A stretch of DNA of 32,000 nt, taken from contig NZ_LT934425.1 of the NCBI RefSeq assembly GCF_900232105.1, forward strand, positions 960,001 through 992,000, in the 5' to 3' direction. Source of the stretch: Candidatus Kuenenia stuttgartensis (GTDB lineage: Bacteria; Planctomycetota; Brocadiia; Brocadiales; Brocadiaceae). Each line of letters opens with the position of its first letter. Position 1 is the stretch's first letter. Positions 1 to 32,000 of this stretch are shown here, one piece after another. The translations under genes and the position numbers were made by a program. The notes under the pieces were generated by a model. That model was not told where the DNA came from and ran no database searches. It worked only from the letters and a program-made list of their open reading frames with translations.

Positions 1-196
1 TCTTTAATACTCCTTTCATACCAAATGAAAATTCAAAGCCAGGATCGGCTTCATTGATGGTGAAGCCGATAATTATGTAAATTACGATAAAATCTTTGAT
101 TACGTATCGATCGCCACTGTCCTTCTGCCGAACGTAGTATTAATAAAACTTAATGAAATAACAAACGGACAAAACAATATAAAAATGAAATTCTCT

Positions 197-481
197 TTAC
201 CGATTCTGAAACCATTTATAAAAAAAACTTACAACCAATGATGATGCCAGGAGAAAATCGTACCACCCTATATAGGCCTTATGCCATATTGCTATATCCG
301 CTATACCTTCTGGAAAAATTGCAGAACTCCGTAATGCCATGTATATAAATAATGTGATTATCGATAATGGGGCAGAAAATATACACTTTTTAATACGCCC
401 AGGAATTGACATTTGCGAGTCATTAATCATTTGCATACTTTTTCGTTCAACACCGAAGATTTGCTTCATAACGTCTCCCAC
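197..481 (-). CDS. hypothetical small membrane protein (ATG at 469 is a more likely start)
   Basis: 94-aa ORF directly downstream of the GT4 gene on the same strand. It has hydrophobic stretches (PLSIITLFIYMAL, FLLASSLVVSFFY). No family recognised. Confidence 0.3.
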   Translation of the reverse strand: MGDVMKQIFGVERKSMQMINDSQMSIPGRIKKCIFSAPLSIITLFIYMALRSSAIFPEGIADIAIWHKAYIGWYDFLLASSLVVSFFYKWFQNR

Positions 482-487
482 CCATAA

Positions 488-1615
488 CTATTCTGCAAGT
501 AATTGTTCCGTATTATAAACCATTTTTTGAACACTCATATTTTCTATAACACGTCGTCGTACTTTTTCCTTTAATGACATCATTTTTGTTAAATCTAAGG
601 ATAGAAGACTATTCCAACCCATGACAATAGAACCTGGGCTTTTGGGGGCTAAAACTATTCCTGTATCCCCAACAATCCACCCCGAATCCCCAACATCCGT
701 CACCACACAAGGCACTCCACACGCCATTGCCTCGCCAATAACATTGGGAAAACCCTCGCCATAAGAAGAAGAAGAAGTGGCAATATCTAAGGTATTATAT
801 ACAAACGGCATATCAGAACGCGTACCTGTCCAAATAAGTTTAGTCTCTAAGCCATACTTACAAGAAAGCTCTCTTAGTCTGGATTTATATAGATCTGGGC
901 CGTCACCAACACAAACAAAGCGGACATCTTTTCTTTCCTTTACTAATATAGCCGCTGCTTCAAGAAAGGTTGGGTGATCTTTCATGGGGTCAAGGCGTGC
1001 CACCAGGCCTATTACTTTTTCATCTTCTTTGATTCCCCATTCTGCCCTTATTCGAGTTCCTGACCCTGCATCGGGCTTGAATATTTCCGTGTCAATGCCA
1101 TTAGGAATCACCACCATTTTTTTTTCTGGGAAACCGCGTTTCTGATGATATTCCTTTCCAGCGTTAGAATTAACAATAATGGTATCTGCAAAACGTGAAA
1201 AAAAACACGCAACTCGAAATAGAAGACGCGCAAGCCAGTCGTACTGGCTTAAATCCACATTTGAGGCACGCACCCCCCATATCATCCTAACCCGAGGAAA
1301 CATGGGTTTAAGCAGAATAGTTAAAAGATTTGCTTCAAATAAGTATCCATGTAAGATATCCGGTTTTTCGCGATATACTAAACATATCAAACGCCAAAGA
1401 AAAGGAAATACATCCCACCGTTTACGTTTACCCAGGCTGATTACGGGTACACCTGCCTCCTGTAAATCGCGTTCAAGTGGACCACCATGATAGAAGACTG
1501 CCACTTCTACCTTATGCCTGCGTTCATGCAAACCTTTTGCAAGGGCTACGAGTTGCCGCTCGGCGCCACCGTAATTAAGCGAGCGGGTAAGGAAGAGTAT
1601 TTTTTTATTAGACAT
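488..1615 (-). CDS. glycosyltransferase, GT4-like (GT-B fold)
   Basis: 375 aa. N-terminal LTRSLNYGGAERQ and C-terminal SSYGEGFPNVIGEAMACGVPCVVTDVGD are typical GT4 motifs. The start overlaps the stop of the upstream methyltransferase gene by 8 nt. Confidence 0.85.
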   Translation of the reverse strand: MSNKKILFLTRSLNYGGAERQLVALAKGLHERRHKVEVAVFYHGGPLERDLQEAGVPVISLGKRKRWDVFPFLWRLICLVYREKPDILHGYLFEANLLTILLKPMFPRVRMIWGVRASNVDLSQYDWLARLLFRVACFFSRFADTIIVNSNAGKEYHQKRGFPEKKMVVIPNGIDTEIFKPDAGSGTRIRAEWGIKEDEKVIGLVARLDPMKDHPTFLEAAAILVKERKDVRFVCVGDGPDLYKSRLRELSCKYGLETKLIWTGTRSDMPFVYNTLDIATSSSSYGEGFPNVIGEAMACGVPCVVTDVGDSGWIVGDTGIVLAPKSPGSIVMGWNSLLSLDLTKMMSLKEKVRRRVIENMSVQKMVYNTEQLLAE

Positions 1616-2483
1616 TTCCCTTTACAAATACAAATTCATTACAACCAAGCCTGCCACCACACGTCTTCAGTTTTTCCAAAACAAATCCTCTTTCTCTATA
1701 AAAGCTAAATATCTCTTCTGGCTTGGCTACTTCAAAGGGATAACCACCTAGCCAATCGTCCCAATCCCGAATAATTGACATGCCACGACGTTTTCTATAT
1801 TTCATAAAATAGCCTAATGGGTTGCGATACTTTACAAAGCCAGCCAATACGGCTAAAGTGAAGAGCCACGGATAAAATATTGCCTTAACCAAACACTTGC
1901 CAATCATCCCTGAACAATAAAATTGCTTAATCCTTCGCCAGCGTTTAGACCGACCACCTTGATCGTTGTAGATAGCAATAAACAACTTTCCACTGCTTGC
2001 AACAGGTAAAATACTATTTTGTAGTGCCTTCCACATGTCCCCAGTGTGGTGAAGCACACCCCATGAATAAACGACGTCGAATGTTCCCAATGCACTTAAA
2101 TAATTTGTGTCTAAAGCAGAACCTTCTCCAATTGTCCAGTTGCTATCATTAGGGAAATAACGCCGTTTCAGCTCATGAGTACAGGCTACAGATTGTGGAT
2201 CATAATCAAAAGAATGAACGCGGGCACCCAGACGCCGTGCCGCCAGACTGAATAACCCACTACCTGAACCAATATCGAGGAATGATTTTCCCTCTAAATT
2301 TTCAATACTCAACATAGTTTTTAATGATCTTTCCGCTTCGAGAATTCTATCTTCATTTATGCAAGCAAAAAAATGCCGCCAGTTCTTGCCAAACTCAAAA
2401 CGTTCCCCCTTTTTTATTTCCATCGAGTGATCATCCATACCTTCTATTCTCCTTTTACACAACCAGCTAACAAACTTTCCCAC
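1608..2483 (-). CDS. class I SAM-dependent methyltransferase with C-terminal hydrophobic extension
   Basis: 291 aa. Motif I is FLDIGSGSGLFSLAA, followed by FDVVYSWGVLHH. The C-terminal tail GGYPFEVAKPEEIFSFYRERGF is shared with the paralogues at 5350-6263 and 3685-3828. Confidence 0.85.
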   Translation of the reverse strand: MGKFVSWLCKRRIEGMDDHSMEIKKGERFEFGKNWRHFFACINEDRILEAERSLKTMLSIENLEGKSFLDIGSGSGLFSLAARRLGARVHSFDYDPQSVACTHELKRRYFPNDSNWTIGEGSALDTNYLSALGTFDVVYSWGVLHHTGDMWKALQNSILPVASSGKLFIAIYNDQGGRSKRWRRIKQFYCSGMIGKCLVKAIFYPWLFTLAVLAGFVKYRNPLGYFMKYRKRRGMSIIRDWDDWLGGYPFEVAKPEEIFSFYRERGFVLEKLKTCGGRLGCNEFVFVKGNV

Positions 2484-2536
2484 ATATCCATGTTCTTTGC
2501 CATTTTGAATCGTTCAAGAACTTCTGGCACCCCTGG
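2444..2536 (-). pseudogene. 3'-terminal remnant of a GT4 glycosyltransferase gene (paralogue of 6224-7348)
   Basis: The minus strand translates to FPGVPEVLERFKMAKNMDMWESLLAGCVKGE*. This aligns with the C-terminus APEVLERFGMEKIMGMWEELLAGCVKGE* of the intact GT. Nothing upstream of it is GT-like. Confidence 0.7.
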
Positions 2537-2929
2537 GAATTCACTTATATTTCCCTCTTACCATAAAATCCAACATAACTAAATCACGTGGAACTTCAAT
2601 GCTTTACTACGAGACGCCTATTCGTGCTATTTACATTATTCCTACTATGGTTGTTAGCAAGGTAATCGAATTTTCTCTTTGTACTAAAAGATTATAGACG
2701 AAAAAACAGGAAGCAACACCCAATCCCAAGGGGATGACATAATGGACACGCCGGGCATTTCACGGAAAAACGATCATGTCGCCCATTAGGGGTTTATCGT
2801 CGGTTTTTTTTGCAATCGTCTATAATCATTTCATCCCTACGGGATTCATAGCGCTTTAATTGAATAGTAATAAATTCATCGTTAGGAATTTCAAAATAAA
2901 ATCACAATTGATGAACCTTCTCAGTATAT

Positions 2930-3673
2930 CTATATTGCCTTAATGCTGATAAAGACCATCCCAGCCAGTTTCCTCAAAACCCAACGACGAATCTGTCTTG
3001 GCAACCAACCAATTATCATCGCCCACCGACCGTATCGAATTTGCAGCCATTGTTCTTCGATATGTGTCAAGCGCACGAAACGTTTATCGAATACAGTGCA
3101 AATCTCACGGTAACTTCTGTACCAGGTCCACCGGTCTAACCATTGACAAAAATCCCGACTCCATTGCAGTATGGATTTATCACCTTTGAAATAACCCATT
3201 CCAAGCGCTCTCAGGAATGCCGCGTAGTAAATCCTGCCCTTTGAACTTTTGGGAAACCAATGCAGGAAAGGTATTCCGCAATGACCTTCTCTACAGCAAC
3301 TCTTGTCAGGAAACATGCTCAGAACCTGGCCGCCAGGCTTTAGCACGCGATAAATTTCAGTAAGTACACTGTCAATATCCTCAACATGCTCCATAACCTG
3401 ATTATTGACTACATAATCAAAACTCTCATCCGGAAATGGAATTACTCCATGCTCCATGTGCTTGATTACCCCCCCAAGCAACTCGGGTTGAACGCGACTT
3501 GAATAATCCCCCCCCGTATAAAAAACATCGCACCCCCTGGCGTCAATCCCCTTATTTCTTAACGCCGTTACAATCTGGCCAGCCCCACAACCATAATCGA
3601 GTACAGTTATTGAGGCAGACATTCCGGCCGCCAATTTACAAATATAATATGCAAAAAACTCGTAGTTATTCAT
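2930..3673 (-). CDS. class I SAM-dependent methyltransferase
   Basis: 247 aa with VLDYGCGAGQ (motif I), FDYVVNNQVMEHV and LKPGGQ. Confidence 0.85.
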   Translation of the reverse strand: MNNYEFFAYYICKLAAGMSASITVLDYGCGAGQIVTALRNKGIDARGCDVFYTGGDYSSRVQPELLGGVIKHMEHGVIPFPDESFDYVVNNQVMEHVEDIDSVLTEIYRVLKPGGQVLSMFPDKSCCREGHCGIPFLHWFPKSSKGRIYYAAFLRALGMGYFKGDKSILQWSRDFCQWLDRWTWYRSYREICTVFDKRFVRLTHIEEQWLQIRYGRWAMIIGWLPRQIRRWVLRKLAGMVFISIKAI

Positions 3674-3684
3674 TACAACCTCGA

Positions 3685-3828
3685 TTACATCCGGGTAAAC
3701 ACAAATTCATTACATGCTTTTCCACCTGCACAAGTCTTTAACTTTTCCAAAACAAACCCTCTTTCCCGGTAAAAGCTAAAAATCTCTTCTGGCTTTGCTA
3801 CTTCAAACGGATAACCGCCTAACCAATC
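3685..3828 (-). pseudogene. C-terminal remnant of a methyltransferase paralogue
   Basis: The minus strand reads DWLGGYPFEVAKPEEIFSFYRERGFVLEKLKTCAGGKACNEFVFTRM*. This is nearly identical to the last ~47 aa of 1608-2483. There is no upstream catalytic domain. Confidence 0.75.
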
Positions 3829-3909
3829 TGCGTATTAGACATACCCATTTTTTTACTCGTGGTATACCTTAACAGCGGATTTTTGCCATTTAAAATATTT
3901 ACAGCTACA

Positions 3910-4071
3910 CTACCGAAAACAAAATAAGGAATAAAGATGGCCGACTTCCCCAATATTGGTGAGCGAAATGACGTGGGGCGAGAACCCAGGCCCCAGCCGC
4001 TCAAGAACTTTCAGCAGCATTGTTTCTGCGCCACCAGTAGAAAGGCCGGTGATAATGAACGTAATCTTCAT
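3910..4071 (-). pseudogene. N-terminal fragment of a GT4 glycosyltransferase (53 codons, truncated)
   Basis: The ATG at 4071 lies right after the stop (4074-4076) of the upstream EpsG-like gene. MKITFIITGLSTGGAETMLLKVLERL is a typical GT4 N-terminus. The frame ends after 53 codons and runs into unrelated or remnant sequence. Confidence 0.65.
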
Positions 4072-4073
4072 CG

Positions 4074-5114
4074 TTATCTCAGAATAAGGTACCATCGACC
4101 AAACCATGTATCCGAACCAAAGCCACCTTTCCTGCCTTCGTTTATTAGGAGCGCGAACAACAATAGAAACCATACTATGGCAGTAATTTTCCCCCGCTCT
4201 CTTTTTAAGTTCAACCCAAGGAGAATCGCTACAAGAGCATTTGCAATGTACATCAGCCGCCCTGCTGCCGCATGAATGAGGGTCATACATATTGCAAATG
4301 TGCAAAAAATCAAGGAAAACCGAAACCAAAACTCTTGTTGATCATCGGAACTTTTATTTTTTAAAAGAAAAAAAATCAACCCATTCTGCAAAACAGTAGC
4401 TGCATAGAAAAAAACATTGACCTTTCCTTTTAATTCATAAGATTCCGATCTTCGCCCAAAATCAATGCTACCCATTATACGGTTAAGATAAAAAACATAT
4501 AGCCCGACAGCAAGAAGGATAGCAATCAAGCGAATATTTGACCTCCTGGCAACAACGGCTGCAATAGCACACGGAATAACGAAAATAAAGGAGGTGTGAA
4601 TTGTTGAAGCCACTACAGCCCCTAAAAAAGGACTTAAGCCTCCTGCAACCATCATTAAAAAAACCGACAAAGCAAATCCTTGCCTTATCTGGTTGTAATA
4701 CATCTGCGTAGATAGCGTGGAATCTATGACAAAGGCAAAAAGAATGAATATCCATGCCCCTCGCGTCAATTTGTTGTTTGCGACAAGAAACATGAGCGAA
4801 CTAAAAAAAATAGTGATCCTTAACGAGGTTTCAGCACCGAAAATCTCCCCCATAAACGAGGCATATGTTGACCACAAAGGCTCCTCCAGCACATAGGACC
4901 ACCAGTCCGTCAAAATCGTAAAATTTGTTCCTTCAAAATATTTGATGTAACTTAGATCATCAGGGGCTGTATAAAGTGTACGCCTCGCCAGAATCAAAGA
5001 TACGCCGACAAAAAAGACCATCGCCAGCCATGTTGTTTGCCTCAAACCAAATAAATCCAGACGTGATGGACCGGGGTTAGCACTTTGATGATAATTTGTA
5101 GGCTTTTTAAACAT
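4074..5114 (-). CDS. EpsG-family / Wzy-like polysaccharide polymerase (polytopic membrane protein)
   Basis: The ORF track gives 4074-5279. I prefer the ATG at 5114 (MFKKPTNY...) because residues upstream of it are methyltransferase-remnant sequence. The protein has about 10 hydrophobic segments. DDLSYIKYFE...EPLW and YNQIRQGFALSVF resemble EpsG-family motifs. Confidence 0.6.
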   Translation of the reverse strand: MFKKPTNYHQSANPGPSRLDLFGLRQTTWLAMVFFVGVSLILARRTLYTAPDDLSYIKYFEGTNFTILTDWWSYVLEEPLWSTYASFMGEIFGAETSLRITIFFSSLMFLVANNKLTRGAWIFILFAFVIDSTLSTQMYYNQIRQGFALSVFLMMVAGGLSPFLGAVVASTIHTSFIFVIPCAIAAVVARRSNIRLIAILLAVGLYVFYLNRIMGSIDFGRRSESYELKGKVNVFFYAATVLQNGLIFFLLKNKSSDDQQEFWFRFSLIFCTFAICMTLIHAAAGRLMYIANALVAILLGLNLKRERGKITAIVWFLLLFALLINEGRKGGFGSDTWFGRWYLILR

Positions 5115-5184
5115 AGCTATTCCAAAAAGATGAATTGATATTGACACATGATTTTCTGAATTAAAAATGGAGTACCCCCACCCG

Positions 5185-5357
5185 TGGTTGTGGGTCTCCG
5201 ATTTACCACTCCCCAAGTTACCGATCACTTTGGCCAATCGCACATCGATTTTTCGTGCAATGCGCTCGTTGTTCAACACCTCCAGAAACCGCGCCCAGTT
5301 TGCGCCAAATTCAAATCTCTTGCCATTCTAAACTTCTGAACCATGTACATCAACCAT
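5185..5357 (-). pseudogene. N-terminal remnant of a third methyltransferase paralogue with in-frame TAG
   Basis: The minus strand reads MVDVHGSEV*NGKRFEFGANWARFLEVLNNERIA... The intact paralogue reads MDDHSMEIKKGERFEFGKNWRHFFACINEDRIL. There is a stop at 5328-5330 and no catalytic domain follows. Confidence 0.55.
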
Positions 5358-6263
5358 CAATCCATTCTCCCTTTCTCTGTACACGAGTGAACACAAACTG
5401 ATTGCATCCCAATCCACCGGCGCCGGTTTGCAGTTGATCCAGACGAAACCCCCTATCTCGATAGAAATTAAAAATTTCTTCAGGCTTTGCCACCTCAAAC
5501 GGGTACCCACCAATCCAATCGATCATATCGTGCCAGTAGCTCATGCCCCTTAAACTGCGTTCCGAGTAGCGAGTAACATTGTCAAAATAAACCCACGGCT
5601 TACATTTCAAGATGGCCAGGGTCAAGAACTTCAGTTCGCGCGGCCCCATGATCAGAATGGCATATGGCAATTTGAGGGGACGAGGCAGCGCATTGTATAT
5701 TCGCTTCAGCATTCGCCACCGCCGACTCCATCCGCCCTGGTCGTTATAAATCGCAATGAACAATTCCCCCCCCCCCCAGTAACCAGCGATGCCACATTGC
5801 CCAGTGCTTCCCACATTGCGCCAGTATGGTGTAAAACACCCCATGAATAAACGACGTCGAATGTTCCCAATGAACTCAAATAATTTGTGTCTAAAGCAGA
5901 ACCTTCTCCAATTGTCCAGTTGCTATCATTAGGGAAATAACGCCGTTTCAGCTCATGAGTACAGGCTACAGATTGCGGATCATAATCAAAAGAATGAACA
6001 TGAGCACCCAAACGCCGTGCTGCCAGACTGAATAATCCACTACCTGAACCAATATCCAGGAATGATTTTCCTTCCAAATCTTCAACATTCAACATAATTT
6101 TTAATGATCTTTTCGCTTCGAGAATTCTATCTTCATTTATGCAAGCAAAAAAATGCCGCCAGTTCTTGCCAAACTCAAAACGTTCCCCCTTTTTTATTTC
6201 CATCGAGTGATCATCCATACCTTCTATTCTCCTTTTACACAACCAGCCAATAACTCTTCCCAC
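5350..6263 (-). pseudogene. class I SAM methyltransferase, frameshifted in a homopolymer (paralogue of 1608-2483)
   Basis: Two overlapping ORFs (5706-6263 and 5350-5844) together cover a full-length paralogue. The frame switches exactly at the C12 run 5766-5777 (G12 on the coding strand). Confidence 0.85.
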
Positions 6264-7348
6264 ATGCCCATGATCTTTTCCATTCCGAATCTCTCAAGAA
6301 CTTCTGGCGCCCTCGATGCCAGACGTTTATACAATGCCTCATCCGTCATCAATTGACCCATGGCTGCTGCCATTGCATTTACATCTTCCGGTGGTACTAA
6401 CAAACCATCTATACCATCACGGATAATTTCCCGAGGCCCGGAAGGACAAGCAAAACTTACTACGGGTAGTCCACAGGCCATGGCCTCAAGTAAGGCATTA
6501 GGAAACCCCTCGTAACGGGAAGATAAAACAAACATATTCGCTTGACGTAAAAGCTGCATAGGATTATTTACTCGTCCAGGCAAAGAAACAAGCCCTGCAA
6601 TCCCCAACTCATTGGCAAGTTGTATCAAGGTATCCCGATCTTTCCCGTCACCAAAAATAAAAAGATGCCAATTGTGATGGGACTGTGCTATCCTGGCAAA
6701 GGCATGTAAAAGCAAGTCAAAACCCTTTTGCGCAGTTAACCTGCCCATTGCAACTATGATTTGCTTAGACTTCGCATTTCCCCCAAAAGCAGTATCTGAT
6801 TGTTCGAGATTTGTTTTTTCATTTACGTTACTAATTGGGTTAGGTATTACAAACGTAGTCCCCTTTTTAACAATTTCTTCTATCCATTGTCTTGCCTTGT
6901 TAGACTGAACAACAATTGCATCTGCCCATGGATAGGTTGCATTGCGTAGCAAAGACCAGGTACGCCCACAATCATGGTAAGCGGGGTCTATCCTCTCTGA
7001 AATAATAACCTTCAAACCCAGTCCACGGGTCGCCAACAAGGTCATTATATTCATCCTGTCCACAAAACTAATCACAATATCAGGCTTTGACGATTTTATT
7101 GCACGACGTAATTTTATAAGACGAATTATATTATTCCTTATAGCTGCAAACGGATTGCTAGATTCACCCATCCGCCCCAGTGCAACACGTTTTACATCAA
7201 GGCGAAGTTTGTAAAAATCAGAGGCAGTAGAATCAAGCGTAATGAGTGAAATCTCCCAATTTTTTTGGGCCCAATAATTAGCCATTGTTGATATAACACG
7301 CTCTGCACCGCCGGAAGATAAAGAAGAAATAACAAGGGTTATACGCAT
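6224..7348 (-). CDS. glycosyltransferase, GT4-like
   Basis: 374 aa with MRITLVISSLSSGGAERV at the N-terminus and SSRYEGFPNALLEAMACGLPVVSFACPSGPREII near the C-terminus. Confidence 0.85.
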   Translation of the reverse strand: MRITLVISSLSSGGAERVISTMANYWAQKNWEISLITLDSTASDFYKLRLDVKRVALGRMGESSNPFAAIRNNIIRLIKLRRAIKSSKPDIVISFVDRMNIMTLLATRGLGLKVIISERIDPAYHDCGRTWSLLRNATYPWADAIVVQSNKARQWIEEIVKKGTTFVIPNPISNVNEKTNLEQSDTAFGGNAKSKQIIVAMGRLTAQKGFDLLLHAFARIAQSHHNWHLFIFGDGKDRDTLIQLANELGIAGLVSLPGRVNNPMQLLRQANMFVLSSRYEGFPNALLEAMACGLPVVSFACPSGPREIIRDGIDGLLVPPEDVNAMAAAMGQLMTDEALYKRLASRAPEVLERFGMEKIMGMWEELLAGCVKGE

Positions 7349-7526
7349 GGTTTGTTAGCTATAGATACTATATTTTCGTTGCTACCATGAATGCCCATAA
7401 AACAAAGAAGTATCTTGAAAAGAACCTGGGCCTGGGCCTTCCCCTTCCAGTTAAGCGTTGACCAAGTAATAAAAGGCCGCTCAAACACCTCTTCTACTTT
7501 AAAATATTTGGCAAGAAGTGTTTGTA
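7339..7526 (-). pseudogene. 3' part of a methyltransferase gene split by the IS1380-like element
   Basis: After removing the IS and one TSD copy, the frame from 9243+ continues as ...FDSNRIQTLLAKYFKVEEVFERPF...ANKPCV*. Its stop at 7339-7341 overlaps the start of the GT gene, which is operon-style coupling. Confidence 0.6.
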
Positions 7527-9242
7527 CCTAAATCCTGCAAACGATTTTCGCAATGCGAAAATCAGTATTTTCCACTACCAAGATTGGCAAAAAGCGATAA
7601 CAGATATCCGTTTTTTAGCAATTGTGGTAGCGCTATTGTACTACTTTAAACAAAAAGACATGGGAAATTGTCGGAAACGTGCTCTCTGATGCAATGAAAA
7701 TCAAGATAGGGATGTACTGTCTCCATCTGCGGTATACTTACCACTCTCAAAAGACTAAAAAAACGAAATACAACGTCGGTTTTCTACTGAAAAACTACAT
7801 CCAGTGACATGCGTTCCCACTTTTCCCATTCCTCCTGATGGAGAAATTTCTCCGGCAATTTTAATGTCATCTGCCGGCTTCTCTCCACCAGTTTCCCTGC
7901 CACACGGATTAACCACAGTCTCATCGTCTTTACTTCCCACTGTTGTATCACTCCACCACTGAGCAATCCCATCCACTTCAAAAGATTATACGCTAACACC
8001 GCACACTGAAATAGCGCAGCATTGGCCAAAAATTCACCCGTACGTATGTGCCCCGCATTCATCTGTCCTTTACTCTCTTCTATCAAAGTCTCGCAGGTAG
8101 CCCTCTTTCCATAACAACGATGCGCTTCCATCGGACTTAACCGCTCCGTTGTAACGTAACAAAAATACTCATACACGGACACTTCTACTAATTTCTTTTC
8201 TCTTTTGACCAATTGCCGCACTGCCACAAAACGTCTCGCACGATCCCACCCTGCACATCGATACCAAAATTCAGCCTGTTCCCATCCTGGCTCCCCTTTC
8301 ACCTCATTCCATTTCTGCCCTTCAAGCAATCCTTCCAGATTCTTCAGCTTTACCTTAATCAGATATCCCGCCAATATTGACTCAAGGTATTCAAGTAATT
8401 CTCCGGTAAAAAAACCGCTGTCTCCCCGAAATACCACCCTTACCCCCTTATTCATGTACGCCATACATTCCTTCATGAACTCTACTACTCCGTTACTCGT
8501 GTAGGCGCTTCCACAGCGGAACCAACTATGTAATACCTCCTTTGTTTCTGCAATAAATGCCATTAAGGGATGATACGCCTTCTGCCCCTTCTTGTGCGGA
8601 TTATATCCTACCTCTGCACCCTCCTGTTTCCCATATACACCATCTACGGTAGAATCAACATCTATCCATACTTCGCAAAGAGCACTCCTGAGTTTATGGC
8701 CTGATCTCACCGCACGCTTCCATATCTTTCCCCTAAACCGGTGGATCACCCCCGTCAGTTCCACTATATCTCCCTGACTCGCCAGCTTCATAATACGTCC
8801 TATCGTAGTATCTACAGGTACCTCTTTCCACCCGGACATCTTCTTCAATACCTCATCTGTACACACCTTCATCACCTCTACCATCGATGTCGCCCCTGCT
8901 ATCAACCCTATCACTACCATTTGTACCGCATCGACAAACTGATACCGGGCATTTGCTCCACGATCCTTATGGACCGCTTCATGGACTCTCTCCCGGAACA
9001 TCAGCTTACCCATAAAATTCAATACCGGTAAAAGCCCTGCATGTACCGTTAAGCCTTTCCCGCTCATCTCTGCCTTGATTTTCGGTTGTCTTTTGCTGTA
9101 TTTTTTTGCTATATTCTTCATCGAAATGGTGAATCTCCTTTCAGGTGTTTTTTGTTATCAATATACCGCCGAATACCTTGGAAATCCTACCATTTCAATC
9201 CTATTCCTGCAACAAGGCTTTGCCTTGTTTGCAGGATTTAGG
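7527..9242 (-). mobile_element. IS1380-family-like insertion sequence (1,716 bp)
   Basis: It has 16-bp perfect terminal inverted repeats, CCTAAATCCTGCAAAC (7527-7542) and GTTTGCAGGATTTAGG (9227-9242). They are flanked by the 5-bp direct repeat TTGTA (7522-7526 and 9243-9247). A single transposase ORF lies inside. Confidence 0.85.
7784..9121 (-). CDS. DDE transposase, IS1380-family-like
   Basis: 445 aa. WIDVDSTVDGVYGKQEGAEVGYNPHKKGQKAYHPLMAF and FRGDSGFFTGELLEYLE match the IS1380/IS4-superfamily pattern as I remember it. Confidence 0.8.
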   Translation of the reverse strand: MKNIAKKYSKRQPKIKAEMSGKGLTVHAGLLPVLNFMGKLMFRERVHEAVHKDRGANARYQFVDAVQMVVIGLIAGATSMVEVMKVCTDEVLKKMSGWKEVPVDTTIGRIMKLASQGDIVELTGVIHRFRGKIWKRAVRSGHKLRSALCEVWIDVDSTVDGVYGKQEGAEVGYNPHKKGQKAYHPLMAFIAETKEVLHSWFRCGSAYTSNGVVEFMKECMAYMNKGVRVVFRGDSGFFTGELLEYLESILAGYLIKVKLKNLEGLLEGQKWNEVKGEPGWEQAEFWYRCAGWDRARRFVAVRQLVKREKKLVEVSVYEYFCYVTTERLSPMEAHRCYGKRATCETLIEESKGQMNAGHIRTGEFLANAALFQCAVLAYNLLKWMGLLSGGVIQQWEVKTMRLWLIRVAGKLVERSRQMTLKLPEKFLHQEEWEKWERMSLDVVFQ

Positions 9243-9719
9243 TTGTATTCTATTTGAGTCAAAAGTTTGAATATGCCCCCACCGGTGGAAGTGCTTCGCG
9301 CAGTTAGGACAAACCGCCCGTTGTTCACTTATTTTTTCACGTGCAGGAACCGTTCCTATGATCTGACCACCAGGCATTAAAATGCGTGATATTTCACTTA
9401 AGGTGTTTTCAATTGCTTCATCAGTAAGATGCTCAATTACTTCAGATATTACCACAGCGTCAAAAAGCAGATTGTTGAAGGGAGTTTCCTGGCTATAGCC
9501 AACCTTGGCCTTTTCACCCATTCCAAAAACGTTGACGAAGAAGTACAACTGATTTTTCGCTTGGATCCAGGGAGTATACATCAAGCCCCAGACTTATCGC
9601 TGCCTGCTCAAAAATTCCAGCTCAAATACCAATGTTTAACACCCTTTTTTTAGGCTTCACTTTCTTTGCCAAAAAAGTTAGACACGCTATGCTACCAGAG
9701 AAACTTTCTGGCGCTTCAT
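9243..9719 (-). pseudogene. 5' part of the IS-split methyltransferase, additionally frameshifted
   Basis: Motif I is broken by a stop and frameshift (KPKKRVLNIGI* / AGIFEQAAISLGLDVYSLDPSEKSV). A second shift precedes FDAVVISEVIEHL...LMPGGQ...CPNCAKHFHRWGHIQTFDS. Confidence 0.65.
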
Positions 9720-9749
9720 TTTGATAGTAATCCCAAATCACATCCTGGT

Positions 9750-9998
9750 TCATTGGTATCCTTTCATTACAAGCCCTTGTCCAATCGATAGGCAAACAAC
9801 TTTTTCGGGTTTATCAGAGAAAAATGAATCCATAACTTTTTTTGCACCAGGACAAGATGTAAAACCCGAAGTAGTAGAATTAAGCATAACCAGGGTAATT
9901 TGCCAACATCGCCCTGACCAATAGTTGGTCATAATAGACATTACCCGTTCGGCACCGTCGCTGCTTATAGAGTGGATGAATAATAGGAGTCTCCTTGT
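9750..9998 (-). pseudogene. N-terminal fragment of a GT4 glycosyltransferase (paralogue of 6224-7348)
   Basis: The minus strand reads RLLLFIHSISSDGAERVMSIMTNYWSGRCWQITLVMLNSTTSGF. The intact GT reads [45 protein letters not shown]. The fragment has no ATG and no C-terminal domain. Confidence 0.6.
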
Positions 9999-11054
9999 TT
10001 ATCCAAAGACACTAAATACTTCAGAAAGTCTTTTTGCAACGACCTCTGTGCTAAAGTTATTTATCACAACATCGCGGCCCCGCATTCCCATTTCGCGCCC
10101 GGCCATTCGATTCTCGTGCAAATACACAAGGGAATCGAACCAGTCGTCCTGTGATGTGACGCCAAACCCCACATTACCTTTTCCGAGAACCTCGGCGTTC
10201 ATGCCTACAGGGGAAACAACGACAGGAATTCCACACGCCATGTACTGAAGCATCTTGAAACTACACTTACCACGGGTCCATTCATTATCTGGCATAGGCA
10301 TAATGCCGACATCCATCTTTTGGATAGCGTCAACTTCACCGGCTTCTGACCAAGGGATGTACCGAATGCGATTTTGTAGCACTTCCGTAAGTATCGGGTA
10401 ACCGTCAGAAACAACAAGAAGCACCGCATTATCAACCCGCTTGAAAAAAGCGCTTAATACAAAAGAAATACCCTCAAGATAAGGCAGATTACCCCTGGTT
10501 CCAATCCATCCGATTACGAACTCGCCTTCATCTATCGATTCTATGGGAAAGAACCTTTCAACATCAACCGCTGTAGGCACTATGATCACATTCTTATTGA
10601 ACGAGGAAAACCAATCGGCAATGTACTGGTTTCCTGCAAGCACCGCGCTTGCATGAGCAGCAATTCTTGAGGTGCTTCGGGCCGCAGCCCCTGCACGGGT
10701 CAACCATATGGCATCATCAACATCAAAGACCAACGGTGAGCCAAGCATTCGTTCCAGCGTTAAATACCCAGGCAGCAACTCCCTTTGCAGCCATGTAGCA
10801 TGATGCCATCTAGTCTGATATACGGCGGGGGTTCTCATAGCAATCTTCATCCCTTGCCAGGTTGCAACTATCGGGAAGCGTGCGAATCTCGGCCATTGAC
10901 CGATATCGAACGGCACTCCTTTATAGACATTGATTTCTGGAAAATATTCTGAAACATTTATCCCGAGCTTTTGCAATTTCTGGATATTTTGACGAACTCT
11001 AAATCTTGCCCCCGGGATAAAACGGCCTTGAGTTAGCGCGGCGACACGAATCAT
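9999..11054 (-). CDS. glycosyltransferase (GT-B, GT4/GT1-like)
   Basis: 351 aa. The C-terminal motif is EWTRGKCSFKMLQYMACGIPVVVSPVGMNAEVL. There is a 4-nt overlap with the upstream gene. Confidence 0.75.
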   Translation of the reverse strand: MIRVAALTQGRFIPGARFRVRQNIQKLQKLGINVSEYFPEINVYKGVPFDIGQWPRFARFPIVATWQGMKIAMRTPAVYQTRWHHATWLQRELLPGYLTLERMLGSPLVFDVDDAIWLTRAGAAARSTSRIAAHASAVLAGNQYIADWFSSFNKNVIIVPTAVDVERFFPIESIDEGEFVIGWIGTRGNLPYLEGISFVLSAFFKRVDNAVLLVVSDGYPILTEVLQNRIRYIPWSEAGEVDAIQKMDVGIMPMPDNEWTRGKCSFKMLQYMACGIPVVVSPVGMNAEVLGKGNVGFGVTSQDDWFDSLVYLHENRMAGREMGMRGRDVVINNFSTEVVAKRLSEVFSVFG

Positions 11055-12007
11055 GGATTAACCCTCGCCCAGATAGTCATGCGTCCGGTCTGACCAAATA
11101 CACTTAAAAACCAAGCCAGCGGATATAGCGCATATGACCACCTGCCAGCCCGTTCTGGAAAGCTGATAAGTTTTTGCCCCAGCCCGGCATAGCCCTTGCC
11201 TCGCAGCAGGTAACCGGTGCTGGCGATCAGGTTGCTCAACACTCGATGGTGGTGAATCTTCTCCATTGTCCAGCCGCCGGCCTGCAGAACCCGCCCCAGG
11301 GTTTCGGGTGTGAAATGATGAAGATGGTTGGGCAATTGCAGTGCATACCATTTCTCTTTGAACAGGCGAAACTCCAGCGATGCTGAGTTTGGCACGGATA
11401 GCACCAGCCATGCACCGGGCTTGGTCCATTCGCGTAGTTTCTTAAGGCCGCCGATGGGGTCGTGGAGGTGCTCCAGTACCATCCAGCCCACGACAAGGTC
11501 AAAAGGCTCATCAGGCTTCGGGGCAGTTTCCAGTGGCCCGGCATGAACGTGGTAGCCGTGCTGGGCTGCGGCCTGAGCAGCCTTCTCGGAAAACTCGATG
11601 CCCTCCACTTGCCAGCCTTGTCCCGCCATGTGGTGTAGGAACACGCCGGACGCACAGCCCACTTCCAGAAGTCGACCAGGGGCTAGTGGCGGCAAGGAGG
11701 CAACGTTGAAGTTGAAAAACCATTTGACCAAGGGCCTGAGCAACTTCTTGATGCTGGAAGCCTGCTTGGGCTTAGCCTGCTGCACCCGTGTGCCCAGGTA
11801 AGGGCCGTAGTCATCTGGGTAATAGAAGCCGATGCTGTCTGGACTTGGACGGGGGTTGGTGCGCATTAGGCCGCATTCAAAGCATTTGACGACGGCGAAT
11901 TCACCGGGAAGGTCGTGAAGCAGGTCGCGCCCAATGAGAACGATATTGTCGTTCCTCGGACAGCCCAAGGGGCAGGAGACATTCTCTATACAAGTCGAAT
12001 CAATCAT
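11051..12007 (-). CDS. class I SAM methyltransferase with N-terminal Cys4 zinc-ribbon
   Basis: 318 aa with CPLGCP...CFECGLMRTNP, LLEVGCASGVF and FDLVVGWMVLEHLHDP. Its GC content is visibly higher than that of its neighbours. Confidence 0.85.
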   Translation of the reverse strand: MIDSTCIENVSCPLGCPRNDNIVLIGRDLLHDLPGEFAVVKCFECGLMRTNPRPSPDSIGFYYPDDYGPYLGTRVQQAKPKQASSIKKLLRPLVKWFFNFNVASLPPLAPGRLLEVGCASGVFLHHMAGQGWQVEGIEFSEKAAQAAAQHGYHVHAGPLETAPKPDEPFDLVVGWMVLEHLHDPIGGLKKLREWTKPGAWLVLSVPNSASLEFRLFKEKWYALQLPNHLHHFTPETLGRVLQAGGWTMEKIHHHRVLSNLIASTGYLLRGKGYAGLGQKLISFPERAGRWSYALYPLAWFLSVFGQTGRMTIWARVNP

Positions 12008-12729
12008 TTTATAGCCTCACAAGCCCAGCCAAATGGTTCATCCTTCTTTTTATCGAACCTATCAAGCCACAAGAACATCACTTGCAGCAAGCGCATAATT
12101 CCTATCGCAACAATTTTGATAGGGAAAAGTGCAATTCCAATGACGTTTGGATTGTTGCTGCGAAGCCCTGTTGGCGGGAAAATTGTCAAACCCCGCGGTA
12201 ACTCGTATGCCCAACGTACCCAAAGACCTCCAAAATTGGTGATCTTGATTTCCTGGAATCCAGCGTGCTTGCAGATGGATTCAAGCCCATAGGAAGTATA
12301 TCTAAAAAAGTCATATGGGGTCTGATGTTCAGGATGAGCCATCGGTACCGTCATATATAGCTTTCCACTTGGCCTAAGGACGCGATACATTTCCTTGACG
12401 CTTTCCTGTGGCCATTCAAGATGTTCAAGCACTTGAGTACACAGCACCGCATCGAAGCTATCATCCTTGATAGGCATTTCATGTAAGGGAGCAACATAAT
12501 CAAGATTGGCATAATTCCAACGGCTCTCCCCCACGGCTAAATCAATCGCTTTATAGTTGCAATGAGAAAAGAGTTTTTTGTAAACACCTTCACCTGCTCC
12601 AGCATCCAATATAGAAGCGCCCTTTGGCAGACTCTTTGCTACGCTCTCTACGAAACGAGTCACATACCATCTACCTATATCCTGTATTTTACTTCTCGTT
12701 GAGAAGTCTTCATTCACAAGCATCAGCAT
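12004..12729 (-). CDS. class I SAM methyltransferase
   Basis: 241 aa with ILDAGAGEGVY, FDAVLCTQVLEHLEWP and LRPSGKL. Confidence 0.85.
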   Translation of the reverse strand: MLMLVNEDFSTRSKIQDIGRWYVTRFVESVAKSLPKGASILDAGAGEGVYKKLFSHCNYKAIDLAVGESRWNYANLDYVAPLHEMPIKDDSFDAVLCTQVLEHLEWPQESVKEMYRVLRPSGKLYMTVPMAHPEHQTPYDFFRYTSYGLESICKHAGFQEIKITNFGGLWVRWAYELPRGLTIFPPTGLRSNNPNVIGIALFPIKIVAIGIMRLLQVMFLWLDRFDKKKDEPFGWACEAIK

Positions 12730-12869
12730 TATCCTAATAATACGAAGGCAAATTATTTAAAGGGGCACACCCAAGCACCCCAATTGATTGCATTGAGCAC
12801 GATGTGGCTGTGGCATTGGTTATACATACGTCATTGTCATTACATGCTGGCGGTTTTTTCCGTAGGCTC

Positions 12870-13508
12870 CTATCGGGAGGGAGACTTGATACGGGTTTCC
12901 CGAATACGCCTATGATAATAATCAATCAGTGCATGGATATTCTCGGATAACAAGTAGGGTACAGCCTCACGGACGATTTCCTCAGGCCAGTCCCACCATG
13001 CCATCTCAATTAACTCGGCAATTATTTCTTCAGGGAAACGAAATCGAATATGTCTAGCTGGGTTGCCGCCAACAATTGAGTAAGGCGCAACATCTTTTGT
13101 TACCAGGGCCTTTGCCCCAATCACAACACCATTGCCAATAGTAACCCCTGATAAAATTAACGCTTCCCGTCCAATCCAAACATCATTTCCAATAATAACA
13201 TCACCTTTAGTGATAGGATGAGCTTTAATGGCCAACCATTCTCTGTAATATAGATTTAGTGGTGATGTAGTAGCCAAATCAGACCTATGCTCACCCCCGA
13301 GCATAATAACAACGTCGTCAGCAATAGAGGTATATTTCCCTATACTTAGGGATGCGCCGCTCCCAGGAAATAGTATTCTTGGTTTTCCATAACTCTTGTC
13401 TCCGATATTGAACCCAGCCAAATCTGGGTTTTCTTTCATCAGAAAGCGGTAAGGTCCCGGGCGCGAAAACCATTTTGTGCGTATACGCCACACCAATCTC
13501 TTAAACAT
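12870..13508 (-). CDS. hexapeptide-repeat (LbH) O-acetyltransferase, CatB/Vat-like
   Basis: 212 aa. It carries repeated [LIV]G-x4 hexapeptides (IIGNDVWIGREALILSGVTIGNGVVIGAKALV) and the GGNPARHIRFRF...WWDWP tail typical of xenobiotic-type acetyltransferases. Confidence 0.85.
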   Translation of the reverse strand: MFKRLVWRIRTKWFSRPGPYRFLMKENPDLAGFNIGDKSYGKPRILFPGSGASLSIGKYTSIADDVVIMLGGEHRSDLATTSPLNLYYREWLAIKAHPITKGDVIIGNDVWIGREALILSGVTIGNGVVIGAKALVTKDVAPYSIVGGNPARHIRFRFPEEIIAELIEMAWWDWPEEIVREAVPYLLSENIHALIDYYHRRIRETRIKSPSR

Positions 13509-14757
13509 ATTTTTTCTCAGAAATTTTCTTGGTCATCAAAGCCCACGATATTAAGAAATAAATACTTACACCCATGGCCAAGCCAAGAGCGCCCATAACA
13601 TAAAACATTAGAATCTTTATTACCACGCCCAGCGAATAGGCAACCATACCTACTGCTGTTGGTGATTTAGTATCACCCAGTGAATAAAACATGGATGTCA
13701 TTATCATACCCAGATTGCCAATTGCGAATTGCCCGGACATCAATAACATCATCAACCATAACAATTTCAAGTTCTGATTGGATAATTTGCCATATCCAGC
13801 TAATAGAGCGAGTAGGGGTTGACCGAACAGACCTAAAATCAATAGACCGGCGAGGCTGAACGCACCCACTTGCAGCAATTTCCGGTGATATATCCTCCGA
13901 AAGCCTGCCTTGTCCCCCGCCTTGTCGAGCCGACTGAGTGCTGGCACCAAGGGCGTCGAGATCGCCTTGTTGATAACTTGGCTGACAGCACCATAAATCT
14001 GTTGAGCGAGGTAATATAATGACAGGCTACCACTACCGGCAGAGGAAAGCAAAAAGCGGTCAACCAAGGGATCCGTCTTGTAGTAAGCCGTGCCCAGAAG
14101 TAGGGGTTTGATGCGCCGCCAGGCTTCTCTGATGGCCGGGCTTTTCAAGTCTGGACGAACCGGGCTACCCATACCGGGGGCGAGTAGCAAGGTTTGCAGT
14201 CCCATGCGCAGGGTGCTTATCCATGCAGCCGCAATCACACCGAAACGGGGAAGCGCCCAAACCAATAGCAGCAAGGCAAAGACACTTGCCAAAATCGGAG
14301 TAAATTCGGCCCACAAAAACTGCTGTCGTGCATGGTAAGCGGCCCATTGCACACCATTTATAGCAGTAAAGACCATGCCAACGAGTTGGATGCGGGTAAG
14401 CTCTACAGTCAATGCCTGCCCCGCTTCATCGAAGCCTGGCACGGTGAGCGGTACCCACCACGGGGCTGCCGCATAAAGCAGAAAGGCCAACAGCCCGAAC
14501 AAACCTCCGATAAGAGCAAGAAATCCCCATGCGTCATGCCGAATACGATCTTCGCTTTCTCCCGAAAGAAGCGGCACCAGTACATGCATAAGTGAACCAC
14601 TGATAACCGCAAGGACAAGCTGCGGCATCGCCATGCCGGCAAACAGGGCATCTGTGTAAGCACCAGGCCCCAGTTGCGTAAGCACATACCATTGAAAGAA
14701 AAACGAAAGACCAATGTTGGTGGCTGAAAGTATGCCGAGTTGAATAAATAGTTTCAC
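13501..14757 (-). CDS. MOP-superfamily (Wzx/MurJ-like) oligosaccharide flippase
   Basis: 418 aa with about 12 hydrophobic segments. It lies first in the cluster on the minus strand. This is a family-level call only. Confidence 0.7.
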   Translation of the reverse strand: MKLFIQLGILSATNIGLSFFFQWYVLTQLGPGAYTDALFAGMAMPQLVLAVISGSLMHVLVPLLSGESEDRIRHDAWGFLALIGGLFGLLAFLLYAAAPWWVPLTVPGFDEAGQALTVELTRIQLVGMVFTAINGVQWAAYHARQQFLWAEFTPILASVFALLLLVWALPRFGVIAAAWISTLRMGLQTLLLAPGMGSPVRPDLKSPAIREAWRRIKPLLLGTAYYKTDPLVDRFLLSSAGSGSLSLYYLAQQIYGAVSQVINKAISTPLVPALSRLDKAGDKAGFRRIYHRKLLQVGAFSLAGLLILGLFGQPLLALLAGYGKLSNQNLKLLWLMMLLMSGQFAIGNLGMIMTSMFYSLGDTKSPTAVGMVAYSLGVVIKILMFYVMGALGLAMGVSIYFLISWALMTKKISEKKYV

Positions 14758-14846
14758 GGTTTACATAACCTGAATTTGTTCATTAAAGATAGTCAGCACA
14801 CTAATTGTTGATACAATAAGCACTAGAAGTATTTGTAGAAGTACGT

Positions 14847-14925
14847 GAGGGTCTCATCTTAAATGTTAAGCAAATGTCCACGGTGACAAATAATATCCAA
14901 AATATGAAATAACAAATCCCAAATA
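14847..14925. repeat. ~79-bp dispersed repeat (second copy 23669-23747; related A/C-rich tracts at 17750-17830 and 21220-21280)
   Basis: GAGGG..CATCTTAAATGTTAAGCAAATG.CCACGGTGACAAATAATATCCAAAATATGAAATA is shared almost base for base between the two loci. Confidence 0.75.
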
Positions 14926-15189
14926 AATCACAAAATCCAATTTTCAAAATTCCAATTTAATAATTAATAATTACTCATCGCAAAAAAGTTTTGCCACGAA
15001 GGCGCAAATAGTTTTCTTACCACAGATGAACCCCGTACGATAACCTTCGGTTCCCCACAGGGCAGGCACGAATGGATACGAATAAGCGCAACTATCAGTG
15101 CTTGTGTCAGTGTTCAGTGTTAGACAATAAGTTTTGAGTTGCTGTTTTAGCATTAATAAGGTTCGTCTTTAAATTAACTGTGGGTATTT

Positions 15190-15402
15190 CTACGCATAAA
15201 TAAGTCTTCCTTTTGGTTCTGGTATTTCTCTACCAAGGCTCTTTGCCGTTTCTATCCATTCTGAAATCGCAATCTTCACATTCCATATAGCATCTTCATA
15301 TGATACACCATCTGACATACAACCAGGTAACTCAGGAACTTATACAATATATAAATTATCTACGTCACTCCAATATATTATCATTTCATATTTATACATC
15401 AT
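15190..15402 (-). pseudogene. hicB: HicB-family antitoxin with in-frame TAA
   Basis: The RBS GGAGG is followed by MMYKYEMIIYWSDVDNLYIV*VPELPGCMSDGVSYEDAIWNVKIAISEWIETAKSLGREIPEPKGRLIYA. The stop is at 15340-15342. Confidence 0.65.
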
Positions 15403-15563
15403 CAACCTCCTTATTAAGTTTATATTTTAGTATCAGGTTTCTTATCTGTTTTACTTGATATGCTTTAGCTTTTCCATAAAGTCAGCTTTCTTAAATCTTC
15501 AAATCTTATATTTTTATCCGATAATCCAGAAAGAATTTTATCAAGTACCTTTTTTTTATTCAT
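15392..15563 (-). pseudogene. hicA: HicA-like toxin remnant (internal deletion/frameshift)
   Basis: The N-terminus MNKKKVLDKILSGLSDKNIRFEDLRKL and the C-terminus KAKAYQVKQIRNLILKYKL are in different frames. The central part is missing. The stop overlaps the hicB ATG. Confidence 0.5.
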
Positions 15564-15583
15564 TTCATATTTTTATACAAAGA

Positions 15584-15668
15584 TGAAAACCAATAAAACC
15601 AGCCGCACCGGTAACCAATATCTTTCTCATATATTAATATTCCCTTTTATAACCGCCACAGGCGTACA
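15584..15668 (-). pseudogene. orphan duplicate of the epimerase gene 5' end plus ~38 bp of its upstream region
   Basis: 15584-15668 aligns by eye with 17596-17680. It encodes [16 protein letters not shown] and then breaks off. Confidence 0.7.
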
Positions 15669-16127
15669 GGGAGCATTCCCGATTTTTTGTAAAAATGTCA
15701 TTAGCAGGGGGGGAATAGTAACACAAGCATCCAGCTTGAGGGTAAAATACCACAAGCAGGGATGCTTGTGGTACAATGTACAATTAGTTAACCAAAAATC
15801 GGGAATGCTCCTGTTCAAACTATGTCCCCCGCTGGCGGGGGTGCAGGGGGTGGACTGGATTTCTCCACCGATTCAACTACTCCTTTATTATGAAAGCAAA
15901 TTTGCCCCTCTTTCCCATGCTCCGCAGACAATTCCACCCCCTTAATCCCCCGCCAGCGGGGGACAGGCTTGCCACATCCCTTGCAGCTTTCATGCACTTG
16001 TGGTGTTGATCCGGGTGCATTCCCGGTTTTTTGTGACTTCTGCCATGTTTTTAATGAAACGTACAGTAGTATTAACCCCTGGCAGCGTTGTTTTGCCCCA
16101 ATCACACAAACGGTTACAAAAAATCGG
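15669..16127. mobile_element. 459-bp non-autonomous TIR element (MITE-like, possibly nested) with 8-bp TSD
   Basis: The outer ends GGGAGCATTCCCGATTTTTTGTAA and TTACAAAAAATCGGGAATGCTCCT match 22/23 as inverted repeats. They are flanked by the direct repeat GGCGTACA (15661-15668 and 16128-16135). The paralogous site at 17671-17685 carries a single GCCGTACA. Confidence 0.65.
15823..15965. repeat. pair of inverted GC hairpin motifs (TGTCCCCCGCTGGCGGGGG ... CCCCCGCCAGCGGGGGACA)
   Basis: This is a 19-bp perfect inverted repeat about 105 bp apart, inside the 459-bp element. A third copy of the motif lies at 21376-21394. Confidence 0.55.
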
Positions 16128-16467
16128 GAATGCTCCTGGCGTACACCATTTTTTCTTAGGGTTTCGGAATTGTGGGATTAATGGGGTCAAGTCTTGTCAG
16201 GTCGTCCGAGAATGCAATCGTAATCTTTAATGTATACTATATGTTGTCTAATATTAATATGATTGATCAATATGTAGTATAGTATTTGGTACTCAAGGCA
16301 ATTCGCGGACAACCTGTTGTTTCTTGACATTCCCCTTTTTGGAAAACAGAGACTCTTCCCATCTTCCTAACCCCTTCCAGATGCCCTTACATAATATGCC
16401 TCAAGATCCTTAAACCTTCAAATTCCGTATTTACTAATTGGTGTAAGTCAATAAAGTTATACTTTGT

Positions 16468-16642
16468 ACTACAATCCATCAACTTCTTGTTTTTTATGCT
16501 CGTTTTTCAAGCTGCACAAACGTAAGGCATTAATTAAATGATGCCTACGTAAAGTTTGGAGTATTGAGTTTTTGTCATTTGAAATTGTTTTGTATTTAGA
16601 TATTCGTATTTCGAATTTGGTTGCGGCCAAAGGCCGCGCCAA
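16468..16642 (-). mobile_element. 175-bp MITE derived from the ends of the 1,700-bp IS (copy 1)
   Basis: It is the same 175-bp sequence as 17899-18073 and 24828-25002. Its first ~45 bp and last ~25 bp match the two ends of the IS at 19374-21073. Confidence 0.85.
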
Positions 16643-17642
16643 GATATTCCCTGTACCACCCCACAAACCTCTTAATCCCTTCTTCTATTGGAGTAGACGG
16701 TTTAAAATCAACATCTCGTACTAAATCGTCAATATCGGCATATGTTGCAGGAACGTCGCCTTGTTGCAGAGGTAAAAGATTTTTTACCGCCTTTTTACCA
16801 AGATAATCTTCAAGAACTTCAATAAAATGCATAAGCTCAACGGGATTATTATTTCCTATGTTATAAAGCTTATATGGCGCATAGCTCGTAGCAGCATCTG
16901 GTTTATCGCCATTCCATTCAGGATTTGGTTCCGGAGTTTTATCCATCACCCTGACTACACCCTCAATAATGTCTTCTATATAGGTAAAATCCCTCTGCAT
17001 CTTTCCATGATTAAACACATCTATTGGCCTTCCCTCTAATATTGCCTTTGTAAAGAGAAACAATGCCATGTCTGGCCTTCCCCATGGACCATATACAGTA
17101 AAGAATCTGAGCCCAGTACATGGAATCTTATACAGGCTTGAATAGGTATGAGCCATGAGTTCATTGGCTTTTTTAGTGGCGGCATAAAGGGAAACGGGAT
17201 GGTCAACGTTGTGATGGACGGAAAAGGGCATTTTTGTATTGGCTCCGTAAACAGAACTTGAAGAGGCATAGACAAGATGTTTCACTTTATTATGCCTGCA
17301 TCCTTCGAGGATATTCATAAATCCGTTGATATTGCTGTCTATGTAGGCATAAGGATTTGTCAAAGAATACCTCACCCCCGCCTGGGCAGCAAGATTTACA
17401 ACGATGTCAAATTTCTGGTTTGAAAAGAGCTTTGTGATTGCTTCTCTCTGTGCAATGTCCCCTTTTATAAACTTAAAATTTGTATGTCCTTCAAGCTGTT
17501 TCAAACGGGCATATTTAAGATTTACGTCGTAGTAATCATTGAGGTTATCTAATCCAATTACATCCTCTCCAAGTGCAATTAATCTTTTGGATAAGTGAAA
17601 ACCAATAAAACCAGCCGCCCCTGTAACCAATATTTTTCTCAT
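16596..17642 (-). CDS. NAD-dependent nucleotide-sugar epimerase (UDP-glucuronate 4-epimerase / TviC/CapI-like), C-terminus altered by MITE
   Basis: 348 aa with [17 protein letters not shown], the SSSSVYG...YAATKKANE catalytic S/YxxxK motif, and [17 protein letters not shown]. The last 14 codons ([14 protein letters not shown]) are MITE sequence. Confidence 0.9.
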
Positions 17643-17898
17643 GTATCAATATTCTCCTTTATAACCGCCATAGCCGTACACCATCTCCACTCAGAAAAGG
17701 GGGGAAAGGAACATATTTGGGGCCAGACCTCGAATATAGAAAACAAAATTCAGCCCGCAATATCCAAAATATGAAATACCAAAACTCAAATAACAAATTT
17801 CAAATAATATTCAAAATCCAATTTTAATAATACAAGTTTTATTATTTTCACCTGCCAAAGTTATTTTTACTCAATATCTTTTATCAGTGCTTATTCGT

Positions 17899-18073
17899 AC
17901 TACAATCCATCAACTTCTTGTTTTTTATGCTCGTTTTTCAAGCTGCACAAACGTAAGGCATTAATTAAATGATGCCTACGTAAAGTTTGGAGTATTGAGT
18001 TTTTGTCATTTGAAATTGTTTTGTATTTAGATATTCGTATTTCGAATTTGGTTGCGGCCAAAGGCCGCGCCAA
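17899..18073 (-). mobile_element. 175-bp MITE (copy 2), between dehydrogenase and epimerase genes
   Basis: It looks identical by eye to copy 1. The flanks read ttattcgt^gtatatccgtgg, a relative of the catccgt^gtgaattcgtgg target. Confidence 0.85.
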
Positions 18074-18103
18074 GTATATCCGTGGCTAAATTTTACTACC
18101 CTT

Positions 18104-19373
18104 TTACGCTCTTTTTACCTTATCAGAATGATTCGTATGATTCTTAATTAAATTTCTCGTATCAACGATAAGTTTTGCATTTTTTAAGATAAATTCAGGG
18201 TCGTAATCCGAGTGCTCTGTTGCGATAAGAACGGCATCATATTTAGCAAGCGTCTCTGCATGTAAAGGAACGGAGCTATTATTAAATGTGTATTTCCTCA
18301 TTTTCGGGAGAACCGGTATATACGGGTCGTTATAGTCAACATGTGCATTTTTCTCCACAAGAAGCTCCATGATCTTCAGCGAGGGTGATTCACGGGTATC
18401 GTCTATATCCTTTTTATATGAAAGCCCCAGTATTAAAATCTTTGCGCCCTTAATGCTTTTCCCTTTCTCATTAAGCGCCTCAACAGTCTTTTGAACCACA
18501 TAATAGGGCATGTTGGTATTTATTTCCCCTGCAAGCTCTATAAACCGGGTGGAAAACTCATATTCCCTCGCCTTCCAGGTCAAATAAAAGGGATCGATAG
18601 GTATGCAATGTCCCCCAAGACCAGGGCCGGGATAAAATGCCTGAAATCCAAAGGGTTTTGTCTTTGCCGCCTCTATAACTTCCCAAACGTCAATCCCCAT
18701 CCTATCAAAGAGCATCTTCAGTTCGTTCACCAGCGCTATGTTCACAGATCTATAGATATTCTCAAGTAGTTTTGTGGCCTCCGCAACTCTTGTTGAAGAA
18801 ACCGGGACGGTCTTTACCACTACCGAATCATAAAGGGCTTGTGCAACGGTAAGACAATTATCCGTATAACCGCCAACCACTTTAGGGATTGTCCTTGTTG
18901 AAAAACCCTTATTATTCGGATCTTCCCGCTCCGGTGAAAACGCAAGATAAAAATCCTCACCAGCTTTTAACCCCGACTCCTCAAGTATGGGTCTCATGTC
19001 CTCATCCGTAGTCCCTGGATACGTAGTGGATTCAAGGACAATAAGCTGTCCCTTGCGAAGATTTCCGGCAATAGTCTTTGTTGTGTTAAAGACATATGAC
19101 ATATCAGGCTCACGGTATTTGTTCAGCGGCGTCGGAACACAGATGATGATACAGTCCATAGCTGATAACTTCGAGAAATCCGTGGTGGGGGTGAAACGCG
19201 ATCCGGCGTCCGTGATACGTGAACTATCAATATGTTTGATATAGCTTTTGCCCTGACTCAGTAATTTTACCTTTTCAGGGTCAATGTCGAAGCCTGTCAC
19301 CTGAAACCCTGCCTTGCAGAATTCAATGACCAGAGGCAATCCAACATAGCCGAGGCCGATAATGCCAATGTGT
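18104..19373 (-). pseudogene. nucleotide-sugar 6-dehydrogenase (WbpA/TviB/Ugd family), 5'-truncated by IS insertion
   Basis: The 411-aa ORF contains [15 protein letters not shown]. Reading past the annotated Met gives [18 protein letters not shown] (a Rossmann GxGxxG), which abuts the IS end at 19374. Confidence 0.85.
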
Positions 19374-21073
19374 ACTACTATCCATCAATTTCTTGTTTTT
19401 TATGCGTGTTTTTCATGCCGCCATTTCCGTAAGTGCTTTAATATCAAGGGCTGAAGCGGTCATCAGTGAACAAGAGAACTTCTGGCCTTTCTCCGTCAAA
19501 ACATAGCGGTTGGCCCTCGGAACTTTGCGGATTAGACCGTGTGCCCGCAGCATCTTTATCCGTCGGGTCGTTCGTCCGGAATATTTCTTTTGCTGATCCT
19601 TGCCGGATTGTTCGGATTCCCGGTAAAGCCACTTACGCAAATCATGGTTGCGGAATCCATTTATCGCGTTTTCGCCTTTGGACAGGAACATCAGCATCTG
19701 GTAATCATCCTGCTGCCAGGGATTCAAACCTCGATACCTCTTGCCCTCTTTGACAACCTTGTTACAAGCGCTGCTCACCACTTCTTTCAGTTTCTCCTCT
19801 ACCTGAGCCGCCGCCAAAGCATCCCCATAACGATCATTGCATTGTTGGCTCACCTCACACCGTCGATGAAGATCGCTTACGCCCTTACGCATCTTCTGCC
19901 ATGACGCCGGTTTGCCTTCATCATCATTGGGACTCCGAAAGACCTTAAAGTCCCGCGTATTATTGATCGTTGTCTCAATACGCAAGAGACTACCGCTCTT
20001 GTTATACATCTTCACTGAATTATAATTCACACTGTGCTTGACCCGTATACCTTCATAGCGTCTTCGATAGTCGCTGATAACCTCATCAGGGGCAGCGCCT
20101 GCAAGGTTACGCCTACCCAAATACTTCATCACCGAAGAACTGTCGCAAACCCGCATCGCATGATGAACAAACGATGGAAACAACTCCTCCAATGCCTCAA
20201 CCGATTTAAACATGATGTCCGTCGCCCACTCCGTCTCATCCGCAGACCAGTAATACTCCGGTTCCAACGGACGAAGAATCTGCGACAATGCCGGGCAACT
20301 GCCCAACGCAAGCCCGTTCAGCAGCTTCGCCCAGTCAGTCTTAAGCTGCTCATGGAGCAGAACCTGCGCAGCCGCAATATCCTCTATACGCACAAAACAG
20401 TTGCCGTCCTTAACATAATCAATACCTTGCTTCTGAAGTTGCCGCTCCAGCCAATGACGACCATTGAGACAAATGAAAATATTAAACGGCGCCCAACTCT
20501 GGATACGAACATGACCAAAACCAAACACTGGATCGTTAAAATAATGATACACAAAGACACACTTGCGGGGCGCCATTACCAACTCGAGCTTCTTGCTGGC
20601 CTTGTTGCCCTTGACCATCGGCGCAATACAAGGCTCTACCACACTCAACAGGCAGATGGAACCTTCCGTAATCCTCTTATCCGCCGCGATCTGGCGAGCC
20701 AACTTCTCCTTATCAACACCGCTGCTCATCAAATACCGCACCTCGATACCCAAATCTTTCGCCCGCGATTCACAACTGTCTCGCACCTGTGCCGTAAGCC
20801 CATTGACCCAACCGGAAAAATCCTTAAGCAGAATTCTCGCTTGGTTCATGAATGTTCCCATCCCACGCTCACTGGCCAACCACCGCAATGTCCCGCGAAA
20901 ACGAATCCTGTCCAGACCGCTTATTGCACCCACGATCCTGTCTCGATATAATTCCATCAACTTATTCATAAGTAGTGTCCTCCAAATTGTCTGATTACTA
21001 TTTACGAGGATACTACTATACTTTATAATAAACTAAAAATCACCTTTTTGGTTGCGGCCAAAGGCCGCGCTAG
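19374..21073 (-). mobile_element. atypical 1,700-bp insertion sequence, copy 1 (no TIR, no TSD)
   Basis: The boundaries are set by in-frame restoration of the dehydrogenase gene and by comparison with an empty paralogous target at 24616-24630. The ends read ACTACTATCCATC... and ...GGTTGCGGCCAAAGGCCGCGCTAG. Confidence 0.85.
19413..20969 (-). CDS. 518-aa IS-encoded protein, putative transposase of unrecognised family
   Basis: It is the only long ORF of the element and is identical in all three copies. An RBS GGAGGA lies upstream. The C-terminus is basic and winged-helix-like (RRIKMLRAHGLIRKVPRANRYVLTEKG). Confidence 0.8.
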   Translation of the reverse strand: MNKLMELYRDRIVGAISGLDRIRFRGTLRWLASERGMGTFMNQARILLKDFSGWVNGLTAQVRDSCESRAKDLGIEVRYLMSSGVDKEKLARQIAADKRITEGSICLLSVVEPCIAPMVKGNKASKKLELVMAPRKCVFVYHYFNDPVFGFGHVRIQSWAPFNIFICLNGRHWLERQLQKQGIDYVKDGNCFVRIEDIAAAQVLLHEQLKTDWAKLLNGLALGSCPALSQILRPLEPEYYWSADETEWATDIMFKSVEALEELFPSFVHHAMRVCDSSSVMKYLGRRNLAGAAPDEVISDYRRRYEGIRVKHSVNYNSVKMYNKSGSLLRIETTINNTRDFKVFRSPNDDEGKPASWQKMRKGVSDLHRRCEVSQQCNDRYGDALAAAQVEEKLKEVVSSACNKVVKEGKRYRGLNPWQQDDYQMLMFLSKGENAINGFRNHDLRKWLYRESEQSGKDQQKKYSGRTTRRIKMLRAHGLIRKVPRANRYVLTEKGQKFSCSLMTASALDIKALTEMAA

Positions 21074-21117
21074 GCCTTCTTTGATTTAATTTTTTCGATT
21101 ATACTGTAAGAGTTCAT
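21074..21117 (-). pseudogene. first 14 codons of the IS-split dehydrogenase gene
   Basis: ATG AAC TCT TAC AGT ATA ATC GAA AAA ATT AAA TCA AAG AAG GC joins in frame to A CAC ATT GGC... at 19373. Confidence 0.75.
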
Positions 21118-21281
21118 AAATATGGATTTCTATGGTTGAGTTTAACTTTTGTTGACATAAATAGTTATAGCATTTCTGGAATCATATTTTGTGAACCCCT
21201 TGAGTATAGTTCCAAAATGTTAAATACCAAAACTCAAATAGCAGCTAATTAAGAAATTCCAAACGACAAATAACAAATTTC

Positions 21282-21470
21282 GTAACACTTTAGTCTTTTG
21301 AAAAACCATCAAAGTAAAATCATGCTGCTCAGCAGTCATTCTGCATTCCTGCCCCTCAATTCCACCCCCTACACCCCCGCCAGCGGGGGACAGTTTGAGC
21401 AATCACACTCGTTCTCAAACTCCGGCTTAGGAACCAGCGTTTTTACTTTTTCAAAAGACTAAAGTGTTAC
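21282..21470. mobile_element. 189-bp MITE with 24-bp perfect TIRs and 8-bp TSD
   Basis: The TIRs are GTAACACTTTAGTCTTTTGAAAAA (21282-21305) and TTTTTCAAAAGACTAAAGTGTTAC (21447-21470). The flanking direct repeat CAAATTTC sits at 21274-21281 and 21471-21478. An empty-site-like sequence, ataacaaatttcaaataat, occurs near 17790. Confidence 0.75.
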
Positions 21471-21805
21471 CAAATTTCAAATAATTTCAAAGATCAAATT
21501 CCCGAAATCCAAAACAGTATTATTCTGATGATATACCAGTAATGTATAGGAAATTCAAAGTTGCCACTAAGACACCAAGGTTTTTCTTTGTGGCTTTGTG
21601 TCTTCGTGGCGAAAAAGTCGTCGAAGGCCTAATTTACAAGGACTTCGTCCCTCTCAGTTACATGAATAACTTATGTAACAAGTGAACGGATACAGCATAA
21701 ATCTGGCAGTCGGCAATTTGCCGGGCGTCGAGTGCTACGGCATCTTGGAAAATTCCAGGGCTTTATGCCATACGCAGCCAAAAAGAGTTTAACCACAAAG
21801 GGCTT

Positions 21806-21879
21806 GGCGCGGCCTTTGGCTGAAACCAAATTCGAAATACGAATATCGAAATACGAAACAAATTCAAATGATAAAAAAC
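21806..21879 (+). mobile_element. partial copy of the 175-bp MITE in opposite orientation, interrupted by another MITE
   Basis: CTTGGCGCGGCCTTTGGCTGAAACCAAATTCGAAATACGAATATCGAAATACGAAACAAATTCAAATGATAAAAAAC is the reverse complement of the hairpin half of the MITE. Homology resumes at 22030-22052 (...CAAATACTCCAAACT). Confidence 0.6.
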
Positions 21880-22029
21880 GTAATACTTTAGTTTTTTGAA
21901 AAATTCCAATAATAACATTGTTTTGCCGCACGGTGTAGGGGCGAAGCATTTGCATGTCCGGGCATGAACGCATTTATGCCAGTTATTGCAAATGCTTCGC
22001 CCCTACGGTCTCAAAAAACTAAATTGTTA
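21880..22029. mobile_element. second member of the GTAA(C/T)ACTTTAG...TIR MITE family, different core
   Basis: The ends are GTAATACTTTAGTTTTTTGAAAAA and TCAAAAAACTAAATTGTTAC. The core holds an inner palindrome GTAGGGGCGAAGCATTTGCA...TGCAAATGCTTCGCCCCTAC. Confidence 0.6.
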
Positions 22030-22090
22030 CCCCAAAACCAAATACTCCAAACTAGTATAGAGTTTCATTAAAATATCTACATTGATACCG

Positions 22091-22170
22091 TCATTGCGAG
22101 CGACAGCGAAGCAATCTTACATCTTTTGGGAACAAGAGATTGCTTCGTCGCTCCACTCCTCGCAATGACA
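22091..22170. repeat. long imperfect palindrome (REP-like hairpin)
   Basis: GTCATTGCGAGCGACAGCGAAGCAATCT ... AGATTGCTTCGTCGCTCCACTCCTCGCAATGAC. Confidence 0.6.
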
Positions 22171-22594
22171 TTTTTTTACGTACAAAGAATACAGGACACA
22201 AAGGGCACGTAGAGAAACTTACAAAAATCATGAATAATCAATTGATATACCAATATGGTTTAATAATTTAAGATTTATTGTAATTGGTTATCTGGCTATA
22301 CGTTAGAAATACCAGGGGTTTCAGAGTATGGTAAATTGGGCAAATAACAAAAGGATAGGCCTTTTTTATATTTGTTTTTCTTTGCAAAGTTTGCAGAAAA
22401 TCAAACACGGCTTGAAAGCATTGTGATTTGGGGGATTATATTGACAAGGATGAAGCACACGATAAACGAATGCCTTTTTTTCTATTGTATTATAGTGCAA
22501 TATTTGCGCACGAATTGGGGACACTTCCCATTTTTCATAAACTTGCGAACGGATTTAAAAAGGGTATTCCAGAACTCCTGAGGTGCCTTTTTTG

Positions 22595-22747
22595 GTAACA
22601 CTTTAGTTTTTTGAAAAAGTAAGGGCGAAGCATTTGCCAGTTTAGGTATGAACACATTTATGACAATTTACAGCAAATGCTTCGCCCCCCCTACACTATG
22701 CGGCAAACATCGCTAATGTTAGAATTTTTAAAAAAACTAACGCGGTA
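22595..22747. mobile_element. third, degenerate member of the same MITE family
   Basis: The left TIR GTAACACTTTAGTTTTTTGAAAAA is intact and the right end is degenerate (TTTTTAAAAAAACTAACGCGGTAAAG). The core again contains GGGCGAAGCATTTGC...GCAAATGCTTCGCCC. Confidence 0.45.
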
Positions 22748-22832
22748 AAGATAGGTTTGAAACCTGTCTCTACGTTACTATTAATCCCTACTGATTGCTT
22801 TTTTTGCAAAGAATAGGGAATGCACAAGTAGA

Positions 22833-23041
22833 ATCCGGTGTCCGTGATCCGGAAACTATCAATATGTTTTATGTAGCTTTTGCCCTGGCTCAACAATTTT
22901 ACCTTTTCAGGACCAATGTCGAAGCCGGTAACCTGAAACCCGGCCTTGCAGAATTCAATGACCAGTGGCAATCCAACATTAGCGGAGTCCGATAACACCA
23001 ATATGCGACTTCTTTGATTTAATTTTTTCGATTAGTTCCAT
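22833..23041 (-). pseudogene. degenerate duplicate of the dehydrogenase gene 5' end (uninterrupted by IS)
   Basis: MELIEKIKSKKSHIGVIG... is followed by a 1-nt insertion and then ...[40 protein letters not shown]. This matches 19160-19373 plus 21074-21100. Homology ends near 22833. Confidence 0.75.
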
Positions 23042-23081
23042 ATTTGTTTTTGAGAAATGGGTAATTCCGGGGACACCTTAC

Positions 23082-23309
23082 TTATTTCAACCGAAAAACG
23101 ATATCATTGTCCATGATGACTATGGCCCGGTATCCAGGCGTCACCCGAACCTACCAGATATTCTCCGGCTTATTGATGCACTTAAAGCGCAACGACGGAT
23201 GGAAGGGGTACTCCGACCAAAGACAGTATGCCTTCTTTGCCCTTGTCCTGATATCCGGCGTAAGTTTGCCGTAATGTTCCCAGAAAGACGGCAGTGTCGC
23301 TGATTTCAT
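23082..23309 (-). pseudogene. RelE/ParE-superfamily toxin with in-frame TAG and truncated C-terminus
   Basis: MKSATLPSFWEHYGKLTPDIRTRAKKAYCLWSEYPFHPSLRFKCINKPENIW*VRVTPGYRAIVIMDNDIVFRLK*. The TAG is at 23151-23153. The ATG overlaps the antitoxin stop (ATGA). Confidence 0.6.
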
Positions 23310-23537
23310 AATTTCTCGACATCCAGAGGACTGCTCTTTCCTCCGACGATCTCCTGGCGGACCTGACGTGCGGCTCCGATAAGCTTATCCTGGGTTCCTG
23401 GAAAACGAATTCTTCCATTTAGCCTCATCCAGGAGGTATTCGATGTAGTCGCGCATATGCTCGACAACGGTTTCCTGAAGCTGGTCCGGCACAGTTTCAA
23501 GCATCTTAATCATAGTTGTGGCCGCAGATGTATCCAT
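23306..23537 (-). pseudogene. cognate antitoxin, frameshifted
   Basis: The RBS GGAGGG is followed by MDTSAATTMIKMLETVPDQLQETVVEHMRDYIEYLLDEAKWKNSFS. The sequence continues in another frame as TQDKLIGAARQVRQEIVGGKSSPLDVEKL*. Confidence 0.55.
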
Positions 23538-23795
23538 AGTTTATCCCTCCTTATTTATCCGTATTGTCAATGAGAAAATCTGGGGACAGGCCTTGACGGC
23601 CTGTTGCCAGAATTCCCTTTTAAAAAATACCTCTATGTCCACCCATCTATAAAATACCATGAAAACATGAGGGCCGCATCTTAAATGTTAAGCAAATGCC
23701 CACGGTGACAAATAATATCCAAAATATGAAATACCAAAAATCAAATATACCAGGTAGATATTTATAAGAAAATCTATTCAAAATACTTTTTTGTA

Positions 23796-24188
23796 TCATT
23801 GGGCTAACTGCCTTGCCTCCTCAATAACCTTAAGAATCGAAGGTTCGACAGCGCCCGCTACATTGTCCGGAATGTGCTTGTGATGAGGGAAATTCTCAAG
23901 TCCTGGAAAATGCGGCGTGTTGTCATATCGAAAGACAAGCTTGTTTTGCTCGTCCTGAAAATGATAGCGATAGCCAAGGCGCCTGGGTCGACCGGCTTCA
24001 CCAACAACTGCTTCATTCAACTCCAGCATATGTCCCCTCCGGAAACGCACTCGTATCCGCAAGTTCACACGACTAGCCGCCACAATCTCCTCTTCGTAAC
24101 GCTCCACATAGGCGCCTTCCGCCTGCCGAACTGCGACTTCAACTTCCCTAAGATATCTTGATAGAAAATCAAGCAATATGCTACACAT
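23796..24188 (-). CDS. DUF6516/TumE-like putative toxin (family recalled from memory)
   Basis: 130 aa with YRYHFQDEQNKLVFRYDNTPHFPGLENFPHHKH. Its ATG overlaps the stop of the upstream small gene (CATGTGTAG). Confidence 0.65.
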   Translation of the reverse strand: MCSILLDFLSRYLREVEVAVRQAEGAYVERYEEEIVAASRVNLRIRVRFRRGHMLELNEAVVGEAGRPRRLGYRYHFQDEQNKLVFRYDNTPHFPGLENFPHHKHIPDNVAGAVEPSILKVIEEARQLAQ

Positions 24189-24399
24189 GTGCCTCTATTT
24201 CAAGCCTGATCGTAACATAATGTTGATAGTCATTCGCCCATTCGACGAAATCCTCGGAGTCTTCCAACTGTCCCTTGCTAAACTTGTCGAAAAACTCCTC
24301 CGATGTCATACGGTATCGATTTTCAAAAATGCTGAGATGCTTGGCTATAGCTACAAGAGCGTCTACAGGCGAATCATACTCAATTCTTTGTTTTCTCAT
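24181..24399 (-). CDS. small acidic partner protein (putative antitoxin), 72 aa from ATG at 24399
   Basis: An RBS GGAGG lies 6 nt upstream of MRKQRIEYDSPVDALVAIAKHLSIFENRYRMTSEEFFDKFSKGQLEDSEDFVEWANDYQHYVTIRLEIEAHV. It is translationally coupled to 23796-24188. Confidence 0.6.
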   Translation of the reverse strand: MRKQRIEYDSPVDALVAIAKHLSIFENRYRMTSEEFFDKFSKGQLEDSEDFVEWANDYQHYVTIRLEIEAHV

Positions 24400-24432
24400 A
24401 TTTCCTCCTTCCGAAGTATTTGGGGTCACGAA

Positions 24433-24559
24433 GTATTTGTGGTCAGATCTTGAATATAGAATACAAAATTCAGCCTGCATCTTTTTAAGTATTCTTTGTA
24501 ATTATTTTTGCCACCAGATGAACACTGATAAAAATTTCTTTATAACCTCTTATAAATAA
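24433..24559 (-). repeat. ~127-bp block shared upstream of two unrelated TA operons (second copy 30642-30767; partial copy 17706-17757)
   Basis: The two copies align by eye with about 5 mismatches. Both begin 15-35 bp upstream of the first gene of a minus-strand TA pair. Confidence 0.75.
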
Positions 24560-24827
24560 CTACGGATGAACTCTGATGAACTCTGATAAAGAGGTTAATA
24601 ATATTGATCCGTGTTCATCCGTGTGAATTCGTGGTTAAGTTTTAGTACACTATTCTTTTCCATTCGAGCTTCGGTTTGCCAAAATTTACTATAATACCTT
24701 TGTCAACCACGGATGAACACTGATGAACACTGATAAAAATTTCTTTATAACCTCTTATAAATAACTACAGATGAACACTGAGAAATACGGTTAAAGAGGT
24801 TGATAATATTGATCCGTGTTCATCCGT

Positions 24828-25002
24828 ACTACAATCCATCAACTTCTTGTTTTTTATGCTCGTTTTTCAAGCTGCACAAACGTAAGGCATTAATTAAATG
24901 ATGCCTACGTAAAGTTTGGAGTATTGAGTTTTTGTCATTTGAAATTGTTTTGTATTTAGATATTCGTATTTCGAATTTGGTTGCGGCCAAAGGCCGCGCC
25001 AA
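24828..25002 (-). mobile_element. 175-bp MITE (copy 3) at a unit junction of the tandem array
   Basis: catccgt[ACTACAATCC...GGCCGCGCCAA]gtgaattc. Confidence 0.85.
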
Positions 25003-25197
25003 GTGAATTCGTGGTTAAATTTTAGTACACTATTCTTTTCCATTCGAGCTTCGGGTTGCCAAAATTTACTATAATACCTTTGTTAACCACGGATGAACAC
25101 CGATGAACACTGATAAAAATTTCTTTATAACCTCTTATAAATAACTACAGATGAACTCTGAGAAATACGGTTAAAGAGGTTGATAATATTGATCCGT

Positions 25198-26897
25198 ACT
25201 ACTATCCATCAATTTCTTGTTTTTTATGCGTGTTTTTCATGCCGCCATTTCCGTAAGTGCTTTAATATCAAGGGCTGAAGCGGTCATCAGTGAACAAGAG
25301 AACTTCTGGCCTTTCTCCGTCAAAACATAGCGGTTGGCCCTCGGAACTTTGCGGATTAGACCGTGTGCCCGCAGCATCTTTATCCGTCGGGTCGTTCGTC
25401 CGGAATATTTCTTTTGCTGATCCTTGCCGGATTGTTCGGATTCCCGGTAAAGCCACTTACGCAAATCATGGTTGCGGAATCCATTTATCGCGTTTTCGCC
25501 TTTGGACAGGAACATCAGCATCTGGTAATCATCCTGCTGCCAGGGATTCAAACCTCGATACCTCTTGCCCTCTTTGACAACCTTGTTACAAGCGCTGCTC
25601 ACCACTTCTTTCAGTTTCTCCTCTACCTGAGCCGCCGCCAAAGCATCCCCATAACGATCATTGCATTGTTGGCTCACCTCACACCGTCGATGAAGATCGC
25701 TTACGCCCTTACGCATCTTCTGCCATGACGCCGGTTTGCCTTCATCATCATTGGGACTCCGAAAGACCTTAAAGTCCCGCGTATTATTGATCGTTGTCTC
25801 AATACGCAAGAGACTACCGCTCTTGTTATACATCTTCACTGAATTATAATTCACACTGTGCTTGACCCGTATACCTTCATAGCGTCTTCGATAGTCGCTG
25901 ATAACCTCATCAGGGGCAGCGCCTGCAAGGTTACGCCTACCCAAATACTTCATCACCGAAGAACTGTCGCAAACCCGCATCGCATGATGAACAAACGATG
26001 GAAACAACTCCTCCAATGCCTCAACCGATTTAAACATGATGTCCGTCGCCCACTCCGTCTCATCCGCAGACCAGTAATACTCCGGTTCCAACGGACGAAG
26101 AATCTGCGACAATGCCGGGCAACTGCCCAACGCAAGCCCGTTCAGCAGCTTCGCCCAGTCAGTCTTAAGCTGCTCATGGAGCAGAACCTGCGCAGCCGCA
26201 ATATCCTCTATACGCACAAAACAGTTGCCGTCCTTAACATAATCAATACCTTGCTTCTGAAGTTGCCGCTCCAGCCAATGACGACCATTGAGACAAATGA
26301 AAATATTAAACGGCGCCCAACTCTGGATACGAACATGACCAAAACCAAACACTGGATCGTTAAAATAATGATACACAAAGACACACTTGCGGGGCGCCAT
26401 TACCAACTCGAGCTTCTTGCTGGCCTTGTTGCCCTTGACCATCGGCGCAATACAAGGCTCTACCACACTCAACAGGCAGATGGAACCTTCCGTAATCCTC
26501 TTATCCGCCGCGATCTGGCGAGCCAACTTCTCCTTATCAACACCGCTGCTCATCAAATACCGCACCTCGATACCCAAATCTTTCGCCCGCGATTCACAAC
26601 TGTCTCGCACCTGTGCCGTAAGCCCATTGACCCAACCGGAAAAATCCTTAAGCAGAATTCTCGCTTGGTTCATGAATGTTCCCATCCCACGCTCACTGGC
26701 CAACCACCGCAATGTCCCGCGAAAACGAATCCTGTCCAGACCGCTTATTGCACCCACGATCCTGTCTCGATATAATTCCATCAACTTATTCATAAGTAGT
26801 GTCCTCCAAATTGTCTGATTACTATTTACGAGGATACTACTATACTTTATAATAAACTAAAAATCACCTTTTTGGTTGCGGCCAAAGGCCGCGCTAG
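25198..26897 (-). mobile_element. atypical 1,700-bp IS, copy 2
   Basis: gatccgt[ACTACTATCC...GGCCGCGCTAG]gtgaatttg. The encoded protein is identical to copy 1. Confidence 0.85.
25237..26793 (-). CDS. 518-aa IS-encoded protein (copy 2)
   Basis: The translation is identical to 19413-20969. Confidence 0.8.
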   Translation of the reverse strand: MNKLMELYRDRIVGAISGLDRIRFRGTLRWLASERGMGTFMNQARILLKDFSGWVNGLTAQVRDSCESRAKDLGIEVRYLMSSGVDKEKLARQIAADKRITEGSICLLSVVEPCIAPMVKGNKASKKLELVMAPRKCVFVYHYFNDPVFGFGHVRIQSWAPFNIFICLNGRHWLERQLQKQGIDYVKDGNCFVRIEDIAAAQVLLHEQLKTDWAKLLNGLALGSCPALSQILRPLEPEYYWSADETEWATDIMFKSVEALEELFPSFVHHAMRVCDSSSVMKYLGRRNLAGAAPDEVISDYRRRYEGIRVKHSVNYNSVKMYNKSGSLLRIETTINNTRDFKVFRSPNDDEGKPASWQKMRKGVSDLHRRCEVSQQCNDRYGDALAAAQVEEKLKEVVSSACNKVVKEGKRYRGLNPWQQDDYQMLMFLSKGENAINGFRNHDLRKWLYRESEQSGKDQQKKYSGRTTRRIKMLRAHGLIRKVPRANRYVLTEKGQKFSCSLMTASALDIKALTEMAA

Positions 26898-27102
26898 GTG
26901 AATTTGTGGTTAAATTTTAGTACACCAATCTTTTCCATTCGAGCTTCGGGTTGCCAAAATTTACTATAATACCTTTGTTAACCACGGATGAACACTGATG
27001 AACACTGATAAAAATTTCTTTATAACCTCTTATAAATAACTACAGATGAACTCTGAGAAATACGGTTAAAGAGGTTGATAATATTGATCCGTGTTCATCC
27101 GT

Positions 27103-28802
27103 ACTACTATCCATCAATTTCTTGTTTTTTATGCGTGTTTTTCATGCCGCCATTTCCGTAAGTGCTTTAATATCAAGGGCTGAAGCGGTCATCAGTGAAC
27201 AAGAGAACTTCTGGCCTTTCTCCGTCAAAACATAGCGGTTGGCCCTCGGAACTTTGCGGATTAGACCGTGTGCCCGCAGCATCTTTATCCGTCGGGTCGT
27301 TCGTCCGGAATATTTCTTTTGCTGATCCTTGCCGGATTGTTCGGATTCCCGGTAAAGCCACTTACGCAAATCATGGTTGCGGAATCCATTTATCGCGTTT
27401 TCGCCTTTGGACAGGAACATCAGCATCTGGTAATCATCCTGCTGCCAGGGATTCAAACCTCGATACCTCTTGCCCTCTTTGACAACCTTGTTACAAGCGC
27501 TGCTCACCACTTCTTTCAGTTTCTCCTCTACCTGAGCCGCCGCCAAAGCATCCCCATAACGATCATTGCATTGTTGGCTCACCTCACACCGTCGATGAAG
27601 ATCGCTTACGCCCTTACGCATCTTCTGCCATGACGCCGGTTTGCCTTCATCATCATTGGGACTCCGAAAGACCTTAAAGTCCCGCGTATTATTGATCGTT
27701 GTCTCAATACGCAAGAGACTACCGCTCTTGTTATACATCTTCACTGAATTATAATTCACACTGTGCTTGACCCGTATACCTTCATAGCGTCTTCGATAGT
27801 CGCTGATAACCTCATCAGGGGCAGCGCCTGCAAGGTTACGCCTACCCAAATACTTCATCACCGAAGAACTGTCGCAAACCCGCATCGCATGATGAACAAA
27901 CGATGGAAACAACTCCTCCAATGCCTCAACCGATTTAAACATGATGTCCGTCGCCCACTCCGTCTCATCCGCAGACCAGTAATACTCCGGTTCCAACGGA
28001 CGAAGAATCTGCGACAATGCCGGGCAACTGCCCAACGCAAGCCCGTTCAGCAGCTTCGCCCAGTCAGTCTTAAGCTGCTCATGGAGCAGAACCTGCGCAG
28101 CCGCAATATCCTCTATACGCACAAAACAGTTGCCGTCCTTAACATAATCAATACCTTGCTTCTGAAGTTGCCGCTCCAGCCAATGACGACCATTGAGACA
28201 AATGAAAATATTAAACGGCGCCCAACTCTGGATACGAACATGACCAAAACCAAACACTGGATCATTAAAATAATGATACACAAAGACACACTTGCGGGGC
28301 GCCATTACCAACTCGAGCTTCTTGCTGGCCTTGTTGCCCTTGACCATCGGCGCAATACAAGGCTCTACCACACTCAACAGGCAGATGGAACCTTCCGTAA
28401 TCCTCTTATCCGCCGCGATCTGGCGAGCCAACTTCTCCTTATCAACACCGCTGCTCATCAAATACCGCACCTCGATACCCAAATCTTTCGCCCGCGATTC
28501 ACAACTGTCTCGCACCTGTGCCGTAAGCCCATTGACCCAACCGGAAAAATCCTTAAGCAGAATTCTCGCTTGGTTCATGAATGTTCCCATCCCACGCTCA
28601 CTGGCCAACCACCGCAATGTCCCGCGAAAACGAATCCTGTCCAGACCGCTTATTGCACCCACGATCCTGTCTCGATATAATTCCATCAACTTATTCATAA
28701 GTAGTGTCCTCCAAATTGTCTGATTACTATTTACGAGGATACTACTATACTTTATAATAAACTAAAAATCACCTTTTTGGTTGCGGCCAAAGGCCGCGCT
28801 AG
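27103..28802 (-). mobile_element. atypical 1,700-bp IS, copy 3
   Basis: catccgt[ACTACTATCC...GGCCGCGCTAG]gtgaattc. It has one synonymous difference from copy 1 (A28264 vs G20535). Confidence 0.85.
27142..28698 (-). CDS. 518-aa IS-encoded protein (copy 3)
   Basis: The translation is identical to 19413-20969. Confidence 0.8.
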   Translation of the reverse strand: MNKLMELYRDRIVGAISGLDRIRFRGTLRWLASERGMGTFMNQARILLKDFSGWVNGLTAQVRDSCESRAKDLGIEVRYLMSSGVDKEKLARQIAADKRITEGSICLLSVVEPCIAPMVKGNKASKKLELVMAPRKCVFVYHYFNDPVFGFGHVRIQSWAPFNIFICLNGRHWLERQLQKQGIDYVKDGNCFVRIEDIAAAQVLLHEQLKTDWAKLLNGLALGSCPALSQILRPLEPEYYWSADETEWATDIMFKSVEALEELFPSFVHHAMRVCDSSSVMKYLGRRNLAGAAPDEVISDYRRRYEGIRVKHSVNYNSVKMYNKSGSLLRIETTINNTRDFKVFRSPNDDEGKPASWQKMRKGVSDLHRRCEVSQQCNDRYGDALAAAQVEEKLKEVVSSACNKVVKEGKRYRGLNPWQQDDYQMLMFLSKGENAINGFRNHDLRKWLYRESEQSGKDQQKKYSGRTTRRIKMLRAHGLIRKVPRANRYVLTEKGQKFSCSLMTASALDIKALTEMAA

Positions 28803-28950
28803 GTGAATTCGTGGTTAAATTTTAGTACACTATTCTTTTCCGTTCGAGCTTCGGTTTGCCAAAATTTACTATAATACCTTTGTTAACCACGGATGAACAC
28901 CGATGAACACTGATAAAAATTTCTTTATAACCTCTTATAAATAACCACGG

Positions 28951-29737
28951 ATGTACAGTAGAGTAGAAACCAGACGACAAGAACTTAGGCAGAAGTTTGT
29001 TTTCTCTGTTTGCTGGCTGGTTTCCCGCCAGTGCCACCATATCTCCGCCATATACTTATCATCTGCCCCCCTCGTCAAACCGTGCATGCGATTTTCCCGC
29101 ACACGGCTTTCCGACAGTCTTCTTCTTAAGCTTTCACAGGTTGTCTGGCAGAAACATATTTTGTCGGGTCTATTAGTCCATATCTATTGACTAATTCCTT
29201 AAACGCTCCTCGATTATAGAGCTTGCTCCTGCGCTGACTTTTCCTCTTATAATATCTCGTCAATCTCCTGAAAAGATAATATCGTAGGTCTCTTCTTCCT
29301 GCTTGGCTTTTCGATATAGTTTACGCTGAAAGTCTCGGACTCTTTCCTCATCGCTCTTTTGCGATTTCGGTATTGATAGTATGCGTTACGGTCATCAACC
29401 TGAATAATGAGACCTCCCAAGTTCATTTATATACCTTTTACAGTCATACCGTCACTCTCAACTCCGACGACACCGCATAGTTCTACCGTTTGTCTCTTGC
29501 TACCTATGCGATTACAGATTTCACCCTCTCTGGGAGGCTCATCTATCGTATTTTTAGCGTAACTAAGCCTGCGTGTTCGCTTGCACTACGGTCTGACTGC
29601 TCGCTACAGGGAACTCGAACGTATTCATCGCTGTTTACGTCCTCCCGTGAGGCTTTCTGCCTCTTTCACTACCGCCCGAACGGTCAATTGGCGGGTTGGA
29701 TTTGCACCAACTGATATATATACGCTTCTTGGCGTAC
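28951..29737 (-). mobile_element. ORF-deleted group II intron remnant (boundaries approximate)
   Basis: Domain V-like AAGCCGTGTGCGGGAAAATCGCATGCACGGTTT lies on the minus strand at 29077-29109, with an AGC triad, a GAAA loop and a 2-nt bulge. RT remnants include the N-terminal FQRKLYRKAKQEE (~29293-29335) joined to the C-terminal LYNRGAFKELVNRYGLIDPTKYV. A candidate 5' end is GTACGCC at 29737. Confidence 0.6.
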
Positions 29738-29861
29738 CGGATTAACACAGATAGAAACAAATCCCAAATAATTACGAAATTACAACTTTTCCATAATACA
29801 TTTTACTTTGGCTACCAATTGAACAAGCTGACAATCTTAATAACTAGCAGAACAATAATTT

Positions 29862-30353
29862 TCATTCCTCTCCTGCATCTTGTAATATCCCAACTACTAT
29901 TTCGTCTCTAATCCAAATACCGTTTCCCAATATCTTGGCAATGGCTGGTTTTATTGAATTAAGCAGTCCCTTTTTCTTGGCCATTAACAGTACGCCTAGT
30001 GTCCCAATCACCTTAAGTCCTAAAACTTTTGCCTGGAGTCTTGCAATCTTTTCGTCTATCAGCACATGCTGGATACCTTTTTCTTTTGCCAGGATGATAA
30101 CTTCTGCCTCACCTTGCTCCAGTTCATACAACAATTTTATCTTCTCAATATCGTGAACTTTTTCAATTCTTACCCATTCGCAAGTTTCCAGTTCATAAAC
30201 GCCAAAACTTTTTCTTCCACCAGCCATAATCTCTTCTTTGACATGCAGTGGGACACAAACGTCCGTATAAAGCTTTTCAAGTAACGGAATCTGACCACAT
30301 ATTGAAAGGGCAATCCAAGGAGATGTATTGACCACGATTCCTTTATCTGTCAC
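29862..30353 (-). CDS. PIN-like nuclease, DUF3368 family (putative toxin)
   Basis: 163 aa. The N-terminus is VVNTSPWIALS, with LEQGEAEVIILAKEKG and LIDEKIARLQAKVLGLKVIGTLGVL. There is an 11-nt overlap with the upstream UPF0175 gene. Confidence 0.75.
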   Translation of the reverse strand: MTDKGIVVNTSPWIALSICGQIPLLEKLYTDVCVPLHVKEEIMAGGRKSFGVYELETCEWVRIEKVHDIEKIKLLYELEQGEAEVIILAKEKGIQHVLIDEKIARLQAKVLGLKVIGTLGVLLMAKKKGLLNSIKPAIAKILGNGIWIRDEIVVGILQDAGEE

Positions 30354-30627
30354 TTCTGGCTTCCTCTAGTATTTCTTCCAAATCCATCTGAAATGGAGAA
30401 ACCTTGTATTTTTTTAATCTCATCAAAAACTCAACCCTGCTCAGACCAGCCATCTTTGCAGCCTTACCAGAAGATATTTTGCCAAGCTCATAAAGTTTTA
30501 ATGCTAAAAGATATCTTGCTTCATCTTCGAACTCTTCTCTGGTTTCCTTAAGAGAGAGCAGGACATCATCTGAATATTTTATAGTAAGTACATTTTCTTT
30601 CATTAATTTTATCTCCTCTTCCAACAA
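30343..30627 (-). CDS. UPF0175-family antitoxin-like protein
   Basis: 94 aa. LALKLYELGKISSGKAAKMAGLSRVEFLMRLKKYKV is the characteristic UPF0175 HTH region. Confidence 0.75.
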   Translation of the reverse strand: MLEEEIKLMKENVLTIKYSDDVLLSLKETREEFEDEARYLLALKLYELGKISSGKAAKMAGLSRVEFLMRLKKYKVSPFQMDLEEILEEARSDR

Positions 30628-31036
30628 GGTTTGTCAAGCAAATATTTGGGGTCAGACCTTGAATATAGAATACAAAATTCAGCCCGCATCTTTTTAAGTA
30701 TTCTTTGTAATTATTTTTGCCACCAGATGAACACTGCTAAAAATTTCTTTATAACCTCTTATAAATATAGCCAAACAAATATGATTTTAGGAATTTGGCA
30801 ATAAAATGGCTTTCTAAAAAACAGATTTATTTGACTAAGCATACTATACAACCCCCTTTCCGGAAAGATTTCAACAAAATCCTTATTTTAAGCGGGTTTC
30901 CACAAATTCAAAATAATATGTAGTCGCAGAATAAATGGCCTATTTATTAATACAAATCCTTTATAACCCTATAAATACTGACTTGACAAAATATTTTATT
31001 AATGATAGTGTAGTCAAAGAATATTGGGACTACATT

Positions 31037-32000
31037 ATGCACCTTACTTATAGCGATTCTAAATACAAAGGGAAAACCTATAAATCTTACTCTATTGCCG
31101 AATCCTACAGGGATGGCAAAAAGGTCAGAAAAAGAATACTTTGGCCCATCGGGAAACTTTCCGATATTCAAGCCGAGCAAATCAAACTGATATGTAAAAC
31201 AGTTGAAAACACAGATCAATTGCAGACTCAGCTCAAAGACGTTGCAGTCCTGGAAAGCAGGGCATATCTCGATATAGCCGTTGTTAATGAGTTGTGGAAC
31301 CAGTGGCAGCTTGATCAGGCTTTTGACTACGATGTCACTGCAGGCGCCCTTCCTACCAATATGATTGCAAAGATACTGACTATTAACAGGTGCACCGATC
31401 CGTGTTCTCATTATTCCATTCCTCATTGGGCGAAAAAGAGCGCGCTGGAGGACATTCTTAAAATTGATCTTTCAGGCCTAAATGACGATAAAATCTATTA
31501 TGAATTAGATAAAATACACAAAAACAAAATATCTATAGAGAACCACCTTTTTAACCAAACCTTCTGGAAACGTCCGGAATCCTATAAATTTATCAACTAC
31601 GACCTAACTACTTCCTACTTTGTGGGATATAACTGTGATCTATCGGCATTTGGCAAGGGCAAAATAGAGTGTCATGGCAGGCGGCAGGTCTTACTGGGTG
31701 TTCTTATCAACTCTGAGGGATATCCTTTCAAATGGGATGTATTCCCCGGGAACACCGCTGAGGTAAAAACCCTCAAACAGAATATCAATGCCTGTAAAAC
31801 CAGATTCAAATTGACTGATAAAAACGTCACCCTTGTATTTGACAGAGGCATAATCTCTGAGGACAATGCCAATTTGATAGAAGAAGCCAAACTCAAATAC
31901 ATCTCGGCATTGGATAGAAATCAGATACCCTCTTGCGGTGTCAGTTTAAAGTCTCTTAATGGGTTATCCATAGAAGATAAGGACGCCTCCGATATACCTA
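31037..32000 (+). CDS. IS1634-family-like DDE transposase, 3'-partial (runs off the window; absent from the ORF track)
   Basis: My own translation from ATG 31037 is MHLTYSDSKYKGKTYKSYSIAESYRDGKKVRKRILWPIGKLSD...INYDLTTSYFVG...ECHGRRQVLLGVLINSEGYPFKWDVFPGNTAEVKTL...VFDRGIIS. It is open to position 32000. Confidence 0.75.
   Translation, partial: MHLTYSDSKYKGKTYKSYSIAESYRDGKKVRKRILWPIGKLSDIQAEQIKLICKTVENTDQLQTQLKDVAVLESRAYLDIAVVNELWNQWQLDQAFDYDVTAGALPTNMIAKILTINRCTDPCSHYSIPHWAKKSALEDILKIDLSGLNDDKIYYELDKIHKNKISIENHLFNQTFWKRPESYKFINYDLTTSYFVGYNCDLSAFGKGKIECHGRRQVLLGVLINSEGYPFKWDVFPGNTAEVKTLKQNINACKTRFKLTDKNVTLVFDRGIISEDNANLIEEAKLKYISALDRNQIPSCGVSLKSLNGLSIEDKDASDIP

Follow-up and report, generated by a model that had tools for sequence, protein, structure and literature searches.

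A family of insertion sequences probably mobilised by a TBP-fold tyrosine enzyme resembling Rep_trans initiators

Three near-identical 1.7-kb elements in Candidatus Kuenenia stuttgartensis belong to a very large family of insertion sequences (IS), until now not annotated as such, whose single protein is most likely the transposase. The elements lie in a window of 32,000 nucleotides, the whole stretch of DNA analysed, to which all positions below refer. From conserved motifs and a predicted structure we infer the catalysis: the family is probably a new one, mobilised by a tyrosine nicking-joining enzyme that is not of the HUH type. The protein would be a metal-dependent enzyme of this kind built on a TBP-like double β-sheet and fused to a MarR-type winged helix-turn-helix (wHTH). 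We put at slightly better than even the chance that it constitutes a further catalytic class of prokaryotic transposase, TBP-fold and Rep_trans-like, beside the DDE, DEDD, HUH, serine and tyrosine-recombinase enzymes, and homing to CACRGAT arrays.

The boundaries of the element are defined to the base. Copy 1 (19374-21073, minus strand; 1,700 bp) interrupts a UDP-sugar dehydrogenase gene, and copies 2 (25198-26897) and 3 (27103-28802), also on the minus strand, lie within two successive 205-nt tandem units. A single minus-strand ORF of 518 aa lies in each copy (19413-20969, 25237-26793 and 27142-28698, respectively). As originally predicted, the copies are nearly identical: 1 and 2 do not differ, and 3 departs from them at a single base (offset 1161, G20535 vs A28264). 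Both of the arguments by which that prediction had fixed the ends hold up. An unoccupied unit reads catccgt^gtgaattc (24616-24630), and exact deletion of 19374-21073 joins the 3' part of the dehydrogenase gene (18104-19373, minus strand) to its 5' part (21074-21117), restoring an uninterrupted UDP-glucose/GDP-mannose dehydrogenase of 437 aa with all three UDPG_MGDP_dh Pfam domains, the N-domain starting from residue 16, at the junction. In addition, the copy 1 junction is spanned by a gapless alignment to the N-terminus of a paralogous pseudogene (about 23040-22980, minus strand). Empty site, restored ORF and paralogue alignment agree with the earlier claim that insertion makes no target-site duplication (TSD). 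A 2-bp 'AC' duplication was considered and rejected: ACAC is already present in the empty unit, and copy 1 has GC on one flank and AC on the other.

The two ends of the IS, CTAGCGCGG... and ...GGATAGTAGT, are unrelated to each other, and no inverted repeat linking both termini was found, which agrees with the asymmetry first described. The left-end module, upstream of the ORF (21047-21073, minus strand), reads CTA-GCGCGGCC-TTT-GGCCGC-AACCAAA and contains the GC hairpin that had been placed 5 nt from the tip (GCGGCC-AAA-GGCCGC, a stem-loop at 21054-21068). Other loci supply 58 distinct end sequences with this module, whose family-wide form in ORF orientation is NNN-GCGCGGC-loop-GCCGCAACCAAA, also written NNN-GCGCGGCC-loop-GGCCGC-AACCAAA. 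The loop varies in sequence and length across loci, and one stem change is compensatory (GCGGGC/GCCCGC). Several lineages have GCAGCC stem variants, which place G·T on the antisense strand, and one variant has G·T on the sense strand; such sequence variants are too little to decide which strand forms the hairpin. The right-end module, downstream of the ORF (19374-19386, minus strand), reads GATGGATAGTAGT in ORF orientation and looks like one target repeat, and GGAT(A/T)GTAGT (GGATWGTAGT) closes nearly all of 83 distinct insertions. Folding sets the ends apart, with z = -3.0 at the ORF-upstream end and an unfolded other end (z = -0.3 and +1.1); the subterminal hairpin is found at the ORF-upstream end only, not at both ends as is usual for IS200/IS605. 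The 124-nt 5' leader (-32.6 kcal/mol, z = -3.3) includes an RNA hairpin (20971-21017, minus strand) that sequesters the GGAGG ribosome-binding site directly before the ATG and overlaps a conserved TATAGT -10-like box, and GTATAGTAG(C/T)ATCC is kept across the family. RNAalifold gave no consensus structure on either strand for a second conserved hairpin after AACCAAA; the terminal hairpin and the RBS-sequestering hairpin are the only structures found in the 5' UTR. An end-to-end junction, in a circle or a tandem, would read ...GATAGTAGT followed directly by CTAGCGCGGCC....

The element also has short relatives. Three MITEs of 175 nt lie on the minus strand at 16468-16642, at 17899-18073 (just 3' of the dehydrogenase stop codon) and at 24828-25002 (in a 205-nt unit, at the position matching that of the IS copies). 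As had been proposed, they are derivatives that have both ends in common with the IS (the first matches it over about 45 nt at the right end and about 27 nt at the hairpin end). A degenerate, truncated fourth MITE end can now be added in the opposite orientation, at about 21804-21880 on the plus strand (inverted-repeat pairs I1-I3 and I5); its hairpin is mutated (TTCAGCC...GGCCGC), and it adjoins a target-like flank, TTTGTGGTTAAA. At another locus, L028, a MITE sits exactly between the right end of an IS and its ACAGA flank, a tandem arrangement that is expected if the target motif outlives insertion. The insertion sequence is autonomous and its 175-nt MITE derivatives are not; it has exact ends, neither TSD nor TIR, and a defined target motif.

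That motif, in ORF orientation, is C^ACRRA throughout the family, usually within arrays of 10-nt CACRGAT repeats. Of 83 distinct right junctions, 67 have ACRRA directly beside the right end, and all 48 distinct left junctions have C as the base preceding the left end. The sequence specificity that had been claimed is borne out by these junctions; its proposed form, insertion between GT and G, is accurate locally (GT^G), the general form being C^ACRRA. The target motif next to the right end is retained beside the insertion with no TSD, as in IS200/IS605. In the window, units of about 205 nt form a tandem array (24517-29007; repeat families D1 and D6) in which an empty unit is followed by one with a MITE and then two with an IS each. 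The unoccupied preferred target (24603-24633, minus strand) reads CCACGAATTCAC^ACGGATGAAC-ACGGATCAAT in ORF orientation, with the insertion point between 24622 and 24623; written with its upstream flank the target is CACGGATGAAC^ACGGAT. The 205-nt units carry CACRGATnnAC 10-mers in both orientations (20 occurrences vs 2.5 expected), insertions fall preferentially between units of these 10-nt-spaced repeats, and the right end of the element imitates one repeat of this type. Insertion orientation shows no bias with respect to local GC skew (26 of 52 loci positive, by a crude proxy), which does not support dependence on the lagging-strand template in the manner of IS608. Within the window, the ORF-sense strand is the richer of the two in G, and the insertions there are not independent.

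The 518-aa protein had been described as belonging to no recognised transposase family, and profile searches uphold this. Whether the single sequence, 74 members or a profile was used, the sole match in Pfam, NCBIfam, PHROG or PDB sequences was the C-terminal MarR-like wHTH (about residues 420-518), the winged helix that had been discerned from the sequence; no transposase model in Pfam, NCBIfam or PHROG matches the protein, and none in Pfam matches any of 74 diverse relatives. All source names listed, for homologues and for ten clusters looked up, are "hypothetical protein". The family counts about 5,500 clusters at 50% identity in many phyla and is abundant in bacteria of sediments, groundwater and bioreactors; its hosts are bacterial save for a few bins labelled archaeal. 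At 136 loci from other genomes and metagenomes the element recurs with the same ends, the metagenome scan for further loci using a single protein as query. Some genomes hold multiple copies with sharp element boundaries and encode proteins only 41-45% identical to that of the window. The literature searched contained no paper on a Rep_trans/TBP-fold transposase, no transposon of the Rep_trans superfamily and none on this end sequence.

What kind of enzyme could this be? The putative transposase (copy 1 ORF, 19413-20969, minus strand) comprises a TBP-like double domain (about residues 1-390) and the wHTH. Its AlphaFold (AF2) model, with a pLDDT of 92.7 and a pTM of 0.80, has the predicted secondary-structure order β-α-β4-α twice, then the wHTH. 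The structure prediction and Foldseek search suggested at the outset revealed a TBP-like fold, and the core fold matches of the model are TBP-like only: yeast TBP in the PDB at probability 0.82, and in BFVD a viral TBP (E 4.5e-4, probability 0.99) along with ASFV TBP-like proteins. The original prediction could read nothing but the wHTH; the wHTH stands, and the predicted structure adds a TBP-like pseudo-dimeric core with invariant residues that match Rep_trans. The TBP-like double β-sheet is the fold of MOBT relaxases and of the rolling-circle initiators of the Rep_trans and archaeal Rep-Arvir types. The catalytic domain of Rep_trans is TBP-like, and a TBP-like nuclease joined to a MarR wHTH is the hallmark of Rep-Arvir (PMC13107129); the model displays both the fold and the fusion. 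A bona fide DUF7845/Rep-Arvir protein, modelled as a control, retrieves the same BFVD entries, A0A2K9R7J5 and A0A5B8XC72, and also recovers the entries for TBP and inovirus Rep_trans that PMC13107129 reports; the inovirus Rep_trans entry is not listed in BFVD for the window protein.

The active site of RepD has been assigned to D46, D142/A144/D146, G180/R182, R189/Y191/K193 and R212/E214 (PMC4797284). Each has a counterpart in the IS protein: D46 (SFDAMTIVG) pairs with D20 (GFDRxxFRG), D142xA144xD146 with E247xA249xD251, G180xR182 with G307xR309, R189xY191xK193 with K320xY322xK324 (RIYNK vs KMYNK), and R212xE214 with R330xE332 (WRVE vs LRIE). The five paired motifs are collinear, lie on equivalent β-strands of pT181 RepD and are all invariant or near-invariant in the family. 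Among 74 sequences, 30-69% identical to the window protein, 16 columns are invariant, including D20, E247, Y322, R330 and E332. The candidate [RK]xYxK tyrosine and three putative acidic ligands correspond in motif and strand position, as read from sequence and model. On these motifs, Y322 in KxYxK is the proposed nucleophile, and D20, E247 or D251, and E332 the proposed metal ligands.

Could the TBP-like sheet instead be a convergent scaffold, carrying a transposase chemistry unrelated to Rep_trans? The protein could then be a hydrolytic metal nuclease, or use Y141 or Y143 as nucleophile, in a double-stranded cut-and-paste or site-specific reaction. We regard this as unlikely, at perhaps one chance in several. 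It would fit the invariant residues E112, Y141, Y143, N169 and N190 of the first half-domain, which have no Rep_trans counterpart, and the Foldseek results in the PDB, where RepDE and RepSTK1 are absent from the top 50 and no match has E < 0.02. It would also fit the profile comparisons, in which similarity to Rep_trans and DUF7845 is not significant. PF02486 gives no match even at E = 10, and PF25227 (DUF7845) matches none of the 74 members, the positive controls HRPV-3 ORF9 and HHPV3 ORF11 scoring E = 1e-115 and E = 1e-108. Profile-profile hhalign of the full family profile (A1) against RepC, a 10-member Rep_trans set (A2) and a 28-member DUF7845 set (A3) gives probabilities below 1% for both Rep_trans and DUF7845. 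However, the control A3 vs A2, the published DUF7845/Rep_trans pair, is likewise not significant, so the negative hhalign result is uninformative; sub-profiles give short motif-level matches, the best local ones being the tyrosine motif (P = 0.002) and the D20/D46 motif. Convergence is also countered by the five collinear matches on equivalent strands, with KMYNK/RIYNK and LRIE/WRVE nearly identical, and by the single hairpin end, the lack of TSD and TIR and the retained target, all traits of nicking-joining enzymes.

If the protein is a nicking-joining enzyme related to Rep_trans, we infer catalysis, cut strand and type of intermediate as follows. The wHTH would recognise the ACGGAT-type repeat, present in both right end and target, along with the hairpin module. 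The catalytic core would then cut a single strand at both junctions and become linked to it through a 5'-phosphotyrosine; the strand might travel as a displaced or excised single strand, or through rolling-circle copy-out, and would finally be ligated into a target nicked under the same rule. Such a mechanism would account for the absence of TSD and inverted repeats, the retained target motif and the head-to-tail tandem insertions. Two features run counter to it: the two junction sequences are dissimilar, and cleavage would fall 5 nt outside the hairpin stem, unlike the loop cleavage at pT181 origins.

The protein might also be a DNA-binding or regulatory passenger, its ends moved in trans by a host HUH transposase or a Xer-type recombinase. 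TBP itself is non-enzymatic, one homologue on a plasmid bears the annotation ArsR regulator, and the MITEs show that the ends move without the gene in cis. Against this, from phylum to phylum the ORF and both specific ends stay linked in 1.7-kb units that contain no other gene; typical homologue contigs are only about 1.7-2 kb long, which implies that the repeat unit is this gene alone; and the invariant D, E, Y, K and R residues predicted on the sheet face point to catalysis. A passenger role is improbable.

How the element compares with known systems bears on the preferred reading, that of a Rep_trans-like nicking-joining enzyme. Rep_trans (PF02486) includes RepC/RepD of pT181/pC221, RstA of CTXphi and the MOBT relaxases of Tn916, ICESt3 and ICEBs1. 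The IS protein shares with them the TBP-like β-sheet core, the ordered acidic, [DE]xAxD, GxR, [RK]xYxK and RxE motifs on equivalent strands, a DNA hairpin beside the processed site and, presumably, single-strand work on a mobile element. It differs in being about 200 residues longer, with a C-terminal MarR wHTH and no significant profile match, and in the element that encodes it, a chromosomal IS of 1.7 kb whose ends are defined rather than a plasmid, phage or ICE; its junction lies 5 nt outside the stem, whereas pT181 origins are cleaved in the hairpin loop. Rep-Arvir/DUF7845 proteins (PF25227), such as RepSNJ2 of the pleolipovirus SNJ2 (PMC13107129), have the same plan of TBP-like nuclease and MarR-like wHTH. 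Their E25, D207, Y283 and E303 are spaced similarly to D20, E247/D251, Y322 and E332 of the IS protein, a conserved hairpin serves as cis element in both, and the two behave alike in Foldseek, the wHTH matching the PDB and the TBP part matching BFVD, with shared BFVD entries. The IS protein, in contrast, has bacterial hosts and would serve transposition rather than virus or plasmid replication, and its tyrosine motif (KMYNK) is nearer to that of Rep_trans (RIYNK) than to that of Rep-Arvir (KHYYM).

The analogues first put forward, IS200/IS605, IS91 and IS110/IS1111, proved apt in the first two cases for the mode of working; membership of any of these classes did not hold. Like IS91/ISCR elements and Helitrons (HUH Y2), the IS has one ORF, a size of about 1.5-2 kb, dissimilar ends without TIR or TSD, a hairpin near one of them, insertion beside a short specific sequence, and tandem or one-ended products. 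Unlike IS91/ISCR, it has another fold, with no HUH, Y2_Tnp or Zn_Tnp_IS91 domain, and its target is the longer C^ACRRA in 10-nt repeats rather than GTTC/CTTG. With the 'peel and paste' IS200/IS605 elements (HUH Y1 TnpA) it shares the lack of TSD and TIR, a retained target motif that allows tandems, a subterminal hairpin, MITE-like derivatives and a tie to short genomic repeats, as with REP and RAYT; it differs by its one hairpin end, a non-HUH protein of 518 aa vs about 150 aa (no Y1_Tnp), and the absence of a GC-skew orientation bias. The TIR, TSD and RNase-H-like DDE domain of classical DDE elements are all missing. Nor were Phage_integrase or Resolvase domains found, and the junction sequences share no crossover core of the kind used by tyrosine or serine recombinases.

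IS110/IS1111 elements (e.g. IS4321/IS5075 and IS621) resemble the IS in making no TSD and in inserting at fixed positions in repeats or in the ends of other elements. Site-specific recombination of this type, with a non-coding RNA from the hairpin end pairing with target and donor, would suit the lack of TSD and TIR, the specific target within repeats and the conserved, structured 5' non-coding end. We think it very improbable: the protein has no DEDD (RuvC-like) or serine catalytic domain, Rfam has no RNA match for the element, and the sole structure in the 5' UTR there is the RBS-sequestering hairpin. Lineages hardly differ in the 27-nt end module and all have the same target motif, so nothing suggests a reprogrammable guide, and no evidence of a guide RNA was seen. 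That segmental duplication or an assembly error, rather than transposition, produced the three copies, as the position of copies 2 and 3 within the 205-nt array might hint, has a negligible chance: copy 1 interrupts an unrelated gene and its boundaries are exact to the base, which together with the junctions seen throughout the family already refutes it; the flanking 205-nt units are 85-95% identical, against a single nucleotide of difference among the IS copies; independent insertions elsewhere number in the hundreds; and an artefact is excluded because the same ends recur at the 136 other loci and boundaries are sharp in multi-copy genomes.

HUH enzymes have been taken into transposition in IS91, IS200 and Helitrons. 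To our knowledge, Rep_trans/TBP-fold nickases have so far been confined to rolling-circle plasmids, filamentous phages and ICE relaxases, joined since 2026 by those of archaeal viruses. If this reading holds, they too have been recruited as transposases, in parallel to the HUH enzymes. The family would then represent a new transposase class for IS classification, and would give a name and a function to thousands of genes now called "hypothetical" or misnamed "ArsR/MarR regulator", genes that fragment metagenome assemblies, typically into contigs of the 1.7-kb unit. It would lend itself to mechanistic study as a compact one-protein system whose target, C^ACRRA inside 10-nt repeats, is long and readable. 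With a Rep_trans-like tyrosine motif and a Rep-Arvir-like wHTH fusion, it would form a third branch joining the bacterial Rep_trans and archaeal Rep-Arvir lineages.

The three copies of the insertion sequence (IS), at 19374-21073, 25198-26897 and 27103-28802, are each 1,700 bp long and each carry a single minus-strand ORF of 518 aa. They are as nearly identical as the original prediction had it, the first two being the same and the third differing from them at one base. The predicted dissimilarity of the termini also holds: no inverted repeat joining them was found in the window copies, and the GC hairpin, GCGGCC-AAA-GGCCGC, sits 5 nt from the tip of the ORF-upstream (left) end. Base-exact ends without target duplication had been claimed as well, and are borne out by the empty unit, which reads catccgt^gtgaattc. 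In silico removal of the first copy restores a 437-aa UDP-glucose/GDP-mannose dehydrogenase whose Pfam N-domain starts at residue 16, at the junction itself. This junction aligns without gaps to the N-terminus of a paralogous pseudogene, a minus-strand fragment at about 22696-23040 (90% identity across 147 nt; it contains an in-frame stop, …GVIGLR*), which served as an independent empty-site reference. Three 175-nt non-autonomous derivatives (MITEs; 16468-16642, 17899-18073 and 24828-25002) share with the IS about 45 nt at one terminus and about 27 nt at the hairpin terminus. A fourth MITE end, degenerate and in the opposite orientation to these, is found at about 21804-21880. All full IS and MITE copies are on the minus strand, as are most of the long ORFs, which together cover most of the window, and plus-strand GC skew is strongly negative throughout (-0.10 to -0.22).

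The family extends well beyond this genome. More than 4,500 homologues of the 518-aa protein were present among the candidates scored in a collection clustered at 90% identity, and about 5,500 representative clusters at 50% identity, 664 of them below 1e-30. The contigs that bear them are typically 1.7-2 kb, a size that is the signature of an assembly-breaking repeat. All source names given, both in the homologue table and for the ten clusters that were looked up, read “hypothetical protein”; a homologue on a plasmid carries the annotation ArsR regulator. The nearest genome matches are anammox Brocadiaceae; remoter members come from Desulfobacterota, Acidobacteriota, Planctomycetota, Pseudomonadota, Bacteroidota and a few bins labelled archaeal. 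Where a genome holds several copies, identity breaks off abruptly at shared end motifs, even where identity to the window protein is just 41-45%. In the 136 loci fetched, read in the direction of the ORF, the left end has the form NNN-GCGCGGC(C)-loop-(G)GCCGC-AACCAAA and the right end GGAT(A/T)GTAGT. Both the sequence and the length of the loop vary, now and then with nested hairpins, and one compensatory change was seen in the stem.

Target preference was derived from distinct junctions, 83 right and 48 left. The base preceding the left end is C in 48/48, and (C)ACRRA recurs about 10 nt upstream in 34/48. The right flank starts with AC in 74/83, a count partly biased by the search pattern, and reads ACRRA in 67/83, the pattern leaving motif positions 3 to 5 unconstrained. 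The preferred site therefore lies among CACRGATnnAC repeats arrayed at 10-nt spacing, frequently with TTAG, TTAA or CTAG in front. Such repeats are strongly enriched in the window (20 observed versus 2.5 expected), where they form the inverted ends of the tandem units of about 205 nt at 24517-29007 that host the third MITE and the second and third IS copies. Each unit resembles a MITE of about 125 nt bounded by TTAA and by inverted ends of three such repeats, and the same three-repeat context flanks the family in unrelated metagenomes. The arrays may represent the termini of a different element family, or may serve the 518-aa protein as substrates. The first copy occupies a degenerate target (caaagaaggc^acaca). 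The IS right end (GAYGGATWGTAGT) itself resembles one further repeat unit, and at one fetched locus (L028) a MITE sits exactly between the IS right end and the ACAGA flank; the target motif thus outlives insertion and is reusable.

Directly adjoining the last 205-nt unit are Rfam matches on the minus strand to group II intron domains V/VI (28958-29111; 47.9 bits, above the gathering threshold) and D1-D4 (29581-29713; 37.7 bits, below it). No obvious intron ORF was seen there (28958-29713), and the target-type repeat motif ATCCGTGG also occurs immediately 3' of the intron. Another short repeat (ATATTTGGGGYCAGAYCTYGAATATAGAA...) is dispersed at 17713-17759, 24433-24479 and 30642-30688 (also 24431-24558/30640-30767) and bears no relation to the ends of the IS. 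An A-rich low-complexity repeat (…AATATCCAAAATATGAAATAMCAAA…) recurs between polysaccharide-type genes at 14843-14965, 17757-17846 and 23665-23787, with further CACRGAT-like motifs close by at 15021 and 15067. Internal duplications in the upstream gene cluster (2023-2322 versus 5803-6102, 92% identity; 1626-1757/3697-3828/5389-5520, 69-82%) suggest paralogous genes.

What kind of enzyme is the 518-aa protein? Sequence methods detect a C-terminal MarR/ArsR-type winged helix alone, at about residues 460-505. AlphaFold2, given 74 diverse relatives, yields a confident model (pLDDT 92.7, pTM 0.80), with a β-α-β4-α topology repeated twice and followed by the winged helix. Foldseek returned nothing significant against the PDB, TATA-binding proteins being among the top matches (probability 0.82); against the viral structure library (BFVD) it found TBP (E 4.5e-4, probability 0.99) and ASFV TBP-like proteins. 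The same behaviour was reported in 2026 for archaeal rolling-circle initiators of the Rep-Arvir (DUF7845) type (PMC13107129). These were shown there to have their TBP-like fold and active site in common with bacterial Rep_trans (PF02486), a kinship stated to be unrecognisable at the sequence level, and their hallmark is given as fusion to a MarR-like winged helix. A genuine DUF7845 protein, modelled as a control, reproduced the reported matches, and two BFVD hits (A0A2K9R7J5, A0A5B8XC72) are common to it and the 518-aa protein.

The active site of the Rep_trans member RepD comprises D46, R140xD142xA144xD146, T176xY178xG180, R189xY191xK193 with the nucleophile Y191, and R212xE214, the metal ligands D46, D142 and E214 each lying on a separate strand (PMC4797284); our Rep_trans alignment confirms which of these residues are conserved. 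The IS family motifs occur in the RepD order. The first strand carries G-F-D20-R-x-x-F-R-G and the first strand of the second repeat E247-x-A249-x-D251; G307-x-R309 comes next, then K320-x-Y322-x-K324 on the fourth strand and R330-x-E332 on the fifth. Only 16 columns are invariant in the family, and D20, E247, Y322, R330 and E332 are five of them. Full-length hhalign comparisons of the family with Rep_trans and with DUF7845 were not significant, and neither was that of DUF7845 with Rep_trans; the best local alignments were the D20/D46 motif and SVNYNSVKMYNK versus RDSNRFIRIYNK at P = 0.002. The putative link to Rep_trans rests on modelled fold class, domain plan and motifs.

Transposase expression appears to be restrained by a conserved 5' UTR hairpin (20971-21017, minus strand) in which GUAGUAUCCUC pairs with GGAGGACACUAC, occluding the ribosome-binding site. 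It has counterparts in the other copies and loci, and at one of these (L006) pairing is kept with different sequence (UAGUAGCAUCC/GGAUGCUACUA).

In the mechanism we propose, the protein would act as a dimeric tyrosine and metal nicking-joining enzyme, its winged helix recognising both the ACGGAT-type repeat and the hairpin module. At each junction a single strand would be cut, with formation of a 5'-phosphotyrosine link, and then moved into a target that is nicked according to the same rule. Rolling-circle copying of this strand, or its excision in single-stranded form, could both precede the transfer. Such a mechanism would explain the dissimilar ends, single hairpin, lack of duplication and retained target. 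It would likewise explain the head-to-tail arrangements at L028 and at L024, where two elements lie 9-10 nt apart, and the small (A)TAGTAGT right-end duplications at L008 and L066. L066 carries an extra GTAGT; L008 (Planctomycetia H5_AMX3) has ATAGTAGT duplicated at its right end and an internal in-frame deletion of residues about 81-163. As to which strand is used, stem variants compatible with G·T pairing point slightly to the antisense one, and no orientation bias of the family relative to GC skew was found.

The element would work like IS91, Helitron or IS200/IS605 elements, yet its protein falls outside every protein definition of these, and outside those of DDE, DEDD, serine and tyrosine-recombinase elements as well. 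Fold, motifs and architecture bring the protein close to Rep_trans and Rep-Arvir, but by sequence it is a member of neither. Its assignment as a Rep_trans-like tyrosine nicking-joining enzyme, drawn from model and motifs, is moderately probable; that this is a real, autonomous, unannotated IS family is nearly certain. Because it fits none of these classes, and the literature searched describes no transposon using this enzyme superfamily, we rate it as a new class of insertion sequence and transposase.

Follow-up and report, generated by a model that had tools for sequence, protein, structure and literature searches.

The 32,000-nucleotide stretch of DNA analysed here (the window), from the anammox bacterium Candidatus Kuenenia stuttgartensis, contains a tandem array of 205-bp units that has been interrupted three times by mobile elements. 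In all likelihood the array is the older structure, its unit junctions are a preferred target of an unusual insertion sequence (IS) and of related MITEs, and the three insertions are recent; for the 518 amino acid candidate transposase encoded by the IS we infer a mechanism, set out below. Five head-to-tail units, two of them partial, span positions 24517–28952, which upholds the layout given in the first-pass annotation. One of the four unit junctions is empty, one carries a 175-bp MITE and two carry a 1700-bp IS, all in a single orientation. The relevant features are listed here, with units compared with those of L011, the same locus in another Kuenenia assembly:

16468–16642, minus strand: MITE copy 1, at a weak site (minus strand ACAGGGAATATC^ACAAAG)
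17899–18073, minus strand: MITE copy 2, at a canonical site (minus strand AGCCACGGATATAC^ACGAAT)
19374–21073, minus strand: IS copy A, with the same sequence as copy B, at a non-canonical site
21804–21887, plus strand: isolated MITE remnant, hairpin end only (89% identity), oppositely oriented and adjoining AACCACAAAGGGC
24517–24622: U0, partial unit (106 nt of the 205-bp unit), adjoining a toxin-antitoxin promoter region; 0/106 differences from unit f
24622/24623, plus strand: empty junction, GTTCATCCGT^GTGAATTCGTGGTT
24613–24636, minus strand: target site between U0 and U1, unoccupied, AACCACGAATTCAC^ACGGATGAAC
24623–24827: U1, full-length unit (205 bp); 0/205 differences from unit e
24828–25002, minus strand: IS-derived MITE, 175 bp; its joined flanks equal the empty junction (100/100)
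25003–25197: U2, 195-bp unit without the 10 nt adjoining the IS end; 0/195 differences from unit d
25198–26897, minus strand: IS copy B, 1700 bp, with an ORF at 25237–26793 (518 aa)
26898–27102: U3, full-length unit; 1/205 differences from unit b
27103–28802, minus strand: IS copy C, 1700 bp, with an ORF at 27142–28698; one SNP relative to copy B
28803–28952: U4, partial unit ended by an intron; 3/155 differences from unit a
28953–29737 (boundaries approximate), minus strand: ORF-less group II intron of ~790 nt (Rfam RF00029)

The array is far beyond chance. Units within it differ from one another at 4–10 positions (2–6%), and Tandem Repeats Finder, run on the insertion-free allele, gives a period of 205 with 5.3 copies, 96% matches and a score of 1977; the same program reports no array in the window, because the inserts break it up. 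Each unit is non-coding and consists of an imperfect hairpin of ~140 nt and a spacer of ~65 nt. The imperfect palindrome described in the first-pass annotation is borne out by arms of 37–39 nt that are 81–82% complementary and by the folding of one unit as single-stranded DNA (−31 kcal/mol, z = −4.06), which was equalled in none of 200 shuffles.

That the array is older than the insertions is shown by the other Kuenenia assembly (L011/L021, BQMU01000046.1), in which the same locus has 5.3 tandem units and no inserts. The window units match their counterparts there one-to-one with 0, 0, 0, 1 and 3 differences, and joining the flanks of the array inserts rebuilds the empty junction (100/100), with a 10-nt gap at U2. 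Since the insertion-free allele matches unit by unit and the joined flanks restore the empty junction, the insertions are recent, separate events that entered an older array without target duplication, their independence having been claimed at first reading; the 13 IS copies examined, with at most one SNP per 1700 bp among them, are also far closer to each other than are the units. The 10-bp indel noted earlier turned out to be part of something larger. The 10 nt are indeed missing from U2 and are present in unit d of L011, but there is no simple alternative insertion point: the opposite side of the IS beside U2 is the canonical site of a different unit, and the insertion is therefore associated with a 215-bp deletion, amounting to one unit plus 10 nt, that extends from one potential target site to another and is bounded by two C^ACGGAT positions.

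Two other accounts of the array's history have to be considered. Tandem duplication of unit-plus-IS blocks, by unequal crossing-over between IS copies or units, would explain the regular spacing of the blocks (1895 and 1905 bp), the single SNP between the two array IS copies and a unit number that varies between strains (the window has lost one unit, and there are shorter alleles). However, the near-identity of the array IS copies says nothing either way, since IS copies at other genomic locations are just as alike. The two units beside the IS copies, U2 and U3, show differences at 4 of 195 positions in addition to the 10-nt gap. The third insert, moreover, is a MITE of another lineage that is identical to MITEs at unrelated sites, and every window unit pairs with a different unit of the insertion-free array (0–3 differences), a unit-by-unit match that contradicts block duplication and leaves it highly improbable. 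Wrongful expansion of one unit and one IS during assembly deserves mention since such repeats are hard to assemble and many public contigs end at the IS, but it is scarcely credible: the SNPs that distinguish the units match those of the second strain in the same order, and contig OCTL01000029.1 repeats the whole 7.1-kb arrangement in identical order with 0 mismatches, in keeping with a sound assembly. This contig is recognisable as a separate sequence record by its 8 small indels and its split reading frames, which are probably long-read errors.

The array inserts share their orientation, the hairpin-bearing end of each facing higher plus-strand coordinates, in agreement with the first-pass annotation. 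IS copy B has neither inverted repeats nor a target duplication. A GC hairpin lies 3 nt from its end at 26897, an obvious hairpin being present at one element end only, and its non-coding ends measure only ~105 and 39 nt. An AACCAAA box, resembling the ACRRA half-sites of the target (see below), adjoins the hairpin at the element's own end. Two insert lineages can be told apart, the MITE (ends TTG.../...ATTGTAGT) and the IS (ends CTA.../...ATAGTAGT), whose hairpin ends agree over 24 nt and whose opposite ends agree over 48 nt. The array MITE is 100% identical to the two further MITEs at 16468–16642 and 17899–18073. A UDP-glucose/GDP-mannose dehydrogenase gene has IS copy A at its 5' end; L011 has this gene intact, and the joined flanks of copy A align with it without gaps. 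Neither a circle junction nor head-to-tail copies of the element were seen.

The targets share a direct-repeat motif, (A/G)CCAC-RRA-N3-4-C^AC-RRA on the minus strand, with two half-sites in direct orientation that are spaced by about one helical turn. The unit junctions (AACCAC-GAA-TTCAC^ACGGA) are a strong instance of this preferred site, and the asymmetry of the motif accounts for the single orientation of the inserts. The motif recurs at 10 further Kuenenia sites and with 22 elements, both ends of which were identified, from varied unrelated metagenomes. Among 93 distinct left flanks, ACRRA-N3-4-C is found at fixed register in 39 (0.32 expected) and the last flank base is C in 90. The sequence of the U0/U1 target site is also present at seven unit junctions of the insertion-free allele, and across 23 kb of that allele the strict motif occurs at these seven junctions only, four of which are occupied in other strains, although the loci examined for occupancy are biased toward IS neighbourhoods. 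Specificity is a preference, not a rule, as IS copy A, MITE copy 1 and the insertions at L003, L004 and L008 are at sites that match the motif poorly.

Could DNA structure, such as single-stranded hairpins or REP-like palindromes, be the primary determinant, with the sequence motif secondary? The first-pass annotation had proposed a hairpin target, and there is something to be said for it: the unit itself folds into a long, significant hairpin, an inverted partner is significant (p ≤ 0.01) at 9 of 37 reconstructed sites, well above chance, the non-canonical sites L003 and L004 fall within other palindromes, in the loop or the stem, inverted pairs are the usual form of AACCAC-type motifs in other phyla, and extruded or single-stranded DNA is the substrate to be expected of a Rep-like nickase. 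With just those 9 sites having a significant partner, though, a hairpin is common but not required; 27 of the 37 lack a partner arm even at p ≤ 0.05, and what the sites have in common is the direct-repeat motif, relative to which, rather than to the stem, the cut position is set. Every unit also carries an inverted copy of the motif (AACCACGGATGAAC^ACTGAT, plus strand) that is never occupied and that differs from the occupied copy by sequence, not structure. We therefore regard structure as an unlikely primary determinant, albeit one to be taken seriously. Somewhat less likely still is that occupancy reflects regional clustering more than site preference, whether by local hopping or because selection is relaxed in this strain-variable polysaccharide/toxin-antitoxin island. 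Six elements fall inside a 12.4-kb part of the window, which may reflect local hopping, CP049055.1 has three IS copies in 22 kb, and two DDE-type IS elements and the group II intron are found in the region too; yet the regional insertions are not scattered, four of the six being at the canonical motif, three of them at the same nucleotide of successive units, and unrelated metagenomes use the same motif. RNA-guided targeting would have a precedent in IS110/IS1111 elements, which use bridge or seek RNAs and likewise home to REP and attC repeats, and it would fit oriented insertion into repeats, the lack of target duplication and the structured non-coding end. It is nevertheless very unlikely, given that a DEDD transposase domain is absent, the non-coding ends are so short, no Rfam family other than the intron was detected and sequence-identical IS copies occupy targets that differ at the variable positions (ACGGAACAC, ACAAAGGGC, ACAGATTAC and ACGAATTCAC).

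The 518 amino acid protein matched no transposase family and no Pfam or NCBIfam family beyond a weak C-terminal winged helix, and no HUH, Y1, Y2 or DEDD domain was found in it. Confident structure models (pLDDT 92.7 and 94.7) predict two five-strand modules of TBP-like topology, and viral TATA-binding proteins were matched at E = 4.5e-4 (probability 0.99). Using published placements of the Rep_trans motifs (PMC4797284, PMC5714925), the invariant residues D20, Y322-x-K324 and L328-x-R330-x-E332 fall on the predicted strands that carry motifs N', III and IV, with motifs I and II matched in part only. The search results follow the same pattern as that reported for Rep-Arvir proteins (PMC13107129). 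Comparison with RepC by hhalign was not significant (probability 0.2), and Foldseek retrieved neither RepDE nor RepSTK1 and no PDB entry at E ≤ 1e-3. Motif and topology thus provide the grounds for a hypothetical link to Rep_trans. The element is unclassified, and its transposase may be of a new kind.

A mechanism can be proposed in which this single protein would be the transposase. Recognition of the ACRRA half-sites would fall to its C-terminal winged helix, and its N-terminal TBP-like domain would be a metal-dependent tyrosine nickase of the Rep_trans type (Asp20, Glu247/Asp251, Tyr322, Glu332), cutting and rejoining one strand at C^A in the manner of rolling-circle or single-strand transposons. 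As to the history of the array, the comparisons above show that three junctions were struck separately in a recent transposition burst, in an orientation set by the asymmetric motif; insertion was precise and free of target duplication, one event being associated with the 215-bp loss. The array acts as a multi-copy landing pad simply by repeating a good target.

The group II intron that ends U4 matches RF00029 at 28958–29111 (47.9 bits against a gathering score of 40); the same intron in L011 scores 37.7 bits against RF02003 (domains 1–4), short of the gathering score (49). It had been described as a remnant, but at ~790 nt it looks complete and is not a mere stump. Two unrelated mobile elements do occur in the same repeat, as suggested, with the caveat that the intron lies at about nt 50 of the unit, away from the IS position, and that the intron/unit junction belongs to a larger duplicated block, being found in a second array as well, and is therefore one old event.

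Targeting of extragenic repeats by IS elements is already known, whereas this element is not. The REP/BIME-targeting elements IS1397 and ISKpn1 (IS3 family) and ISPpu9, ISPpu10, ISPa11 and IS621-type elements (IS110 family) (Tobes and Pareja 2006, PMC1525189) likewise insert in one fixed orientation, and at one fixed position, into an extragenic repeat able to form a hairpin, with several repeat copies occupied and repeat clusters offering multiple targets. The candidate Kuenenia transposase, however, is unrelated to DDE/DEDD enzymes, the insertions lack target duplications, the feature recognised is a direct-repeat motif rather than a palindrome, and the 205-bp unit is much longer than classical REPs, AT-rich and low-copy.

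IS1111-attC elements and group IIC-attC introns both make oriented insertions into the structured repeats of integron cassette arrays. The Kuenenia locus resembles this arrangement in having an IS and a group II intron, both oriented, in one class of repeat within an array-like region rich in toxin-antitoxin cassettes. Here, though, the two occupy different unit positions, and no integron integrase or attC core site was found among the ORFs and repeats examined. The HUH single-strand or rolling-circle transposons IS200/IS605, IS91/ISCR and Helitrons also lack terminal inverted repeats and target duplications, have a hairpin near one end, are strictly oriented beside a short conserved sequence and give rise to small non-autonomous derivatives and element-adjacent deletions. 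The Kuenenia element differs from these in lacking an HUH/Y1/Y2 domain, in a predicted catalytic fold that is TBP-like rather than RRM-like and in a two-part direct-repeat target of ~20 bp.

The protein itself invites comparison with the Rep_trans rolling-circle initiators (pT181 RepC/RepD, PF02486; PMC4797284) and archaeal Rep-Arvir proteins (PMC13107129). Predicted common features are two five-strand beta modules of TBP-like topology followed by a winged helix, an invariant Asp on strand 1 and, in module 2, Y-x-K on the fourth strand and L-x-R-x-E on the fifth; a DNA substrate comprising a hairpin and adjoining repeat-like binding sites is putatively shared as well. Against Rep_trans, the 518 amino acid protein has no sequence-level or Foldseek match, and its motifs I and II are partial. 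Its gene differs from those of both groups in its setting, which is a 1.7-kb multicopy element of the chromosome and not a plasmid, a phage or an element that conjugates.

Sequence reading of positions 24000–29500, combined with a repeat search, resolves an intergenic array of 205 bp units that is flanked by toxin–antitoxin operons and interrupted by three inserts, all in the same orientation. Two of these inserts are copies of a 1700 bp insertion sequence (IS) encoding a 518 amino acid protein and the third is a 175 bp MITE that shares the ends of the IS; further copies of both lie elsewhere in the window.

The array and related features in the window
16468–16642, MITE
17899–18073, MITE
19374–21073, IS copy A
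19413–20969, minus strand, 518-codon ORF of IS copy A
21804–21887, degenerate solo element end
24517–24622, partial unit U0
24623–24827, unit U1
24828–25002, 175 bp insert (MITE)
25003–25197, unit U2 (195 bp)
25198–26897, 1700 bp insert (IS copy B)
25237–26793, minus strand, 518-codon ORF of IS copy B
26898–27102, unit U3
27103–28802, second 1700 bp insert (IS copy C)
27142–28698, minus strand, 518-codon ORF of IS copy C
28803–28952, partial unit U4
28953–29737, minus strand, ORF-less group II intron (~790 nt)
28958–29111, minus strand, group II intron domains V–VI (Rfam RF00029, 47.9 bits against a gathering score of 40)

At the U0/U1 boundary the two units join directly (GTTCATCCGT^GTGAATTCGTGGTT, with ^ marking the insertion point), and alignment and tabulation of the units reveal 4–10 differences between one unit and another. 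Tandem Repeats Finder detects no 205 bp array in the window because the inserts interrupt it; an insertion-free allele from another assembly returns a period of 205, 5.3 copies, 96% matches and a score of 1977. The array of units with three inserts and one empty junction, as described in the first-pass annotation, is borne out by the sequence reading and repeat search.

To place the insertions relative to the array, the same locus was retrieved from other assemblies via the flanking toxin genes. In BQMU01000046.1 there is no insert anywhere in the interval, and the units of this insertion-free allele (a–f) can be paired with those of the window: U0, U1 and U2 are identical to f, e and d (0 differences each), U3 differs from b at one position and U4 from a at three. 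The window is without unit c and without nt 1–10 of unit d, a gap that coincides exactly with IS copy B. When the flanks of the MITE or of IS copy C are joined, the empty junction is restored (100/100), and the joined flanks of IS copy A give an ungapped alignment to the intact dehydrogenase gene of another strain. The existence of an insertion-free allele with corresponding units, together with joined flanks that equal the empty junction, rules out duplication of a unit-plus-insert block. Misassembly is likewise ruled out, by OCTL01000029.1, which matches the window arrangement across 7.1 kb with 0 mismatches (it has eight small indels and disrupted reading frames, which resemble long-read error). 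The imperfect 9–10 nt repeats flanking each insert pre-exist in the empty site, and target duplication is therefore rejected. Thirteen IS copies, three in the window and ten in the Candidatus Kuenenia stuttgartiensis complete genome CP049055.1 (where the 518 amino acid protein is encoded identically at many sites), differ from one another by a single SNP or none over 1700 bp, and the window MITEs (n = 3) are all identical. The empty allele, the unit correspondences and the joined flanks uphold the earlier proposal of a landing pad filled by independent insertions: the array is older than the recent transposition burst, and the three array inserts are separate events.

At least three alleles of the array locus are found among public Kuenenia assemblies. 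One allele has unit positions 11–106 next to the IS, directly beside the toxin–antitoxin promoter region; another is a recombinant of this array and a second, paralogous array located past the right end of the window; and on one contig the second IS runs on into an unrelated locus (comparison loci L012 1–340, L013 1–335, L017 1–305, L014 1–1100 and L022 13452–15200). One junction of the second array is MITE-filled in five assemblies and empty in BQMU01000046.1. The array locus is apparently missing from CP049055.1, where the flanking TumE and DUF3368 proteins were not found. At IS copy B, the flank at the hairpin end of the element is the canonical site ending unit b, and the other flank begins with nt 11 of unit d, where C^ACGGAT is again found. 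The accompanying loss of 215 bp fits two insertions followed by recombination of the IS copies, and it also fits a deletion beside the IS, made by the element itself and reaching the next target in cis. The locus, in a region of polysaccharide-biosynthesis and toxin–antitoxin genes, is a strain-variable mobile-DNA hotspot and a driver of strain-level variation, with one insertion associated with unit loss.

Several other features of the region can be recorded here. A UDP-glucose/GDP-mannose dehydrogenase gene, intact in the other strain (437 amino acids), is here interrupted at its 5′ end by IS copy A (19339–19374 and 21074–21100), and the start of a decayed paralogous dehydrogenase gene lies at 22833–23000 (compared region 22833–23040). 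A sequence of ~125 nt is shared upstream of different toxin–antitoxin operons (24431–24558, 30640–30767 and 17713–17759; copies 96% identical) and is fused to the last partial unit of the array, and a 17 nt tandem duplication (CGAAGTATTTGGGGTCA ×2, 24412–24445) just 5′ of the antitoxin start may be an operator. A second repeated palindrome, GTAGGGGCGAAGCATTTGC ... GCAAATGCTTCGCCCCTAC, has two window copies (21935–22010 and 22619–22690); in CP049055.1 the loop of a palindrome of this type holds one IS copy (locus L003, ~2850–2950 and 4597–4650). The region also holds two unrelated DDE-type IS elements: a DDE_Tnp_1_4 element (445 amino acids; 7784–9121, minus strand) and an open frame running off the window end (31038–32000, plus strand), which weak matches to counterpart genes in L022–L024 mark as a putative DDE_Tnp_1 (IS4/IS1634-like) protein.

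What the insertion sites have in common emerges when the ten CP049055.1 and six window copies are oriented by the transposase gene.

Examples of target flanks
...AACCACGGAACAC / IS / ACGGAATAC...
...AACCACAGATTAC / IS / ACAGATTAA...
...AACCACAAAGGGC / IS / ACAAAGACT...
...AACCACGAATTCAC / IS / ACGGATGAAC... (array)

The target comprises two imperfect direct repeats, AC-R-R-A-N3–4-C, with a spacing of 9–10 bp and mostly following (A/G)CC, and the element enters between the two repeats at C^A; the full motif, (A/G)CCAC-RRA-N3–4-C^AC-RRA, lies on the minus strand in the array. Scanning metagenomes with 24 nt of the hairpin end of the element identified at least 120 contigs from many environments. 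Among the matches listed, the last left-flank base is C in 90 of 93 distinct flanks, ACRRA-N3–4-C is present in register in 39 of the 93 distinct left flanks (0.32 expected from shuffles), and the right flank starts ACRRA in almost all of the 22 elements with both ends found. The strict motif is confined, over 23 kb of the insertion-free allele, to the seven unit junctions, four of which are occupied in other strains. What makes the array a landing pad is that a near-ideal target is re-formed at every junction, and the inserts have a single orientation because the motif is asymmetric. An inverted copy of the motif within each unit, ...GAAC^ACTGAT, breaks the ACRRA rule and is never occupied.

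Occupancy also differs between junctions. The two that are never seen occupied (U0/U1 and the last of the second array) read AAACTTAACC and the four seen occupied all read AAATTTAACC (24609–24612 versus 25019–25022, 26914–26917 and 28819–28822; L011, the insertion-free allele, 6545 and 9554). Junction c/d of the empty allele also reads AAATTTAACC, its occupancy being unscorable in the window, where unit c is absent. A toxin–antitoxin promoter region adjoins both of the never-occupied junctions, and the split could reflect a weaker target, selection or chance (4 versus 2). The local GC skew of insertion flanks tracks gene orientation, with no consistent replication-strand signal. Beyond Kuenenia, a genome-collection scan (which returned no Kuenenia record) found 13 occurrences of the exact 21-mer AAAWTTTAACCACRAATTCAC in distant phyla against a roughly estimated ~1 expected, on contigs (L029–L041) from Saprospiraceae, Pyrinomonadaceae, Methylacidiphilum, Kaistella, Brocadiaceae and others. 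In most cases it forms the 5′ half of an inverted pair, a palindrome that ends ...GTGAATTCGTGGTT and lies just 3′ of genes.

Targeting of a hairpin had been suggested in the first-pass annotation, and that idea is only partly supported. A single unit folds as an imperfect ~140 nt hairpin (−31 kcal/mol, z = −4.06) with the insertion point 14 nt into its 5′ arm, nine of 37 reconstructed empty sites have an inverted target partner no more than 200 nt away (p ≤ 0.01), which clearly exceeds chance, and two non-canonical sites fall within other palindromes. In 27 of the 37 sites, however, the partner arm is missing even at p ≤ 0.05. We conclude that the common denominator of the sites is the sequence motif, for which structure-prone repeats are a frequent habitat, and that a hairpin is not required.

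The element itself has no terminal inverted repeats. Its hairpin end consists of three variable nucleotides, a GC hairpin (GCGGCC-TTT-GGCCGC) and then AACCAAA, and its other end reads ...GATGGATWGTAGT; joined ends would read ...GGATAGTAGT/CTAGCGCGG, and no circle or head-to-tail junctions were present in the loci examined. The hairpin plus AACCAAA layout is kept, with other stems, in relatives with 40% and 33% protein identity (L163 1–60; L164 ~440–480), and the end is exactly conserved in at least 120 metagenome contigs from many habitats (L042–L121); the same MITE family, 176 nt long, is also widespread. The protein belongs to a very large family (one search gave 4,521 matches and a second gave 5,502 clusters at 50% identity), the members of which are labelled only ‘hypothetical protein’ or ‘ArsR family regulator’. 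Pfam and NCBIfam transposase models give no match to it, only a weak C-terminal winged helix being seen; searches with the protein likewise gave no match to Y1 HUH (PF01797), Y2 HUH (PF04986) or Rep-helicase, and the DEDD domains PF01548 and PF02371 are absent from the protein and from 73 relatives. Literature searches on the hairpin sequence and on a Rep_trans-type transposase found nothing. The element is unclassified and is the most interesting content of the locus, and its protein may represent a new transposase class.

AlphaFold models of the protein (pLDDT 92.7 overall, 94.7 for residues 1–383) predict two five-strand modules with the strand–helix order of TATA-binding protein (TBP) and pseudo-twofold symmetry.

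Predicted strands of the 518 amino acid protein
Module 1, residues 12–27, 103–122, 127–146, 150–157 and 164–169
Module 2, residues 240–254, 298–304, 307–314, 317–324 and 328–335

Foldseek returned nothing significant against the PDB, with TBPs only at low rank; against viral models (BFVD) it returned TBP-fold proteins (E = 4.5e-4, probability 0.99).

These predictions invite comparison with the Rep_trans proteins, the pT181-type rolling-circle initiators, which have just this kind of sheet, with the catalytic tyrosine on strand 10 and three carboxylates on strands 1, 6 and 11 (PMC4797284). The motifs of these enzymes are N′ (D), I (RxD), II (T/SxY/ExG), III (YxKxxE) and IV (W/LxRxE) (PMC5714925), which sit on strands 1, 6, 9, 10 and 11, respectively. 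Of the invariant or near-invariant residues of the IS family, the models would place D20 on strand 1 and, within module 2, E247/D251 on the first strand, G307/R309 on the third, K320-x-Y322-x-K324 on the fourth and L328-x-R330-x-E332 on the fifth. Motifs N′, III and IV thus appear to be matched in both sequence and predicted position, motifs I and II only loosely, their only counterparts being E247/D251 and G307/R309. Pfam searches at E ≤ 10 with ten diverse members found neither Rep_trans (PF02486) nor DUF7845 (PF25227), and an hhalign comparison of pT181 RepC with the family profile did not reach significance (probability 0.2); a Rep_trans homologue search recovered only close staphylococcal relatives, too shallow for a better profile. 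The behaviour of the IS protein in the structure searches is the one described for archaeal Rep-Arvir proteins, distant Rep_trans relatives with a winged helix (PMC13107129). On balance we lean slightly towards the hypothesis that the IS protein is a Rep_trans-like tyrosine nickase, which is the best one at hand.

Insertion is precise and oriented, occurring at C^A between two ACRRA half-sites without target duplication, and the MITE, which shares only the element ends, is mobilised in trans. In the mechanism proposed here, the winged helix would read the ACRRA half-sites and the similar AACCAAA box beside the element’s own hairpin, and a dimer or pseudo-dimeric saddle would bring Tyr322 to the C^A step. 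Cutting and rejoining of a single strand would go through a 5′-phosphotyrosine link, as in rolling-circle/single-strand transposition, with the second strand synthesised by the host. With a Rep-like enzyme, the link to hairpin-prone DNA and the deletion beside the IS would also be accounted for. The broader proposal, to which we give an even chance, is that the array is a target ladder for a very large unrecognised IS/MITE superfamily (>5,500 clusters at 50% identity) with a TBP-fold, Rep_trans-like tyrosine nickase plus winged helix, homing to ACRRA repeats in iteron-like tandem arrangement, which occur widely in the intergenic DNA of many phyla. If true, the second, non-HUH class of rolling-circle nucleases would have its first transposon family, and transposons would have arisen from both known classes of rolling-circle nickase; thousands of genes now called ‘hypothetical’ or ‘ArsR-like’ could be given a new annotation, and an enzyme with precise, one-orientation integration at a ~20 bp motif, without duplication, might be of practical interest. 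The locus illustrates how mobile DNA is trapped by a tandem array in which a good target recurs; its matched empty and filled sites define the element ends to the nucleotide, reveal the two-part direct-repeat target and provide information for biochemical testing of the candidate transposase class.

The last unit of the array is cut off by a group II intron, as noted earlier and now confirmed by the match to RF00029; domains I–IV score 37.7 bits against RF02003, below the gathering score of 49. At ~790 nt there is no room for an ORF and the intron is therefore ORF-less. A 99% identical partial copy heads the second array and is likewise joined to unit position 51. The two copies were compared at 28953–29737 of the window and at 8254–8757 and 10609–11551 of L021 (BQMU01000046.1), and each follows a UPF0175/DUF3368 toxin–antitoxin pair. 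The duplicated intron/unit junction therefore indicates segmental duplication of toxin–antitoxin pair, intron and unit array, and it goes back to a single old insertion of the intron at an opposite-strand motif of the AACCAC type.

It is well documented that IS1111-attC elements and group IIC introns both use integron attC sites. An integron array was considered here in view of the toxin–antitoxin cassettes, palindromes and group II intron, and was rejected: none of the 18 window ORFs scanned encodes an integrase and there are no attC cores (RYYYAAC / GTTRRRY), the 3′ arm of the unit being GTGGTTAAC or GTGGTTGAC as opposed to the attC core GTTRRRY. Homing of IS elements to REP/BIME repeats is well documented too (PMC1525189), and the array resembles these in being extragenic, regular and able to form stem-loops. 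REP/BIME palindromes, however, are short (~20–40 nt), GC-rich and present in many tens to hundreds of copies per genome, whereas the unit here is 205 bp with a ~140 nt AT-rich hairpin, and its junction sequence is confined to two arrays in the ~130 kb of Kuenenia DNA examined. The unit is thus too long, AT-rich and low in copy number to be a classical REP; as for a RAYT (Y1 HUH), Y1_Tnp is matched by none of the 18 window ORFs scanned. Unlike IS110/IS1111 elements, the IS is missing a DEDD transposase and has non-coding ends of only ~105 and 39 nt, and identical copies occupy targets that differ at variable positions, contrary to the guide-RNA expectation for IS110/IS1111. IS200/IS605 elements have no inverted repeats and no target duplication, carry subterminal hairpins at both ends and insert 3′ of a fixed tetra- or pentanucleotide. 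In the IS described here, inverted repeats and duplication are absent, a hairpin is seen at one end only and the flanking C (90 of 93 among the matches listed) is conserved within a longer two-part motif. Homing of IS elements to repeats is already known; what differs here is the element and its enzyme, the direct-repeat target and the conservation of that target across environments.
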